Of a DNA stretch of 64,000 bases, positions 1 through 64,000 are shown piece after piece. The notes beneath the pieces were generated by a model. The model was given only the letters and a program-made list of their open reading frames with translations. It was not told where the DNA came from and made no database searches. A program made the position numbers and the translations under genes. The stretch is from the sequence record OM135583.1. One strand, given 5' to 3'. Each line of letters opens with the position of its first letter. The stretch's first letter is position 1. This DNA comes from Escherichia phage EP01.

Positions 1-49
1 CAAATATATTCATAATACCTCCTAAGTATTTATAGAAGGTATTTATAAA

Positions 50-505
50 TTAAAAGAGGTTGTTCATTATTCGGTAAAGTGAAGGACCCATCACATATTG
101 CCACTGAGTACGAGGAATAAGAGCAAAAGCATCCATCTCTGGAATCATAACGCCATCTTTATTTTCAAAATAAGACTCGCAATGGCAATTTCTAAACATC
201 TCATGCTCTACTGGAATCGTATAATAAAACAGATGTAAGTCTTTATTACTAGAATATTTAAATACACCTAGGTCTTCTAGAAGGTCTGGATTATAATTGT
301 TAAAACCAGTCTCTTCTAAACATTCTCTTCGTGCTGCATCTAGTGCGCTTAAATCAGAATTTTCTACGCGGCCCTTTGGGATATCCCAGCGATGTGCCAT
401 CATTCCAGGCTTACGAGAACCAGTAACCCGTCCCATGAATAAATCTTTATCTTCTGTCATAAAGATAATACCAGCTGATAATGTTTTCATTTTAATTTCC
501 TGCAT
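50..505 (-). CDS. nudE: Nudix hydrolase (T4 NudE / e.1-like)
   Basis: 151 aa; Nudix box G-x5-D-x7-RECLEETGF read in translation (GRVENSDLSALDAARRECLEETGF); position matches T4 e.1. Confidence 0.9.
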   Translation of the reverse strand: MQEIKMKTLSAGIIFMTEDKDLFMGRVTGSRKPGMMAHRWDIPKGRVENSDLSALDAARRECLEETGFNNYNPDLLEDLGVFKYSSNKDLHLFYYTIPVEHEMFRNCHCESYFENKDGVMIPEMDAFALIPRTQWQYVMGPSLYRIMNNLF

Positions 506-990
506 TCAGTGATAAAGTTATTTAAATTTTGAGTATATTTCTTTTCATCAAAAATCTTTTGTTGTCTGCGTAGCCGCCATGGCATTTCAATGAACGTGTA
601 CCATATCCCAGATAATATTGCTGCTGTAAAAATATTAACAAGTATGGTTAAAAGAATCCAATCTCCTATTCTGTCCATTGGATTTTTTATAAAAAAGTAA
701 AATACGAATGATGTCACAGGAAAACTAATAATATACCACAGAATCATAATTTTATCTGTGAACCAATCAGCGTTCGTTAACTTAGCGCGGCCATTTTGAA
801 TACATACAAACTTATCATCTGTTGCAGTAGATGGCTTAACTGGTTGATATCCCATTCTAAACTCCCTAATCAGCAAATTTTTCATATCTTCGGAACAGCC
901 ATTCCAGTCAACTCTATCAACTGAAATGCCATCATCCCCGTCATCTAAATCATACCAGCGAGTTTTTAAAATCATTTGATTTTCCTGCAA
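487..990 (-). CDS. hypothetical early membrane protein (T4 e.x region)
   Basis: 167 aa ORF; long hydrophobic segments (ILWYIISFPVTSFVFYFF, ILLTILVNIFTAAILSGIWY); overlaps neighbours (coupled translation). Confidence 0.6.
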   Translation of the reverse strand: MQENQMILKTRWYDLDDGDDGISVDRVDWNGCSEDMKNLLIREFRMGYQPVKPSTATDDKFVCIQNGRAKLTNADWFTDKIMILWYIISFPVTSFVFYFFIKNPMDRIGDWILLTILVNIFTAAILSGIWYTFIEMPWRLRRQQKIFDEKKYTQNLNNFITECRKLK

Positions 991-1346
991 TCACTCACAA
1001 ACTCTTTCATTGATTCATTTTCAATATAAGACATGTAGTTATTATATTCTTTTAATTGTATTTTGTAATCCTTTTTTCTTTGCCAATTTATTTTAAAATT
1101 ATCATAATGAAAATATAAAATGATACTAAAGAATGAAAATAATGAAATTGCTATAGTATAATGAAGTTCACTCCAAACTTCTATTATATCTACTATACCG
1201 CTGACGTTACTGCGGATGTTTAAAATAATACAGTCAATCATTAATCCAATAAGACTACCAGCAAGAGCTGCAGCCAACGCCACAGCAAAAATTAAAAATG
1301 ACTCAGAAAAAGAATATTTGACTTTATTTAGTTTTGGCTTTTGCAT
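972..1346 (-). CDS. hypothetical early membrane protein
   Basis: 124 aa; two hydrophobic helices (FLIFAVALAAALAGSLIGLMI, YTIAISLFSFFSIILYF); start overlaps upstream stop. Confidence 0.6.
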   Translation of the reverse strand: MQKPKLNKVKYSFSESFLIFAVALAAALAGSLIGLMIDCIILNIRSNVSGIVDIIEVWSELHYTIAISLFSFFSIILYFHYDNFKINWQRKKDYKIQLKEYNNYMSYIENESMKEFVSDCRKIK

Positions 1347-1741
1347 CGTGATTCCTTAACAAATTTCATAATTTCATTAAATTCATACATATTTAGTTTA
1401 AGCTGGTGTTCCTTTTTAATCTTTTTACACTGAGCTTTCCATTCACGTACACGTTTACGATAATGCCTTCCTTGATACCAATATCCTACCCAATTTACAG
1501 GTACCAATAAAAATGGAACTACTAATGGAAGAATTAATACTAACAAAAATATTACGCCAGATTCAATATCAGTCATAAAGTCTATAACCATTCCAACAAT
1601 CAATAGAATTACAAATGATATAGCTGTCACAGGACCTATTAATACATCAGTAGGAATTAGCTGGCGCTTTAATTCATACTTCAAAGGTTTACTTGGAAGG
1701 TATAGTGATGGCTTTGACATATTCTCTACATTCCTTAACAA
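1328..1741 (-). CDS. hypothetical early membrane protein
   Basis: 137 aa; hydrophobic core (VTAISFVILLIVGMVIDF, VIFLLVLILPLVVPFLLV); true start may be an internal Met because the 5' end overlaps the upstream ORF. Confidence 0.55.
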   Translation of the reverse strand: MLRNVENMSKPSLYLPSKPLKYELKRQLIPTDVLIGPVTAISFVILLIVGMVIDFMTDIESGVIFLLVLILPLVVPFLLVPVNWVGYWYQGRHYRKRVREWKAQCKKIKKEHQLKLNMYEFNEIMKFVKESRCKSQN

Positions 1742-2297
1742 ATTTTTCTAGTAATAAATCACTTTCAAAATTAGGATTTTCCACTAATTTATCAAAAAGA
1801 TCATCAACAATATTCAAGATATTTCTTTTACTAAGAATACGTTTATTTTCATGCTTCGTTTCAGAATCAACTATAAGAGTAAAGAAATATTTCTTTCCCT
1901 GAAATTTTACTGTAGTATCAATATAGAATAAATTTGACTTTTGTAAGTTACGTTTAAACCATGCGTCACTTAAACTATAAACACCGAGATAATCAAAATC
2001 GTCGTTTAAATAACATACTGTCCATTCAGGAGAAATGAAATCAGTAAATTCAACATCAAAATCACACGTCAATGAATGAATTGATTCAATACTGTTAATA
2101 AGTATTCCAGGACGTATTAAAGACTTTTTACCTCTGGAAAATCTTCCAGAAAGACTTTCATCAGTTTCATATGAAGAACCCCAATAATAATTACGTCCTT
2201 CTGCCATACGTTTAAGAGCATTTAGTAATTGGTCTGGAACATCAACCTGTCTTTGGAACTCTTCAAACATTGAATTGAAATCATTTTGCATTCTCAT
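1689..2297 (-). CDS. hypothetical early protein
   Basis: 202 aa ORF in minus-strand early operon; no recognisable motif. Confidence 0.6.
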   Translation of the reverse strand: MRMQNDFNSMFEEFQRQVDVPDQLLNALKRMAEGRNYYWGSSYETDESLSGRFSRGKKSLIRPGILINSIESIHSLTCDFDVEFTDFISPEWTVCYLNDDFDYLGVYSLSDAWFKRNLQKSNLFYIDTTVKFQGKKYFFTLIVDSETKHENKRILSKRNILNIVDDLFDKLVENPNFESDLLLEKFVKECREYVKAITIPSK

Positions 2298-2318
2298 TCC
2301 TATTTACTCCAAGTAATA

Positions 2319-2332
2319 GGGGCCGAAGCCCC
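2319..2332 (-). terminator. stable tetraloop hairpin GGGGC-UUCG-GCCCC (RNA stabiliser / weak terminator)
   Basis: Plus-strand GGGGCCGAAGCCCC; 5-bp GC stem with UUCG loop on the minus transcript; between two early ORFs. Confidence 0.5.
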
Positions 2333-2338
2333 TTATCA

Positions 2339-2932
2339 TTATTTCAGAGAATTAATGTATTCCTGAACATCGGCAGAGGTGGTTTCAACCCCGGAAATAT
2401 TACCGTTAAAGGTTTCAACTCGAGCAAGAGTATCTTCAATATCAACCTTAGTTAGCGCTGCGATTTCAACTACATCATCAGCAGTACTAATTCCAAGGGC
2501 ATTTGCCGCACGAGTTTCACGGATATATTCCAATTTAACTGCAAGTTCTTGGCGAGCATCATCTAACTCAACTACTTTCTTGGCGATTTCAATTCGCATT
2601 TCAGCATACCCATCAGCTTTAGTAGTCAGCTGTTCAGCTGTTCGACGATATAGCAAGCCAAGTTTAGCATGCATTGTTACATCTTGACCTTCGGAAAGAA
2701 GCTTGCGAATTTCACGCTCTTTTGATTCAGCCTGTTTATTCTTTTCAACAATAAGTTCACGAATACGTTTTTCTTCATTAATAGATTTAACAGAAGCAGT
2801 TTTTAGGTCTTTAATTTTATCAAGTAATTTTGCTGCTGCAGCGGTATACTGTTCTTCAACAGATAGATTTTTAGCCATAGCAGAACCAAGTTTAGTGCGA
2901 ATAAAATCAACAATTTTCTTCAGTGTGTTCAT
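2339..2932 (-). CDS. hypothetical coiled-coil early protein
   Basis: 197 aa; K/E-rich heptad-like sequence throughout; followed by GGGGC-UUCG-GCCCC hairpin. Confidence 0.6.
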
Positions 2933-2975
2933 AGTATTTCCTTAGGTTAATTAAGATTTAAAATCCATGAGAGTA

Positions 2976-3152
2976 TTATACTCCGGATAGTTTGTAAACT
3001 ATTTCAACATCGCCTTTTGCTGCTTTATAACCTTCAGCCCAAGATACAACCGAGTTTTTATCTGAAGATTCAAATTCTGGCATTGGACTTTCATCAATGT
3101 TCACACAGTATGTTTCTTCATTTTCGTCAAACCAAATAGTTAAAGTAGTCAT
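2976..3152 (-). CDS. small hypothetical ORF (about 58 aa), below the ORF-track cutoff
   Basis: Found by manual reverse-complement reading; ATG at 3152 preceded by GGAGAAATAA Shine-Dalgarno; degenerate promoter/stem-loop cassette copy upstream (3153-3221). Confidence 0.35.
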   Translation of the reverse strand: MTTLTIWFDENEETYCVNIDESPMPEFESSDKNSVVSWAEGYKAAKGDVEIVYKLSGV

Positions 3153-3221
3153 TTATTTCTCCGCTTCTGTGATTGTTTTGATAAGTCTATAATAACACCG
3201 TCCTTGGTGTTTGTACACCAC

Positions 3222-3539
3222 TTATTTCATATTATTGAAATATTCTTCTGCGATTTCATCGTTATCGTGGTAAACTTTAGAAGACAGTTTAACATAACCT
3301 TCAGCAGTGAACATATTAATCACAACTTTTACAGTATACCACTGACCGTCTTCATTACCCATTACTGCGTAAGTTTCAAACATCGGATGGTCAGGACCGA
3401 TGACTTTAATATCATTCACTGTACGACCGAAATCTTCTGAAACGCATTTCATAAAGAAGTTGAACAGTTCGCCGTAATTATCCATTTCATTCTCCAAGTT
3501 GTTTTTCTGTATCAGTAGTTGATAGTTGTATAGTACCAT
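3222..3539 (-). CDS. hypothetical early protein
   Basis: 105 aa ORF; early promoter cassette immediately upstream (3530-3559). Confidence 0.6.
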   Translation of the reverse strand: MVLYNYQLLIQKNNLENEMDNYGELFNFFMKCVSEDFGRTVNDIKVIGPDHPMFETYAVMGNEDGQWYTVKVVINMFTAEGYVKLSSKVYHDNDEIAEEYFNNMK

Positions 3540-3559
3540 GGAAGAACGGGGATGTAAAC
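3530..3559 (-). promoter_or_regulatory. early promoter (TTTACA -35, 17-18 bp spacer, TACTAT -10) inside promoter/stem-loop cassette
   Basis: Plus-strand GTAAAC at 3554-3559 and ATAGTA at 3530-3535; same architecture as the IP-locus cassettes. Confidence 0.6.
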
Positions 3560-3692
3560 AGTTTTGTGAAAAAAATTTTTTAAAAAGTTTTAGGGAATTC
3601 TAGGACAGGGAGGGGCAATTAAAGGATAGGATAATATATTATAAAGGGTAGAAACTAAATGATTCTTAGAGAGGTCCAGAAAGGCCTAGATA

Positions 3693-3719
3693 CCAAAAAG
3701 CCCTATCATTTAGATAGGG
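3693..3719 (-). terminator. rho-independent terminator
   Basis: Stem CCCTATC/GATAGGG followed on the minus transcript by CUUUUUGG. Confidence 0.6.
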
Positions 3720-3727
3720 ATTTAAAA

Positions 3728-4291
3728 TTATTTATCTAGTTTAGCTATTATAGCTTCTGCGGCAGCTTTTAGTTTAGATGCGGTGTTAATACGATTTTTA
3801 ATTTCAGTATACGCATCGCCAAGAACGTCAAGGCTATCAGAATAAACGCTTACACTATTGCGTTCGCTATTTGAAATAGAACCTTTAGTTTTACGATCAA
3901 AATCGATGTACACGTCTTGAAGATCACGGGCTGCCTTCTTTGCATCATCCAATGCATCAAGAGCTTTATTCAAAGCATTAACGTATTTTTTAGTGTCGAA
4001 CATATTCTTAGAAATTTTAACAGGCGCACGTTCAGGAGTAGCTAAGGCAGATTTAGGAACCTGAGCGCCAGATGCCAGTTTCTTAGAAATTTTGAAAAAT
4101 GCTTTATTGAATTTATTTTCTTGACTCATCGTAAAAGAACTATTATCAATGTTATACATTTCAATAGCTTTAGCTTTCCACTTAAGAAAATCGCCACGGT
4201 CTTTTGGGTCCAATTGGAAGAATACTTTAGTAAGTTCTGCTTCAGATGGTAATTTTGCTGCTTCGGTTAAAAATTCGGCATAAGTTTTCAT
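3728..4291 (-). CDS. internal-protein-like protein with N-terminal capsid targeting sequence
   Basis: 187 aa; N-terminus MKTYAEFLTEAA matches the T4 IP capsid-targeting consensus MKTYQEFIAEA with a predicted prohead-protease site after ..TE; followed by rho-independent terminator. Confidence 0.6.
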   Translation of the reverse strand: MKTYAEFLTEAAKLPSEAELTKVFFQLDPKDRGDFLKWKAKAIEMYNIDNSSFTMSQENKFNKAFFKISKKLASGAQVPKSALATPERAPVKISKNMFDTKKYVNALNKALDALDDAKKAARDLQDVYIDFDRKTKGSISNSERNSVSVYSDSLDVLGDAYTEIKNRINTASKLKAAAEAIIAKLDK

Positions 4292-4379
4292 TTAAAATCC
4301 TTGAAATAATCTATCGGTTGGTTATTAATTATTTATTACTTTGTTATTATCCGTAACAGCGTTATCCGAGTGATTCAAA

Positions 4380-4728
4380 CTAAAAAGCCCCAACCTTTCG
4401 GTCGGGGCTAAGCCTTGCGGCAACCTTGTCGGGGTTCCACCTGCTAAGGCAAGTGTTTGTACGAAACGCCGGGATTCGAACCCGGTTATTAAGCAGTTGA
4501 CGCTACTTAATATTTTTAAAAGGCCATATCTCGACCATATCCGAACGTTCCGTCAAAAACGCTACTCGGCTTACGGCAAAGATATTTCCTCGAATCGATA
4601 ATTCGGTGCGCCGTTTCTGCTGTGATGTAAGAGGGCATCAACAAATCATAAAGATTTATTAACACAATTCCTTACCCAGGGAACATCAGTCCGACGACTT
4701 ACCGGTAGCGACCCGGTTTCTTGTTTGG
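4380..4728 (-). ncRNA. candidate small stable RNA gene(s) (by position, T4 RNA species C/D-like)
   Basis: About 340 bp with no ORF, between tRNA-Arg and the next early gene; contains a tRNA-like T-arm (CCGGG-ATTCGAA-CCCGG at 4469-4485) and several stem-loops; boundaries not determined. Confidence 0.3.
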
Positions 4729-4802
4729 TCGAGGCAGAAGGATTCTAACCTTCAACCAACGGATTAGAAATCCGTTGCTCTATACAATTGAGCTATGCCT
4801 CG
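4729..4802 (-). tRNA. tRNA-Arg (anticodon UCU)
   Basis: Acceptor stem halves 4730-4736/4796-4802; T-arm 4737-4753; anticodon loop UUUCUAA. Confidence 0.8.
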
Positions 4803-5470
4803 TAGTTAAAATTCATTTTTCGACCTTTAAACCATCCTTCTGGAATTGGGTCAGTTTTCTTAATACGTTTAGAAACTTTTTCATCTAATGAATGAATCCA
4901 CATCATACCAAATTGGGAATTCTTTTCACCTTGTTGGTGTTTATTTCTGGCGTGAGATTCTTTCATTTTATTAATAGTTTCAGGAGTATGGGTCTTACCC
5001 AAGAAAGATTTAGTATTTAAAAATTTCTCTCTATACTTAGGATTATCCCAAAGCTGTTTAAACCTTTCTGAACCCATTTTACGGTATTTTTCTTTAAGGT
5101 CTGGGTCGTTCTCAAATCTGATTTTAAAAGCGGCAGCTCCTTTTAAGGAAGCTTCTTTCTTTTTATCCAAATATTCTTTAGTGTTTAAATGGCCCCAACC
5201 ACCTTCACCACCTAATTTCAAATTATAAACATCAGGGCGCTTTAAAAACTCTTCAGTCACAATATTCTTTTCTGACTCAAACATAGAGGTTTTATCGTCA
5301 AAGAACTCTAATATTTCTTTAGAAAAATTTTCTATACCATACTTGTCTTGGGCTCTTTTTAATAATTTACCAGAACCCATATATCCATCATCTAAATTTT
5401 CGGTAGAATGAGCGCCTATATAGATTTTATTATTAATTTTATTTGTTATTTTATAAATGTAATGGAACAT
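4793..5470 (-). CDS. segB: GIY-YIG homing endonuclease (SegB-like)
   Basis: 225 aa; N-terminal GIY-x10-YIG module (HYIYKITNKINNKIYIGAH); sits inside the tRNA cluster as in T4. Confidence 0.8.
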   Translation of the reverse strand: MFHYIYKITNKINNKIYIGAHSTENLDDGYMGSGKLLKRAQDKYGIENFSKEILEFFDDKTSMFESEKNIVTEEFLKRPDVYNLKLGGEGGWGHLNTKEYLDKKKEASLKGAAAFKIRFENDPDLKEKYRKMGSERFKQLWDNPKYREKFLNTKSFLGKTHTPETINKMKESHARNKHQQGEKNSQFGMMWIHSLDEKVSKRIKKTDPIPEGWFKGRKMNFNYEA

Positions 5471-5511
5471 AAATATCTCCTATTTCTAAGAGTATTTATG
5501 CTCCCAAAATA

Positions 5512-5583
5512 TGGCCCTGGGTGGAATTGAACCACCATCTGGCGATTATGAGTCGCTTGCTTGAACCTTCCAGCTACAGGGCC
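5512..5583 (-). tRNA. tRNA-Ile (anticodon CAU, Met-type anticodon presumably modified to read AUA)
   Basis: Acceptor halves 5513-5519/5577-5583; T-arm GGTGG-AATTGAA-CCACC; anticodon loop CUCAUAA. Confidence 0.8.
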
Positions 5584-5589
5584 TTGATA

Positions 5590-5662
5590 TGCTGATTGAC
5601 GGAATCGAACCGCCGACGTCCTCATTACAAGTGAGTTGCTCTACCTACTGAGCTAAATCAGC
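5590..5662 (-). tRNA. tRNA-Thr (anticodon UGU)
   Basis: Acceptor halves 5591-5597/5656-5662; anticodon loop CUUGUAA. Confidence 0.8.
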
Positions 5663-5669
5663 GAAATTA

Positions 5670-5756
5670 CGGAGGCGATAGGATTTGAACCTATGAGTCG
5701 CCGGAGCGACTGCCGGTTTTCAAGACCGGTGCATTAAACCACTCTGCCACGCCTCC
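5670..5756 (-). tRNA. tRNA-Ser (anticodon UGA)
   Basis: Acceptor halves 5671-5677/5750-5756; long variable arm; anticodon loop CUUGAAA. Confidence 0.8.
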
Positions 5757-5758
5757 AG

Positions 5759-5832
5759 TCTCCGCGGCAGGATTTGAACCTGCGACATTCTGCTCCCAAA
5801 GCAGACGCTCTACCAAACTGAGCTACACGGAG
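5759..5832 (-). tRNA. tRNA-Pro (anticodon UGG)
   Basis: Acceptor halves 5760-5766/5826-5832 (one G-U pair); T-arm GCAGG-ATTTGAA-CCTGC; anticodon loop UUUGGGA. Confidence 0.8.
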
Positions 5833-5844
5833 TAAATTAAATTT

Positions 5845-5916
<72 letters not shown>

Positions 5917-5925
5917 AAACTTTGG

Positions 5926-6009
5926 TACGAGAAGTGGGACTCGAACCCACAAGGAAATCATTCCGCAGCATTTTAAGTGCTGTGCCTTTACCAATTTGAC
6001 CATTCTCGC
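5926..6009 (-). tRNA. tRNA-Leu (anticodon UAA)
   Basis: Acceptor halves 5927-5933/6003-6009; long variable arm; T-arm GTGGG-ACTCGAA-CCCAC; anticodon loop CUUAAAA. Confidence 0.8.
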
Positions 6010-6010
6010 G

Positions 6011-6083
6011 CTGGGAATAAAGGACTCGAACCTTTGCATCCTGGAATCAAAATCCAGTGCCTTACCAACTTGGCTAATTCCCA
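6011..6083 (-). tRNA. tRNA-Gln (anticodon UUG)
   Basis: Acceptor halves 6012-6018/6077-6083; T-arm AAAGG-ACTCGAA-CCTTT; anticodon loop UUUUGAU. Confidence 0.8.
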
Positions 6084-6180
6084 ATTATTAACAAAGGCTC
6101 TCAGGAAAGAACCCTTGATGATAGAGGGTATTAATCAATGCGATATGAGTTAATAATAACAAATAATTCTTAAAGCATAT

Positions 6181-6468
6181 TTACCATTTATGATAATACA
6201 TATTTACGATACATTCAAGACCCAAAGGATTCTTGAAAATATCATATTCAAGAGGACCTTTTTCTGTTTCAATAAAGAAATCAAAATTTACTGTATTAAA
6301 TTTACGGTCTTCCTTCACTAATTTAACTTGAGAAGATGAACGGTCAATGTAAACCTTTTCAACTTCAAAACATGTTAAAATGCCATAATCATCAATCAAG
6401 GCTTTAGCCGCATCTTGATCATATTTATATCCATTTTCAATGGATGATACTTTAGCGTAAAGAATCAT
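6181..6468 (-). CDS. hypothetical early protein
   Basis: 95 aa ORF between tRNA cluster and IP array. Confidence 0.5.
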   Translation of the reverse strand: MILYAKVSSIENGYKYDQDAAKALIDDYGILTCFEVEKVYIDRSSSQVKLVKEDRKFNTVNFDFFIETEKGPLEYDIFKNPLGLECIVNMYYHKW

Positions 6469-6470
6469 TA

Positions 6471-6653
6471 TTAACCTTTAGAAATTTTATCCATAACAAT
6501 AGCGATTAAACCAATTAAAAATGCTACTACAAGTGAAAAAACATTTTCTGCTGTAGTCAATAATCCGCATATAAATCCAACAAACATTGAAAAACTAAAA
6601 GCGGAAGCAGAAATTGCAATAGCAACATTTCGAATTAATTCACAACGTTTCAT
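6471..6653 (-). CDS. small hydrophobic membrane protein
   Basis: 60 aa, almost entirely hydrophobic (two predicted TM helices); early promoter cassette immediately upstream. Confidence 0.5.
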   Translation of the reverse strand: MKRCELIRNVAIAISASAFSFSMFVGFICGLLTTAENVFSLVVAFLIGLIAIVMDKISKG

Positions 6654-6714
6654 TTTATTCTCCTCAGTAGTTGATAGGGTAATAGTATCACACTACTACC
6701 CAGAAGTAAACAAC
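6654..6714 (-). promoter_or_regulatory. promoter/stem-loop cassette (PeSL-like) with early promoter
   Basis: CATTTTATTCTCCTCAGTAGTTGATAGGGTAATAGTATCAC...GTAAAC; -10 ATAGTA 6682-6687, -35 GTAAAC 6706-6711 (plus-strand spelling). Confidence 0.65.
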
Positions 6715-6939
6715 TTATTCCGCTCCAGCAGCTTTCAAAAGCTTTTTAAGATTAGCAGTGCCACGAGCAGAAAACGTGACTTTACCATCCTTTTCACTAA
6801 TAGAGCCAGTTAACTTAGAAAGTTTATCGCTAGGAATTTTTTTAAAATCACTTAATGTACCATCAAAAGTTTTCGTAACAATTGGTAGTTCATCTTCATG
6901 TCTTTTAGCTTCAGCGATAAATTTTTGATAAGTTTTCAT
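6715..6939 (-). CDS. internal-protein-like (capsid targeting sequence)
   Basis: 74 aa; N-terminus MKTYQKFIAEA = T4 IP capsid-targeting motif; own promoter cassette. Confidence 0.65.
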   Translation of the reverse strand: MKTYQKFIAEAKRHEDELPIVTKTFDGTLSDFKKIPSDKLSKLTGSISEKDGKVTFSARGTANLKKLLKAAGAE

Positions 6940-7007
6940 TTTATTCTCCTCAGTAGTTGATAGGGTAATAATATCACTACCCTATCTAAAAGTAAACGGT
7001 TTATAAA
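6940..7007 (-). promoter_or_regulatory. promoter/stem-loop cassette (PeSL-like) with early promoter
   Basis: Near-identical repeat; inverted repeat GATAGGG/CCCTATC (6959-6965/6980-6986); -10 6968-6973, -35 6992-6997. Confidence 0.65.
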
Positions 7008-7316
7008 CTATTTTATTCCGCGTGATGCAATTGTGTTCTGCCGTTTAGCACCAGTTTGTTTAAAGTCATGATTGTCGATTTGATCGGTACGAGCAACTCC
7101 GAATGATGATTTGATTTTAGCTTTAGATCCTTTAGTTATAGAAATAAACATCTCGGAAGCCCCTTTCTTAAAGTCCGAGGCGATTACTTCAACGCCGTTC
7201 TTAGCAAGTGACCTCAGAATTGCTTCCGCATACTCATCATCAAGACCCGCTTGAGTATAAATAATGAATGTCTTTGGTGCAGCCGCTTCATTGATAAATT
7301 CTTGGTAAGTTTTCAT
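7008..7316 (-). CDS. internal-protein-like (capsid targeting sequence)
   Basis: 102 aa; N-terminus MKTYQEFINEA; own promoter cassette. Confidence 0.65.
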   Translation of the reverse strand: MKTYQEFINEAAAPKTFIIYTQAGLDDEYAEAILRSLAKNGVEVIASDFKKGASEMFISITKGSKAKIKSSFGVARTDQIDNHDFKQTGAKRQNTIASRGIK

Positions 7317-7376
7317 TTTATTTTCCTAATTAATTTTGATAAGGTAATAGTACCACAACCCTATTTAAAAGTAAAC
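7317..7376 (-). promoter_or_regulatory. promoter/stem-loop cassette (PeSL-like) with early promoter
   Basis: Variant repeat CATTTTATTTTCCTAATTAATTTTGATAAGGTAATAGTACC; -10 7347-7352, -35 7371-7376. Confidence 0.6.
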
Positions 7377-7649
7377 TCATTTTAAATAAATTGCGTATTT
7401 TTTATAACCCGCTGACTCATGACGAAGACCCTTATCATTAGCAAAACGCTCAATGTTGTTAATTTGATTCTGGTCAAGTTCAGAGATGTCAAACACGAAA
7501 TAGTTACGTTTGTTACCAACTGTTACATAGTCAGTTAAATCAATACCATATAGGTAATTGATGTTATCAATCATAGTCTTGACAGCTTTGCTAATTTTTA
7601 CTTTTTCGTTAAAAGTAGCTTCATTGATAAATTCTTTAAATGTTTTCAT
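7377..7649 (-). CDS. internal-protein-like (capsid targeting sequence)
   Basis: 90 aa; N-terminus MKTFKEFINEA; own promoter cassette. Confidence 0.65.
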   Translation of the reverse strand: MKTFKEFINEATFNEKVKISKAVKTMIDNINYLYGIDLTDYVTVGNKRNYFVFDISELDQNQINNIERFANDKGLRHESAGYKKYAIYLK

Positions 7650-7725
7650 TTTATTCTCCTCAGTAGTTGATAGGGTAATAGTATCACAACTAAAACCCTA
7701 TGTAAACAACTTTGTGAAATATTTA
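7650..7725 (-). promoter_or_regulatory. promoter/stem-loop cassette (PeSL-like) with early promoter
   Basis: Repeat copy; -10 7678-7683, -35 7702-7707; ATAGGG/CCCTAT inverted repeat; A/T-rich upstream element. Confidence 0.65.
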
Positions 7726-8013
7726 TTACAAAAGATTTTTAGCAATAATCTTGAGATGTGCCGCAGAAATGTGTTTAGCTTTAAACAACGCAGTTTCTTC
7801 AGCAGGAGAGATAATGATTGTAGCACCATCCTTTTTAGCAGACCACCCATCACCTAGGTAAACAGTACCTTTGATTTCTTCGCCATCAACCAAACTAATC
7901 ATTGGTTTACCTTCTCGTCCTTTATTTGCTTTAATAACTTCAGAAGTAAGAGTAGCTTCAGTAATAGTAGAAACCGGGATAGTTGTAGAAGTAAATTCTT
8001 TGAAAGTTTTCAT
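7726..8013 (-). CDS. ipI: internal protein I-like (IPI)
   Basis: 95 aa; MKTFKEF.. targeting sequence; predicted cleavage after ..ITE leaves 76 residues, the size of mature T4 IPI*; adjacent to 57B as in T4. Confidence 0.7.
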   Translation of the reverse strand: MKTFKEFTSTTIPVSTITEATLTSEVIKANKGREGKPMISLVDGEEIKGTVYLGDGWSAKKDGATIIISPAEETALFKAKHISAAHLKIIAKNLL

Positions 8014-8085
8014 TTTATTTTCCTAATTAATTTTGATGAGATAATAGTATCACTACCTCATCAGCGTGTAAACAACTTTGTGAAA
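8014..8085 (-). promoter_or_regulatory. promoter/stem-loop cassette (PeSL-like) with early promoter
   Basis: Repeat copy upstream of ipI; GATGAG/CTCATC inverted repeat; -10 8044-8049, -35 8068-8073. Confidence 0.65.
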
Positions 8086-8782
<697 letters not shown>

Positions 8783-8783
<1 letters not shown>

Positions 8784-9508
8784 TATAGTACCTTTAGTGT
8801 ATTTTTAATTTTAGAAAAAAGTTCTTCAAGAGAACCATCGTTTGTAATTACTAAATCACCATCACGAATTGGCAATCCAGCTTCTGTAATATGAGTATCA
8901 TTGGATTTTTGACCAGGACGAACTACATGAATTACTGTAGCACCCATCGCCCTAGCCGCATCCATTTCATGATCTTGACGAGTATCAGGAACGATATAAT
9001 AATCATAACCTGAGTTAAATTTATCAAGATAATCTAAAGCAAATAATTTTACCCAATACATGCGGTCGAAGTTATTAACAATCAAATCCGTACCTAGGGC
9101 TTGCATCAGACGACGGACTGACCATTGATCTTCAATATTATTTATAACGTCAGCAATCTTGTTAAATGCTACGAAAGTAACTGATTCCTTTCCTTCGTCA
9201 TCAAAAACAAACACACCTTTAATTGGGATTTTACTATTAAGATAGCAAAATGCTTGTTCCATAATCGTAATTACTTCTAATTTAGTCAGATTTAAATTAG
9301 TCTCACGATCATAGTCAATTCCTTCAAACTCTTTACGAGTTAAGCAAGGATAGTCAGTGTTTGCTGCAAATACGCCCCATGCATAAGCCAATGCATCCTT
9401 AATAGGACCAGCAAGTTGATATTTAACTGCAGAATAATTATTCATGATAAAATCTGCGGTAGTATCTTTTCCACTACGCTTTACACCACTTAAAAAGATT
9501 AGTTTCAT
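8783..9508 (-). CDS. 1: deoxynucleoside monophosphate kinase gp1
   Basis: 241 aa; P-loop GVKRSGKDT; T4 gene 1 length and position. Confidence 0.9.
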
Positions 9509-9557
9509 ATGTTTCTCCTCAAATTTAGTTAAGATTATAACACATGAAACTGAAGCA

Positions 9558-10088
9558 TTAAACTTCTGCTATAATTTTACCATCTTTTTCTACTTGAAAA
9601 TACGTATAAGGAATCGTTGCTGTACATACTAAAGCTGGGTCTGAATCTTCCGTGTAGCTAAATTCTACTTCAGACAGGTCAGAAACCCAAGGCTTATAAA
9701 AATTTATTGACATCACGATTTCAGTTTTACTATTATCTAAAATGTAAAGCGTAATGTATTCAGGACCTGTTTTTTGGGCAGTATTTTCACCCGTAAGATA
9801 GTTACTAGTTCCTAGCATCCATTCATACATTCCTATCCACGACTTAAGCTCTTCATCAACTATAAATCTCACAATGAGTGGGTCGTACTCAAATGTAACT
9901 CCTGGACGTTGCGCTCTGCCTAGTCCAAACGGCCCAGTCACGGTATCAGTAACAGGTATTCTAATTCCTGGAATAGGAACTGACTGAGCATTTAAAGTAA
10001 AAGCAGATGTAGTATTACTATGTGGTATTGATACTACAAAGTTAGTTGTATTTGCTTGGTTAAAAATTTGTTGTAGTGCTTGCGACAT
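9558..10088 (-). CDS. 3: tail completion / sheath stabiliser gp3
   Basis: ORF track gives 203 aa; internal Met (MSQALQQIF) gives 176 aa, the size I recall for T4 gp3; start choice is an inference. Confidence 0.75.
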   Translation of the reverse strand: MSQALQQIFNQANTTNFVVSIPHSNTTSAFTLNAQSVPIPGIRIPVTDTVTGPFGLGRAQRPGVTFEYDPLIVRFIVDEELKSWIGMYEWMLGTSNYLTGENTAQKTGPEYITLYILDNSKTEIVMSINFYKPWVSDLSEVEFSYTEDSDPALVCTATIPYTYFQVEKDGKIIAEV

Positions 10089-10194
10089 ATATTCCTCATA
10101 ATGCTTTATAAATGTTGGTGGTATAATGGGTCTAAGTCCCTTCCATTCAATTCCAATTAGAACAAACAATAGAAAAGAATGGAAGATAATAGAA

Positions 10195-11019
10195 TTAGAT
10201 ATTTGACCAGACTTTGTTTACAGAGAAACGTTTTCCTTTTGAAACGAACTGCTGAAGTGGCATCAACACAACGTTCGCCCAGTCTTTCGGGGCGATTTCA
10301 ACAAGACTACCCATGATATTACCAGGTATATATGCCTTAATCATTTGGTCTGCACCCCTAAATCCTTTCACTTGACTCCAATCAATTTTTAATTTCGTTT
10401 TATTAGTAATAGTAGGTGTATTTGAATATTGCTTTAAAAGCTCTTCTAGAAACTGTTGACGAGCTTTAGGTGGAATATAGTGCAAGTTCAATCCGTACAT
10501 TAAATTATGTTTACCTAAACCAAGGTAAATTATCAAAGGAAATTTATCCCAATAAGGAAGAGTTTCTTTGTGTTTAGCATCGTAAGCAAAAGCATATATT
10601 CGTCCCGGCTGCGGGCGAACAACTTTATGTCCTTTTACTTGCTTAATAGTTTCAGCAAACCACTTTCTGGTTTTATTATTAATTGCTGCACCTTCATTAC
10701 GAATTTTATCACGCAATGTTTGCCTGAATGAATTTATCATAAGCAGTTGTCTTTCTTGCTTATTGAGTTTATTCATTGGTTTTGATTCAAGCTTTTGAAT
10801 CTTTTCAGCCGTTTTAATTCCTGAAGCATATTTTGACATTGCCGAAGTAAACGTAGAGTATTTGATTCCTCTTTCTTCAGCAAATTGCTTTCCTGTCATT
10901 CCTTTTGCTTTGGCCTTTTTGTATTCAAGACCTATCTGAATCCATTTCTTTTCGTTTAATGATTGCTTAACCTTTGGAACTTGGGGAGTGCTTTCATTAA
11001 TTATTTGAAAAATAGCCAT
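10195..11019 (-). CDS. 2: DNA end-protector protein gp2
   Basis: 274 aa basic protein; T4 gene 2 length and position. Confidence 0.85.
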
Positions 11020-11471
11020 TATGCCCCCTTAAAGCCAAGAGCTCGTAATCCATCTTCTGTTAAAATTCTAAATTTTATTCCACGCTTTTCAGCTAAAGAT
11101 TGTGCTGCTTTCCATTTGTCAGTATTAACGGAATATGTATAAATTTCATTCATAAATCTTTTCTTCGCTGCAGTTGTTAGATGTGCTGGTTTAACTGGTG
11201 GTTGTGTTTCTTTTTTAGGTTTTATTTCAATAAAAAATTCTTGTCCAGAAGAATCTTTCATCCAAATATCCATGAAGTATCTACGTTTTTTCCCTTCTGC
11301 ATTACAAAAATAAGGAATTACTGCTGTTTCACTACCCCATGCAATAATTTCTGGATTTTTATCTAACCATTCAAAAAAGAATTTTTCCCAATTTGATCTA
11401 TACGTAATTTTTTTAGGGTCACCTCTATATTTTGATATATTTTTAGGAACCCATTTTCCAGAATATGCCAT
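11019..11471 (-). CDS. 4: head completion protein gp4
   Basis: 150 aa; T4 gene 4 length and position; late promoter upstream. Confidence 0.85.
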
Positions 11472-11482
11472 TGGATTCTCCT

Positions 11483-11490
11483 TATAAATA
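11483..11490 (+). promoter_or_regulatory. late promoter TATAAATA (gene 53)
   Basis: Exact TATAAATA 29 nt upstream of ATG. Confidence 0.7.
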
Positions 11491-11497
11491 GATAATA

Positions 11498-11505
11498 TAT
11501 TTATA
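11498..11505 (-). promoter_or_regulatory. late promoter TATAAATA (gene 4), divergent from the gene 53 promoter
   Basis: Plus-strand TATTTATA = TATAAATA on minus strand, about 27 nt upstream of gene 4 ATG. Confidence 0.65.
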
Positions 11506-11518
11506 AACAGGAGGGCCC

Positions 11519-12109
11519 ATGCTCTTTACATTTTTTGATCCGATTGAATATGCGGCCAAAACGGTGAATAAAAACGCGCCGACTATTCCTATGACAGATA
11601 TTTTTAGAAACTATAAAGACTATTTCAAACGTGCTCTTGCGGGATACCGCTTACGTACTTATTATATTAAAGGTTCACCACGCCCGGAAGAATTAGCAAA
11701 TGCTATATATGGAAATCCACAGTTGTATTGGGTTTTATTGATGTGTAATGATAATTATGATCCGTATTATGGATGGATTACTTCGCAAGAAGCTGCTTAT
11801 CAAGCATCTATACAAAAATACAAAAACGTAGGTGGAGACCAAATAGTATATCACGTGAATGAGAATGGTGAAAAATTTTATAATTTAATATCATACGATG
11901 ATAATCCATATGTTTGGTATGATAAAGGCGATAAAGCTAGAAAATATCCTCAATATGAAGGAGCACTTGCTGCTGTTGATACGTATGAAGCTGCTGTTCT
12001 TGAAAATGAAAAACTTCGTCAAATAAAAATAATAGCAAAATCAGACATCAATTCATTTATGAACGACCTTATACGTATAATGGAGAAATCTTATGGAAAT
12101 GATAAGTAA
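11519..12109 (+). CDS. 53: baseplate wedge protein gp53
   Basis: 196 aa; TATAAATA 29 nt upstream; position before gene 5. Confidence 0.88.
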   Translation: MLFTFFDPIEYAAKTVNKNAPTIPMTDIFRNYKDYFKRALAGYRLRTYYIKGSPRPEELANAIYGNPQLYWVLLMCNDNYDPYYGWITSQEAAYQASIQKYKNVGGDQIVYHVNENGEKFYNLISYDDNPYVWYDKGDKARKYPQYEGALAAVDTYEAAVLENEKLRQIKIIAKSDINSFMNDLIRIMEKSYGNDK

Positions 12110-13820
12110 TAACCTCAACTGGTTTGTTGGTGTTGTTGAAGATAGAATGGACCCATTAAAATTAGGTCGTGTTCGTGTTCGTGTGGTTGGTCTGCATCCA
12201 CCCCAAAGAGCGCAAGGCGACGTAATGGGTATTCCAACCGATAAATTGCCATGGATGTCAGTTATTCAACCTATAACTTCTGCAGCAATGTCTGGAATTG
12301 GAGGTTCTGTTACAGGGCCAGTAGAAGGAACTAGAGTTTATGGTCATTTTTTAGACAAATGGAAAACTAACGGAATTGTCCTTGGTACTTATGGCGGAAT
12401 AGTTCGCGAAAAACCTAATAGACTTGAAGGATTTTCTGACCCAACTGGACAGTATCCTAGACGTCTAGGAAATGATACTAACGTATTAAACCAAGGCGGA
12501 GAAGTAGGATATGATTCGTCTTCTAATATTATCCAAGATAGTAATCTAGACACTGCGATAAATCCCGATGATAGACCGCTATCAGAGATTCCAACTGATG
12601 ATAATCCAAATATGTCAATGGCTGAAATGCTTCGCCGTGATGAAGGATTAAGACTAAAAGTTTATTGGGATACTGAAGGATATCCGACAATTGGCATTGG
12701 TCATCTTATCATGAAGCAGCCAGTTCGTGATATGGCCCAAATTAATAAAGTTTTATCAAAACAGGTTGGTCGTGAAATTACCGGAAATCCAGGTTCTATT
12801 ACAATGGAAGAAGCGGTAACTTTATTTGAACGTGATTTAGCTGATATGCAACGTGACATTAAATCACATTCTAAAGTTGGCCCAGTTTGGCAAGCAGTTA
12901 ATCGTTCTCGTCAAATGGCATTAGAAAATATGGCATTTCAGATGGGTGTTGGCGGTGTAGCTAAATTTAACACAATGTTAACTGCTATGTTAGCCGGAGA
13001 TTGGGAAAAAGCATATAAAGCTGGTCGTGATTCATTGTGGTATCAACAAACAAAAGGCCGTGCATCCCGTGTTACCATGATTATTCTTACCGGTAATTTG
13101 GAATCATACGGTATTGAAGTGAAAACACCGGCTAGGTCTTTGTCTGCAATGGCTGCTACTGTAGCAAAGTCTTCTGACCCGGCTGACCCTCCTATTCCGA
13201 ATGATTCAAGAATTTTATTCAAAGAACCTGTTTCTTCATATAAAGGTGAATATCCGTATGTTCACACAATGGAAACTGAAAGCGGTCATATTCAGGAATT
13301 TGATGATACCCCTGGGCAAGAACGATACAGATTAGTTCATCCGACTGGAACGTATGAGGAAGTATCACCATCAGGAAGAAGAACAAGAAAAACTGTTGAT
13401 AATTTGTATGATATAACAAATGCTGATGGTAATTTTTTGGTAGCCGGCGATAAAAAGACTAACGTCGGTGGATCAGAAATTTATTACAACATGGATAATC
13501 GTCTTCACCAAATAGATGGAAGCAACACAATATTTGTGCGTGGCGATGAAACTAAGACAGTTGAAGGTAATGGAACTATCCTAGTCAAAGGTAATGTTAC
13601 TATTGTAGTTGAAGGTAATGCTGACATTACAGTTAAAGGAGATGCTACCACTTTAGTTGAAGGAAATCAAACTAACACAGTAAATGGAAACCTTTCTTGG
13701 AAAGTTGCTGGGACAGTTGATTGGGACGTTGGTGGTGATTGGACAGAAAAAATGGCATCTATGAGTTCTATTTCATCTGGTCAATACACAATTGATGGAT
13801 CGAGGATTGACATTGGCTAA
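12093..13820 (+). CDS. 5: baseplate hub / tail lysozyme gp5
   Basis: 575 aa; lysozyme module (LRLKVYWDTEGYPTIGIGHL) in the middle; C-terminal VxGxxxxx beta-helix repeats (VEGNGTILVKGNVTIVVEGNADITVKGDATTLVEGN). Confidence 0.95.
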   Translation: MEMISNNLNWFVGVVEDRMDPLKLGRVRVRVVGLHPPQRAQGDVMGIPTDKLPWMSVIQPITSAAMSGIGGSVTGPVEGTRVYGHFLDKWKTNGIVLGTYGGIVREKPNRLEGFSDPTGQYPRRLGNDTNVLNQGGEVGYDSSSNIIQDSNLDTAINPDDRPLSEIPTDDNPNMSMAEMLRRDEGLRLKVYWDTEGYPTIGIGHLIMKQPVRDMAQINKVLSKQVGREITGNPGSITMEEAVTLFERDLADMQRDIKSHSKVGPVWQAVNRSRQMALENMAFQMGVGGVAKFNTMLTAMLAGDWEKAYKAGRDSLWYQQTKGRASRVTMIILTGNLESYGIEVKTPARSLSAMAATVAKSSDPADPPIPNDSRILFKEPVSSYKGEYPYVHTMETESGHIQEFDDTPGQERYRLVHPTGTYEEVSPSGRRTRKTVDNLYDITNADGNFLVAGDKKTNVGGSEIYYNMDNRLHQIDGSNTIFVRGDETKTVEGNGTILVKGNVTIVVEGNADITVKGDATTLVEGNQTNTVNGNLSWKVAGTVDWDVGGDWTEKMASMSSISSGQYTIDGSRIDIG

Positions 13821-14349
13821 TATACTTCCAATGAGCGCTGATTTAGGAGAATCCATGGAAGGTTCTTCTATCGACGTCACCTTTACCGCTCAGTTAGAAA
13901 CAGGTGAAACGTTAGTATCTATAAATATAACTAGTTACGAAGAAACTCCTGGAGTTTTAGTAGAAGAAAATCGTTTATATGGAACGTATGAATCTGTGTT
14001 TGGATTTGGAAATGACGCATTAAAATATCGTTTAGATGATGAATTTAAAACTGCTGCTTCATGGGAAGACCTTCCAACTGATTCTAATACTCAGTTATAT
14101 TTGTGGAAAGCTCCTCAAAACCTCCAGAAGACATTCACTTACGAAGTAACATTAATATATGACTACCAAGAACAAAGCGAATCTGGAGGTTCTGGCAGTA
14201 ATTCTAGGTCATCTTCTGATACTACTGAACCAACGAATCCTCCAGCTCCAATAAGAAAAACTCTTGTTAAAAATTACACAAAAACTATAGTTGGAAATTG
14301 GAGTCGTTGGGCTAATAAATTGAGAAGCTATGTGTATGAGAGGCCATAA
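13792..14349 (+). CDS. 5.1: gp5.1-like protein
   Basis: 185 aa ORF directly after gene 5; 5' end overlaps gene 5, true start may be a downstream Met. Confidence 0.7.
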
Positions 14350-14643
14350 ATGTCAGGATTAAGCTATGATAAGTGTGTTACTGCTGGCCATGAAGCGTGG
14401 CCTCCAACAGTTGTGAATGCTACACAAAGTAAAGTATTCACTGGAGGAATTGCTGTTCTCGTAGCAGGTGATCCAATTACAGAACATACAGAAATTAAAA
14501 AGCCATATGAAACACATGGCGGAGTGACACAACCCAGAACTTCTAAGGTATATGTCACTGGAAAGAAAGCTGTTCAAATGGCTGATCCAATATCATGCGG
14601 TGATACTGTGGCTCAGGCATCATCTAAAGTATTCATTAAATAG
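14350..14643 (+). CDS. 5.4: gp5.4 spike-tip (PAAR-like) protein
   Basis: 97 aa; position and size of T4 gp5.4. Confidence 0.85.
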
Positions 14644-14651
14644 GATTTAAA

Positions 14652-16634
14652 ATGGCAAATACCCCTGTAAATTATCAATTAACAAGAACAGCAAATGCTA
14701 TTCCCGAGATATTCGTCGGGGGTACATTTGCTGAAATAAAACAAAACCTCATTGAATGGCTTAATGGTCAAAATGAATTTTTGGATTATGATTTTGAAGG
14801 CTCAAGATTAAACGTTCTGTGCGACCTTTTGGCTTATAATACATTATACATTCAGCAGTTTGGTAATGCTGCCGTGTATGAAAGCTTTATGCGTACTGCT
14901 AACTTACGTAGTTCAGTAGTTCAAGCTGCACAAGATAATGGATATTTACCTACTTCAAAATCAGCTGCTCAAACTGAAATTATGCTAACTTGTACAGACG
15001 CATTGAATAGAAATTACATTACTATTCCTCGTGGTACTCGCTTTTTAGCATATGCAAAGGATACTTCTGTTAATCCTTATAACTTTGTCTCTACCGAAGA
15101 TGTTATTGCTATTCGCGATAAAAATAACCAATATTTTCCGCGTTTAAAATTGGCCCAGGGACGTATAGTAAGAACTGAAATCATTTATGATAAATTAACA
15201 CCTATTATCATTTATGACAAAAATATAGATAGAAACCAAGTTAAGCTGTATGTTGATGGAGCAGAATGGATTAACTGGACAAGAAAGTCAATGGTTCATG
15301 CTGGTTCTACATCAACAATTTACTACATGCGTGAAACTATTGATGGAAATACTGAATTTTATTTTGGTGAAGGTGAGATTTCTGTTAACGCGGCAGAAGG
15401 AGCATTGACTGCTAATTATATTGGAGGTCTTAAGCCTACCCAAAACTCTACGATTGTTATTGAGTATATCAGTACTAACGGTGCAGATGCGAATGGTGCA
15501 GTCGGATTTTCATACGCAGATACATTAACAAATATAACTGTCATCAATATTAACGAAAATCCAAATGATGACCCAGATTTTGTTGGGGCAGATGGCGGCG
15601 GCGATCCAGAAGATATTGAGCGTATTCGCGAATTGGGTACTATTAAACGCGAAACCCAGCAACGCTGCGTAACTGCGACTGACTATGATACATTCGTTTC
15701 AGAGAGATTTGGTTCTATTATTCAAGCGGTTCAGACTTTCACTGATTCTACTAAACCTGGTTATGCATTTATTGCTGCTAAACCTAAATCAGGATTATAT
15801 TTAACTACTGTACAACGTGAAGATATTAAAAATTATCTCAAAGATTATAATTTAGCTCCTATTACGCCATCAATTATTTCTCCTAATTATCTTTTTATTA
15901 AGACTAATTTAAAAGTCACATATGCTTTAAATAAGCTGCAAGAATCCGAACAGTGGCTCGAAGGTCAAATAATTGATAAAATTGATCGTTATTATACCGA
16001 AGATGTAGAAATTTTTAACTCATCTTTCGCTAAATCTAAGATGTTGACATATGTAGATGATGCAGATCATTCTATCATTGGCTCATCAGCGACAATTCAA
16101 ATTGTTCGTGAAGTACAAAACTTCTATAAAACGCCTGAAGCAGGTATTAAATACAATAATCAAATAAAAGACCGTTCTATGGAATCTAATACGTTTTCAT
16201 TTAATTCTGGACGAAAGGTTGTAAATCCTGATACTGGTTTAGAAGAAGATGTATTATATGACGTTCGCATAGTATCAACAGACCGAGATTCTAAAGGAAT
16301 TGGTAAAGTTATTATTGGTCCATTTGCTTCTGGTGATGTTACAGAAAATGAAAACATTCAGCCATATACAGGCAATGATTTTAATAAATTAGCAAGTTCC
16401 GATGGACGTGACAAATACTATGTTATCGGTGAAATAAATTATCCAGCTGACATGATTTATTGGAATATCGCTAAAATTAATTTAACATCCGATAAATTTG
16501 AGGTTCAGACTATTGAGCTATATTCTGATCCAATAGACGATGTTATTTTCACACGCGATGGTTCACTGATTGTATTTGAAAATGATTTACGTCCACAATA
16601 CTTAACTATCGATTTGGAGCCTATATCACAATGA
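14652..16634 (+). CDS. 6: baseplate wedge protein gp6
   Basis: 660 aa, same as T4 gp6; synteny. Confidence 0.9.
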   Translation: MANTPVNYQLTRTANAIPEIFVGGTFAEIKQNLIEWLNGQNEFLDYDFEGSRLNVLCDLLAYNTLYIQQFGNAAVYESFMRTANLRSSVVQAAQDNGYLPTSKSAAQTEIMLTCTDALNRNYITIPRGTRFLAYAKDTSVNPYNFVSTEDVIAIRDKNNQYFPRLKLAQGRIVRTEIIYDKLTPIIIYDKNIDRNQVKLYVDGAEWINWTRKSMVHAGSTSTIYYMRETIDGNTEFYFGEGEISVNAAEGALTANYIGGLKPTQNSTIVIEYISTNGADANGAVGFSYADTLTNITVININENPNDDPDFVGADGGGDPEDIERIRELGTIKRETQQRCVTATDYDTFVSERFGSIIQAVQTFTDSTKPGYAFIAAKPKSGLYLTTVQREDIKNYLKDYNLAPITPSIISPNYLFIKTNLKVTYALNKLQESEQWLEGQIIDKIDRYYTEDVEIFNSSFAKSKMLTYVDDADHSIIGSSATIQIVREVQNFYKTPEAGIKYNNQIKDRSMESNTFSFNSGRKVVNPDTGLEEDVLYDVRIVSTDRDSKGIGKVIIGPFASGDVTENENIQPYTGNDFNKLASSDGRDKYYVIGEINYPADMIYWNIAKINLTSDKFEVQTIELYSDPIDDVIFTRDGSLIVFENDLRPQYLTIDLEPISQ

Positions 16635-19600
16635 CAGTAAAAGCACCTTCAGTCACTAGTCTCAGAATTTCCAAGTTATCCGCAAATCAGGTGCAAGTAC
16701 GCTGGGATGACGTTGGTGCTAATTTCTACTATTTTGTAGAAATCGCTGAGACAAAAACAGACTCGGGGGAAAATCTCCCGAGTAATCAATACAAATGGGT
16801 TAACTTAGGATATACTGCAAATAACAGCTTCTTTTTTGATGATGCCGACCCATTGACATCGTACATTATTAGAGTAGCTACAGCTGCGCAGGATTTTGAG
16901 CAGTCTGATTGGATTTATACTGAAGAGTTTGAAACTTTTGCTACAAATGCTTATACATTTCAAAACATGATTGAAATGCAATTAGCTAATAAATTCATTC
17001 AGGAAAAATTTACTCTTAATAATTCTGACTATGTTAATTTTAACAATGACACTATAATGGCTGCATTGATGAATGAATCGTTTCAATTCAGCCCGTCATA
17101 TGTTGATGTTTCATCAATAAGTAATTTTATTATTGGTGAAAATGAGTATCATGAAATACAAGGTTCTATTCAGCAAGTATGTAAGGATATTAACCGAGTT
17201 TATTTGATGGAATCAGAAGGGATTCTATATCTTTTTGAGCGTTATCAACCTGTAGTTAAAGTATCTAATGATAAAGGACAAACCTGGAAAGCTGTAAAGC
17301 TCTTCAATGACCGTGTAGGATATCCTTTATCTAAGACTGTATATTACCAATCTGCGAGCACAACATACGTTCTAGGATACGACAAGATTTTCTATGGCCG
17401 CAAATCTACTGATGTTAGATGGTCAGCTGATGATGTCAGATTTAGTTCGCAGGATATAACATTCGCTAAACTTGGTGATCAACTTCATTTGGGATTTGAT
17501 GTTGAAATCTTTGGTACTTATGCTACATTACCTGCAAATGTGTATCGTATAGCTGAAGCTATTACTTGCACCGATGATTACATTTACGTTGTCGCCAGAG
17601 ACAAAGTTAGATACATAAAAACGAGTAATGCACCTATAGATTCTGATCCATTATCTCCGACATATTCGGAAAGACTTTTTGAACCTGATACAATGACTAT
17701 AACCGGAAATCCTAAAGCAGTATGCTATAAAATGGATTCTGTCGGTGATAAAGTTTTTGCTCTTATTATTGGTGAAGTTGAAACATTAAATGCTAATCCT
17801 AGAACATCAAAAATAATTGATTCTGTTGATAAAGGAATATATGTTTTAAATCATGACACAAAAACGTGGAAAAGAGTTTTTGGCAACACTGAAGAAGAAA
17901 GAAGACGTATTCAACCGGGGTATGCGAATATGTCAACTGATGGTAAATTAGTTTCTTTATCATCGAGTAATTTTAAATTTTTAAGTGATAACGTTGTTAA
18001 TGACCCTGAAACTGTGGTGAAATATCAGTTAATCGGTGCTGTTAAATATGAATTTCCTCGTGAATGGTTAGCTGATAAGCATTATCATATGATGGCATTT
18101 ATAGCAGATGAAAAGTCTGATTGGGAAACTTTTACTCCTCAGCCGATGAAATACTACGCTGAACCATTCTTTAACTGGTCTAAAAAATCTAACACACGTT
18201 GTTGGATAAACAACTCTGATAGGGTTGTAGTAGTTTATGCTGATTTAAAATATACTAAAGTTATAGAAAACATTCCTGAAACATCACCAGATAGATTAGT
18301 TCATGAATACTGGGATGATGGCGATTGTACTATAGTAATGCCAAATGTTAAATTCACTGGATTTAAAAAATATGCATCTGGGATGCTTTTCTATAAAGCC
18401 TCTGGTGAAATAATTTCTTACTATGATTTTAACTATCGTGTTAGAGACACTGTCGAAATTATTTGGAAGCCAACTGAAGTATTTTTAAAAGCATTTTTAC
18501 AAAATCAAGAGCATGAAACTCCTTGGTCGCCTGAAGAAGAGCGTGGATTAGCTGACCCTGATTTAAGACCATTGATTGGCACAATGATGCCTGATTCTTA
18601 TTTGTTACAGGATTCGAATTTTGAAGCATTTTGCGAAGCATATATTCAATATCTTTCTGATGGATATGGAACTCAGTATAACAATTTACGAAATTTAATT
18701 CGTAACAAATATCCGCGAGAAGAGCACGCGTGGGAATATTTGTGGTCAGAGATATATAAAAGAAACATTTATTTAAATGCTGATAAACGTGATGCTGTTG
18801 CAAGATTTTTCGAATCACGCAGCTATGATTTTTATTCCACTAAAGGAATTGAAGCATCATACAAATTTCTTTTTAAAGTTCTTTATAATGAAGAAGTTGA
18901 AATTGAAATTGAATCTGGGGCTGGTACTGAATATGATATAATCGTTCAATCTGATTCTTTGACTGAAGACTTAGTAGGACAAACGATTTATACAGCTACA
19001 GGAAGATGTAATGTTACTTATATAGAAAGAAGCTATTCTAACGGTAAATTGCAATGGACCGTAACTATTCATAATCTTTTGGGAAGATTAATTGCTGGTC
19101 AAGAAGTTAAAGCAGAAAGACTCCCTAGTTTTGAAGGCGAAATTATTCGTGGGGTTAAAGGAAAGGATTTGCTTCAAAATAATATAGACTATATTAATAG
19201 AAGTCGATCATATTATGTAATGAAAATTAAATCCAATTTACCTTCTTCCCGCTGGAAATCTGACGTTATTCGTTTTGTTCATCCAGTAGGATTTGGATTT
19301 ATAGCAATTACCCTTTTAACGATGTTTATTAATGTTGGTTTAACTCTTAAACACACAGAGACTATAATTAATAAATACAAAAACTATAAATGGGATTCTG
19401 GATTGCCTACTGAATATGCTGATAGAGTAGCTAAATTGACTCCAACCGGTGAAATTGAGCATGATTCGGTAACAGGCGAAGCAATTTATGAACCTGGCCC
19501 AATGGCTGGTGTAAAATATCCTCTTCCTGATGACTATAATGCTGAAAATAATAATTCAATATTTCAAGGTCAATTGCCATCTGAACGACGTAAATTAATG

Positions 19601-19729
19601 AGTCCTCTATTTGATGCATCTGGAACAACATTTGCACAATTTAGGGATTTAGTTAATAAACGTCTAAAAGATAATATAGGAAATCCAAGAGACCCTGAAA
19701 ATCCAACACAGGTTAAAATAGATGAATGA
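16631..19729 (+). CDS. 7: baseplate wedge protein gp7
   Basis: 1032 aa, same as T4 gp7; synteny. Confidence 0.9.
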   Translation: MTVKAPSVTSLRISKLSANQVQVRWDDVGANFYYFVEIAETKTDSGENLPSNQYKWVNLGYTANNSFFFDDADPLTSYIIRVATAAQDFEQSDWIYTEEFETFATNAYTFQNMIEMQLANKFIQEKFTLNNSDYVNFNNDTIMAALMNESFQFSPSYVDVSSISNFIIGENEYHEIQGSIQQVCKDINRVYLMESEGILYLFERYQPVVKVSNDKGQTWKAVKLFNDRVGYPLSKTVYYQSASTTYVLGYDKIFYGRKSTDVRWSADDVRFSSQDITFAKLGDQLHLGFDVEIFGTYATLPANVYRIAEAITCTDDYIYVVARDKVRYIKTSNAPIDSDPLSPTYSERLFEPDTMTITGNPKAVCYKMDSVGDKVFALIIGEVETLNANPRTSKIIDSVDKGIYVLNHDTKTWKRVFGNTEEERRRIQPGYANMSTDGKLVSLSSSNFKFLSDNVVNDPETVVKYQLIGAVKYEFPREWLADKHYHMMAFIADEKSDWETFTPQPMKYYAEPFFNWSKKSNTRCWINNSDRVVVVYADLKYTKVIENIPETSPDRLVHEYWDDGDCTIVMPNVKFTGFKKYASGMLFYKASGEIISYYDFNYRVRDTVEIIWKPTEVFLKAFLQNQEHETPWSPEEERGLADPDLRPLIGTMMPDSYLLQDSNFEAFCEAYIQYLSDGYGTQYNNLRNLIRNKYPREEHAWEYLWSEIYKRNIYLNADKRDAVARFFESRSYDFYSTKGIEASYKFLFKVLYNEEVEIEIESGAGTEYDIIVQSDSLTEDLVGQTIYTATGRCNVTYIERSYSNGKLQWTVTIHNLLGRLIAGQEVKAERLPSFEGEIIRGVKGKDLLQNNIDYINRSRSYYVMKIKSNLPSSRWKSDVIRFVHPVGFGFIAITLLTMFINVGLTLKHTETIINKYKNYKWDSGLPTEYADRVAKLTPTGEIEHDSVTGEAIYEPGPMAGVKYPLPDDYNAENNNSIFQGQLPSERRKLMSPLFDASGTTFAQFRDLVNKRLKDNIGNPRDPENPTQVKIDE

Positions 19730-20726
19730 TTCAAGTGTTATCTATCGTGCGATAGTTACTTCAAAATTTAGAACAGAAAAAATGTTGAATTTTTATAATT
19801 CAATTGGAAGTGGTCCGGATAAAAACACTATCTTTATCACATTTGGAAGATCAGAACCGTGGTCATCAAATGAAAATGAGGTGGGATTTGCCCCACCTTA
19901 TCCCACCGATTCTGTATTAGGTGTAACTGACATGTGGACTCATATGATGGGAACCGTGAAGGTTCTTCCATCTATGCTTGATGCAGTTATTCCTCGTCGA
20001 GATTGGGGAGATACTAGATATCCGGATCCATACACATTTAGAATTAACGATATTGTAGTATGTAACTCAGCTCCTTACAATGCTACCGAATCAGGCGCAG
20101 GCTGGTTAGTATATCGTTGTTTAGATGTTCCTGATACCGGAATGTGTTCAATTGAGTCTTTAACTAATAAGGATGAATGCCTTAAGTTAGGTGGAAAATG
20201 GACTCCTTCCGCGAGGTCAATGACTCCTCCTGAAGGTCGAGGAGACGCAGAAGGAACAATCGAGCCTGGAGACGGATATGTTTGGGAATATCTTTTTGAG
20301 ATTCCGCCTGATGTGTCTATAAATAGATGCACGAATGAATATATCGTGGTTCCTTGGCCTGAGGAATTAAAAGAAGACCCGACTAGATGGGGATATGAAG
20401 ATAATCTCACATGGCAGCAAGATGATTTTGGATTAATTTATCGGGTTAAGGCAAATACTATCCGTTTTAAAGCATATTTAGATTCAGTTTATTTTCCTGA
20501 AGCTGCATTGCCGGGAAATAAAGGATTTAGGCAAATATCAATAATCACGAATCCTCTTGAAGCTAAAGCTCATCCAAATGACCCAAACGTTAAAGCTGAA
20601 AAGGATTATTATGATCCAGAAGATTTAATGAGGCATTCGGGCGAAATGATTTATATGGAAAATAGGCCACCTATTATTATGGCAATGGATCAAACAGAAG
20701 AAATCAATATTCTGTTTACATTTTAA
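19722..20726 (+). CDS. 8: baseplate wedge protein gp8
   Basis: 334 aa; synteny; terminator downstream. Confidence 0.9.
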   Translation: MNDSSVIYRAIVTSKFRTEKMLNFYNSIGSGPDKNTIFITFGRSEPWSSNENEVGFAPPYPTDSVLGVTDMWTHMMGTVKVLPSMLDAVIPRRDWGDTRYPDPYTFRINDIVVCNSAPYNATESGAGWLVYRCLDVPDTGMCSIESLTNKDECLKLGGKWTPSARSMTPPEGRGDAEGTIEPGDGYVWEYLFEIPPDVSINRCTNEYIVVPWPEELKEDPTRWGYEDNLTWQQDDFGLIYRVKANTIRFKAYLDSVYFPEAALPGNKGFRQISIITNPLEAKAHPNDPNVKAEKDYYDPEDLMRHSGEMIYMENRPPIIMAMDQTEEINILFTF

Positions 20727-20731
20727 CTTAA

Positions 20732-20757
20732 GGGAGCCCATGGGCTCCCTTTTTCTT
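20732..20757 (+). terminator. rho-independent terminator after gene 8
   Basis: GGGAGCCCA/TGGGCTCCC stem followed by TTTTTCTTT. Confidence 0.75.
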
Positions 20758-20765
20758 TATAAATA
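20758..20765 (+). promoter_or_regulatory. late promoter TATAAATA (gene 9)
   Basis: Exact box immediately after the gene 8 terminator. Confidence 0.7.
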
Positions 20766-20789
20766 CTATAAACTCATAAGGAAACCGCT

Positions 20790-21656
20790 ATGTTCATTCA
20801 AGAACCAAAGAAATTGATTGATACCGGCGAAATTGGTAACGCTTCTACTGGTGATATCTTATTCGACGGTGGTAATAAAATTAATAGTGATTTTAACGCA
20901 ATTTATAATGCGTTTGGCGATCAACGTAAAATGGCAGTAGCAAATGGCACTGGAGCAGATGGCCAAATTATCCATGCTACTGGATATTATCAAAAACACT
21001 CTATTGCAGAGTACGCAACTCCAGTGAAAGTTGGCACTAGGCATGATATTGATACCTCTACTGTAGGTGTTAAAGTTATCATTGAAAGAGGCGAACTTGG
21101 CGACTGCGTTGAATTTATTAACTCAAATGGATCAATATCAGTTACTAATCCTTTAACGATTCAAGCTATTGATTCAATTAAAGGCGTTTCAGGTAATTTG
21201 GTAGTAACTAGCCCATATAGTAAAGTAACTTTACGCTGTATTTCATCTGATAATTCTACATCTGTTTGGAATTATTCTATTGAAAGTATGTTTGGACAAA
21301 AGGAATCACCAGCTGAAGGTACATGGAATATTTCTACATCCGGATCAGTTGATATTCCACTATTTCATCGTATTGAATATAACATGGCTAAATTGTTAGT
21401 TACATGTCAATCGGTAGATGGAAGAAAAATTAAAACGGCAGAAATAAATATTCTTGTGGATACTGTTAATTCAGCGGTCATTTCTTCTGAATATGCTGTC
21501 ATGCGGGTTGGGAATGAAACCGAAGAAGACGAAATCGCTAATATTGCATTTAGTATTAAAGAAAATTATGTAACGGCGACTATAAGTTCTTCAACTGTCG
21601 GTATGAGAGCAGCAGTTAAAGTTATCGCTACGCAGAAAATCGGGGTGGCTCAATAA
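20790..21656 (+). CDS. 9: baseplate protein gp9 (long tail fibre socket)
   Basis: 288 aa; late promoter TATAAATA at 20758; synteny. Confidence 0.9.
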   Translation: MFIQEPKKLIDTGEIGNASTGDILFDGGNKINSDFNAIYNAFGDQRKMAVANGTGADGQIIHATGYYQKHSIAEYATPVKVGTRHDIDTSTVGVKVIIERGELGDCVEFINSNGSISVTNPLTIQAIDSIKGVSGNLVVTSPYSKVTLRCISSDNSTSVWNYSIESMFGQKESPAEGTWNISTSGSVDIPLFHRIEYNMAKLLVTCQSVDGRKIKTAEINILVDTVNSAVISSEYAVMRVGNETEEDEIANIAFSIKENYVTATISSSTVGMRAAVKVIATQKIGVAQ

Positions 21657-23461
21657 TGAAACAAAATATTAATATCGGTAATGTTGTTGATGATGGTACC
21701 GGTGACTACCTGCGTAAAGGTGGTATAAAAATAAATGAAAACTTTGATGAACTTTATTATGAACTTGGTGATGGAGATGTTCCATATTCAGCCGGTGCCT
21801 GGAAAACTTATAATGCTTCATCTGGACAAACACTAACGGCAGAATGGGGAAAATCATATGCCATTAATACTTCGTCTGGAAGAGTAACTCTACAACTTCC
21901 TAAAGGAACTGTTAATGATTACAACAAGGTAATTAGAGCTAGAGACGTATTCGCTACATGGAACATCAATCCAGTTACTTTAGTAGCTGCTTCCGGAGAT
22001 ACAATTAAAGGGTCGTCATCATCGGTTGAAATTAATGTTCAATTTAGTGATTTAGAGTTAGTTTATTGCGCTCCAGGACGTTGGGAATATGTCAAAAACA
22101 AACAAATTGACAAAATTGCTAGTTCAGATATTAGTAATGTAGCTCGCAAAGAATTTTTAGTTGAAGTTCAAGGACAAACTGACTTTTTAGATGTTTTCAA
22201 TGGAACTAGTTATAATGTCAATAACATCAGAGTAAAACATCGTGGTAACGAATTGTATTACGGTGATGTATTTAGCGAAAACAGTGACTTTGGCTCTCCG
22301 GGCGAAAATGAAGGCGAATTAGTTCCTCTTGATGGATTTAATATTAGGCTAAGACAGCCATGTAATATTGGTGACACCGTTCAAATTGAAACATTTATGG
22401 ATGGTGTATCACAATGGAGAAGTTCATATACAAGACGCCAAATAAAAGTACTAGATTCAAAACTAACATCAAAGACTTCTTTAGAAGGAAGCATTTATGT
22501 TACTGATTTATCGGCGATGAAATCAATTCCATTTTCTGCATTTGGATTAATTCCTGGTGAACCCATTAATCCTAACTCTCTTGAGGTTCGTTTTAATGGA
22601 ATTTTACAGCAGCAGGCTGGAACAGCTGGATATCCTCTGTTTTTGTGTGAAGGCGCTAATTCAGATACGCAAGAAGGATGTATATCTCTTGGTGGCGAAT
22701 GGAAAGAATCAAACACCGATTATTCTATAGAATATGAAGACGGAAAACCTATCAGTCTTTTATTTGATAGAAAATTTGAATCCGGTGACATTATCGTTAT
22801 AACATGGTTCAATAATGATTTAGGAACTCTTTTAGAAAAAGATGACATCATTGAATTGACTGATGACCGTTATGTTAGTAAAGGGTCAGCTACTGAAGTT
22901 ACCGGTGATGTGGCCTTAACAGATTTTGATAAAATCGGTTGGCCAAATGTTGAAAAAGTTGATTCTTATACTAGAACGTATAATTCAATATCATCTATTT
23001 TCGACAGCATTTATCCTGTTGGTTCAATTTATGAAAATGCTATAAACCCAAATAATCCGGTGACTTATATGGGATTTGGTTCATGGAAATTATTTGGTAA
23101 AGGACAAGTTTTAGTAGGATGGAATGATGATGTTACGGATCCAAACTTTGCTTTAAACAATAATGATTTAGATTCTAGCGGAAATCCTTCACATACTGCC
23201 GGTGGAACAGTTGGAACAACATCAGTAACGCTTGAAAACGCAAATCTTCCTGCGACTAAAACCGACGAAAGAGTTTTAATTGAAGACGAAAATGGATCGG
23301 TTATTATTGGAGGTTGCCAATATGATCCAGATGAAACTGGTCCTATATATACAAAATATCGTGAAGATTACGCAACAACAAACTCTTCACATACTCCTCC
23401 TGCTAATATTAGTAATATTCAACCGTCTATTACTGTATACCGTTGGATAAGGATTGCATAA
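21656..23461 (+). CDS. 10: baseplate wedge / short-fibre attachment protein gp10
   Basis: 601 aa; N-terminus [23 protein letters not shown] matches my recollection of T4 gp10. Confidence 0.9.
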
Positions 23462-24120
23462 TGAGTTTACTTAATAATAAAGCGGGAGTTATTTCCCGCT
23501 TAGCAGATTTTCTTGGTTTTAGAACTAAGAAAAATGATATTTCGGTTATGAATAATCAGCCAGTAGGCGCTGTAACAATTTCACAAATAGCAAAAGGTTT
23601 TTATGACCCAAATGTAGAATCTGCTATTAATGATGTTAGAAATATGGCAGAGCAACAGGTTGGAACTGTATTAGTTAATATAAGTGGCGTATCTCCTACT
23701 GGCGTGCAGCAAACAGACTACTGGTCATTTGAAGGAACTGTCAATGATACTTCAGCCAAACCAGGTGACCCAGTTATTGTTAACATGTTTGGCATTCCTG
23801 TTAAAGCTACTAATGGAATGACTTCAATCGAATTTACCAGTGCCGTTAGAATAGCTCTACAGGAAATGGTAGCAAAATTTATTGCAATTGATTCATTTGA
23901 AGACCATCCTACCATAGGAAATAAAATACAAGTTAAGTATTTAGATAACCAAGAACATATCTTAGAACAATACTCTGATAAAGGAATTACTTTCAAACAG
24001 GAAATAATTTCTCCTTCTAAACCTGGGTACGGAACTTGGCAATTATTAGGTGCGCAAACTGTTACGCTAGATAGCCACACACAACCTACAGTATTTTATT
24101 ATTTTGAGAGAGTAGCATGA
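23461..24120 (+). CDS. 11: baseplate wedge protein gp11
   Basis: 219 aa from ATG overlapping gene 10 stop (TAATG); ORF track extends 6 codons upstream. Confidence 0.85.
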
Positions 24121-25673
24121 GTAACAATACATATCAGCACGTATCAAATGAATCAAAATATGTTAAATTCGATCCTACTGGATCGAATTTTCCTAACACT
24201 GTTACGACAGTGCAGTCTGCATTATCAAAAATAAGTAATATCGGCGTAAATGGTATTCCTGATGCAACTATGGAAGTTAAAGGAATAGCAATGATTGCGT
24301 CAGAACAAGAGGTTTTAGATGGAACTAATAATTCTAAAATCGTTACGCCAGCTACATTAGCAACAAGGTTATTATACCCAAATGCTACTGAAACTAAATA
24401 TGGTTTAACGCGTTATTCAACAAATGAAGAAACGTTAGAAGGCTCAGATAATAATTCATCAATAACGCCGCAAAAACTGAAATACCATACTGACGATGTG
24501 TTCCAAAATAGATATTCGTCTGAGTCATCAAACGGGGTTATTAAAATATCATCTACACCTGCAGCTTTAGCTGGAGTTGATGATACTACGGCAATGACTC
24601 CATTAAAAACGCAAAAACTTGCAATAAAATTAATTTCACAAATAGCTCCTTCCGAAGATACTGCATCAGAATCTGTGAGAGGTGTAGTTCAATTATCTAC
24701 TGTTGCGCAAACTCGTCAAGGAACTCTCCGCGAAGGATATGCAATTTCTCCGTATACCTTTATGAATTCTGTTGCAACACAAGAATATAAGGGTGTTATA
24801 CGTTTAGGAACACAATCGGAAATTAACAGTAATTTGGGAGATGTTGCAGTAACGGGTGAAACACTAAATGGTCGAGGAGCTACTGGTTCTATGCGTGGAG
24901 TAGTTAAATTAACGACGCAAGCCGGTATTGCCCCTGAAGGTGATAGCTCTGGTGCATTAGCATGGAACGCAGATGTAATTAATACTCGTGGTGGACAAAC
25001 TATTAATGGTTCTTTAAATTTAGACCATCTTACAGCAAATGGAATTTGGTCACGCGGCGGTATGTGGAAAAATGGCGATCAACCTGTTGCCACTGAAAGA
25101 TATGCGTCCGAAAGGGTTCCAGTCGGAACTATTATGATGTTTGCGGGTGATTCAGCACCTCCTGGTTGGATTATGTGCCACGGTGGAACCGTCTCAGGTG
25201 CCCAATTTCCTGATTATAGAAACACAGTTGGAACAAGATTTGGTGGTGATTGGAATAATCCTGGTATTCCTGATATGCGAGGTCTTTTTGTTAGAGGAGC
25301 TGGCACAGGCAGTCATATTTTAAATCAACGCGGACAAAATGGTTATGGGAAGGATAGACTTGGTGTAGGATGCGACGGAATGCATGTTGGTGGTGTTCAG
25401 GCACAACAAATGTCATACCATAAACATGCTGGTGCCTGGGGGGAAAATGGAAATAACAGAGGTTATGCACCGTTTGGCGCATCTAATCGCAGTGGATATT
25501 TAGGCAATGGTAAAAGCGCCGACTGGGACAACCATTTGTTCTTTACTAACGACGGATTTGAAATGGGTGGTGCTCGTGACTCGTTTGGCACGTTAAACCG
25601 TGAAGGATTAATTGGTTATGAAACTAGACCATGGAATATATCATTAAACTATATTATTAAAGTTCATTACTAA
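24117..25673 (+). CDS. 12: short tail fibre protein gp12
   Basis: 518 aa (T4 about 527 from memory); C-terminal His-rich receptor-binding region ([15 protein letters not shown]); synteny. Confidence 0.88.
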
Positions 25674-25682
25674 GGATTACAA

Positions 25683-27140
25683 ATGATTGAATTAAAAGAG
25701 TTACCTTTTGTTGATAGCGTTCCTGGCGAAGGCCAGGAACGTATTTCATGGATTAAAAATGGTGAAGAAGTATTAGGAGCTAGTACTAAGTATGGAAATG
25801 ATGGATCAATGAATAGACCAATTGTTTCCGTGTTTAAAAACGTCGAAGTTCTTGATGAAAATGTGGGAATTCTTAAAACTGCCATTGAAACATCACAGAA
25901 AGATATTAAAACAATTCAAGGAGTTTTAGATGTATCTGGTGATATTGAAGCTTTGGCCCAAATAAGTATCAATAAAAAGGATATTTCTGACCTTAAAACG
26001 CTAACCAGTGAACATACAGAAATATTAAATGGGACTAATAGTACGGTTGACAGCATTCTTGCTGATATTGGTCCATTTAACTCCGAGGCCAACTCTGTAT
26101 ACAGAACGATCAGAAATGATTTACTATGGATAAAGCGTGAACTTGGACAATATACAGGCCAAGATATTAATGGTCTTCCTGTTGTAGGAAATCCTAGCAC
26201 AGGAATGAAGCATCGCATTATTAATAATACTGATGTCATTACTTCACAGGGAATACGTTTAAGCGAATTAGAAACAAAATTTATTGAATCTGATGTAGGT
26301 TCTTTAACTATTGAAGTTGGTAATCTTCGTGAAGAGCTTGGACCAAAACCACCATCATTTTCACAAACCGTTTACAGTCGCTTAAATGAAATTGACACTA
26401 AACAGACAACAGTTGAGTCTGACATTAGTGCTATTAAGACCTCAATAGGATATCCAGGAAATAATTCGATTATTACGAGTGTTAATACAAACACTGATAA
26501 TATTGCATCTATTAATTTAGAGCTAAATCAAAGTGGAGGTATTAAACAGCGTTTAACCGTTATTGAAACTTCTATTGGTTCAGATGATATTCCTTCGAGT
26601 ATTAAAGGCCAAATCAAAGATAATACAACTTCAATCGAAGCTCTAAATGGAATCGTCGGTGAAAACACTTCATCCGGTTTAAGAGCGAATGTTTCGTGGT
26701 TAAACCAAATTGTTGGAACTGATTCTAGCGGTGGACAACCTTCTCCTCCTGGGTCTCTTTTAAACCGAGTTTCTACAATTGAAACTTCTGTTTCAAGCTT
26801 GAACAACGATGTTCAAAACCTACAAGTAGAGATTGGTAATAACAGCACAGGAATTAAAGGACAAGTTGTAGCGTTAAATACTTTAGTAAATGGAACTAAT
26901 CCAAACGGTTCAACTGTCGAAGAACGTGGATTAACCAATTCAATAAAAGCTAACGAAACCAACCTTGCATCAGTTACACAAGAAGTGAATACAGCCAAAG
27001 GTAGTATATCTTCTCTGCAAGGTGATGTTCAAGCTCTACAAGAAGCAGGTTATATTCCTGAAGCTCCAAAAGATGGTCAAGCTTACGTTCGTAAAGACGG
27101 CGAATGGGTATTACTTTCTACCTTTTTATCACCAGCATAA
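25683..27140 (+). CDS. wac: fibritin (whisker antigen control)
   Basis: 485 aa coiled-coil protein; C-terminal foldon [27 protein letters not shown]. Confidence 0.95.
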
Positions 27141-27143
27141 CAT

Positions 27144-27159
27144 GGGGCCGCAAGGCCCC
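27144..27159 (+). terminator. GNRA tetraloop hairpin after wac
   Basis: GGGGCC-GCAA-GGCCCC; weak U-tract. Confidence 0.5.
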
Positions 27160-27172
27160 AAAGGATTTTTAA

Positions 27173-28874
<1,702 letters not shown>

Positions 28875-28915
28875 TAAATATTATAAACTAATTAAAGCCC
28901 AGATTAGGAGAAATC

Positions 28916-32056
<3,141 letters not shown>

Positions 32057-32084
32057 TATTAAAGCATATTAAAGAGGATTAAAA

Positions 32085-34064
32085 ATGACTTTATTATCTC
32101 CGGGCATTGAGCTCAAAGAAACTACGGTTCAAAGCACCGTGGTTAATAACTCTACTGGTACAGCAGCTTTGGCCGGTAAATTCCAGTGGGGTCCTGCTTT
32201 TCAGATCAAACAGGTTACAAATGAAGTAGATTTAGTTAATACTTTTGGTCAACCTACAGCTGAAACTGCTGACTATTTTATGTCTGCAATGAATTTCTTA
32301 CAATATGGAAATGATTTGCGAGTTGTGCGTGCTGTCGATAGAGATACCGCTAAAAACTCATCTCCGATTGCTGGTAATATTGAATACACTATTTCTACCC
32401 CAGGTAGTAACTACGCGGTTGGAGATAAAATCACAGTTAAGTATGTTTCAGAAGACATTGAAACGGAAGGTAAAATTACCGAAGTAGATGCTGATGGAAA
32501 AATTAAGAAAATTAATATTCCTACTGCAAAAATTATCGCTAAAGCGAAAGAAGTTGGTGAATATCCAGCATTAGGTTCTAACTGGACCGCGGAAATTTCT
32601 TCGTCTTCCTCTGGTTTAGCTGCAGTAATAACTCTTGGAAAAATTATTACTGATTCTGGTATTTTATTAGCTGAAATTGAAAATGCCGAAGCTGCTATGA
32701 CAGCGGTTGAATTTCAAACAAATCTCGAAAAATATGGAATTCCAGGAGTAGTAGCTCTTTATCCGGGCGAGTTGGGCGATAAAATCGAAATTGAAATCGT
32801 ATCTAAAGCTGACTACGCAAAAGGTGCTTCTGCATTACTCCCAATTTATCCAGGTGGCGGGACACGTGCATCTACTGCCAAAGCAGTGTTTGGATATGGA
32901 CCACAAACTGATTCGCAATACGCTATTATAGTTCGTCGTAATGATGCTATTGTTCAAAGCGTTGTTCTTTCAACAAAGCGTGGTGAAAAAGATATTTACG
33001 ATAGTAACATCTACATTGATGACTTTTTCGCAAAAGGCGGTTCAGAATATATTTTCGCAACTGCACAAAATTGGCCAGAAGGATTCTCTGGAATTTTAAC
33101 TCTGTCTGGTGGATTATCATCAAATGCTGAAGTAACAGCAGGAGATTTGATGGAAGCTTGGGACTTCTTTGCTGACCGCGAATCTGTTGACGTTCAGTTG
33201 TTTATTGCGGGTTCTTGTGCCGGTGAATCTTTAGAAACAGCATCTACTGTCCAAAAACACGTCGTTTCAATTGGGGATGCTCGTCAAGATTGCTTAGTAT
33301 TATGCTCACCACCACGTGAAACTGTAGTTGGAATTCCTGTAACTCGCGCTGTTGATAACTTAGTCAATTGGAGAACTGCAACAGGTTCATACACTGATAA
33401 TAACTTTAATATCAGTTCAACCTACGCAGCAATTGATGGTAACTACAAATATCAGTATGACAAATATAATGATGTCAATCGCTGGGTTCCATTAGCAGCT
33501 GATATTGCAGGTTTATGCGCAAGAACCGATAACGTTTCTCAGACTTGGATGTCTCCAGCTGGTTATAATCGTGGCCAGATTCTTAACGTTATTAAACTTG
33601 CTATTGAAACTCGCCAGGCGCAGCGCGACCGTTTATACCAAGAAGCTATCAACCCGGTAACCGGTACAGGTGGTGATGGTTACGTATTATATGGTGATAA
33701 AACAGCTACTTCTGTTCCTTCTCCATTTGATCGTATTAACGTTCGTCGTCTGTTTAATATGTTGAAAACGAATATCGGACGTAGTTCAAAATATCGTTTG
33801 TTCGAATTAAACAACGCGTTTACTCGTTCATCATTCCGCACAGAAACTGCCCAATACTTGCAGGGAATTAAAGCTCTCGGTGGAATTTATGAATATCGTG
33901 TAGTTTGCGATACAACAAATAACACTCCGTCAGTAATTGATAGAAATGAGTTTGTTGCAACATTCTACATCCAACCGGCTAGAAGCATTAACTACATTAC
34001 CTTGAACTTCGTAGCAACTGCTACAGGTGCAGATTTCGATGAGTTAACTGGTCTTGCAGGTTAA
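32085..34064 (+). CDS. 18: tail sheath protein gp18
   Basis: 659 aa; late promoter TATAAATA at 32049; synteny. Confidence 0.95.
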   Translation: MTLLSPGIELKETTVQSTVVNNSTGTAALAGKFQWGPAFQIKQVTNEVDLVNTFGQPTAETADYFMSAMNFLQYGNDLRVVRAVDRDTAKNSSPIAGNIEYTISTPGSNYAVGDKITVKYVSEDIETEGKITEVDADGKIKKINIPTAKIIAKAKEVGEYPALGSNWTAEISSSSSGLAAVITLGKIITDSGILLAEIENAEAAMTAVEFQTNLEKYGIPGVVALYPGELGDKIEIEIVSKADYAKGASALLPIYPGGGTRASTAKAVFGYGPQTDSQYAIIVRRNDAIVQSVVLSTKRGEKDIYDSNIYIDDFFAKGGSEYIFATAQNWPEGFSGILTLSGGLSSNAEVTAGDLMEAWDFFADRESVDVQLFIAGSCAGESLETASTVQKHVVSIGDARQDCLVLCSPPRETVVGIPVTRAVDNLVNWRTATGSYTDNNFNISSTYAAIDGNYKYQYDKYNDVNRWVPLAADIAGLCARTDNVSQTWMSPAGYNRGQILNVIKLAIETRQAQRDRLYQEAINPVTGTGGDGYVLYGDKTATSVPSPFDRINVRRLFNMLKTNIGRSSKYRLFELNNAFTRSSFRTETAQYLQGIKALGGIYEYRVVCDTTNNTPSVIDRNEFVATFYIQPARSINYITLNFVATATGADFDELTGLAG

Positions 34065-34080
34065 TACGGTGCATTCTAAA

Positions 34081-34098
34081 GGCCTGTTTCGGCAGGCC
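34081..34098 (+). terminator. hairpin after gene 18
   Basis: GGCCTG-TTTCGG-CAGGCC stem-loop preceding the gene 19 late promoters. Confidence 0.45.
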
Positions 34099-34099
34099 A

Positions 34100-34107
34100 T
34101 ATAAATA
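34100..34107 (+). promoter_or_regulatory. late promoter TATAAATA (gene 19, distal)
   Basis: Exact box. Confidence 0.6.
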
Positions 34108-34158
34108 CACTATATCCTTAATTCTTTAATTCTATATGCCCTAGGTTAAACATAGGGA

Positions 34159-34166
34159 TATAAATA
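34159..34166 (+). promoter_or_regulatory. late promoter TATAAATA (gene 19, proximal)
   Basis: Exact box 15 nt upstream of ATG. Confidence 0.7.
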
Positions 34167-34180
34167 CTACAGAGGCTAAT

Positions 34181-34672
34181 ATGTTTGTAGATGATGTAAC
34201 ACGAGCGTTTGAATCTGGTGATTTTGCTCGACCTAACTTATTCCAAGTAGAAATTTCTTATCTTGGACAAAATTTTACGTTTCAATGTAAAGCCACTGCT
34301 TTACCAGCTGGTATTGTAGAAAAAATTCCAGTCGGATTTATGAACCGTAAAATTAACGTAGCAGGCGATCGTACATTCGATGACTGGACTATTACAGTAA
34401 TGAATGATGAGGCGCATGATGCACGTCAGAAGTTTGTTGACTGGCAAAGCATTGCTGCTGGGCAAGGAAACGAAATTACTGGTGGAAAACCAGCAGAGTA
34501 TAAAAAGAGTGCTATTGTACGCCAATATGCTCGTGACGCTAAAACTGTAACAAAAGAAGTCGAAATTAAAGGCCTGTGGCCTACTAACGTGGGTGAACTT
34601 CAGTTAGATTGGGATTCAAACAATGAAATCCAAACCTTTGAAGTAACTCTCGCTCTCGATTATTGGGAATAA
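34181..34672 (+). CDS. 19: tail tube protein gp19
   Basis: 163 aa; two TATAAATA boxes upstream; synteny. Confidence 0.95.
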   Translation: MFVDDVTRAFESGDFARPNLFQVEISYLGQNFTFQCKATALPAGIVEKIPVGFMNRKINVAGDRTFDDWTITVMNDEAHDARQKFVDWQSIAAGQGNEITGGKPAEYKKSAIVRQYARDAKTVTKEVEIKGLWPTNVGELQLDWDSNNEIQTFEVTLALDYWE

Positions 34673-34704
34673 AATGAATGGGGAGAAATCCCCATCCTGC
34701 TTAA

Positions 34705-36329
<1,625 letters not shown>

Positions 36330-36330
<1 letters not shown>

Positions 36331-36572
36331 TGGAAGGTTTAATTGAAGCTATTAAATCAAACGACCTCGTAGCCGCTCGTAAATTATTTGCTGAAGCCAT
36401 GGCTGCAAGAACGATTGATTTAATTAAAGAAGAAAAAATCGCTATCGCCCGTAATTTCTTAATCGAAGGTGAAGAACCTGAAGACGAGGATGATGACGAA
36501 GATGGTGATGATAAAGACGACAAAAAAGACAAAGACTCTGACGAAGATGACGAAGACGAGGATGATGAATAA
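36330..36572 (+). CDS. 67: prohead core protein gp67
   Basis: 80 aa with extremely acidic C-terminal tail ([33 protein letters not shown]). Confidence 0.9.
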
Positions 36573-36997
36573 TGCTTCTGATCCCTGAAACTCATGAATT
36601 AGTTCTCGAGAATGTCGAAGCACTTATTCCTGAAGCACAGGGTCGCTTTGACGAATTGTCTTCTGCTTTAAATAAAGACGATATAAATACAATTATCGAG
36701 AATATGCTTGATGATGAAACTGATTTAGCAGTTGCATTAGCTTCTATTAATGAAAATATGCCGTTAAATGAATTCATTGTTAAGCATGTTTCAGCTCGTG
36801 GTGAAATTACACGTACTAAAGACCGCAAAACACGCGAACGTAATGCATTTCAAACCACCGGGCTGTCTAAAGCAAAACGTAGACAAATTGCTCGCAAAGC
36901 TACCAAAACGAAGATTGCCAATCCAGCAGGTCAATCTCGTGCTCAGCGTAAGCGTAAAAAAGCTCTTAAACGCCGTAAAGCATTAGGATTAAGCTAA
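36572..36997 (+). CDS. 68: prohead core protein gp68
   Basis: 141 aa; basic C-terminus; synteny. Confidence 0.88.
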
Positions 36998-37635
36998 TGA
37001 ATGAACCCCAATTACTAATTGAAACTTGGGGTCAACCTGGCGAAATTATTGATGGTGTGCCAATGCTTGAATCCCACGATGGAAAAGACTTAGGTTTAAA
37101 ACCGGGTTTATACATCGAAGGAATATTCATGCAAGCAGAAGTCGTCAATAGAAATAAACGTCTTTATCCAAAACGCATATTAGAAAAAGCGGTAAAAGAC
37201 TATATTAATGAGCAAGTTTTAACTAAACAGGCTCTCGGAGAATTAAATCATCCTCCACGCGCTAATGTTGACCCGATGCAAGCCGCTATCATTATAGAAG
37301 ATATGTGGTGGAAAGGAAATGACGTATACGGACGAGCTCGTGTTATTGAAGGTGACCACGGTCCTGGAGATAAATTAGCAGCTAATATTCGTGCCGGATG
37401 GATTCCAGGAGTTTCTTCTCGTGGATTAGGTTCATTGACTGACACAAATAAAGGTTATCGTATCGTAAACGAAGGATTCAAATTAACTGTAGGTGTTGAT
37501 GCAGTATGGGGTCCAAGTGCTCCAGATGCATGGGTAACTCCTAAGGAAATTACCGAATCACAGACGGCGGAAGCCGATACAAGTGCCGATGACGCCTATA
37601 TGGCTCTCGCAGAGGCCATGAAAAAAGCGTTATAA
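36997..37635 (+). CDS. 21: prohead core protease gp21
   Basis: 212 aa; synteny between 68 and 22. Confidence 0.92.
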   Translation: MNEPQLLIETWGQPGEIIDGVPMLESHDGKDLGLKPGLYIEGIFMQAEVVNRNKRLYPKRILEKAVKDYINEQVLTKQALGELNHPPRANVDPMQAAIIIEDMWWKGNDVYGRARVIEGDHGPGDKLAANIRAGWIPGVSSRGLGSLTDTNKGYRIVNEGFKLTVGVDAVWGPSAPDAWVTPKEITESQTAEADTSADDAYMALAEAMKKAL

Positions 37636-37639
37636 ATAT
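37632..37639 (+). promoter_or_regulatory. late promoter TATAAATA (gene 22)
   Basis: Exact box in the 21-22 intergenic region. Confidence 0.7.
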
Positions 37640-37665
37640 TATTATCTAAACAACAGGACTACAAA

Positions 37666-38475
37666 ATGCTTAAAGAACAACTGATTGCTGAAGCGCAAAA
37701 AATTGATGCTTCCGTTGCTCTTGATAGTATTTTCGAATCAGTTAATATTTCTCCGGAAGCAAAAGAAACTTTCGGCACTGTATTCGAAGCTACCGTCAAG
37801 CAGCACGCCGTTAAATTAGCTGAATCTCATATCGCTAAAATTGCTGAAAAAGCAGAAGAAGAAGTAGAAAAAAATAAAGAAGAAGCCGAAGAAAAAGCTG
37901 AGAAGAAAATCGCTGAGCAAGCTTCTAAATTCATCGACCATCTTGCGAAAGAATGGCTCGCTGAAAATAAATTAGCAGTTGATAAAGGCATCAAAGCCGA
38001 ACTGTTTGAATCCATGCTTGGTGGATTAAAAGAGCTCTTTGTTGAACACAACGTTGTTGTTCCAGAAGAATCAGTTGATGTTGTGGCTGAAATGGAAGAA
38101 GAGCTGCAAGAACATAAAGAAGAATCAGCTCGTCTGTTCGAAGAACTCAATATGCGCGACGCATATATCAATTATGTGCAGCGTGAAGTGGCATTGAGCG
38201 AAAGTACTAAAGATCTGACTGAGTCTCAAAAAGAAAAAGTCTCTGCTCTGGTCGAAGGTATGGATTATTCAGATGAATTCTCAAATAAATTGAGTGCCAT
38301 CGTAGAAATGGTGAAGAAGTCTAATAAAGATGAAAGCACTATTACTGAGGGTATAAATACTCCTGATACTGAAGCAGCCGGACTGAATTTCGTCACTGAA
38401 GCTGTAGAAGATAAAACTGCACCTGGTGCAGAAGATATTGTAAGTGTATATGCGAAAGTCGCATCTCGTTTCTAA
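37666..38475 (+). CDS. 22: prohead scaffold protein gp22
   Basis: 269 aa, E/K-rich helical scaffold; late promoter at 37632; contains the gene 23 late promoter near its 3' end. Confidence 0.92.
   Translation: MLKEQLIAEAQKIDASVALDSIFESVNISPEAKETFGTVFEATVKQHAVKLAESHIAKIAEKAEEEVEKNKEEAEEKAEKKIAEQASKFIDHLAKEWLAENKLAVDKGIKAELFESMLGGLKELFVEHNVVVPEESVDVVAEMEEELQEHKEESARLFEELNMRDAYINYVQREVALSESTKDLTESQKEKVSALVEGMDYSDEFSNKLSAIVEMVKKSNKDESTITEGINTPDTEAAGLNFVTEAVEDKTAPGAEDIVSVYAKVASRF
38352..38359 (+). promoter_or_regulatory. late promoter TATAAATA (gene 23), inside gene 22 coding sequence
   Basis: Exact box about 135 nt upstream of gene 23 ATG. Confidence 0.6.
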
Positions 38476-38493
38476 TTTTAAAGGTTAACACAA

Positions 38494-40059
38494 ATGACTA
38501 TCAAAACTAAAGCTGAACTTTTGAACAAATGGAAGCCATTACTGGAAGGTGAAGGTTTACCGGAAATTGCTAATAGCAAACAAGCGATTATCGCTAAAAT
38601 CTTTGAAAACCAGGAAAAAGATTTCCAGACAGCTCCAGAGTACAAAGACGAAAAAATCGCTCAGGCGTTCGGTTCTTTCTTAACAGAAGCTGAAATCGGT
38701 GGTGACCACGGTTACAATGCTACTAACATCGCTGCAGGTCAGACTTCTGGCGCAGTAACTCAGATTGGCCCAGCTGTTATGGGTATGGTACGTCGTGCTA
38801 TTCCTAACCTGATTGCTTTCGATATTTGCGGTGTTCAGCCGATGAATAGCCCGACCGGTCAGGTATTCGCACTGCGCGCAGTATATGGTAAAGACCCAAT
38901 CGCTTCCGGCGCTAAAGAAGCATTCCACCCAATGTATGGTCCAGATGCAATGTTCTCTGGTCAGGGTGCTGCTAAGAAATTCGCTGCTTTGAAAGCAAGT
39001 GATACTCTTGAAGTTGGAACTATTTACACCCACTTCTTCCAGGACACTGGTACTGTGTATCTGCAAGCTACAGAAGCTAAACAAATTGATTCCGCTGCAT
39101 CTGACGCAGACAAATTAGATGCTGAAATTAAGAAACAAATGGAAGCTGGTGTACTGGTAGAAATCGCTGAAGGTATGGCTACTTCTATCGCTGAACTTCA
39201 GGAAAGTTTCAACGGTTCTACCGATAACCCATGGAATGAAATGGGCTTCCGTATCGATAAACAAGTTATCGAAGCTAAATCTCGCCAGCTGAAAGCTGCT
39301 TACTCTATCGAATTAGCACAAGACCTCCGCGCTGTTCACGGTATGGATGCTGATGCTGAACTGTCTGGTATTCTGGCTACCGAAATCATGCTGGAAATTA
39401 ACCGTGAAGTTGTTGATTGGATTAACTACTCAGCTCAGGTTGGTAAATCTGGTATGACCCTGACTCCAGGTTCTAAAGCTGGTGTATTTGACTTCCAGGA
39501 TCCGATTGATATTCGTGGTGCTCGCTGGGCGGGTGAATCCTTTAAAGCTCTGCTGTTCCAGATTGACAAAGAAGCAGTTGAAATTGCTCGTCAGACCGGT
39601 CGTGGTGAAGGTAACTTCATTATCGCTTCCCGTAACGTAGTTAACGTTCTGGCTTCAGTTGATACTGGCATTTCTTATGCTGCACAGGGTCTGGCCACCG
39701 GCTTTAACACTGATACTACCAAGTCAGTATTTGCTGGTGTTCTGGGTGGTAAATACCGTGTATATATCGACCAGTATGCTAAACAGGATTATTTCACCGT
39801 AGGTTATAAAGGTCCGAACGAAATGGATGCAGGTATTTACTATGCTCCATATGTAGCTCTGACTCCGCTGCGTGGTTCCGATCCGAAGAACTTCCAACCA
39901 GTAATGGGATTCAAAACTCGTTACGGTATCGGTATCAACCCATTTGCAGAATCCGCTGCTCAGGCTCCGGCTTCTCGCATCCAGAGCGGTATGCCTTCTA
40001 TTCTGAATAGCCTTGGTAAAAACGCTTACTTCCGCCGTGTATATGTTAAAGGTATCTAA
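38494..40059 (+). CDS. 23: major capsid protein gp23
   Basis: 521 aa; N-terminus MTIKTKAELLNKWKPLLEGEG matches my recollection of T4 gp23. Confidence 0.97.
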   Translation: MTIKTKAELLNKWKPLLEGEGLPEIANSKQAIIAKIFENQEKDFQTAPEYKDEKIAQAFGSFLTEAEIGGDHGYNATNIAAGQTSGAVTQIGPAVMGMVRRAIPNLIAFDICGVQPMNSPTGQVFALRAVYGKDPIASGAKEAFHPMYGPDAMFSGQGAAKKFAALKASDTLEVGTIYTHFFQDTGTVYLQATEAKQIDSAASDADKLDAEIKKQMEAGVLVEIAEGMATSIAELQESFNGSTDNPWNEMGFRIDKQVIEAKSRQLKAAYSIELAQDLRAVHGMDADAELSGILATEIMLEINREVVDWINYSAQVGKSGMTLTPGSKAGVFDFQDPIDIRGARWAGESFKALLFQIDKEAVEIARQTGRGEGNFIIASRNVVNVLASVDTGISYAAQGLATGFNTDTTKSVFAGVLGGKYRVYIDQYAKQDYFTVGYKGPNEMDAGIYYAPYVALTPLRGSDPKNFQPVMGFKTRYGIGINPFAESAAQAPASRIQSGMPSILNSLGKNAYFRRVYVKGI

Positions 40060-40108
40060 GATATAACCTTATTATGGGAGACTTCGGTCTCCCATTCTTG
40101 TTTCTATA

Positions 40109-40390
40109 CTACGCAATCTTAACTCGACGGTTGATGATGTCACGGAAGTCAATACGATTTTCTTGGATTTTCAGCCAGTTACCAGATTTGTCTTTGGTAT
40201 GGGTAGAATATTCACCGTTCCACCAGAAGTCAGTAGCATAAGCCATGGTTTCATATTTCTTAACTAGGGCATTCACTGCATTACCGTTAGGATTGGAACC
40301 ATATTTTTCTACCAGGGCTTTGATGTCTTTATCAAGAGCGGACAGAGTAGTACGAATAAAGTTTAACTTGTTCATTTTTAATCTCCTCAT
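40109..40390 (-). CDS. hypothetical small early protein inserted between genes 23 and 24
   Basis: 93 aa ORF on the opposite strand to the flanking late genes; driven by its own copy of the early promoter/stem-loop cassette (40406-40435). Confidence 0.6.
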   Translation of the reverse strand: MRRLKMNKLNFIRTTLSALDKDIKALVEKYGSNPNGNAVNALVKKYETMAYATDFWWNGEYSTHTKDKSGNWLKIQENRIDFRDIINRRVKIA

Positions 40391-40405
40391 GTTTTTGATA
40401 GGTCT

Positions 40406-40435
40406 ATAGTAACATGTGATAACCTTGCTGTAAAC
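40406..40435 (-). promoter_or_regulatory. early promoter in a PeSL-like cassette driving the 93-aa ORF
   Basis: TTGATAGGTCTATAGTAAC...GTAAAC; -10 40406-40411, -35 40430-40435; lies between late genes 23 and 24. Confidence 0.6.
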
Positions 40436-40441
40436 AACTTT

Positions 40442-40449
40442 TATAAATA
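40442..40449 (+). promoter_or_regulatory. late promoter TATAAATA (gene 24)
   Basis: Exact box 29 nt upstream of ATG. Confidence 0.7.
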
Positions 40450-40477
40450 AACATATACTCTCAACAAGGAAAGCGCA

Positions 40478-41761
40478 ATGGCTAAAATCAACGAACTTCT
40501 GCGCGAATCAACCACAACGAATAGCAACTCAATCGGTCGCCCAAATCTCGTTGCTTTGACTCGCGCTACCACTAAATTAATATATTCTGACATTGTAGCA
40601 ACGCAAAGAACTAATCAACCTGTTGCTGCTTTTTATGGTATCAAATACCTTAACCCAGATAATGAATTTACATTTAAAACTGGTGCTACTTACGCTGGCG
40701 AAGCTGGATATGTAGACCGAGAACAAATCACAGAATTAACAGAAGAGTCTAAATTAACTCTCAATAAAGGCGATTTATTCAAATATAATAATATCGTTTA
40801 TAAAGTATTAGAAGATACACCATTTGCTACCATTGAAGAAAGCGATTTAGAATTAGCTCTTCAGATTGCAATTGTTCTTTTAAAGGTTCGCCTATTTTCT
40901 GACGCAGCGTCAACAAGCAAATTTGAAAGCTCTGATAGCGAAATTGCTGATGCTAGATTCCAGATTAATAAATGGCAAACCGCAGTTAAATCTCGTAAAC
41001 TTAAAACTGGTATCACAGTTGAATTAGCACAAGATTTAGAAGCAAATGGATTCGATGCTCCTAATTTCTTGGAAGATTTGCTTGCAACTGAAATGGCGGA
41101 TGAAATCAATAAAGATATTCTACAGTCTTTGATTACAGTATCAAAACGCTATAAAGTTACAGGAATTACTGATACCGGATTCATTGATTTGAGTTATGCA
41201 TCTGCACCTGAAGCTGGTCGTTCATTATACCGAATGGTATGTGAAATGGTTTCGCATATCCAAAAAGAATCAACTTATACAGCAACGTTCTGCGTTGCTT
41301 CAGCTCGTGCCGCTGCGATTCTTGCTGCATCAGGTTGGTTAAAACATAAACCAGAAGATGATAAATATCTTTCACAAAATGCCTACGGGTTCTTAGCTAA
41401 TGGTTTACCGCTTTATTGCGATACTAACAGCCCATTAGATTATGTAATCGTTGGCGTGGTAGAAAATATTGGCGAAAAAGAAATTGTTGGATCAATTTTC
41501 TATGCCCCGTATACAGAAGGTCTGGACTTAGATGACCCTGAACATGTAGGTGCATTTAAAGTTGTAGTTGATCCAGAAAGTTTGCAGCCATCTATTGGTT
41601 TATTAGTTAGATATGCTTTATCTGCAAATCCTTACACTGTAGCAAAAGATGAAAAAGAAGCAAGAATAATTGATGGTGGAGACATGGATAAAATGGCGGG
41701 TCGTTCAGATTTGTCTGTTTTATTAGGTGTTAAGCTACCAAAAATTATCGTTGATGAATAA
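40478..41761 (+). CDS. 24: capsid vertex protein gp24
   Basis: 427 aa; late promoter TATAAATA at 40442; terminator downstream. Confidence 0.93.
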   Translation: MAKINELLRESTTTNSNSIGRPNLVALTRATTKLIYSDIVATQRTNQPVAAFYGIKYLNPDNEFTFKTGATYAGEAGYVDREQITELTEESKLTLNKGDLFKYNNIVYKVLEDTPFATIEESDLELALQIAIVLLKVRLFSDAASTSKFESSDSEIADARFQINKWQTAVKSRKLKTGITVELAQDLEANGFDAPNFLEDLLATEMADEINKDILQSLITVSKRYKVTGITDTGFIDLSYASAPEAGRSLYRMVCEMVSHIQKESTYTATFCVASARAAAILAASGWLKHKPEDDKYLSQNAYGFLANGLPLYCDTNSPLDYVIVGVVENIGEKEIVGSIFYAPYTEGLDLDDPEHVGAFKVVVDPESLQPSIGLLVRYALSANPYTVAKDEKEARIIDGGDMDKMAGRSDLSVLLGVKLPKIIVDE

Positions 41762-41767
41762 AACAAA

Positions 41768-41790
41768 GGGACCGAAAGGTCCCTTTTTAT
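41768..41790. terminator. bidirectional rho-independent terminator between gene 24 and rnlB
   Basis: GGGACC-GAAA-GGTCCC followed by TTTTTATTT; U-rich on both flanks. Confidence 0.75.
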
Positions 41791-42795
41791 TTAACTTACC
41801 AATTCAATCCAAGCCGGACGAAGTACATCTTGTACCATTTTAACTAATTCCTTTTTAATCAAAGAAGGATTATCAGCTTGAGTTAGAGTAATACCTTCAC
41901 GAGAAGTTTCTTCCAAAATATCTTGCACAGTTAGTCCCATCACCTTTCCAAAATCCTTCGGACCAATTTCGCCAATTTTAGAAATAACGTTATTTACTCG
42001 GTTCAGTGTAACGTAGCAAGCTAAAATTCCCAGCAATTTATTATCAGCTTCTGACAGCTCAACTTTAGCTTTAATAGGCTTATCAGACTTTTTCTTTTCA
42101 CTAAATTTAGAGTTCTTGCATTTAATCGCTACGCGATTGCCATTAGGCATCCAAGAAGGATAACAAGGTTTCAATACATAACCTTCAGCGGTAAATACTT
42201 CGCCTTTTGCTTCAGCATTCCAAACGCATTTATTTGCATCAACTAATCCAGCATGGTCTACTGTAAAATTATAATCCTGGACGACAGAATCTAAATCATT
42301 TGGCAATTTAATAAGTTCTTCAAATTTACCACGACCCAAAAGTGGAGCCATTTTAAATTTGAATGTATTACAGAATGATTCCATCATATAATCATCGACA
42401 TAAGTCACATCACCACTTTCTGTAGTAACAATAATGTCAAATACATAAAAATCTTTATCACCATAATCGACATTCTTCTGAATGCCAGGTCCAGCGAATT
42501 CGCCGAAGACTTGATAAGATACAACTGCTGAAGTTTCCATAATATCTTGTACTGCTTTAATGGAATCAGCGTAATTCTTTAGAATAATTTCATACCCAAA
42601 GAAATCTTCAGCAGGAAGAATCGGTCCAGTACGTTTAGCACAAGTTGCTTTATCGCGTTCAATAATCAGTGAGAAATTTGTACCATGAATCTTTTCACGA
42701 GCTACCCATTCGCCGCCAGTCAATCCTAAACTATAAAGTTTTTCAATGAATTTAGAATTATAATGATTTTCAAGACTGCTATACTTTTTAAACAT
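41791..42795 (-). CDS. rnlB: RNA ligase 2 (Rnl2)
   Basis: 334 aa; nucleotidyltransferase motif I around EKIHGTNFS; T4 rnlB length and position. Confidence 0.9.
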
Positions 42796-42804
42796 AATTA
42801 ATCC

Positions 42805-43083
42805 TCAAAATGTAATTTCTAACCAATCACCATCACGCTGGTCACTATTGACTTTAAAGCTAAATCCTTCTTTTCTCAGCCAATCACCAATTTCTTCAGT
42901 AATCAATTTATCACGAGCAGTACAATAATAACTAAAATATGTTTTACCTTGTTCAGCTGCTTTATTAGCAAGTTCCGAAAAATCTTTAATAAAACACTCT
43001 AGTTTAAACTGTTTACTTTTAAGTGCTTTTTCGCGTAATTGATTAGCAAAAGATTCATTTTCATAAAGATCATACTGTTCCAT
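42805..43083 (-). CDS. hypothetical protein (T4 24.2 position)
   Basis: 92 aa ORF; synteny. Confidence 0.6.
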   Translation of the reverse strand: MEQYDLYENESFANQLREKALKSKQFKLECFIKDFSELANKAAEQGKTYFSYYCTARDKLITEEIGDWLRKEGFSFKVNSDQRDGDWLEITF

Positions 43084-43285
43084 TTTTCACCTTTTTATTA
43101 ATATGTCTTTTTCTATAGACAACTTTTTCTCGAGTCTCAAATTTATTCTTAGCAGTCATAGCTCGAGCCCATAATACAGCCACTTCTTTTGCCTGTAAGT
43201 TCAATTCACGAGCAATTTCAATGAATGACTTTCCAGACTCATGGAGTGTAAACACCACAACCTCAGTTCTCATAATCAATCTCAT
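43070..43285 (-). CDS. hypothetical small protein, possible helix-turn-helix (T4 24.3 position)
   Basis: 71 aa; segment SFIEIARELNLQAKEVAVLWARA resembles an HTH. Confidence 0.55.
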   Translation of the reverse strand: MRLIMRTEVVVFTLHESGKSFIEIARELNLQAKEVAVLWARAMTAKNKFETREKVVYRKRHINKKVKNGTV

Positions 43286-43354
43286 GTTATCGAGTTGGTG
43301 CCATTATATACATCGTTTTCTGATTGTGTTTTGTGTGCTTTCAAAATGAAGAAA

Positions 43355-43368
43355 GGGGCCGAAGCCCC
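43355..43368 (-). terminator. stable tetraloop hairpin GGGGC-UUCG-GCCCC downstream of hoc
   Basis: Plus-strand GGGGCCGAAGCCCC, identical to the hairpin at 2319-2332. Confidence 0.5.
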
Positions 43369-43373
43369 TAAGA

Positions 43374-44225
43374 TTATGGATAGGTATAGATGATACCAGT
43401 TTCTAAAGCAGTTTTATGAATGATGTATCCATTGCGCGATTCTTGAACATCAACTTCTGGATAGTCTTTCATCATCTTCTGAAGAGTGTAACGATGCAAG
43501 TAATATTTACTATCTGGGTCGTCAGTTTTCCAATCTTTACCTTCTTCGGTCATTTTTTGGATTTCATCCATAACCCACCAACCGCACCAGATATAAGCTG
43601 AAGTACGATGTGGAAGAGGATGAACATAAGGTAATTCACCTTCTGGTTCTTGAGCAACTTTATCATTCACAGTCAGTGATACTTCATTCGAAGTAACTTC
43701 CTTTGCATCATAATCTGTCGCGGTTACTTGAGCCACACACTTAATTGTTTTAACTCCGCTTGTGGAAGGAGTGTAATTAAATGTAGCGGAAGTTGCTTCA
43801 CTAACAGGAGAATCATCTACATACCATTGATATGTAGCAGATGCGCCTGATGGTTGAGAAGCTAAGGCAGCAGTAAATTGAACTGGGGTTCCAATTACTC
43901 CAGCAGCAGGACTAGCAGGAGTTACAGCTAAGGTAGTTGTCTGTGTCTTATTTTGAACTGTGATAGTTGTAGAAGCTTCTGCTGTTTCAGCATCAGAATC
44001 AGGAATAGTATTTGTTGCAACTACTTTAATAGTCTTTTGACCGGCAGGTCCTTTTAATACATAATCAAAAGTTGCTTCAGCTCCATCTTGTGGAACATTA
44101 TCTACAGTCCAAGCATAGGTAATAGTTCCACCTCCAGTTTCACCACTGGGTGTAGCAGTAAACTGCTGAGTCTGATCTATAACTCCAGTAGGTGTTTTAG
44201 GAGTTATATCAACTGTAAAAGCCAT
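43374..44225 (-). CDS. hoc: highly immunogenic outer capsid protein Hoc (short form)
   Basis: 283 aa; two tandem Ig-like repeats plus conserved C-terminal capsid-binding domain (PYVHPLPHR...GIIYTYP). Confidence 0.85.
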   Translation of the reverse strand: MAFTVDITPKTPTGVIDQTQQFTATPSGETGGGTITYAWTVDNVPQDGAEATFDYVLKGPAGQKTIKVVATNTIPDSDAETAEASTTITVQNKTQTTTLAVTPASPAAGVIGTPVQFTAALASQPSGASATYQWYVDDSPVSEATSATFNYTPSTSGVKTIKCVAQVTATDYDAKEVTSNEVSLTVNDKVAQEPEGELPYVHPLPHRTSAYIWCGWWVMDEIQKMTEEGKDWKTDDPDSKYYLHRYTLQKMMKDYPEVDVQESRNGYIIHKTALETGIIYTYP

Positions 44226-44234
44226 AAGTTATCC

Positions 44235-44915
44235 TTATTTTAATGTTACGAAAGAAGAGTTGCGTGTTTCACGAATTAAAACTGATCCGTCACGGTTAAT
44301 GTAGTAAATTAAGCTAAATAAAGTTTGGTGTGCTGACGCGTGTTCAAAACTAGTTGGGTGAGATTTCCAATCCGGAGTTTCAGCAATCCATTGATAAATC
44401 CACCAAGGAACAGTACAGAATCCTGGATTTTTTCCAATCAACTGAAGATTCGGGCTAAAGTTTTCCGGAAGAGTAAATACAGACGGCTTTTCAGATTCAA
44501 TAATCTCAGCTACAGCCTGCTCAAATTTTTCTTCAACAAAAGGAGTATCTTCAATCAAAACATCGATATTTTCAGGAATTTTATCCGTTTCTACCACTTC
44601 AATTTTAATGTCAGATTTAACCGGAGAATCAATTAGAAGTGCTGCTTCTGGATTGACCTCTTCATCGTCATATTTTAATCCCTCTGCAGCATCAGCAGCA
44701 TTAATTAAGTCTTTAATAGATAACCCATCAGTCTCTGGCATAGGTTCACTAGCGAGCTTCTGGAGGGCTTCTTCAATATCAACAACGATATTATCAAAAG
44801 ATTTATTCTTTTTGACCTTTATACCAAACTGTTCAGCATATTCAGTTAATTTAGCTTTAGCTTCTTTATTATCATCAAGAGCCTTCAGCTCTGCAATATA
44901 ATCTTTATCTATCAT
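44235..44915 (-). CDS. inh: Inh-like protein (inhibitor of prohead protease)
   Basis: 226 aa acidic protein at the T4 inh position. Confidence 0.6.
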   Translation of the reverse strand: MIDKDYIAELKALDDNKEAKAKLTEYAEQFGIKVKKNKSFDNIVVDIEEALQKLASEPMPETDGLSIKDLINAADAAEGLKYDDEEVNPEAALLIDSPVKSDIKIEVVETDKIPENIDVLIEDTPFVEEKFEQAVAEIIESEKPSVFTLPENFSPNLQLIGKNPGFCTVPWWIYQWIAETPDWKSHPTSFEHASAHQTLFSLIYYINRDGSVLIRETRNSSFVTLK

Positions 44916-44918
44916 AAT

Positions 44919-44926
44919 ATTTCCTC
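44919..44926 (+). promoter_or_regulatory. TATAAATA late-promoter-like box upstream of segE
   Basis: Exact box 39 nt upstream of segE ATG. Confidence 0.4.
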
Positions 44927-44964
44927 AGTATAAATATAGATATATTTATTACTCGGAAAATAGT

Positions 44965-45582
44965 ATGTATCACTTTGTATATGAAACGACAAATCTAATA
45001 AATGGTAAAAAGTATATAGGAAAACACTCTACTGATGACTTGAATGATGGCTACCTTGGTTCCGGTAAGGCAATTCAGCAGGCTATAAAGAAATATGGTG
45101 AAAAGAATTTCTCTAGAACAATACTAAAAGAGTTTAAAACTTCCGAAGAAGCGTACATGTATGAAGAAGAAATTATAACTCCTGAACTAATAAAAAGCAA
45201 AAATTATTATAATATGAAACCTGGTGGAATTGGTGGAATTGTTATGACTGCAGAGGTTATAGCAAAGATGAAAGAATCTTCCGCTAAGAGATTTGAAAAC
45301 TCACCGGGCACGGTATTAGGTACAACTTGTTACACCAATGGAACTAAAAATATTTTTATTAAACCCGGAGAACTTGTTCCAGAAGGATTTGTAAAAGGGA
45401 TGGTTCATCTTAATAGAAAGTCCAGAAAAGGATGTAAAGTCAAACCGACTACCACAGGAACTTTTTGGGTCAATAATGGAGCAATAAATAAATTAATACA
45501 ACCAGACGGTATTATTCCCGATGGATTTATTAAAGGTCGTCTCATGAAAAGAGACTCTAAAGGCAAATTTAGTAAGGCATAA
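44965..45582 (+). CDS. segE: GIY-YIG homing endonuclease (SegE-like)
   Basis: 205 aa; GIY-YIG module (YHFVYETTNLINGKKYIGKH); position upstream of uvsW. Confidence 0.8.
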   Translation: MYHFVYETTNLINGKKYIGKHSTDDLNDGYLGSGKAIQQAIKKYGEKNFSRTILKEFKTSEEAYMYEEEIITPELIKSKNYYNMKPGGIGGIVMTAEVIAKMKESSAKRFENSPGTVLGTTCYTNGTKNIFIKPGELVPEGFVKGMVHLNRKSRKGCKVKPTTTGTFWVNNGAINKLIQPDGIIPDGFIKGRLMKRDSKGKFSKA

Positions 45583-45584
45583 TT

Positions 45585-47093
45585 ATGGATATTAAAGTAC
45601 ATTTTCACGACTTCAGTCATGTACGCATCGATTGTGAAGAGAGCACGTTCCACGAATTAAGAGATTTCTTTTCGTTTGAGGCCGATGGATATAGGTTTAA
45701 TCCTCGCTTCAGATATGGCAACTGGGATGGACGAATCCGTCTTTTAGATTATAATCGCCTTCTTCCGTTTGGTTTAGTCGGGCAAATTAAAAAGTTCTGC
45801 GATAACTTTGGCTATAAAGCCTGGATTGACCCACAAATTAACGAAAAAGAAGAATTATCAAGAAAAGATTTTGATGAATGGCTTTCTAAATTAGAAATCT
45901 ATTCAGGAAATAAAAGAATTGAACCGCATTGGTATCAAAAAGATGCAGTGTTCGAAGGATTAGTTAATCGTCGTAGAATTCTTAATCTTCCAACATCCGC
46001 AGGTAAATCCTTAATTCAAGCTTTGCTTGCACGTTATTATTTGGAAAATTATGAAGGTAAAATTCTTATCATTGTTCCAACAACTGCTTTAACAACTCAG
46101 ATGGCTGATGACTTTGTTGATTATCGTTTATTCAGTCATGCAATGATAAAGAAAATTGGCGGTGGAGCATCAAAAGATGATAAATATAAAAATGATGCAC
46201 CGGTAATTGTTGGTACATGGCAAACTGTAGTAAAACAACCAAAAGAATGGTTCTCACAGTTTGGAATGATGATGAATGATGAATGCCATCTTGCCACAGG
46301 AAAAAGTATTTCATCTATCATATCAGGTTTAAATAACTGCATGTTCAAATTTGGTCTATCGGGTTCATTGCGTGATGGCAAAGCTAATATCATGCAGTAT
46401 GTTGGAATGTTTGGTGAAATATTTAAGCCAGTAACGACTTCTAAATTAATGGAAGATGGACAAGTAACTGAGTTAAAAATTAATAGTATTTTTCTTCGCT
46501 ATCCTGATGAGTTCACTACTAAATTAAAGGGAAAAACTTACCAAGAAGAAATAAAAATTATTACTGGGCTCAGTAAAAGAAATAAATGGATCGCTAAATT
46601 AGCTATTAAACTTGCACAAAAAGATGAAAACGCTTTTGTCATGTTTAAACATGTATCACATGGTAAAGCTATTTTCGATTTAATTAAAAATGAATACGAT
46701 AAAGTTTATTACGTATCAGGAGAAGTTGATACTGAAACCCGTAATGTAATGAAAACTTTAGCTGAAAACGGTAAAGGAATAATTATAGTAGCTAGTTATG
46801 GTGTATTTTCTACTGGTATTTCAGTTAAAAATCTGCATCACGTTGTTTTAGCGCACGGCGTTAAATCTAAAATTATTGTATTGCAAACAATAGGTCGCGT
46901 ATTACGTAAACATGGTTCTAAAACAATCGCAACGGTCTGGGACCTCATTGATGATTGCGGTGTTAAGCCAAAATCTGCTAATACGAAAAAGAAATACGTT
47001 CATTTGAACTATCTTTTAAAACACGGCATTGATCGTATTCAGCGATACGCAGATGAAAAATTTAATTACGTAATGAAAACAGTTAATTTATAA
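45585..47093 (+). CDS. uvsW: UvsW DNA/RNA helicase (SF2)
   Basis: 502 aa; Walker A LPTSAGKS; DECH box (MMNDECHL); synteny. Confidence 0.93.
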   Translation: MDIKVHFHDFSHVRIDCEESTFHELRDFFSFEADGYRFNPRFRYGNWDGRIRLLDYNRLLPFGLVGQIKKFCDNFGYKAWIDPQINEKEELSRKDFDEWLSKLEIYSGNKRIEPHWYQKDAVFEGLVNRRRILNLPTSAGKSLIQALLARYYLENYEGKILIIVPTTALTTQMADDFVDYRLFSHAMIKKIGGGASKDDKYKNDAPVIVGTWQTVVKQPKEWFSQFGMMMNDECHLATGKSISSIISGLNNCMFKFGLSGSLRDGKANIMQYVGMFGEIFKPVTTSKLMEDGQVTELKINSIFLRYPDEFTTKLKGKTYQEEIKIITGLSKRNKWIAKLAIKLAQKDENAFVMFKHVSHGKAIFDLIKNEYDKVYYVSGEVDTETRNVMKTLAENGKGIIIVASYGVFSTGISVKNLHHVVLAHGVKSKIIVLQTIGRVLRKHGSKTIATVWDLIDDCGVKPKSANTKKKYVHLNYLLKHGIDRIQRYADEKFNYVMKTVNL

Positions 47094-47108
47094 GGGCTTC
47101 GGCCCTTT
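47094..47108 (+). terminator. UUCG tetraloop hairpin after uvsW
   Basis: GGGC-TTCG-GCCC followed by TTTGG. Confidence 0.5.
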
Positions 47109-47349
47109 GGAGAAAAAGATGTTACTAGAATTTAAACAATTTCTTTATGAAGCTTCTATTGATGAATTTATGGGTAAAATTGCCTCTTGTCAAACATTAG
47201 AAGGTCTAGAAGAACTTGAAGCTTATTATAAGAAAAGAGTTAAAGAAACTGAATTAAAAGATACTGATGACATCTCTGTGAGAGATGCTTTGGCAGGAAA
47301 AAGAGCTGAATTAGAAGATTCAGACGATGAAGTAGAAGAAAGCTTTTAA
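47107..47349 (+). CDS. uvsW.1: UvsW.1 small acidic protein
   Basis: 80 aa directly downstream of uvsW after a UUCG hairpin. Confidence 0.75.
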   Translation: MEKKMLLEFKQFLYEASIDEFMGKIASCQTLEGLEELEAYYKKRVKETELKDTDDISVRDALAGKRAELEDSDDEVEESF

Positions 47350-47404
47350 ATTAAAAAAGGCCCAACCAAAAAGGAAGGGCCAAAACTATAGACTAAAGGT
47401 CACA

Positions 47405-47572
47405 CTATAGCAAAAGTTGTGTTTCATTTAATTGTTCTTCCGAACTTTCTGAAACTGGTAGTTCTTTAATGTAATTATAGCAAGGCCCAGGATGTACAGG
47501 ACCTTTGTCTGTTTCAACAACCAATGCAGAATCGATTGGAGTTTTACAGACAACACAAATCTTATCTGACAT
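47405..47572 (-). CDS. small Cys-containing ORF (55 aa), below the ORF-track cutoff
   Basis: Manual translation MSDKICVVCKTPIDSALVVETDKGPVHPGPCYNY...; CxxC plus a third Cys; downstream of the uvsY operon on the same strand. Confidence 0.4.
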   Translation of the reverse strand: MSDKICVVCKTPIDSALVVETDKGPVHPGPCYNYIKELPVSESSEEQLNETQLLL

Positions 47573-47600
47573 GATTGTCTCCTCTAAATTATATATCTAT

Positions 47601-47825
47601 TTATATAACTCTCATATGCATATCAATGCCCATATCTTTAGAATAAAAATATTCATCAAGATATCCGGCAAATTTTCCTTTAATATAAAGTACATCTTCA
47701 CCGCATGGGTGGTCGGCCAGGATACGAATATCCTGACGCTTGAGATTATACTTTTTCATTAAGAATTGAATTTCCGTTTCGAATTCTTCTTCATAATTAA
47801 AAGCATCATCAATGCTATATTTCAT
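47601..47825 (-). CDS. hypothetical protein downstream of uvsY (uvsY.-1 position)
   Basis: 74 aa; start overlaps uvsY stop. Confidence 0.6.
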   Translation of the reverse strand: MKYSIDDAFNYEEEFETEIQFLMKKYNLKRQDIRILADHPCGEDVLYIKGKFAGYLDEYFYSKDMGIDMHMRVI

Positions 47826-48238
47826 TATTTTCCAGCCTCAAATGCTCGCATGTCTTGAATATGCTTAATAGCAAATCCACGTGATTTAATAGCATCAAGA
47901 GCTCCGCTACAGAAATCCAATAAAATTCCCCAATATTGTAATGAAGTATCAACTTTTAAAACATCCTTATCAGCTGATAGAACTGTCTTCATTTCTGATT
48001 TCTCATAACGGTCCATACTAAATTCATCACCATCTCCTCGTCCCGAGTAGTAGTCTAATTTAGCTTTAAGAGCAACTTTTTTCTGTGCATCAATTCTAAG
48101 CATTTCCTTTTTAATACTTGAATGCTTATTAAGCCATTTACTATATAACATCACATTATTAGCTGCTTCATACTGTAATTTAGTCGAATCTATAAACACA
48201 TCTTTCTTCAATTCTTCTTGAAGATCTTCTAATCTCAT
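47825..48238 (-). CDS. uvsY: UvsY recombination mediator
   Basis: 137 aa; N-terminus MRLEDLQEELKKDVFIDSTKLQYEAANNVMLY matches my recollection of T4 UvsY; MotA-type middle promoter upstream. Confidence 0.95.
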   Translation of the reverse strand: MRLEDLQEELKKDVFIDSTKLQYEAANNVMLYSKWLNKHSSIKKEMLRIDAQKKVALKAKLDYYSGRGDGDEFSMDRYEKSEMKTVLSADKDVLKVDTSLQYWGILLDFCSGALDAIKSRGFAIKHIQDMRAFEAGK

Positions 48239-48268
48239 ATTGTTCTCTATTCAATTGTTATTGGATGG

Positions 48269-48294
48269 ACTTAGATTCATTATACCACGTTTAC
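48269..48294 (-). promoter_or_regulatory. MotA-dependent middle promoter for uvsY
   Basis: Minus-strand reading AATGCTTCA (MotA box) about 13 nt upstream of TATAAT. Confidence 0.55.
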
Positions 48295-48304
48295 ACGTGA
48301 AGCA

Positions 48305-48703
48305 TTATACTCTATTACTGGAAGCCAGTTGTAGTTTTATCTGTTCAATATCATCAGGGTTATCGATGACCGAAAAGCGTATTTCTACTATCAGAGTATA
48401 ATCATCATAAACTGGTATTACATTAACTGCTAATTTATCAATACGTGGCTCGTAGTTTCTTACTGCGCTTTCGATGTTACGCTCAACTGTATCAGCAGTA
48501 AGAGGAGTCATATTCTCAAAAAGTTGATCAGATAAATCACATCCAAATTCTGGGTCAAAAGGTCTCGACCCCTTTCTGGTTGTAATAATTCCTAAAAGAC
48601 TGTTTTTAATTGACCTTAATCCAAGAGATCTGGAAACGTCTTTGTCCCAATCCATTTTCATTTCTGGGTCAATGTCAGAATAAAGCTTATTAATATTTGC
48701 CAT
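48305..48703 (-). CDS. 25: baseplate wedge protein gp25
   Basis: 132 aa; overlaps gene 26 stop; synteny. Confidence 0.9.
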   Translation of the reverse strand: MANINKLYSDIDPEMKMDWDKDVSRSLGLRSIKNSLLGIITTRKGSRPFDPEFGCDLSDQLFENMTPLTADTVERNIESAVRNYEPRIDKLAVNVIPVYDDYTLIVEIRFSVIDNPDDIEQIKLQLASSNRV

Positions 48704-49329
48704 TACAATAGCTCAAAGAATTCTTTGAGTCCTCTTATTACATGAGCGTGAGATTTTCCACACTCTGGACATTTAATTGGAACAGCCAAATAAACAGTAG
48801 GCTTTAAAAGCATATCTTTTATAGCTACAATATCTGACTCTGTGATGATAGAATATAAATCTTCCAACTCTTTTTCATTTAAGTCTTCAACTGGAATGCT
48901 TTCACCGTTAGCATGAATCGTTTCTATACATGATACTATCATGTGGGCTATATTTTTATCATCAAAAATTTTAGGGTAATGGAACTTAATTTTAATGTCA
49001 CCCAGTGTATACCAGAGGTCTTCTGGTGCATCTATTTGTGTATGTAATAGATTTATATGGGTTGGTATTTCAGTTCCACAGGTGCACTTCCAGGAGTTTT
49101 CGTGATTAACTTCTCCAAGAGAATGTGCCCATAAATGAATCAGCAGTAGTTCTGATTCTTGGCGGTTTAAATCTTTTGCATTTGTGCAGTCTTTGATTAG
49201 CTTTTTAACAATCTCTTCGACTGAACCGTTCTTTTTAGCAGTAATAAGTTCTAGATATTCTTTAAGAGTAAATGCGCGACAGTTGATTATTTTAGAACCA
49301 ACTCTCACGTCAAATTTGTATTTATACAT
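48703..49329 (-). CDS. 26: baseplate hub protein gp26
   Basis: 208 aa; late promoter immediately upstream; synteny. Confidence 0.88.
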
Positions 49330-49349
49330 ATTTAGCTCCTTTATTTATC

Positions 49350-49357
49350 ATATTTAT
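49350..49357 (-). promoter_or_regulatory. late promoter TATAAATA (gene 26), overlapping the gene 51 promoter
   Basis: Palindromic TATTTATAAATA; minus-strand box at 49350-49357. Confidence 0.65.
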
Positions 49358-49361
49358 AAAT
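49354..49361 (+). promoter_or_regulatory. late promoter TATAAATA (gene 51)
   Basis: Exact box 19 nt upstream of ATG. Confidence 0.7.
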
Positions 49362-49379
49362 AGAATAAAAGGAGCATCT

Positions 49380-50129
49380 ATGGCAAACATTATTCGTTGT
49401 AAATTACCAGATGGTGTTCATCGTTTTAAACCATTTACGGTAGAAGATTATCGAGATTTTTTGTTAGTTCGAAACGATATAGAACATCGGTCACCACAAG
49501 AACAAAAAGAAATAATTGCTGATTTAATTGCCGATTATTTTGGAGACTATCCGAAGACTTGGCAGCCATTTATATTTTTGCAGGTATTTGTAGGGTCAAT
49601 AGGTAAAACTAAAGTACCGGTCACATTTGTATGTCCAAAATGTAAAAAAGAAAAGACAGTTCCATTTGAAATATATCAAAAAGAACTAAAGGAACCTGTT
49701 TTTGATGTAGCTAATGTTAAAATTAAATTAAAGTTTCCTTCTGAGTTTTATGAAAATAAAGCAAAGATGATTACTGAAAATATTCATTCTGTTCAAGTAG
49801 ATGAAACATGGTATGATTGGAAGGAAATTAGCGAATCAAGTCAAATAGAACTTGTTGACGCCATCGAGATAGAAACATTAGAAAAAATTCTCGATGCAAT
49901 GAATCCTATTAATTTAACATTGCATATGTCGTGTTGTAATAAGTATGTAAAAAAATACACTGATATAGTAGATGTGTTTAAGCTATTAGTTAACCCAGAT
50001 GAGATATTTACTTTTTATCAAATTAATCACACACTCGTAAAAAGTAATTATAGTTTAAATTCAATAATGAAAATGATTCCTGCCGAGCGCGGATTCGTAT
50101 TAAAACTGATTGAGAAGGATAAACAATAA
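49380..50129 (+). CDS. 51: baseplate hub assembly protein gp51
   Basis: 249 aa; late promoter TATAAATA at 49354; divergent from 26. Confidence 0.88.
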
Positions 50130-51304
50130 TGAGTATGTTGCAACGCCCAGGATATCCAAATCTCAGCGTTAAATTGTTTGATAGCTACGACGCTTGGAGT
50201 AATAATAGATTTGTTGAATTAGCTGCTACTATTACCACATTAACTATGCGGGATTCTCTTTATGGCCGAAATGAAGGAATGCTGCAGTTTTATGATTCTA
50301 AAAATATCCATACAAAAATGGATGGAAATGAAATAATTCAGATTTCTGTAGCTAATGCAAACGATATTAATAATGTTAAAACAAGAATTTATGGATGTAA
50401 GCATTTTTCAGTGTCAGTAGATTCAAAAGGTGATAACATCATTGCTATTGAATTGGGAACTATTCATTCTATAGAAAATCTTAAATTTGGCAGACCGTTT
50501 TTCCCTGATGCAGGTGAATCTATAAAAGAAATGCTTGGCGTCATTTATCAAGACCGTACGCTATTGACTCCACCTATAAATGCTATAAATGCTTATGTTC
50601 CTGATATTCCGTGGACTAGTACATTTGAAAACTATTTGTCATATGTCAGAGAAGTTGCTCTAGCTGTAGGAAGTGACAAATTTGTGTTTGTGTGGCAAGA
50701 CATCATGGGAGTTAACATGATGGACTATGATATGATGATAAATCAAGAACCGTATCCAATGATTGTCGGTGAGCCATCTTTAATAGGTCAATTCATCCAA
50801 GAATTAAAATATCCATTAGCGTATGATTTCGTTTGGTTGACTAAATCGAATCCTCACAAACGCGACCCAATGAAAAACGCTACTATCTATGCTCATTCAT
50901 TTTTGGATTCTTCATTGCCAATGATTACTACAGGAAAAGGCGAAAACTCTATTGTAGTGTCAAGGTCAGGTGCTTATTCTGAAATGACTTATAGGAATGG
51001 ATATGAAGAGGCTATTCGTCTTCAAACTATGGCACAATACGATGGCTATGCTAAATGTTCTACTGTCGGTAATTTTAACTTGACACCTGGCGTTAAAATT
51101 ATTTTTAATGATAGTAAAAACCAATTTAAAACAGAATTTTACGTTGATGAAGTTATCCACGAATTATCCAATAATAATTCAGTAACTCATCTATATATGT
51201 TCACTAATGCAACGAAACTGGAAACAATAGACCCAGTTAAGGTTAAAAATGAATTTAAATCTGATACTACCACTGAAGAAAGTAGTTCTTCCAATAAGCA
51301 ATAA
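50129..51304 (+). CDS. 27: baseplate hub protein gp27
   Basis: 391 aa; synteny. Confidence 0.92.
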
Positions 51305-51782
51305 AGAAGTTTCTATTCCTAAAATGGGTCTTAAACATTATAACATTTTAAAAGATGTTAAAGGTCCTGATGAAAATTTAAAACTTCTTATTGATTCTAT
51401 TTGTCCGAATTTATCACCGGCAGAAGTTGATTTCGTTTCTATTCATTTATTGGAATTTAATGGAAAGATTAAATCTCGTAAAGAAATAGATGGTTATACT
51501 TATGACATTAATGATGTTTATGTATGCCAAAGATTGGAATTTCAATACCAAGGAAATACATTTTATTTTAGACCGCCTGGAAAATTTGAACAATTTTCAA
51601 CTGTGAGCGATATGTTATCCAAATGCTTGCTTAAGGTCAATGATGAAGTTAAAGAAATTAATTTTCTTGAGATGCCAGCATTCGTTTTAAAATGGGCAAA
51701 TGATATTTTTACAACTTTAGCAATTCCTGGCCCTAATGGTCCAATAACCGGAATTGGCAATATTATTGGATTATTTGAATGA
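51249..51782 (+). CDS. 28: baseplate hub distal protein gp28
   Basis: 177 aa; 5' end overlaps gene 27. Confidence 0.8.
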
Positions 51783-53551
51783 AAAAGCCACAAGAAATGC
51801 AAACGATGCGTAGAAAAGTTATTTCAGATAATAAACCAACACAGGAAGCGGCTAAATCCGCTTCTAACACTTTATCTGGACTTAACGATATATCTACGAA
51901 ATTGGATGATGCTCAAGCTGCTTCTGAATTAATTGCTCAAACTGTCGAAGAAAAATCGAATGAAATAATTGGAGCAATTGACAGTGTAGAAAGCGCAGTG
52001 AGTGATACTACTGCTGGTTCTGAGTTAATTGCTGAAACTGTCGAAATTGGCAATAATATTAATAAAGAAATCGGTGAATCACTCGGGAGCAAATTAGATA
52101 AATTAACAAGTTTACTAGAGCAAAAAATTCAGACAGCTGGAATTCAACAGACTGGAACTAGTTTAGCCACAGTTGAAAGCGCTATTCCTGTTAAAGTTGT
52201 TGAGGACGATACAGCTGAATCTGTGGGTCCTTTATTACCAGCTCCTGAAGCAGTTAATAATGATCCTGATGCTGATTTTTTCCCTACCCCTCAGCCAGTT
52301 GAGCCCAAACAAGAATCGCCAGAAGAAAAACAGAAAAAAGACGCATTTAACTTAAAATTATCTCAAGCTTTAGATAAATTAACGAAGACTGTTGATTTTG
52401 GATTTAAGAAATCCATTTCAATTACTGATAAAATATCAAGCATGCTATTTAAGTATACCGTCAGTGCTGCTATTGAAGCTGCTAAAATGACTGCAATGAT
52501 ATTGGCTGTTGTTGTCGGAATAGACCTGCTGATGGTTCACTTTAAATATTGGTCAGATAAATTTTCACAGGCTTGGGATTTGTTCAGTACAGACTTTACT
52601 AAATTCTCTAGCGAAACCGGAACATGGGGTCCTTTATTACAGAGCATCTTTAGTTCTATTGATGAAATTAAAAAATTCTGGGAAGAGGGAGATTGGGGCG
52701 GTTTGACGGTAGCTATTGTAGAAGGGCTTGGAAAGGTTCTTTATAATTTAGGAGAACTTATTCAATTAGGTATGGCTAAATTATCTGCGGCAATTCTTCG
52801 AGTCATTCCTGGTATGAAGGATACTGCTGATGAAGTAGAAGGAAGAGCACTAGAAAATTTCCAAAATTCTACTGGAGCATCTCTCAATAAAGAAGACCAG
52901 GAAAAAGTTGCAAATTATCAAGATAAACGAATGAACGGAGACCTTGGTCCGATAGCAAAAGGATTAGATAAAATTGCTAATTGGAAAACTCGTGCATCTA
53001 ACTGGATTCGTGGCGTTGATAATAAAGAAGCACTAACTACCGACGAAGAACGTGCAGCGGAAGAAGAAAAATTAAAGCAACTTTCACCTGAAGAAAGAAA
53101 AAATGCTTTAATGAAGGCTAATGAAGCCCGTGCCGCAATGATTCGCTTTGAAAAATATGCTGATTCAGCTGATATGAGTAAAGACTCAACGGTTAAATCA
53201 GTTGAAGCTGCCTATGAAGACCTTAAAAAACGGATGGATGACCCGGATTTAAATAATTCACCGGCAGTTAAAAAAGAACTTGCTGCTAGATTTTCTAAAA
53301 TTGATGCTACTTATCAAGAGCTCAAGAAAAATCAGCCTAATGCCAAACCTGAAACTTCTGCTAAATCGCCAGAAGCAAAACAAGTCCAGGTAATAGAAAA
53401 GAACAAAGCACAGCAAGCTCCTGTTCAACAAGCATCTCCTTCGATCAATAATACTAATAATGTTGTTAAGAAAAATACTGTCGTTCATAATATGACACCC
53501 GTAACGAGCACGACTGCTCCTGGTGTATTTGATGCGACTGGAGTTAATTAA
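51779..53551 (+). CDS. 29: tail tape-measure / baseplate hub protein gp29
   Basis: 590 aa; long helical regions; synteny. Confidence 0.92.
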   Translation: MKKPQEMQTMRRKVISDNKPTQEAAKSASNTLSGLNDISTKLDDAQAASELIAQTVEEKSNEIIGAIDSVESAVSDTTAGSELIAETVEIGNNINKEIGESLGSKLDKLTSLLEQKIQTAGIQQTGTSLATVESAIPVKVVEDDTAESVGPLLPAPEAVNNDPDADFFPTPQPVEPKQESPEEKQKKDAFNLKLSQALDKLTKTVDFGFKKSISITDKISSMLFKYTVSAAIEAAKMTAMILAVVVGIDLLMVHFKYWSDKFSQAWDLFSTDFTKFSSETGTWGPLLQSIFSSIDEIKKFWEEGDWGGLTVAIVEGLGKVLYNLGELIQLGMAKLSAAILRVIPGMKDTADEVEGRALENFQNSTGASLNKEDQEKVANYQDKRMNGDLGPIAKGLDKIANWKTRASNWIRGVDNKEALTTDEERAAEEEKLKQLSPEERKNALMKANEARAAMIRFEKYADSADMSKDSTVKSVEAAYEDLKKRMDDPDLNNSPAVKKELAARFSKIDATYQELKKNQPNAKPETSAKSPEAKQVQVIEKNKAQQAPVQQASPSINNTNNVVKKNTVVHNMTPVTSTTAPGVFDATGVN

Positions 53552-53559
53552 GGAATAAT

Positions 53560-54654
53560 ATGGCAATTGTTAAAGAAATAACTGCTGATTTAATTAAAAA
53601 GTCCGGTGAGAAAATTTCAGCCGGACAGAGTACTAAATCAGAAGTAGCAACTAAAACATACACTGCCCAGTTTCCAACTGGGCGTGCTAGTGGTAATGAC
53701 ACTACAGGGGACTTCCAGGTAACAGATCTATATAAGAATGGATTATTATTTACTGCATACAATATGTCATCTAGGGATTCTGGAAGTCTTAGATCGATGA
53801 GATCTAACTACTCTTCTTCATCTTCGAGTATTTTACGTACAGCCAGAAACACTATTAGTAGTACAGTATCAAAACTATCAAATGGATTAATATCAGATAA
53901 TAATTCAGGAACAATAAGTAAAGCACCTGTTGCAAATATTCTTTTACCAAGATCTAAATCCGATGTTGATACATCATCACATAGATTTAATGATGTTCAA
54001 GAAAGTCTTATCAGCAGAGGTGGAGGTACTGCCACTGGTGTGCTAAGTAATATTGCTTCAACTGCAGTATTTGGTGCGCTAGAAAGTATAACGCAAGGTA
54101 TAATGGCTGATAATAATGAACAGATTTATACGACAGCCAGAAGTATGTATGGTGGTGCTGAAAATAGAACTAAAGTGTTTACATGGGATTTGACTCCACG
54201 TTCAACAGAAGATTTGATGGCTATTATTAATATCTATCAATATTTTAACTATTTTTCTTATGGTGAAACGGGCAAATCTCAATATGCTGCTGAAATAAAG
54301 GGGTATTTAGATGATTGGTATCGTTCTACATTAATTGAACCTTTATCTCCGGAAGACGCGGCTAAAAATAAAACACTATTTGAGAAAATGACATCGAGTT
54401 TAACTAACGTTCTAGTAGTTTCAAACCCGACAATTTGGATGGTGAAAAACTTTGGTGCAACATCTAAGTTTGATGGAAAAACGGAAATATTTGGCCCATG
54501 CCAAATACAAAGCATCAGATTTGATAAAACACCTAATGGTAACTTTAACGGATTAGCTATTGCTCCAAACCTCCCTAGTACATTTACTCTTGAGATTACT
54601 ATGAGAGAAATTATCACGTTAAACCGTGCTTCTTTATATGCGGGGACTTTTTAA
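53560..54654 (+). CDS. 48: baseplate-tail tube junction protein gp48
   Basis: 364 aa; synteny. Confidence 0.9.
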   Translation: MAIVKEITADLIKKSGEKISAGQSTKSEVATKTYTAQFPTGRASGNDTTGDFQVTDLYKNGLLFTAYNMSSRDSGSLRSMRSNYSSSSSSILRTARNTISSTVSKLSNGLISDNNSGTISKAPVANILLPRSKSDVDTSSHRFNDVQESLISRGGGTATGVLSNIASTAVFGALESITQGIMADNNEQIYTTARSMYGGAENRTKVFTWDLTPRSTEDLMAIINIYQYFNYFSYGETGKSQYAAEIKGYLDDWYRSTLIEPLSPEDAAKNKTLFEKMTSSLTNVLVVSNPTIWMVKNFGATSKFDGKTEIFGPCQIQSIRFDKTPNGNFNGLAIAPNLPSTFTLEITMREIITLNRASLYAGTF

Positions 54655-55619
54655 TGTATTCTTTAGAGGAATTTAATAATCAAGCAATAAACGCAGATTT
54701 CCAACGTAATAATATGTTTAGCTGCGTTTTTGCGACAACTCCATCAACTAAAAGCTCTTCGTTGATAAGTTCAATTAGCAACTTTTCTTATAATAACTTG
54801 GGCCTAAATTCAGATTGGTTAGGATTAACTCAAGGCGATATTAATCAGGGAATTACCACGCTAATTACTGCTGGCACACAAAAACTGATAAGAAAATCAG
54901 GGGTTAGTAAATATCTTATTGGTGCCATGAGTCAACGTACAGTTCAAAGTTTATTGGGCTCATTTACAGTTGGTACATATTTAATTGACTTCTTTAACAT
55001 GGCATATAACTCATCTGGATTGATGATATATTCTGTAAAAATGCCAGAGAATAGATTATCCTATGAAACTGACTGGAACTATAATTCTCCTAATATTCGT
55101 ATAACTGGGAGAGAATTAGACCCTTTGGTTATTTCATTTAGAATGGATTCAGAAGCATGTAATTATCGTGCAATGCAAGACTGGGTTAACGCTGTTCAAG
55201 ACCCAGTAACTGGATTGCGTGCTTTGCCACAAGATGTCGAGGCAGATATTCAGGTTAATCTTCATGCTCGTAATGGATTACCTCATACTGCGGTGATGTT
55301 CACTGGATGCATTCCAGTGTCAGTGAGCGCTCCTGAGTTATCATATGATGGAGATAACCAAATAACTACATTTGATGTTACTTTTGCGTATAGAGTCATG
55401 CAGGCTGGATCGGTTGATAGACAAGCTGCGCTTGAGTGGCTTGAATCTGCTGCTATAAACGGTATTCAAAGCGTTCTCGGAAATAGTGGAGGTGTTACTG
55501 GACTATCTAATTCGCTTTCACGACTTAGTAGATTAGGAGGAACTGCGGGAAGCATTTCAAACATTAATACTATGACGGGAATTGTCAACTCGCAAAGTAA
55601 AATATTAGGAGCAATATAA
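54654..55619 (+). CDS. 54: baseplate-tail tube initiator gp54
   Basis: 321 aa; synteny; terminator downstream. Confidence 0.9.
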   Translation: MYSLEEFNNQAINADFQRNNMFSCVFATTPSTKSSSLISSISNFSYNNLGLNSDWLGLTQGDINQGITTLITAGTQKLIRKSGVSKYLIGAMSQRTVQSLLGSFTVGTYLIDFFNMAYNSSGLMIYSVKMPENRLSYETDWNYNSPNIRITGRELDPLVISFRMDSEACNYRAMQDWVNAVQDPVTGLRALPQDVEADIQVNLHARNGLPHTAVMFTGCIPVSVSAPELSYDGDNQITTFDVTFAYRVMQAGSVDRQAALEWLESAAINGIQSVLGNSGGVTGLSNSLSRLSRLGGTAGSISNINTMTGIVNSQSKILGAI

Positions 55620-55623
55620 CAAT

Positions 55624-55652
55624 GGGGACCTTTCGGTCCCCATATTTTTATT
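55624..55652. terminator. bidirectional terminator after gene 54
   Basis: GGGGACC-TTTC-GGTCCCC followed by ATATTTTTATTT. Confidence 0.7.
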
Positions 55653-55938
55653 TACGGAATGAAATAAAAGCAGCAACTGAAGCAACTAAACTGTCTTCAA
55701 TATAAACTTCAATTTTTACCGGAGCTTCTGATTCAAATTTACCTGTTACTACACCATGGAAAATGCTTTCAGTCTGTTCTGGCTTTGAAAAATTTTCAGA
55801 AGGAAAAATTCCGAACTTTTTATCTGTTCCAAAAATTTTGATAAATTCATCGTAAACTGCTTCATTAAAAGCGTTATCAGCAGGAATAACGCCTTCAACT
55901 ACAAGTTCTTGACCTAAAAAGCGTAAAGAAGATTTCAT
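55648..55938 (-). CDS. hypothetical protein downstream of alt genes
   Basis: 96 aa ORF. Confidence 0.55.
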   Translation of the reverse strand: MKSSLRFLGQELVVEGVIPADNAFNEAVYDEFIKIFGTDKKFGIFPSENFSKPEQTESIFHGVVTGKFESEAPVKIEVYIEDSLVASVAAFISFRK

Positions 55939-55998
55939 TTTGTGTTCCTCATGTTATGTCAGTAAGATTATTATAACACAACACGAGGGACTTGTAAA

Positions 55999-58056
55999 CT
56001 ACATTTTGAACTTTTTAGACATTCCGTTGATGTTAATCAAAGAAGCCAAGATTTGAGAAACTTCGTTTTCCTCTTCTTTTGATTCTTCTACAAGGAATTG
56101 ATTAAATCCAGCCATTGGACGAACTTCACCAGTTTCCATCAGGTGGTCGCCATCATATACCGATTCTTCTAATTGTTCAGAAGGAGGAACGATTGTGCCT
56201 TCGATTAGATACTTGTTATAAGCAGTTTCTTTCATCATGTACGTACTCACTTTATTAATCTTCAGCAAAATTCCACGTGGTAAAATAACTTCAGCTTCTG
56301 ATGGAAATCCTGATAAATGACCCGGAACGATAACTTTGATTCGCTCAGCTCCTTTAATTACCATACCCACGCTAGTTTCAGCATCTTCATTCGCATAAGC
56401 AGAGTGACTGCCCATATGCATCAAATCTTCTGCGTCAACTGAACCTTCTCCTTCACCAGAAAATACTGCACCGGAATCATCTAGAGCCATATAGTTTTTA
56501 CCATACTCACCGAAGATATTTGGTTTAAGCGATGTTGATACGAAGTTCTTGAAATAGAACATTCTATTTTCAATATTATGACGTAAAGTTTTAAAGGTAA
56601 CTTCTTGTCCACGGTAAAGTGTAGTTCCTGGAGGAAGAACTGATCCTTTGGCAAAGGCAGAATCCATTGTCTCGATGTGTTTAATAGCTCGTTCCATATA
56701 TTCTTCACGGGTAGAATCTGGTTTACCTAAAAGGAACGAGTTCATTTCAACATATGAATCTGCACAATAATCTTCAATTACATCAGACTCAGCCTGAGTT
56801 AATCCTTTTGGGGGTACTTCAGTACTTGCATATTCATACGCTTGAGAAGCAGACTCATTAATCAATTTATAAATGCCATTCATGACAAATTGAACAATAG
56901 CTACCTTTTCATCTGGCGTGGCTTTAGAACCTTTAACTAAATCATTGACGATTTTCTTAATAACATCAAAGCTATTAGAAATATTAATGTCAGCAAGATC
57001 GCTTAAAATTTTATCAGTTTTATAATCAAAAAATTCTTTATTCTTTAAATATTCTTGAGAACCTTGATATGTTATATCGCTCTGTAACTTGATAGATGGA
57101 TCACGTAAACGTGCATGAGCCAATGCAATATGATTTCGGAAGCTTTCTAGTTCATAATCATTAGATTTAAAACGAGAAGCACTTCTCATACCACCGATAG
57201 CTCCTTTGCTGAAGTTTGAACCAACCTGAATAACGCCAGAGTTCATTGGTCCTTCTGCTTTATATACTGGAACTTTAGATTCAAACTCTTGATATTTCTT
57301 AGCAGCGAAGCTATCACCCTGAAGTGAAGCATCGACAGTAGAATATTGAGCTTGTGCTGCTAATCGACGACTAATTTTAGTTTTCTGAATTACAGCTTGA
57401 TCCGTGCGCTTATCATTTTCTAAAGCAATAGAAGCAGCAACAGCAACAGCTTTAGGAACAGCATTACCTGTTTTAACGTCTACATAAACATCACCAACCT
57501 TTGATTCAACTTTTGTGAATAACTCAGTTGAAATAGGAGGTACACCTGGAATGTCTTCTAAATTGGCATTTTTACGGTAAACCATAATATATGCATATTT
57601 CTTATCATAGTCCCAGATTTCCTTTAAAAGAACATATCGACCTGCTCCTTTAGTACGCACTAAACGGTCGGCAATAACTTGCATTTGACGAGCAGCGCCA
57701 TTTGTTTTACTCTTTAATACGCGGAATAGGCATGCGTCAATTTTGTACTGTTTCATTGTTTGAAGAGCAGTATCAAAAACCGCATTAATGACACCAATTG
57801 GATTTCCACCCAAGTTTTTAAGTTTAACTAATGATAGTTTCTCGTTGACACCTATCATTACGATATGCATCATTTTATCGCCTGGCTTAACGTTTTTATT
57901 TGTATCACCACCAGAGGTGTATGTACAAAATCTAAATCCAGGAAGCACGCTTTCTTCACCGGCTTGAATAGCAAAAATTTGAGGTATTTTATGCTTAGGA
58001 TTTAAGTTAACAACCGGCGCCGAAGCGCCGTCAAATAATTCTGTAATAAGTTCCAT
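55999..58056 (-). CDS. Alt-family ADP-ribosyltransferase paralog
   Basis: 685 aa; first ~230 residues closely parallel the upstream alt gene (MELITELFD..., KMMHIV, QYKIDAC, RYVLLKE.WDYDKKYAYI); C-terminal R...STS...E-x-E motifs (YRGQE, FVSTSL, SEAEVILPRG). Confidence 0.8.
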   Translation of the reverse strand: MELITELFDGASAPVVNLNPKHKIPQIFAIQAGEESVLPGFRFCTYTSGGDTNKNVKPGDKMMHIVMIGVNEKLSLVKLKNLGGNPIGVINAVFDTALQTMKQYKIDACLFRVLKSKTNGAARQMQVIADRLVRTKGAGRYVLLKEIWDYDKKYAYIMVYRKNANLEDIPGVPPISTELFTKVESKVGDVYVDVKTGNAVPKAVAVAASIALENDKRTDQAVIQKTKISRRLAAQAQYSTVDASLQGDSFAAKKYQEFESKVPVYKAEGPMNSGVIQVGSNFSKGAIGGMRSASRFKSNDYELESFRNHIALAHARLRDPSIKLQSDITYQGSQEYLKNKEFFDYKTDKILSDLADINISNSFDVIKKIVNDLVKGSKATPDEKVAIVQFVMNGIYKLINESASQAYEYASTEVPPKGLTQAESDVIEDYCADSYVEMNSFLLGKPDSTREEYMERAIKHIETMDSAFAKGSVLPPGTTLYRGQEVTFKTLRHNIENRMFYFKNFVSTSLKPNIFGEYGKNYMALDDSGAVFSGEGEGSVDAEDLMHMGSHSAYANEDAETSVGMVIKGAERIKVIVPGHLSGFPSEAEVILPRGILLKINKVSTYMMKETAYNKYLIEGTIVPPSEQLEESVYDGDHLMETGEVRPMAGFNQFLVEESKEEENEVSQILASLININGMSKKFKM

Positions 58057-58059
58057 GAT

Positions 58060-60153
58060 TTATCCTTGAACGAACTTGTAAGGCATGTTTGTAATATCTA
58101 TGCAAGACGCAATAATTCCGAGAGATGATTCTGCTTTCTGTTTAACATTTGATGAAACAAATGATGCAAAGTCAACTCTGTCTTCTATTTCAATATCACC
58201 TGTCATTGCAACTACTTCACCGGTTTCCATTAGACGGTCACCGTCATAAATGACTGATTCGGTGAGTTCTTCCGTAGTCATAACTTCAGCTTGAATGAGT
58301 TTTGTGTTATTAGATGTTGTTCCGTCATTATTAGAAGCATCAGTTATTTTATTAACTTTGACCATCAATCCGCGTGGTAGAATTACTTCAGCTTCTGTTG
58401 CTATTCCGAGACTCCCTGGATATACAACATTAACTTTATGAGCTCCATCAATTGCCCATCCTATTTGAACTTTAACGTATTCAGGATTTTCTTTATACGC
58501 TCTTATTTCGTTCGGATTAATAGTTATTCCTTCTTCATTTTTATCAACTGTTAATTCATTACGAGCTTCTGGTTCTAAAAGACCGATACCAGCATGTGTA
58601 ATTCCAAAACGTCCAAAAATGATAGGAGTTAAAGAAGTAGATACAAAATTTCTGAAATAGAACACTTTATTTTTAACTAGTGCTTCGTATATAGGAGCAG
58701 TCATACTTTGAGCACGATAAACTGTAATGCCTTCTGGTATACGGTCACCATTTTCAAAAGCTGAATCTAAATTATTTATCGCAGATTCAATTTCTTTTTC
58801 ACTCATTACATCATATCGTTCTGGATTGTAGCGGCCTAAAAGAAGATTATTGATGTCAGTATATCCTGATCCACAATATTCTCTAATGCCGCGCTTTTGC
58901 GATGGAGTATATTTAGAACCATCACGTGCAATGGTAATATCAATCATTGGACCTGCACCAATTCCAGAAAAGCTGTAAATCATTCTTTTGAGGAATTTAG
59001 TTTTTGCTGCGTTCCAGGAATTTTTAGTTATTTCTTCCCAGACTTCATCTGGCTGTCCTTTACGGGTTTTATTATGTTTATCAAGCCAAGTATCTTTATA
59101 TTCTTCAAAGAATTTATTAATAGCTGCTGCATACTTCTCTAAACATTTTATTGAAGTAGTTGGTTCATTTTTAATCGCATTAAGAATTACATCTTTAATT
59201 TTTTCAGAAACTTCATTAACCTCACTTTTTGAAAAGAATTTATAATCATAGTGAAGTTCATCTGCAGTTCCTTCGGCAATAATTTTTGCTGCTTTAGTTT
59301 TAGAAGCTAATGAATTAATTCCAAGTTTCATTTCTTCTGCTTCAGGAATTAAAGGAGCTGTAGCAGGTTTATTGAAATTAGCTGCGGTAGATTCATACTT
59401 CTGAAATAATTCATTTTCAAATCTAGAAGATTCTAATGATTGACTTTGCGCAATTGCTCTACGGGAAATTTTAACTTTAACGATTACAGCTTGGTCAGAA
59501 CGTTTATCATTTTCTTGCGCAATAGATGCTGCAATTGCCTCATTTTTAGTTACTTGGGCTCCAGTATCTTTATTGATATAAACATCGCCGACCTTCGATT
59601 CAACTTTAGTAAAGAGCTCGGTACTAATTTCCGGAACTCCTGGAATGTCTTCTAGTGATACATTTTTGCGATGTATAAGAATATATGCATACTTTTTATC
59701 GTAATCCCAGAGTTCCTTAAGAAGGACGTATCTGCCACCTGAACGACTACGGATAAGTCTATCAGCAATAACTTGAATTTGTCGAGCTTGGCCAGCAGTT
59801 TTAGACTTAAGAATACGAAGCATGCAGGCATCAATTTTATACTGACGCATCGTTTGCATCGCAACAGTAAAAACTGAATTGATGTAATTAATTGGGCTTG
59901 GACCGAGACCTTTCAATTTAGCAATTGAACCTTTAGCAGTTAATGTAAAAGGAACAATGTGCATCATTTTATCGCCCATCTTTAGATCACGGTTAGTATC
60001 ACCTCCAGATGTATAGGTACATAAACGAAAGCCTGGTTGTTCAATTGCGTCATCAACATGAACTGAAAAAATTTGCGGTATTTTCTTCTTTGGATTTAAG
60101 TTTGTAATCGGAAGAGTAGTATCTTCGTCAAATAATTCTGTAATGAGTTCCAT
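58060..60153 (-). CDS. alt: Alt ADP-ribosyltransferase (virion-packaged, injected)
   Basis: 697 aa from second Met; R-S-E motifs (VYRAQS, FVSTSL, TEAEVILPRG); TATAAATA late promoter about 20 nt upstream on the minus strand. Confidence 0.8.
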   Translation of the reverse strand: MELITELFDEDTTLPITNLNPKKKIPQIFSVHVDDAIEQPGFRLCTYTSGGDTNRDLKMGDKMMHIVPFTLTAKGSIAKLKGLGPSPINYINSVFTVAMQTMRQYKIDACMLRILKSKTAGQARQIQVIADRLIRSRSGGRYVLLKELWDYDKKYAYILIHRKNVSLEDIPGVPEISTELFTKVESKVGDVYINKDTGAQVTKNEAIAASIAQENDKRSDQAVIVKVKISRRAIAQSQSLESSRFENELFQKYESTAANFNKPATAPLIPEAEEMKLGINSLASKTKAAKIIAEGTADELHYDYKFFSKSEVNEVSEKIKDVILNAIKNEPTTSIKCLEKYAAAINKFFEEYKDTWLDKHNKTRKGQPDEVWEEITKNSWNAAKTKFLKRMIYSFSGIGAGPMIDITIARDGSKYTPSQKRGIREYCGSGYTDINNLLLGRYNPERYDVMSEKEIESAINNLDSAFENGDRIPEGITVYRAQSMTAPIYEALVKNKVFYFRNFVSTSLTPIIFGRFGITHAGIGLLEPEARNELTVDKNEEGITINPNEIRAYKENPEYVKVQIGWAIDGAHKVNVVYPGSLGIATEAEVILPRGLMVKVNKITDASNNDGTTSNNTKLIQAEVMTTEELTESVIYDGDRLMETGEVVAMTGDIEIEDRVDFASFVSSNVKQKAESSLGIIASCIDITNMPYKFVQG

Positions 60154-60176
60154 CATATCCTCTCTAGTGTTTATTC

Positions 60177-60184
60177 TATTTATA
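60177..60184 (-). promoter_or_regulatory. late promoter TATAAATA (alt)
   Basis: Plus-strand TATTTATA, about 20 nt upstream of alt ATG on minus strand. Confidence 0.65.
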
Positions 60185-60189
60185 AAATT

Positions 60190-60207
60190 AAAGGCCCGAA
60201 GGCCTTT
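60190..60207 (-). terminator. UUCG tetraloop hairpin between the 62-aa ORF and the alt promoter
   Basis: Plus-strand AAAGGCC-CGAA-GGCCTTT. Confidence 0.5.
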
Positions 60208-60394
60208 AATAATCTAATGGTAAGAGAGTACGATATATTTCAAACTTTGGACCTTTTTCATAGGCATCAAATGTTTCTGTGAATTTATTATAAGCATATG
60301 CATCTACAAATTCGAGAATGACTTGTGATACAGAAGTAGAAACATCTCCACCTTCTTTTTGAGCAATGACAATTGTTTCTAAGTAAGCTTTCAT
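60206..60394 (-). CDS. hypothetical small protein
   Basis: 62 aa ORF between gene 30 and alt; start overlaps gene 30 stop. Confidence 0.5.
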   Translation of the reverse strand: MKAYLETIVIAQKEGGDVSTSVSQVILEFVDAYAYNKFTETFDAYEKGPKFEIYRTLLPLDY

Positions 60395-61854
60395 AGACCA
60401 GTTACCTCATGAAAATCACCAAATACATCCTCGAATGTATTAGCTTTAGTTTTATCTTCACGTAAACGAATCGCAATCGGAAGAAATAATTTAACGTAAT
60501 CAGTGCGGCCATCAGATTTTAACCAACCGTTGCATTCGCACTCTAGAATTTTTCCAATATAATAATTTTGGTTTTCCATAATGCGAGTACGGTCAAGTTC
60601 ATGTGATTTTACACCGGCTTTATCTTTTAAGCCTGAACCAGCATTTACTTTAATTTTTCCACATTCTGATTCAAGAATAAATCCACCCGCTTTAGTAGGG
60701 TCTTTACGGTGAGGATAAATTCCTACAATTTTTAAATCAACATCAATTACTTCTTTAAATTTATAGAGATTTTTTGAACGAGCATTTTCCCACAATCCAT
60801 CGGTATTTTTGAGAATAATACCTTCAAGACCTTGGTCAATATATTTTTTATAAATTACCTTAGCTTCATCTAGGTTATTTACTACCTGGTTTTCAATTAA
60901 AATTACTTTATCATATACTGATGTCATTTGTTCTAGTTTAGAAAAACGTACATCATATTTTAAACGAAACGCCGGAAGACCGTATATTTCTACCAACGGG
61001 ACATAATCCCAGACCTGAAACTTCATGCATTGAGCTTCTTTTTCAGAAATGGTTCCTTTTAAGGATTTATTGGCGATTCCATTAGAAGTAGTACGAGATT
61101 CCGCTACTTCGGCGAATTCATTAGCTTTACTAATTTCAGGATAAGCATCAAAAAGAAAATCTAGGCCTTCTGGTTCCTTTTTAACTTGCTCATGGTATAC
61201 CAATTCACCATCGATTAACACACCTTCTGGATGAATCTGGCGGGCTTCAGCAGTCATTTTGATTAACTCTTCCTTAAGAAGATCTAATCCTAGATATTCA
61301 TTACCAGCTCGTGATAAAAGACGAACATCATCTAATTCATCTCCTCGGACTTCAGCAAAACACCGAGCTCCATCTGCTTTTAACTGCGCAAAAGCTGGAA
61401 ACTTGATATTCTTACTAATGCCTTTTTCATCATAAGAACTTGCCAGCATTTGAGGTTGTTCAGGAATTAAACCTGGCCAAACTTTGTTTGCAATAGATAC
61501 TGAAGCACCGCATTCAAGGTCTCGCATCATCACTCGACGTAAAACTTCAACATCATCCTTTTTACCATCAGTGATATATCCAGTTAATTCCTCAATTGCT
61601 GCATTTCCAGTCAATTTCCGAGTAGCTAACGTGAATTCAATGAAGTCAAGCATATCGGTAATAGTCAGCATTCCAAAACTCTGGGTAGCAATACCAGGTT
61701 TAGGCCATTTCTTGATATAATACTGTAACCCACGAGAATAAGTCAGACGATATACTCGTTTAAGCAATTCATTATTTTTATTCTTTTCAAGAATTGCTTG
61801 CTTCTGTTTAGTTGATCCAATAGATGCTATTTCATTCAGAATTTTAAGAATCAT
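60391..61854 (-). CDS. 30: ATP-dependent DNA ligase gp30
   Basis: 487 aa; adenylation motif KADG (FAQLKADGARCF); matches my recollection of T4 DNA ligase. Confidence 0.97.
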   Translation of the reverse strand: MILKILNEIASIGSTKQKQAILEKNKNNELLKRVYRLTYSRGLQYYIKKWPKPGIATQSFGMLTITDMLDFIEFTLATRKLTGNAAIEELTGYITDGKKDDVEVLRRVMMRDLECGASVSIANKVWPGLIPEQPQMLASSYDEKGISKNIKFPAFAQLKADGARCFAEVRGDELDDVRLLSRAGNEYLGLDLLKEELIKMTAEARQIHPEGVLIDGELVYHEQVKKEPEGLDFLFDAYPEISKANEFAEVAESRTTSNGIANKSLKGTISEKEAQCMKFQVWDYVPLVEIYGLPAFRLKYDVRFSKLEQMTSVYDKVILIENQVVNNLDEAKVIYKKYIDQGLEGIILKNTDGLWENARSKNLYKFKEVIDVDLKIVGIYPHRKDPTKAGGFILESECGKIKVNAGSGLKDKAGVKSHELDRTRIMENQNYYIGKILECECNGWLKSDGRTDYVKLFLPIAIRLREDKTKANTFEDVFGDFHEVTGL

Positions 61855-62120
61855 TGTTCATCCTTCAGAGTTTGATTTACATCTCTATTATAAATCAATT
61901 CATCATTAAGCTCAGGCAAAGACTTATGATATGTCGTTCTAACTTTATTTCCTTGCATCCAGTGCTTGACGTAAATGAAACCTTGCTCTACACATTTTTT
62001 AAAAATTCGTTCATCCTTTTGAGCACGGAACTCTGGATTGCATCTAAAAAATTGATTTACGTGACCATAATCACGTGTAGTATTACCTTCATTTTCATAA
62101 ATAGTATGAACAACAAACAT
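61851..62120 (-). CDS. hypothetical protein (T4 30.1 position)
   Basis: 89 aa; start overlaps upstream stop. Confidence 0.6.
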   Translation of the reverse strand: MFVVHTIYENEGNTTRDYGHVNQFFRCNPEFRAQKDERIFKKCVEQGFIYVKHWMQGNKVRTTYHKSLPELNDELIYNRDVNQTLKDEQ

Positions 62121-62959
62121 TAGAATGCTCCTTGAAAAATATTATCACCACTAGTAGGTCTATTATACAAATACTCTATGCCACCAGGTTTAATATAGTT
62201 CCATGTCTGAAACGGATGTGTCTGATATGGATGATATAGATGATTATAAGGATTTAATCCAGGCGTTCTCCAGGTAGTGTTCCAAGGAAAAGAATCGTTT
62301 TTAACCATCTTCTCAATTAAATCTTTTATAGCTTTTTCACTATCAAAACTTTCTTTATTTTCCTTCGGCGAAAAAAGCTTATTTTCTACATCATTCCATG
62401 TATAAACTCGCTGCGCAGTTTTTGGAATATTGTCACGCTCTCCTCGAGCCATCCAATAAACTGGAACATTTAATATTTCACTCGCATGATCGCAGTGATG
62501 AGCGAGATCGTCAATATAACAAATTACGTTATATTTCTCTTTTGCCTTTTTGAACAGCTCTTCTTTTGAAGAATCATGACCACACATCATTACTTCTGAG
62601 AAGGCACCAGGAAAAAGAGCGTTCAAATTAAATTGACGATTCAACAGAGCGTCAATAGAATCACCCAATGCTGTAACAGCTACAAAATTATAATCTTCTT
62701 TTAATTTGTTAATTACACACAGGGCATCTTTATACGGAGACAAGTAACGAATAAAATCTGAACGATTGTATTTTTCAATTAACTTGACGCCAAGTTCTTC
62801 GTCACAATTAAAGAGTTTACCTGGAGAAATAAATTTCTCATCTTGGATCATTTTTAAAATATGTTCTAATGGAAGATTATATTTCTGAGCAAAATAAGGA
62901 AGGCCTGATTGCCAGCTTAAACATACTCCATCAATATCAGTCAAAATAGTTGGCTTCAT
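62120..62959 (-). CDS. HAD-superfamily phosphatase/nucleotidase-like protein (T4 30.2 position)
   Basis: 279 aa; HAD motif I ILTDIDGVCL at N-terminus. Confidence 0.7.
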   Translation of the reverse strand: MKPTILTDIDGVCLSWQSGLPYFAQKYNLPLEHILKMIQDEKFISPGKLFNCDEELGVKLIEKYNRSDFIRYLSPYKDALCVINKLKEDYNFVAVTALGDSIDALLNRQFNLNALFPGAFSEVMMCGHDSSKEELFKKAKEKYNVICYIDDLAHHCDHASEILNVPVYWMARGERDNIPKTAQRVYTWNDVENKLFSPKENKESFDSEKAIKDLIEKMVKNDSFPWNTTWRTPGLNPYNHLYHPYQTHPFQTWNYIKPGGIEYLYNRPTSGDNIFQGAF

Positions 62960-63420
62960 AGAGAGTCTCTTAATAGGTTTAACACATCAATAAATTCAGC
63001 TTCGGTTAGTATTGTATCATCTTTTGTTAGACCATTAGCCATGCTGTGCTTCAAAACTTTTCCTTTCGAGGCTTGTAATGCATCACGAAAACCCCTGTTT
63101 TGGATCGCTGCTTCAAAATATGCATTTGTGTATAATTCTTTCCATGCTTCGGAATATCTTGAAAACGGAGTTCCAAGCCAGAACAACGTGCCACGGTCCT
63201 GAGCTCTAGCATAAGACCTTCCAGCTTGTTGGGCGGCAAGCCCGGATAACCCAAATATACGTCTTTGCTGTTCAACATTTTTCACCTTACATCCTTGGAG
63301 GAATCCTTCGAGACCTCCAAATTGGATACCATCCATAACGAAAGGCCATTGGGCGAAATTGCTTAATGCACATGATGGCCATCTAAAATTGCTTCTTATC
63401 TCTAGCTCAGACATTTTCAA
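62956..63420 (-). CDS. NADAR / YbiA-like (DUF1768) protein (T4 30.3 position)
   Basis: 154 aa; resembles YbiA/NADAR-family N-glycosidases (WPSCALSNF, GIQF..LEGFLQ..K, E motifs); family assignment by eye. Confidence 0.6.
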   Translation of the reverse strand: MKMSELEIRSNFRWPSCALSNFAQWPFVMDGIQFGGLEGFLQGCKVKNVEQQRRIFGLSGLAAQQAGRSYARAQDRGTLFWLGTPFSRYSEAWKELYTNAYFEAAIQNRGFRDALQASKGKVLKHSMANGLTKDDTILTEAEFIDVLNLLRDSL

Positions 63421-63613
63421 TACTTATAATTTCAACATCAGCCCAATGACCATAGCAAGGAAGACGAAATTCAACTGGCCAGTTAGGGTCCTTTTCTAAT
63501 ATAATAGACTGAACTTGTGGCTCTTCATATTCATCGGTATACGGACCTTTATACGTTACTTTATATGTGACCTTAATGTACTGAATTCCAAAAATCTTAT
63601 TAATTATATTCAT
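63407..63613 (-). CDS. hypothetical small protein
   Basis: 68 aa; overlapping starts and stops in the 30.x operon. Confidence 0.5.
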   Translation of the reverse strand: MNIINKIFGIQYIKVTYKVTYKGPYTDEYEEPQVQSIILEKDPNWPVEFRLPCYGHWADVEIISIENV

Positions 63614-63807
63614 ACTAATTCCTTTAATCCGTAAATAGGAGATAATTCATCACCCATACGAAGGTCTTCATTTCCATCTACCCAAGAAACAATATAAGCT
63701 TCTTTTATTTGAACGTCTCTCCATTTAAATGCAGGCAAAACCTTAGAAATTAATCCAGGTATACCGACTCCCTTTAATTCAACAGTTTGACCTAAAAAGA
63801 ATTTCAT
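63610..63807 (-). CDS. hypothetical small protein
   Basis: 65 aa ORF. Confidence 0.5.
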   Translation of the reverse strand: MKFFLGQTVELKGVGIPGLISKVLPAFKWRDVQIKEAYIVSWVDGNEDLRMGDELSPIYGLKELV

Positions 63808-64000
63808 TAGAACCTCATCTGAAAACCGTGCGATTTAACATTACCGCCGTCAATATCAGAAATGTTAATTTCACGCGCAATTGAAGGGTCAATGTCAATT
63901 TCACGATTGAGTTTAGCGATAGCTAGAGTATCACGCCCATTTACAGTACGGAACTCTAAAGGGCAGACTGTATTAACATAGTTTTTAATCGATTCACTGG

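Follow-up and report, generated by a model that had tools for sequence, protein, structure and literature searches.

The segE locus and its genes

The stretch of DNA analysed here, referred to below as the window, covers 64,000 nucleotides (64 kb) of Escherichia phage EP01 (OM135583.1) and includes the genes hoc, inh, segE, uvsW and uvsW.1 in the local order found in phage T4 (Table 1). This region is 97–98% identical to hundreds of Tequatrovirus genomes, for example Shfl2, Lv5cm and Kha5h. The initial annotation had taken the central reading frame for the homing endonuclease gene segE, which our comparisons bear out: the product aligns with T4 SegE without gaps at 200 of 205 identical positions (98%), leaving five amino-acid substitutions, and the frame matches Pfam family PF19835 (SegE_GIY-YIG) at 36.8 bits (5.5e-09; cutoff 25) and the homing endonuclease family phrog_314 at 4.3e-43, with PF01541 scoring 21.3 bits, slightly below its cutoff of 22.6. 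The position in the inh/uvsW locus and the flanking genes are also those of T4 segE, which supports orthology.

Table 1. Features of the hoc to uvsW.1 region, with positions in the window
Feature	Position	Strand	Basis or remark
hoc	43374-44225	-	Hoc-like head decoration gene, 283 aa
inh, inhibitor of prohead protease	44235-44915	-	phrog_1051, 2.1e-101
T4-type late promoter box TATAAATA	44929-44936	+	exact match; corresponds to -13 to -6
Predicted +1 (an A) of a late segE-uvsW transcript	44942	+	predicted from the -13 to -6 numbering of PMC2988020
AATAAATA, A(-13) box variant, candidate late promoter of inh	44950-44943	-	27 nt upstream of the inh ATG (44915)
Segment present in the window and T4, missing from segE-less relatives (632 bp)	44953-45584	+	alignment and binned identity
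segE, free-standing GIY-YIG homing endonuclease, 205 aa	44965-45582	+	ORF, Pfam, PHROG, identity to T4
Internal AATAAATA within segE, candidate secondary late promoter of uvsW	45483-45490	+	94 nt upstream of the uvsW ATG
uvsW helicase gene	45585-47093	+	UvsW_N 8.4e-44 and helicase domains; 2 nt after the segE stop
5' part of uvsW, unusually diverged from segE-less relatives	45585-45750	+	binned identity
uvsW.1	47119-47349	+	

The T4 genome differs from the window in carrying segD between genes 23 and 24. The window has no segD, and where T4 has this gene in antisense we detected a 93-aa minus-strand ORF without assigned function (40109-40390) that matches phrog_6003 (7.2e-50). The Hoc-like gene varies widely in length among close relatives: it encodes 283 aa here, the T4 gene 376 aa, and the genes of several relatives 376-472 aa.

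The Shine-Dalgarno sequence of segE is weak (GGA, 44955-44957), and uvsW has the ribosome-binding sequence AAGG at 45574-45577, seven bases upstream of its ATG. Folding of the segE leader revealed no hairpin over the ribosome-binding site (z = -0.08 and -0.35 against shuffled sequences), and a sequestering hairpin of the I-TevI type was rejected since the folds were no better than those of the shuffles. Pattern searches of the 49 nt between inh and segE (44916-44964) found neither a sigma-70-like nor a MotA-box (middle) promoter; the stretch from the late box to uvsW had no sigma-70-like or MotA-type pattern, and 41614-48279 had no MotA-type pattern. Because the upstream gene inh is divergent, co-oriented read-through cannot reach segE. 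No terminator was found between the late box and uvsW, the segE-uvsW junction included, and the sole terminator-like match (45729-45742), which is weak and lies within uvsW, was set aside. Farther downstream, the uvsW stop codon is immediately followed by a GGGC-UUCG-GCCC tetraloop hairpin (47094-47107), and a second G+C-rich hairpin lies 3' of uvsW.1 between converging genes (47359-47383), within an 86-nt fold with z = -2.8.

Late promoter boxes between inh and segE

The initial annotation had reported an exact late box upstream of segE on the same strand, and the box is indeed there. Its first base lies 36 nt before the A of the segE ATG and 28 nt separate the two elements, so that the distance of 39 nt given earlier was a miscount. 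The form discussed throughout is the perfect TATAAATA; TATCAATA is an example of a mutated form. In T4 late promoters, an 8-bp box lies roughly one helical turn upstream of the start site, and an A/T-rich segment comes after it; a -35 element is not required, and A is tolerated at -13 (PMC2988020). Among the 50 T4 late sites listed in the same source, 32 are perfect and 9 carry A(-13), the most frequent documented variant (PMC2988020). Downstream of the segE box runs TAGATATATTTATT (44937-44950), in which 13 of 14 bases are A or T, and the succession of box, A/T-rich stretch, Shine-Dalgarno sequence and ATG is the pattern seen at the other gene-proximal boxes of the window. Since the box occupies positions -13 to -6, transcription is predicted to start at A44942, and the start near 44933 proposed in the initial annotation would fall inside the box itself. 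On this anatomy and its conservation, TATAAATA upstream of segE is very probably a real late promoter of the T4 type, as predicted from sequence.

We also detected a second box, the variant AATAAATA, which faces inh on the opposite strand and has a predicted +1 at 44937. Its candidacy as a promoter is backed by A(-13) being the commonest documented variant and by the placement of AATAAATA in the window, where three of eight sites are promoter-proximal; it is the only one-mismatch variant enriched near gene starts. A late promoter upstream of inh has been mentioned previously (PMC2988022). In most relatives outside Tequatrovirus this minus-strand partner is an exact TATAAATA, and in Tequatrovirus, including the window, it is AATAAATA.

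The arrangement is deeply conserved. A scan of IMG/VR with UvsW recovered 31 loci at 72-99% protein identity, each with an exact TATAAATA on the same strand as uvsW. Where no gene has been inserted (28 loci), the box lies 36-44 nt from the uvsW start, and in the other three (L010, L011 and L012), which have an inserted endonuclease ORF, it lies upstream of that ORF. Mosigvirus LF82-41 likewise carries this box in front of a segE-like gene of 243 aa that occupies the same site. When 20 distinct intergenic sequences from several T4-like genera were stacked on the box, the only invariant columns were TATAAATAT, one T, and TATTTAT-A; the conserved unit is therefore a near-palindrome made of TATAAATA, 6 bp and the inverted box. 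Because this inverted pair is conserved and its minus-strand member is supported as a promoter, the region between inh and uvsW or segE is a conserved and, from its sequence, predicted bidirectional late promoter, with starts expected at 44942 (+) and 44937 (-).

Each box of the pair sits in the first transcribed bases of the RNA predicted from the other. Two further opposed pairs of exact TATAAATA boxes lie between divergent genes, at 11483-11505 (boxes at 11483 and 11498) and at 49351-49362, one of them with a 7-bp spacer and the other with overlapping boxes, so bidirectional late promoters appear to recur in this genome. Across phages, three or more diverged endonuclease variants have taken up the intergenic site between inh and uvsW; in L011 and L012 (approximately 2331-3000; UvsW 78% identical) a different segE-like ORF is found at this site and uvsW starts with GTG.

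Late expression of segE, as the initial annotation had suggested, is consistent with data from T4, in which the inh-segE intergenic sequence is identical. Time-resolved RNA-seq and proteomics assign T4 inh, segE and uvsW to the class "late-RNA_late-Protein" (PMC9697503, Table S2), and SegE, UvsW and Inh share the sampling point at which the proteins first appear (PMC9697503). A review places the promoter from which T4 segE is transcribed in non-coding DNA 5' of the ORF (PMC2988022), and late-promoter expression of UvsW has been described (Derr & Kreuzer 1990, as cited in PMC3016281). The T4 GenBank records hold no promoter features at the inh-segE site; for T4 as a whole, a dRNA-seq preprint gives 150 start sites (10.1101/2024.04.04.588121).

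Probable insertion of segE behind a conserved promoter

We found that segE is sporadically distributed and sharply bounded. A BLAST search of 44850-45650 against 50,697 phage records returned 766 records, of which only 168 span 80% or more of the segE query; the remainder match the flanks only. Most of the partial matches are restricted to query positions 1-103, corresponding to 44850-44952 of the window, at up to 100% identity. When the segE-less phages T2, fPS-90 and SA20RB were aligned with the window and T4, all five were identical up to ...TATAAATATAGATATATTTATTAC, which ends at 44952, and the same holds for four segE-less IMG/VR contigs (L006-L009). Past this point the segE-less phages continue with ATGGTATTTAGAC and the ATG of uvsW, whereas the window and T4 continue with TCGGAAAATAGT and the ATG of segE. 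Binned identity against T2, L006 and L008 places a sharp left junction at 44952/44953, with 50 of 50 bases identical to its left, so that the sequence shared with segE-less phages extends 16 bases past the box. An IMG/VR pattern scan in which the box was masked by N recovered only the same four Tequatrovirus contigs.

The late promoter of uvsW in T2, fPS-90 and SA20RB has the same box, the same flanks to 44952 and the same inverted partner facing inh, and its spacing is about equal (36-37 nt from box start to the uvsW start codon across segE-less phages, 37 nt to the annotated uvsW ATG in the three aligned here); the depositors of fPS-90 and SA20RB annotated this box as a predicted late promoter. 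The difference lies downstream, where the first gene of these phages is uvsW, while the window has the 632-bp segE segment in between and diverges over the first ~165 nt of uvsW. The inserted segment comprises the segE leader, the segE ORF and a new ribosome-binding region for uvsW.

On the right side, positions 45585-45599 are mostly gapped in the alignment with segE-less relatives, and the three full 50-nt bins of uvsW at 45600-45749 are 72-86% identical, compared with about 96-100% for the rest of the gene. This diverged flank looks like a foreign or cleavage-resistant segment carried along with segE, and it fits what would be expected beside a homing-endonuclease gene whose target lies there. 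SegE reportedly cuts the 5' end of uvsW in phage RB30, and T4 DNA less efficiently (Kadyrov et al. 1997), which agrees with the diverged uvsW segment. The target gene of SegE is listed as uvsW (PMC2988022, Table 1), and published accounts locate the target, in phages lacking segE, either between inh and uvsW or at the 5' end of uvsW. For T4 against RB30, both a site-specific cut in the allele without segE and homing during mixed infection have been described (literature including PMC2988022).

Because the same box stands at about equal distance upstream of uvsW in phages lacking segE, it does not belong to segE, and the promoter of its own that the initial annotation had implied for this gene gives way to an older one. 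The box is very probably a pre-existing, conserved late promoter of uvsW, downstream of which segE was inserted. With the box conserved upstream of uvsW even where segE is missing, segE looks like a promoter-less cassette that separates uvsW from its late promoter. The identical left flank could in principle reflect co-conversion that homogenised the flanks, not ancestry. Taking the anatomy, conservation and insertion boundaries together, we hold with considerable confidence that the box is a functional late promoter of the gp55 type, the ancestral driver of uvsW, and that segE is a promoter-less cassette inserted behind it.

The initial annotation had also allowed that TATAAATA might be an accidental A/T-rich match without promoter activity, with segE transcribed from elsewhere. 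An accident would be in keeping with an A/T-rich genome, with the location of 8 of the window's 24 exact boxes inside ORFs, and with the chance-level frequency of one-mismatch variants as a class (215 observed against 200 expected). Exact boxes, however, are well in excess of the 10.4 ± 2.95 expected from dinucleotide-preserving shuffles, none of 100 of which reached 24, and 13 of the 24 are followed within 60 nt by a co-oriented ORF start on a simple non-overlapping ORF map of the window, a situation that applies to 3.7% of all positions. The gaps between these 13 proximal boxes and their ATGs are mostly 20-28 nt, with a mode of 28 nt, and the segE box shares exactly this canonical gap with four other proximal boxes. 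At the expected frequency of about 8e-5 per position and strand (10.4 per 128,000), a 60-nt upstream window would contain a box by chance only about 0.005 times. The box also stays invariant among diverged relatives while its flanks vary, the inh-segE region offers neither another promoter pattern nor a source of read-through, and T4 segE belongs to the late class; a chance match is thus scarcely credible.

Two other readings accept a promoter and assign it differently. According to one review, segE is among the endonucleases with "endonuclease-specific" promoters in upstream non-coding DNA (PMC2988022), in which case the promoter would have come with the segE cassette to a site that previously lacked it. 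We consider this quite improbable, as the box and the 16 bases after it are 100% identical in segE-less phages in which it is annotated as the late promoter of uvsW, relatives from other genera (UvsW 72-78% identical) carry the box with no endonuclease gene, and the break between segE-bearing and segE-less sequences falls downstream of it. The same review describes a promoter for the downstream gene embedded in segE (PMC2988022), and uvsW may for that reason not depend solely on the upstream box. The internal AATAAATA is the sole candidate that we saw for this embedded promoter and may be the element meant. The upstream box might then serve mainly segE, with uvsW transcribed chiefly from the internal site, a division that is compatible with an ancestral uvsW promoter and that we regard as unlikely but worth keeping in view. 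In its favour, A(-13) is well represented among the listed T4 late sites, and at the homologous place the divergent endonuclease variant of L005 and L010 (243/260 aa), which uses GCT for the alanine, carries an exact TATAAATA, 69 nt upstream of uvsW from box start to ATG. The motif in the window, however, follows from the conserved codons for A-I-N-K, its 94 nt to the uvsW ATG fall outside the 12-38 nt gap of the other proximal boxes, one-mismatch boxes are no more frequent than chance, and the terminator-free junction leaves the way from segE into uvsW clear. If used, the internal box would add to the upstream promoter, not substitute for it.

Predicted expression of segE and uvsW and comparison with known systems

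We suggest that the upstream box originally provided for late expression of the UvsW helicase, and that segE would have been inserted 16 bp downstream of it, before the uvsW start codon, in such a way that the 28-nt spacing between box and ATG was kept. Late in infection, RNA polymerase with gp55 and gp33, activated by the gp45 clamp, would initiate at about 44942 and produce a transcript carrying segE, then uvsW and possibly uvsW.1. As segE comes first on this predicted transcript, SegE would be a late product of the first cistron, with uvsW read as the second, 2 nt downstream of segE, from its own Shine-Dalgarno sequence. The UvsW helicase switches T4 replication from an origin-dependent to a recombination-dependent mode, and in segE-bearing phages it is probably the second cistron behind a selfish gene.

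In T4 the order inh-segE-uvsW is the same, the box is included in the identical intergenic sequence (locus reviewed in PMC2988022), and the segE stop and uvsW start are 2 nt apart as in the window. Late expression of segE and the arrangement of the locus are already known from T4, since the locus is that of T4 segE, found here in a closely related phage. The value of our analysis is thus mostly one of correct annotation, refining the grouping of a promoter and adding no discovery.

Comparison with I-TevI, the endonuclease of the td intron, sets segE apart in its regulation. I-TevI has a hairpin that sequesters its ribosome-binding site in earlier transcripts and an operator that overlaps its promoter (PMC2988022), whereas the predicted RNA structure of segE is not significant (z about 0) and no co-oriented transcription unit lies upstream. 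By analogy with the I-TevI operator, SegE may repress the shared bidirectional late promoter by binding on it or close by. SegE might still bind there because the left part of the target region, including both late boxes, is unchanged in segE-bearing genomes; we offer this as a speculation that is highly unlikely to hold, though if true it would couple the amounts of UvsW helicase and Inh to the endonuclease.

A closer likeness is found among the promoter-less endonuclease cassettes, which are inserted between genes, co-oriented with their neighbours, and expressed from an existing promoter as part of a polycistronic message (PMC2988022). The segE gene is absent from this class in that review, and the comparative data presented here put it there: since the promoter is the ancestral and widely conserved late promoter of uvsW, segE should be counted with the promoter-less cassettes.

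Follow-up and report, generated by a model that had tools for sequence, protein, structure and literature searches.

Two tandem Alt-type ADP-ribosyltransferase genes in Escherichia phage EP01 with a common N-terminal domain and diverged catalytic regions

In the window, i.e. the whole 64,000-nucleotide stretch of Escherichia phage EP01 (OM135583.1) analyzed here, the open reading frame listing contains two adjacent intact alt-type genes on the minus strand, with AltA upstream and AltB downstream. Their gene structure, family, catalytic and processing motifs, purifying selection and distribution among phages were all observed directly, and with a probability of roughly 70% we take the pair to be a two-gene late operon for two capsid-packaged, injected arginine mono-ADP-ribosyltransferases (ARTs) that have a delivery domain in common and different substrate-recognition regions.

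The longest form of the upstream reading frame (58060..60156, minus strand) has 698 amino acids and starts with MM, while a start at the second ATG (60153), as annotated in T4 alt and in almost every database record, gives a protein of 697 amino acids with the N-terminus MELITELFD. The AltB frame (55999..58056, minus strand, 685 amino acids) has the same N-terminus, as had been noticed in a sequence-only reading of this DNA. The AltA stop codon (58062-58060) and the AltB ATG at 58056 are separated by ATC, a gap of 3 nt. Within 55600-60400 on the minus strand, the late promoter sequence TATAAATA was found as an exact match at a single site, 60184..60177, and a promoter is annotated at the matching position in phage Lutter. 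The closest one-mismatch site 5' of AltB lies ~440 nt away, and no terminator-like site was found at the AltA-AltB junction, in agreement with the earlier statement that only the upstream copy has an evident late promoter. A hairpin at 60190..60207, whose equivalent carries a terminator annotation in Lutter, probably terminates the transcription unit lying upstream, and the first terminator 3' of the alt operon is found at 55622..55643. The gene order gene 30 - alt.1 - alt - (alt.-1/-2) - alt.-3 - gene 54 is kept. Both genes would be transcribed from the single late promoter, and thus both proteins would be made during prohead assembly, with AltB translated from its own AAGGA site, starting 3 nt past the AltA stop. 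The features are as follows.

60190..60207, minus strand: G+C-rich hairpin AAAGGCCTTCGGGCCTTT with a T run after it, overlapping the alt.1 stop codon (direct reading), probable terminator
60177..60184, minus strand: T4-type late promoter TATAAATA, 24-31 nt 5' of the AltA start
58060..60153, minus strand: AltA, upstream copy, 697 aa
59440..60153, minus strand: AltA N-terminal domain, aa 1-238, with MELITE propeptide and gp21 site ITE-6
58258..58917, minus strand: AltA ART domain, aa 413-632, ending at gp21 site LTE-632
58708-58722, minus strand: AltA Arg480, in VYRAQ 478-482
58630-58647, minus strand: AltA S-T-S 505-507, in FVSTSL 503-508
58369-58395, minus strand: AltA E587-A-E589, in EAEVILPRG 587-595
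58063..58257, minus strand: putative AltA C-terminal propeptide, aa 633-697, motif YDGDRLMETGEV, aligning with the 63 residues cut from T4 Alt after LTE-619
58063..58067, minus strand: AltB Shine-Dalgarno-like AAGGA inside the AltA 3' end, 6 nt 5' of the AltB ATG (direct reading)
55999..58056, minus strand: AltB, downstream copy, 685 aa
57343..58056, minus strand: AltB N-terminal domain (PF26846, Tevenvirinae_ADPRT), aa 1-238, with MELITE propeptide and ITE-6
56818..57342, minus strand: AltB middle region, helical, aa 239-413, more diverged from AltA than any other part
56164..56817, minus strand: AltB ART domain, aa 414-631
56605-56619, minus strand: AltB Arg482, in LYRGQ 480-484
56527-56544, minus strand: AltB S507-T-S509, in FVSTSL 505-510
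56272-56298, minus strand: AltB E587-A-E589, in EAEVILPRG 587-595
56161-56172, minus strand: AltB gp21-type site LEE-631, at the end of the ART domain
56002..56163, minus strand: putative AltB C-terminal propeptide, aa 632-685, motif YDGDHLMETGEV, predicted disordered
55622..55643, both directions: hairpin terminator in the alt.-3 / gene 54 interval, with a terminator annotation in Lutter

Both proteins resemble the Alt and ART families far beyond chance. The Pfam model PF03496 (ADPrib_exo_Tox, curated cut-off 23.4 bits) scored 71.6 bits (7e-20) in AltB and 129.2 bits (1.6e-37) in AltA, and phrog_802 matched end to end, i.e. residues 1-685 of AltB at 8.6e-255 and residues 1-696 of AltA at 3.1e-272. 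Together with PF26846 at both N-termini, this bears out the description of the locus as two tandem full-length Alt-family genes. In precomputed Pfam data, PF26846 is also found on P0001, a cluster representative 98% identical to AltB, on all full-length relatives, and on a fusion protein bearing the AltB effector. A profile of the Alt N-terminal domain matched 73 cluster representatives among 1.84 billion proteins, nearly always at the N-terminus, and PF03496 was present in six of ten scanned proteins with such a match.

The R...STS...E-x-E arrangements quoted in the sequence-only reading were located in both proteins, with all residues intact on alignment. AltB R482, S507, S509, E587 and E589 are invariant in 19 family members, down to 42% identity. 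AltA, which has matches to CdtA and iota Ia, aligns its VYR480 with the TVYR of CdtA (the catalytic arginine in the Y-R motif of strand beta-1), and the lyR of the family profile pairs with the YR in both CPILE-a and a C3-type enzyme. Likewise, E-A-E-V-I-L-P-R aligns with E-Y-E-V-L-L in CdtA and with Q-Y-E-L-L-L-P-R in the C3-type enzyme, while FVSTSL supplies the S-T-S of both proteins, as assigned by position and invariance rather than by residue-level alignment to a solved S-T-S. The presence of E-x-E rather than Q-x-E suggests that both enzymes are specific for arginine.

AltB is also predicted to have the ART fold. The AF2 model of the whole protein has a pLDDT of 73.8, with the N-terminal domain modeled at pLDDT 83 and pTM 0.82 and residues 629-685 at pLDDT <50, where disorder is predicted. 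The ART part of the model matched Vis at a Foldseek E-value of 5e-7 (TMt 0.61), and Vis, C3bot, Certhrax, CDTa, VIP2 and iota Ia were all retrieved with a probability of 1.00. Phmmer with AltB alone gave no match to solved ARTs, and the tie to these structures is made by the profile search and the predicted fold.

Pairwise alignment, which had been proposed as a check, gave an overall identity between AltA and AltB of 41% (BLASTP, E=1e-162), unevenly distributed over the proteins: 68% in residues 1-238, consistent with the claim of a common N-terminal third, 18% in residues 239-412, 35% in the ART domain and 45% in the C-terminal tail. The C-terminal halves, described earlier as divergent, are so in that identity falls to 18-35% after residue 238, but the C-terminal propeptide and its protease site are conserved. 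Within the N-terminal domain, dS between the two genes is ~1.6 and identical DNA runs reach 19 nt at most, and the conservation is therefore due to selection and not to recent copying. The N-terminal domains of the two paralogs evolve in concert. Divergence is seen in the loops that connect S-T-S to E-x-E, ARTT turn included: only six of 36 aligned positions match in alignment columns 561-600, and at the third position N-terminal to the first Glu, AltB has Phe, AltA Ile and T4 Alt Ser. Possible AltA/AltB fusion genes are also present in read-archive assemblies.

T4 Alt is cleaved by gp21 at ITE-6 and LTE-619 (PMC5694885; PMC9026906). At aligned positions we found ITE-6 and LTE-632 in AltA, and ITE-6 and LEE-631 in AltB, and both sites are also conserved in alta and altb of JS10. 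The motif SV(I)YDGDxLMETGE after the C-terminal site is likewise kept in all four proteins. By analogy with the T4 protein, from which we infer packaging, gp21 cleavage and injection, AltA and AltB are both probably packed into the capsid and injected. Each would begin with the six-residue propeptide MELITE and an alpha/beta domain of ~230 residues that is particular to T-even-like phages (PF26846), continue with a helical middle region and an ART domain of the C3/VIP2 type bearing Arg, S-T-S and E-x-E, and end in a C-terminal propeptide of ~55-65 residues. The N-terminal domain and propeptides would bring the proteins into the prohead core, where the gp21 protease would trim them at ITE-6 and at LTE-632 or LEE-631, respectively. 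The mature enzymes would be ejected with the DNA and, using host NAD+, ADP-ribosylate arginines of host proteins within the first seconds of infection.

The AltB gene itself is not new. About 400 public genomes have it annotated, and tandem duplications of alt were pointed out as early as 2006 (PMC1524935), so the novelty implied by the sequence-only reading was overstated. Of roughly 500 Tequatrovirus records, ~400 contain intact AltB at a protein identity of at least 95%, among them T2, T6 and RB32. The source phage is T2/T6-like, and the tandem pair is also found in the genus Dhakavirus. Names given to AltB-type genes include alt.-2 in RB32, a CDS noted 'alt.-2' in T6, and altb in JS10. A literature search found no functional study of RB32 alt.-2, the second alt of T2/T6 or JS10 altb, nor direct evidence that AltB protein is packaged, cleaved or active or has a particular target.

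AltB has been lost in T4 and about 20% of relatives. T4, for which a check for a second full-length alt had been suggested, does not annotate one, but instead has alt.-1 and alt.-2, ORFs of 61 and 67 aa that correspond colinearly to codons 1 to ~116 of AltB, with ~96% DNA identity. Phrog_23015 and phrog_15247 matched AltB at 2e-40 and 3e-38, compared to 1e-21 and 2e-19 for AltA. The T4 reading frame is split by the loss of 1 nt from a run of A, and 1,699 bp are missing between two 9-bp CTAAAAAGT repeats (at nt 340 and 2039 in the intact AltB gene). On sequence comparison, T4 alt.-1/alt.-2 is a frameshifted and deleted remnant of the AltB gene. The RB32 and T6 annotations, taking T4 as the reference, speak of an 'apparent insertion in alt.-2'; the comparison shows the reverse, i.e. 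a deletion in T4. T4 Alt is itself non-essential (PMC9026906), and since T4 also grows without AltB, the role of AltB would be an accessory one only.

With the delivery parts constrained and the middle region and loops diverged, the targets of AltA and AltB are most likely different or partly overlapping, and it is plausible from the sequences that AltB has a target other than that of AltA. T4 Alt is, on the other hand, reportedly promiscuous, with many substrates (Depping et al. 2005), and ART specificity is not predictable from loops; overlap or redundancy is therefore quite possible. In its full form, AltB would be a redundant or dosage paralog, packaged and active on essentially the substrates of AltA (RNA polymerase alpha and others), adding dose or robustness across hosts. 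The identical catalytic motifs, including the EAEVILPRG block, the common delivery signals, the loss of AltB in T4 without obvious harm and the said promiscuity of T4 Alt all agree with this. We nevertheless find it unlikely, as the two lineages have been apart since before the Tequatrovirus/Dhakavirus split, with effector regions 18-35% identical and each under strong purifying selection, and redundancy would be expected to end in decay or in homogenization over the full length, not of the N-terminal domain alone.

Somewhat less probable still is that AltB is an active ART that is not injected but acts late in the producing cell, e.g. on host or phage proteins during assembly. A cytoplasmic enzyme would have no evident reason to keep packaging and processing features, and AltB keeps the whole N-terminal domain, ITE-6, LxE at the C-terminal site and the motif in the propeptide, just as in head-incorporated T4 Alt. 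Expression from a late promoter would nonetheless fit such a role, and the literature search turned up no virion proteome with AltB. The loss in T4 and about 20% of relatives, and a Pfam score below that of AltA (71.6 vs 129.2 bits), could moreover point to an inactive or decaying AltB, i.e. a pseudoenzyme retained for a role in the core or scaffold, or a gene heading for loss as in T4. This we hold to be very improbable: every catalytic residue is invariant, the ART fold is confidently predicted, dN/dS against orthologs is 0.03-0.06 over the whole length (at dS 0.09-0.26), and no stop codons or frameshifts were found in seven Tequatrovirus orthologs or in JS10 altb.

The preferred reading of two injected enzymes is modeled on T4 Alt (gpAlt, UniProt P12726), an NAD+--arginine ADP-ribosyltransferase with ~40 copies in the head. 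The EP01 genes share with it the locus between gene 30/alt.1 and alt.-3/gene 54, the late promoter and the four-part architecture. On sequence comparison, AltA is the positional ortholog of T4 alt with a central and catalytic cassette of T2/T6 type: residues 1-238 are 99.6% identical to T4 Alt and the C-terminal propeptide 92%, with both gp21 sites kept, whereas the middle region differs by 68% (32% identity) and the ART cassette by 33% (67% identity), with dS saturated. The cassette found in the window corresponds to the T2/T6 allele. Activity on Arg265 of RNA polymerase alpha is documented for the T4 protein only, and its assignment to AltA would be an extrapolation, because the catalytic cassette is not the T4 allele. 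AltB is ~42% identical to T4 Alt overall (N-terminal domain 68%, middle 10%, ART 36%). It is the same gene as the copies in RB32, T2, T6 and PP01 (94-98% DNA identity), which match it in length (685 aa) and position and show no structural difference, and JS10 altb is its ortholog in another genus, with 47% overall identity and the same tandem order.

The R / S-T-S / E-x-E active site and the fold, predicted in the case of AltB, are those of C3bot, Vis, Certhrax, CDTa, iota Ia and VIP2 (PF03496), and the Alt proteins have E-x-E, as in the arginine-specific iota Ia, CDTa, VIP2 and Vis, and not Q-x-E. Sequence identity to the C3-like and binary toxins is only 15-20%, however, and what sets the Alt proteins apart from these is an insertion of ~75 residues separating S-T-S from E-x-E, together with propeptides and a phage-specific domain at the N-terminus. 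Delivery also differs, being by the phage capsid for Alt and by secretion or a pore-forming B component for the toxins. ModA and ModB of T4 are, like Alt, phage ARTs serving host takeover, but are small, early-expressed and without a packaging domain. Head-packaged ARTs fused to MuF or contained in polyvalent proteins have been described (Iyer et al., PMC9503650, PMC5512222), and these resemble Alt in the combination of an effector domain with a module for virion incorporation. In the MuF-fused enzymes, however, the head module is a different one, and the Alt N-terminal domain forms a small family of its own, with the 73 representatives given above.

The two alt genes of the window are best read as a late two-gene operon, whose products would be two packaged and injected arginine mono-ADP-ribosyltransferases (ARTs), processed by the prohead protease gp21 and acting on substrates that are probably different or partly overlapping; we give this reading a probability of roughly 0.7. 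The phage itself is a T2/T6-like Tequatrovirus, and the 4.85-kb region around the alt pair is 94-98% identical, end to end, to hundreds of phage genomes. The locus is laid out as follows.

Gene 30, minus strand: DNA ligase, first in order, before alt.1
alt.1, minus strand: 62 aa, PF24647, between gene 30 and AltA
58060-60153, minus strand: AltA, the upstream alt copy and positional ortholog of T4 alt, 697 aa counted from the second ATG, MELITELFD start
55999-58056, minus strand: AltB, the downstream copy, 685 aa, MELITELFD start
55648-55938, minus strand: alt.-3, 96 aa, DUF5498, after AltB
Genes 54 and 48, plus strand: convergent, on the alt.-3 side of the locus

Two in-frame ATGs are present at the AltA start (window 60153-60156), of which the ORF listing uses the one at 60156, giving 698 aa; the spacing to a GAGG box is 2 nt for the first ATG and 5 nt for the second. 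The second ATG (697 aa) fits the N-terminal processing of T4 Alt at ITE-6 (a gp21-type site, the number being the residue after which the cut is expected) as well as nearly all annotations. Between the AltA stop codon TAA and the AltB ATG are the three nucleotides ATC, and AAGGA lies 6 nt ahead of this ATG. A late promoter had been claimed for the upstream copy only, and indeed the sole exact minus-strand match to the late-promoter box TATAAATA in 55600-60400 is found at 60184-60177, directly after the hairpin closing the alt.1 unit. A separate late promoter for AltB was considered and rejected, there being no exact TATAAATA for it and the closest one-mismatch site lying ~440 nt upstream. No terminator-like site occurs between AltA and AltB, the first one downstream of the pair being a bidirectional hairpin at 55622-55643. 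The sequence-only reading thus described the tandem pair accurately with regard to ORFs, spacing and the single late promoter.

Right after the AltB stop and facing alt.-3 begins a strong sigma-70/T4-early-like promoter (window 55970-55998, minus strand; TTTACA, a 17-nt spacer, TATAAT and an upstream TG, 11/12 positions), and the same position is annotated as a promoter in phage Lutter. Therefore, alt.-3 appears to have a promoter of its own besides any late read-through.

Both proteins are far over the Pfam ADPrib_exo_Tox threshold and match phrog_802 ("Alt-like RNA polymerase ADP-ribosyltransferase") end to end. PF26846 (Tevenvirinae_ADPRT) was assigned to the N-terminal part via precomputed Pfam data for near-identical database proteins, while NCBIfam held no model matching AltA or AltB. 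The catalytic residues of the R / S-T-S / E-x-E type, i.e. R482, S507, S509, E587 and E589 in AltB numbering, are invariant across 19 family members with identity down to 42%. Furthermore, the catalytic TVYR and EYEVLL of CdtA align with VYR and EAEVIL of AltA, and the family profile places its Arg and E-x-E opposite the corresponding Arg and Q/E-x-E in both a C3-type enzyme and CPILE-a. A direct sequence search with AltB against solved structures gave no match at E<=0.01; the link to these structures came from a profile search and a fold search. The AlphaFold model of AltB (pLDDT 73.8) is divided as follows.

AltB residues 12-225: alpha/beta N-terminal domain
AltB residues 250-470: helical region
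AltB residues 480-622: ART core
AltB residues 629-685: disordered tail

In the fold search, the ART part of this model resembled Vis toxin, C3 exoenzymes, Certhrax, CDTa, VIP2 and iota Ia. Within this ART clade, the arginine-specific pattern of the ARTT motif is E-x-E rather than Q-x-E, and it is from this established knowledge that we infer arginine specificity for AltA and AltB. The earlier interpretation, a second intact ART paralog injected as an effector with a different target, is supported in its sequence-testable part by the family profiles, the invariant catalytic residues and the single late promoter.

T4 Alt is a prohead-core protein of ~40 copies that is cut by gp21 and ejected with the DNA (PMC9958956; PMC9026906), and mass spectrometry placed the cuts after ITE-6 and LTE-619, with the loss of 63 C-terminal residues (PMC5694885). 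Both gp21 sites are kept at aligned positions in the window, as ITE-6 and LTE-632 in AltA and as ITE-6 and LEE-631 in AltB, and are likewise retained in alta and altb of Dhakavirus JS10. A conserved SV(I)YDGDxLMETGE motif directly follows each C-terminal site, and AltB is predicted to be disordered beyond residue 629. These conserved sites and the propeptide constitute the strongest sequence-level argument that AltB would share the route of Alt. Being expressed from a late promoter, AltB could instead act late in infection and not be injected, but with both processing sites in place we regard this as distinctly improbable. That AltB is a pseudoenzyme or a decaying copy, the fate of its T4 counterpart, is barely credible: among seven Tequatrovirus orthologs, all of 685 aa and without stop codons, pairwise dN/dS is 0.03-0.06 at dS 0.09-0.26.

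AltA and AltB are 41% identical over the whole protein, with 68% in the N-terminal domain (1-238), 18% in the middle region (239-412), 35% in the ART region (413-634) and 45% in the C-terminal tail (635-697). The insertion between S-T-S and E-x-E is about 75 residues long in both, but in alignment columns 561-600 inside it only 6 of 36 aligned positions match, and at the position three residues ahead of the first Glu, AltB has Phe, AltA Ile and T4 Alt Ser. In a late operon of two injected ARTs, AltA and AltB would thus have their delivery parts in common while diverging over the middle region and over the long insertion/ARTT turn that separates S-T-S from E-x-E; because of this divergence, their substrates are probably different or partly overlapping. 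Different targets, taken alone, are somewhat better than an even bet. AltB might also be redundant and have the same targets as AltA, with which it shares the catalytic residues, but given how far the two have diverged around these residues we find this unlikely. MazF has been reported as a target of T4 Alt. More tentatively, and with odds well below even, AltB may be a second injected enzyme with a host target of its own, e.g. a defence protein or toxin, and the Alt N-terminal domain may more generally be a portable capsid-delivery module behind which effector cassettes are swapped.

The alike N-terminal thirds are not a product of recent gene conversion, which is ruled out by a saturated dS of ~1.6, a DNA identity of 67% and a longest identical run of 19 nt. 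Their similarity is kept by protein-level selection, not by recent copying, and older concerted evolution is indicated. In JS10, the N-terminal domains of alta and altb are 66% identical (68% for the window pair), whereas orthologs across genera share 46% and non-orthologs 42-43%, i.e. these domains (window 57343-58056 and 59440-60153; JS10 locus L009) cluster by genome and not by ortholog. With identity higher within a genome than between orthologs, the likely cause is concerted evolution in the past or co-adaptation with a partner specific to each genome, e.g. the prohead core.

At sequence level, little speaks for the idea that the Alt N-terminal domain is joined to a wide range of other effectors: of the ten representatives scanned, six had PF03496 and four no Pfam domain at all. 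Sequence relatives of the domain with no recognisable ART domain do occur, namely the database proteins P0180, P0182, P0183 and P0187. The predicted fold of AltB 1-245 (window 57322-58056) gave weak Foldseek matches in BFVD (E 1e-7 to 1e-5, TM ~0.5) to large uncharacterised proteins of the Erwinia phiEa2809, Dickeya RC-2014, Vibrio VP-1 and Agrobacterium Atu_ph07 phages, and some of the matched phage proteins have zeta-toxin, deaminase or ParB domains.

Three database proteins (P0004, P0006 and P0007) are chimeras of an AltA N-terminal and an AltB C-terminal part, with junctions near residues 108, 190 and 222. On a 65-kb read-archive contig (Logan SRR24155011, L010 5001-7055), a fusion is the sole alt gene between alt.1 and alt.-3, and in its sequence, AltA-type DNA gives way cleanly to AltB-type DNA at nt ~546-557, within the TKVESKVGDVY block common to both. 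The contigs of P0004 and P0007 (L011 and L012) stop 29 nt past the fusion gene. As none of the isolate genomes among the best matches from 501 records has the single-gene arrangement, the top ones being normal two-gene arrangements aligned in two pieces, the fusions are unconfirmed; they are possibly rare products of unequal crossover between the tandem paralogs, or assembly artefacts.

In the T4 record, alt (682 aa) precedes alt.-1 and alt.-2, which the record describes as an ancient duplicate of the initial portion of alt. On the DNA evidence, these two (5066-5451 in the T4 locus, L002) are what is left of AltB, with whose first ~116 codons they are colinear at ~96% identity. The loss of one nucleotide from an A run splits their reading frame, and the 1,699 bp missing further on are bounded exactly by two copies of the 9-bp direct repeat CTAAAAAGT; in RB32, T2 and T6, where AltB is intact, the copies are located at nt 340 and nt 2039 of the gene. 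The window equivalents are 56010-56018 and 57709-57717, the first repeat copy being inexact. PHROG families built on the T4 fragments also match AltB much better than AltA. The identical T4-type truncation boundary in about 97 records suggests one deletion event that was spread by recombination; the RB32 and T6 records, in contrast, call their difference from T4 an insertion.

The window AltA is not the T4 allele, but a mosaic relative to T4 Alt (L002 5455-7503). While the two are 99.6% identical in the N-terminal domain and 92% in the C-terminal propeptide, identity falls to 32% in the middle region and 67% in the ART region with saturated dS (window 58258-59439), as opposed to a dS of 0.13-0.20 in the flanks of this cassette. 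The T4-type cassette is also found in KNP5, and the T2-type in T2, T6, RB32, PP01 and Lutter. Each of the four possible pairings of AltA allele with AltB state is present among Tequatrovirus genomes, with rough shares, as judged from an evenly spaced sample of the hit list, of 50% for T2-type with intact AltB (e.g. the window and T2), 22% for T4-type with intact AltB (e.g. KNP5), 8% for T2-type with deleted AltB (e.g. Lutter) and 10% for T4-type with deleted AltB (e.g. T4). The T2-type ART cassette shares 93% protein identity with JS10 alta (L009 1145-3229) at dS 0.52, whereas the N-terminal domains of AltA and JS10 alta share 46% at saturated dS. This discrepancy indicates ancient AltA alleles and a probable exchange of ART cassettes between the genera Tequatrovirus and Dhakavirus.

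The tandem pair as such is ordinary, already known and annotated. Of 497 matching phage records, 399 contain the AltB gene at full length with >=94% DNA identity, and its effector region occurs at >=95% protein identity in 400 records; intact carriers include T2, T6, RB32, PP01 and AR1, and the labels used are "Alt-like RNA polymerase ADP-ribosyltransferase" or alt.-2 (RB32, T6). The same pair is named alta and altb in JS10, and tandem alt duplications in 44RR and RB49, together with T4 alt.-1/alt.-2, were treated in 2006 (PMC1524935). This comparative-genomics paper was the sole relevant item in a literature search for the function or virion presence of a second Alt; no functional study of AltB was found.

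Nearly all knowledge of injected phage ARTs comes from T4, whereas in most sequenced T-even-like coliphages, T2 and T6 included, two different ARTs should enter within the first seconds of infection. Knowing what AltB and the T2-type AltA modify would widen the picture of host takeover and could explain why therapeutic T4-like phages differ in host range or defence sensitivity. As candidate tags, the conserved N-terminal domain and both propeptides might serve to bring cargo into T4-type capsids. If AltB has its own host target, its loss would be one cause of T4 differing in phenotype from T2/T6 on wild hosts. The main value of the locus is that the targets of the second enzyme can be sought directly in T2 and T6, along with the reminder that T4 is atypical here twice, having lost the second enzyme and carrying a minority allele of the first.

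Follow-up and report, generated by a model that had tools for sequence, protein, structure and literature searches.

The region from 55,999 to 63,420 in the 64,000-nt stretch of Escherichia phage EP01 that we analysed (OM135583.1; hereafter the window) is very probably a conserved segment of a T2-like Tequatrovirus, 'alt to 30.3', in which two independent functional units are neighbours by descent and gp30.3 is AdfN. For this reading the gene identities, catalytic residues, folds, unit boundary and the absence of a conserved linkage were computed here, and the enzymatic activity and the anti-DarTG1 phenotype were taken from the literature on an orthologue of 97% identity. A preliminary description of this DNA had placed two Alt transferases, DNA ligase, a HAD-motif protein and a NADAR-like protein within 7.5 kb on one strand. 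All of them are present on the minus strand, each where that description had put it. Hundreds of Tequatrovirus genomes share the DNA of the region at 97-98% identity, and 393 records of the phage collection span at least 80% of it. The gene order is that of phage T2, both Alt genes included. The arrangement is common, though real.

Gene 30.3 (adfN, for anti-DarT factor NADAR; 62956..63414, minus strand) encodes a NADAR-family DNA (guanine) ADP-ribosylglycohydrolase, assigned by its match to PF08010 and its identity to the T4 and T2 proteins. The 154-aa frame of the preliminary description was called mechanically from a TTG at 63420 to the stop, and its product belongs to the NADAR superfamily by fold, catalytic residues and identity to T4 gp30.3/AdfN. 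In the T4 and T2 annotations the gene begins at the ATG at 63414, which gives 152 aa and an overlap of 8 nt with the stop of gene 30.4. All 152 residues align end to end with T4 and T2 gp30.3 at 96.7% identity. The Phage_30_3 model PF08010 is matched over model positions 1-138 of 138 with E=6e-69 and 230 bits (cutoff 36 bits). The catalytic residues are encoded at 63309-63307 (E36), 63288-63286 (K43) and 63048-63046 (H123). Across 80 distinct homologues E36 and H123 are found in 80/80 and K43 in 77/80 (96%), with R in the remainder. H123 sits in a predicted strand (120-123) and replaces the Glu/Asp of the last beta-strand. Compared with T4 AdfN there are five substitutions (T82V, E89P, R107K, M125I and N127S, window residue first), none of them catalytic. 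As a side observation, these five changes are conservative or of surface type. The protein has its full length and keeps the predicted C-terminal helix 138-151, unlike the inactive truncated RB69 allele.

The AF2 model of gp30.3 reached a pLDDT of 90.1 and a pTM of 0.86, and the only structures matching it at a probability of at least 0.97 were YbiA (2b3w), PnNADAR (8bau) and GlNADAR (8bat). An HMM search against NADAR/DUF1768 had been proposed as a check, with a missing match to be read as refutation. We found no match of gp30.3 to Pfam NADAR PF08719 (formerly DUF1768) at E<=1; the protein matches only the sister family PF08010, so this test would have misled. Even among 13 diverse members of the gp30.3 family only 5 matched PF08719, and weakly (best E=4.7e-4). 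Because the direct PF08719 match is absent, we place gp30.3 in the NADAR superfamily on its predicted fold, its motifs and a transitive link. Single-sequence phmmer searches of gp30.3 and gp30.2 against the PDB returned nothing useful. The gp30.3 family profile gave YbiA as a marginal top match in the PDB, which is consistent with the fold and too weak alone. The practical value of the assignment lies in annotation: most GenBank records of gene 30.3 carry the label "hypothetical protein", and the gene escapes a direct search with Pfam NADAR.

T4 gp30.3 had earlier been predicted to be a phage NADAR, and its hydrolysis of guanine-ADP-ribose was demonstrated in vitro, thymine-ADPr not being hydrolysed (PMC11125620). 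For the resistance of T4 and T2 to DarTG1 the protein is both necessary and sufficient: adfN deletions of either phage lose plaquing on DarTG1 hosts and grow normally without DarTG1, AdfN-T4 rescues RB69, purified AdfN-T4 removes ADP-ribose from DNA and the E36A and K43A mutants are impaired (PMC11825919). In the HIDEN-SEQ transposon screen of T4, adfN was conditionally essential on DarTG1 and nowhere else (preprint 10.1101/2025.11.20.689424). The full activity of AdfN-T4 requires a further T-even factor (PMC11825919) and its mechanism is therefore incompletely understood. Activity and phenotype are transferred to the window allele from these orthologues by sequence identity. On this basis the DarT1 toxin of a host carrying the DarTG1 defence would put ADP-ribose on guanine of the phage DNA, gp30.3, with E36, K43 and H123 as catalytic residues, would cleave the N-glycosidic bond that joins ADP-ribose to guanine, and the removal of ADP-ribose would restore replication. 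The phage in the window is predicted to be resistant to the guanine-targeting DarTG1 defence. The preliminary description had suggested the removal of host-imposed ADP-ribosylation from phage DNA as one possible role; this has been shown for the T4 and T2 orthologues (PMC11825919; PMC11125620). The stripping of DarT1-made ADP-ribose off phage DNA by AdfN is already published and we add no new biology to it.

Genes 30.4, 30.3, 30.2, 30.1, 30 and alt.1 are chained by stop/start overlaps. Within this chain gene 30.1 (61851..62120, minus strand) encodes a DUF3045 protein (PF11243, E=5e-62; 95.5% identity to T4 gp30.1) and gene 30 (60391..61854, minus strand) the ATP-dependent DNA ligase (PF01068, E=3e-32; 98.2% identity to T4 gp30). 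The last gene is alt.1 (60206..60394, minus strand), a member of the Phage_blade family (PF24647, E=2e-29). Behind it we located the boundary of two transcription units (60177..60210, minus strand) from sequence and folding: a 10-bp hairpin (UUCG loop) and its U-run directly precede the T4 late-promoter motif TATAAATA at 60184-60177, which lies 21-28 nt before the ATGs of alt. The hairpin folds with -13.5 kcal/mol (z=-2.3). It was not listed by the automatic terminator scan and was recognised by reading the sequence, with the folding as support. The TATAAATA before alt is the sole one on the minus strand within 49.4-64 kb, and the element from hairpin to promoter motif is identical in T4 and T2. 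At the level of motifs, then, co-transcription is not what the boundary suggests, and the alt pair would be driven as a separate late unit from its own TATAAATA promoter behind a predicted terminator. As both elements are sequence motifs, transcription of the ligase unit may run on into alt. By T4 precedent the first unit (30.4, 30.3, 30.2, 30.1, 30 and alt.1) would be prereplicative, and the second (AltB and AltA) would be transcribed late.

AltB (58060..60153, minus strand) is an R-S-ExE mono-ADP-ribosyltransferase (PF03496, E=2e-37) and the positional orthologue of T4 alt. Its mechanically called frame covers 58060-60156 (698 aa); in the T4 and T2 annotations the gene begins at the second ATG (60153), which gives 697 aa. 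The motif residues are R480, S505-T506-S507, E587 and E589. AltB is a T2/RB6-type allele; it is 98.1% identical to the Alt of T2 and 70% identical to that of T4 (94-100% across the N-terminal 250 aa). AltA (55999..58056, minus strand; 685 aa) is a second full-length Alt paralogue (PF03496, E=7e-20; PHROG 802 Alt-like, E=9e-255), 41% identical to AltB, with the motif residues R482, S507-T508-S509, E587 and E589. Both the window and T2 carry an intact copy, and the two are 97.4% identical. T4 has the gene only as the fragments alt.-1 and alt.-2 (95-98% identical to AltA), which the T4 record annotates as an old duplication. The same record describes Alt as a capsid protein that is injected with the DNA. 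From this precedent we infer both the timing of the Alt proteins and their packaging: AltB and AltA would go into the head and be injected into the next host, whose proteins they would then ADP-ribosylate on arginine.

The preliminary description had linked the NADAR protein to the Alt transferases through the control of phage-made modifications. In such a writer-eraser module gp30.3 would reverse the ADP-ribosylation carried out by the phage's own Alt, and would tune host-protein modification or guard phage nucleic acid from a guanine-ADP-ribosylating paralogue, for example AltA. The Alt and gp30.3 genes do share a strand within 7.5 kb, but the predicted terminator and the late promoter separate their units. 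We surveyed the linkage in 66 NADAR loci flanked by at least 8 kb on both sides, and looked for Alt within 8-10 kb. It was on the same strand in 12 loci and on the opposite strand in 6, a further 5 loci had HAD and ligase only, and in 43 of the 66 none of Alt, HAD or ligase was found. In Acinetobacter KARL-1, Aeromonas phiAS5 and loci like them Alt is on the opposite strand, and Klebsiella KP27 has no Alt nearby. NADAR also occurs in more phage records than Alt (1510 vs 1221; 272 vs 163 in Klebsiella phages). The NADARs tested act on guanine-ADPr, whereas the mapped target of T4 Alt is a protein arginine, that of RNA polymerase alpha. In favour of such a module, Alt falls into the R-S-E ART clade, of which the DNA ARTs ScARP and pierisin are guanine-specific members; NADARs hydrolyse the product of these two (PMC11125620, PMC11543638). 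The nearness of NADAR genes to ARTs in T4-like phages was pointed out by Iyer et al. 2022 (PMC9503650), and the R-S-ExE motifs of AltA are intact. Against it, T4 and T2, the latter with both Alt genes, tolerate the deletion of adfN, with a defect on DarTG1 hosts only (PMC11825919; HIDEN-SEQ preprint, 10.1101/2025.11.20.689424). On the separate late alt unit, the unconserved adjacency and the growth of these deletion mutants we rejected a NADAR dedicated to Alt products and regard the module as extremely unlikely. It is not supported by the proximity of gp30.3 to Alt, an inherited T-even gene order that is not conserved outside T-even relatives.

Gene 30.2 (62120..62959, minus strand; 279 aa) encodes a predicted HAD-superfamily phosphatase, based on its HAD motifs and AF2 fold. 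The motif ILTDIDGVCL, from which a HAD protein had been proposed, corresponds to residues 5-14, and the proposal is borne out by all four motifs (DxD, T/S, K and DD) and by the predicted fold. In 47 homologues D8, D10 and K132 never vary, and T96, D150 and D151 are kept in at least 90%. The catalytic domain (~aa 1-195) was modelled by AF2 with a pLDDT >90 and the C-terminal tail of ~80 aa is variable and predicted to be disordered. The fold search gave 106 PDB matches at E<=1e-3, and the best 50 of the 106 are all HAD-fold. The top match is cdN (2jao, E=2e-8), and the 5'(3')-deoxyribonucleotidases 2jao, 2i7d and 3bwv (E ~1e-8) stand among generic HAD hydrolases in the best matches. With the family profile 2jao was again the top PDB match, marginal at E=0.04, consistent with the fold and too weak alone. 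There was no match of gp30.2 to Pfam or NCBIfam at E<=0.1 and none in PADLOC, the protein falls into PHROG 420, labelled 'unknown function', and a literature search on it returned nothing. We infer the substrate class from the modelled fold: as a HAD phosphatase, gp30.2 most likely has a small substrate of nucleotide type. That it is a DNA 3'-phosphatase of PNKP type and partner of the ligase was rejected, as the fold is capped and the nearest structures are small-molecule nucleotidases, not PNK-type.

A tie of gp30.2 or the ligase to ADP-ribose chemistry is not supported, as we found no evidence for it. In a DNA de-ADP-ribosylation and repair cassette made up of gp30.3, gp30.2 and the ligase, gp30.2 would either supply the T-even factor behind full AdfN activity or process the released ADP-ribose, and the ligase would seal the resulting nicks. 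The start of 30.2 overlaps the stop of 30.3 (ATGA) and the chain runs on into the ligase gene. The order 30.3, 30.2, ligase is found in 23/66 loci, from Tevenvirinae, Acinetobacter, Slopekvirus and Aeromonas phages, but 43/66 NADAR loci have no 30.2 and ligase nearby, and no other neighbour is common to the loci. When we searched 86 loci for a gene consistently beside NADAR, no cluster except NADAR itself occurred in >26 of them. The taxonomic counts of the two genes are near-equal (1510 records for 30.3 vs 1438 for 30.2), AdfN does require a T-even factor for full activity (PMC11825919) and our literature search gave nothing on gp30.2. On the other side, NADAR hydrolysis gives back intact guanine (PMC11543638), so that no nick or phosphate is left to process, and the capped HAD fold of gp30.2 is typical of small-molecule phosphatases. 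In the T4 transposon screen on DarTG1 the available preprint text names only adfN as conditionally essential, with the neighbouring genes in the same panel. We consider the cassette very unlikely. We likewise give little credence to the idea that the factor needed by AdfN-T4 is encoded in the same overlapping chain, for which gp30.2 would be the best candidate given the overlap of its start with the adfN stop and the matching taxonomic distribution. If true, 30.3 and 30.2 would form a two-component counter-defence unit and not a lone orphan antitoxin.

With gp30.3 read as AdfN in a unit independent of Alt, the region can be compared with known systems. DarG1 (the DarT1-associated NADAR antitoxin of the BC4488 subfamily; G. 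lovleyi 8bat, E. coli C7) shares its fold with gp30.3, in which the catalytic Glu and Lys are conserved, and hydrolyses guanine-ADP-ribose in DNA, a chemistry common to the published gp30.3 orthologue (PMC11543638). In contrast to DarG1, gp30.3 has no N-terminal extension and its third catalytic residue is His instead of Asp, and in uninfected cells AdfN-T4 is unable to neutralise DarT1 (PMC11825919, PMC11125620). No DarT1 toxin lies beside gp30.3, the neighbours being 30.4 and 30.2. In scans of gp30.3, gp30.2, AltA and AltB no PADLOC model and no relevant NCBIfam model was matched. A DarTG-like toxin-antitoxin pair was rejected, as the toxin is absent; gp30.3 is an orphan antitoxin-like gene.

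E. coli YbiA (2b3w) is the best structural match of gp30.3 (Foldseek E=1e-4, TM 0.67) and also the best profile-to-PDB match (E=0.05), with the SNF and E-x(6)-K motifs aligned. The two proteins differ in that they are only 18% identical and YbiA has a Glu at the position of H123. YbiA is linked to roles as an N-glycosidase of riboflavin intermediates and in swarming. AltB has the same position, the same late promoter and the same R-S-ExE motifs as T4 Alt, and its first 250 residues are 94-100% identical, whereas the central and catalytic regions reach only 24-62%. gp30.2 shares the four HAD motifs and the capped Rossmannoid fold with the cdN/mdN 5'(3')-deoxyribonucleotidases (HAD, C1 cap), which together with a bacterial deoxyribonucleotidase-like protein are its top fold and profile matches. 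It differs from them in its low identity (14-18%), the lack of a Pfam match and the extra ~80-aa C-terminal tail predicted to be disordered. From T4 gp30.3/AdfN, the orthologue from which the activity is known, gp30.3 of the window differs by five substitutions, and it has in common with it the flanking genes, E36, K43 and H123, the predicted fold and the intact C-terminal helix.

The 8.4 kb around the finding show 97-98% DNA identity to hundreds of Tequatrovirus (T4/T2-like) genomes, with 393 phage records matching over at least 80% of this segment. Every gene concerned lies on the minus strand. Using names from the annotated T4 record and BLASTP, the transcription order is 30.4 (63407-63613; 92.6% identical to T4 gp30.4), 30.3 (62956-63414; 96.7% to T4), 30.2 (62120-62959; 96.8% to T4), 30.1 (61851-62120; DUF3045), the DNA ligase gene 30 (60391-61854; 98.2% to T4), alt.1 (60206-60394; Phage_blade family), AltB (58060-60153; 70% to T4 Alt), AltA (55999-58056; 41% to T4 Alt) and alt.-3 (55648-55938; DUF5498). 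Phage T2 has the same order, including both full-length Alt genes. The layout in the preliminary description was accurate in coordinates and strand. Its 154-aa ORF, the candidate ADP-ribosylation eraser, is present as gene 30.3, but the ATG annotated in T4 and T2 (63414) gives 152 aa. Within gene 30.3 we also observed a 75-aa ORF in another frame (63051-63278, minus), annotated in T4 as 30.3' ('internal translation in a different reading frame'); the conserved host gene could by itself account for its conservation. At the other end, a strong sigma-70-like promoter (TTTACA-17-TATAAT with TG; 55998-55970) lies just upstream of alt.-3, and a 9-bp GC-rich palindromic hairpin (55622-55643, both strands) between the converging genes 54 (plus) and alt.-3 (minus) looks like a bidirectional terminator.

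The product gp30.3 matched the Pfam family PF08010 (Phage_30_3) at E=6e-69. With PF08719, the general NADAR model, there was no match at a cutoff as loose as E<=1. Five of 13 diverse family members matched PF08719 weakly (best E=4.7e-4), and a family profile ranked E. coli YbiA best in the PDB (E=0.05), with the SNF and E-x(6)-K motifs aligned. For the AlphaFold2 model (pLDDT 90, pTM 0.86) the only confident fold matches were three solved NADARs: YbiA (2b3w), a Phytophthora NADAR (8bau) and a Geobacter DarG1-type NADAR (8bat). The protein has the catalytic Glu (E36) and Lys (K43), which are conserved in 80 and 77 of 80 distinct homologues, respectively. H123, the last-strand His that defines the phage NADAR subfamily, is found in all 80. 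Also intact is the C-terminal helix; the RB69 allele is inactivated by losing it. Fold, motifs, profile and the weak PF08719 matches of relatives support membership of the NADAR superfamily. The identification of a NADAR eraser is correct, as fold, catalytic residues and the identity to T4 gp30.3 show. The proposed NADAR/DUF1768 HMM check returns nothing with PF08719 although the protein is a NADAR, and as a refutation test it would therefore give a false negative. Most deposited Tequatrovirus records call the orthologue 'hypothetical protein' (e.g. PQ471460, NC_025448, PV648363), and PHROG 652 and PHROG 420 (30.2) carry the label 'unknown function'; for adfN/30.3 this is an annotation gap despite a published function.

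NADARs are guanine-ADP-ribose hydrolases, with His at the third catalytic position in phage NADARs (Schuller et al. 2023, PMC11543638). The name gp30.3 was given to phage NADARs in PMC11125620, where T4 gp30.3 in vitro hydrolysed guanine-ADPr and was inactive on thymine-ADPr. The new name adfN for 30.3 comes from Johannesman et al. 2025 (PMC11825919). They found that T4 and T2 adfN deletions form no plaques on hosts with the defence system DarTG1, that ectopic AdfN-T4 rescues RB69, that the mutants E36A and K43A are impaired, that purified AdfN strips ADP-ribose from DarT1-modified DNA and that full activity depends on a further T-even factor. In a T4 transposon screen (HIDEN-SEQ preprint, 10.1101/2025.11.20.689424) the phage could do without adfN on E. 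coli K-12 but required it on DarTG1. The proximity of NADAR and ART genes in T4-like phages was remarked by Iyer et al. 2022 (PMC9503650). Gene identity and genomic context are therefore both already in the literature, and the finding, a NADAR eraser with an anti-DarTG1 role, is known. Removal of host-imposed DNA ADP-ribosylation, one of the roles proposed earlier, is established for orthologues 96.7% identical, and by analogy gp30.3 of the window would share it. The suggested plaque assay of a deletion mutant on DarT hosts has already been performed for the T4 and T2 orthologues, with plaquing lost on DarTG1.

The other proposal was a functional link to the neighbouring Alt ADP-ribosyltransferases, the writers. 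Genes 30.4 through alt.1 have stop-to-start overlaps of 1-8 nt. Located 3' of alt.1 is a hairpin of 10 bp, capped by a UUCG loop and trailed by a U-run (-13.5 kcal/mol, z=-2.3). Directly behind it, 21-28 nt ahead of the alt start, stands the late-promoter motif of T4, TATAAATA. Both elements have the same sequence in T4 and T2, and the AltB-AltA gap is 3 nt. These sequence features argue for 30.3 and the Alt genes being separate transcription units. The T4 record annotates Alt as a capsid protein injected along with the DNA. Given hairpin, late promoter and capsid annotation, the writers would thus be made late for the next infection, with the eraser in a different unit.

We compared 66 homologous loci flanked by 8 kb or more: Alt lay on the same strand in 12 and on the opposite strand in 6; 5 had HAD and ligase only and 43 had none of them. 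Acinetobacter phage KARL-1 and Aeromonas phage phiAS5 carry Alt opposite to 30.3-30.2-ligase, and in Klebsiella phage KP27 Alt was not found near the NADAR locus. The NADAR gene adjoins unrelated replication/repair genes in Vibrio, Rhizobium and Ochrobactrum phages, which are distant relatives: SbcCD-like gp46/47 instead of ligase/Alt for the gp30.3-type NADAR of Vibrio phage D483 (L005 8001-8456), a helicase in Rhizobium phage RHph_I9 (L006 8016-8480) and Ochrobactrum phage ORM_20 (L007 7950-8420). Such neighbours fit a DNA-directed role. No consistent neighbour other than Alt, HAD and ligase was found across the homologous loci. With tblastn we counted 1510 phage records for NADAR, 1438 for the HAD domain and 1221 for Alt (Klebsiella phages: 272, 279 and 163), numbers that are indicative only as thresholds differed slightly. 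The adfN deletion of T2, which shares the two-Alt layout, is viable with a defect on DarTG1 only (PMC11825919). Separate units, unconserved linkage, distribution and T2 genetics all stand against the proposed link, which is not supported.

The HAD protein gp30.2 had no match in Pfam, NCBIfam or PADLOC, and a literature search found no publication on it. Its earlier assignment holds on fold and motifs: all four HAD motifs are kept across 47 aligned homologues (D8-x-D10 and K132 in every sequence; T96 and D150-D151 in 90% or more). The model is confident at residues 1-195 and of low confidence across most of 200-279. The fold matches listed were HAD-fold proteins only, with 5'(3')-deoxyribonucleotidases at or near the top (2jao, E=2e-8; also 2i7d and 3bwv). 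The family profile likewise matched 2jao first (E=0.04). The capped fold of the model suggests a small, probably nucleotide-like substrate. The tail (residues ~200-279; 62120-62360, minus) is predicted mostly disordered, contains many Pro, Tyr, Trp and Asn residues and a recurring 'IEYLxNxPT'-like patch, varies widely in length and is absent in many homologues. That gp30.2 might be related to AdfN function is hinted at solely by its start overlapping the adfN stop and by the order 30.3, 30.2, ligase recurring in several Straboviridae genera; however, the DNA is intact after hydrolysis by a NADAR, 30.2 is missing from most NADAR loci, and adfN is the only gene named in the DarTG1 transposon screen.

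The residual novelty lies in the AdfN-potentiating factor and in the functions of gp30.2 and AltA, all weakly connected to the finding. Both Alt proteins have the ART domain and the R / S-T-S / E-x-E motifs, and they are 41% identical to each other. T4 Alt helps to evade Mokosh type I whereas the divergent Bas37 Alt does not (HIDEN-SEQ preprint); differences between Alt alleles therefore matter functionally, in ways unrelated to the NADAR. AltB, the positional orthologue of T4 alt, proves a mosaic when compared with it in blocks of 50 alignment columns: the first 250 columns are 94-100% identical, columns 250-400 drop to 24-36%, the catalytic region reaches 46-62% and the C-terminus 86-90%. 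To the T2/RB6 allele it is 98% identical. This pattern suggests that allelic replacement swapped the target-recognition and catalytic part and retained the N-terminal part, which may serve in packaging. AltA is a second full-length paralogue with intact R-S-ExE motifs, whereas its T4 counterpart has decayed and is represented by two fragments, alt.-1 and alt.-2, which are 95-98% identical to AltA of the window.
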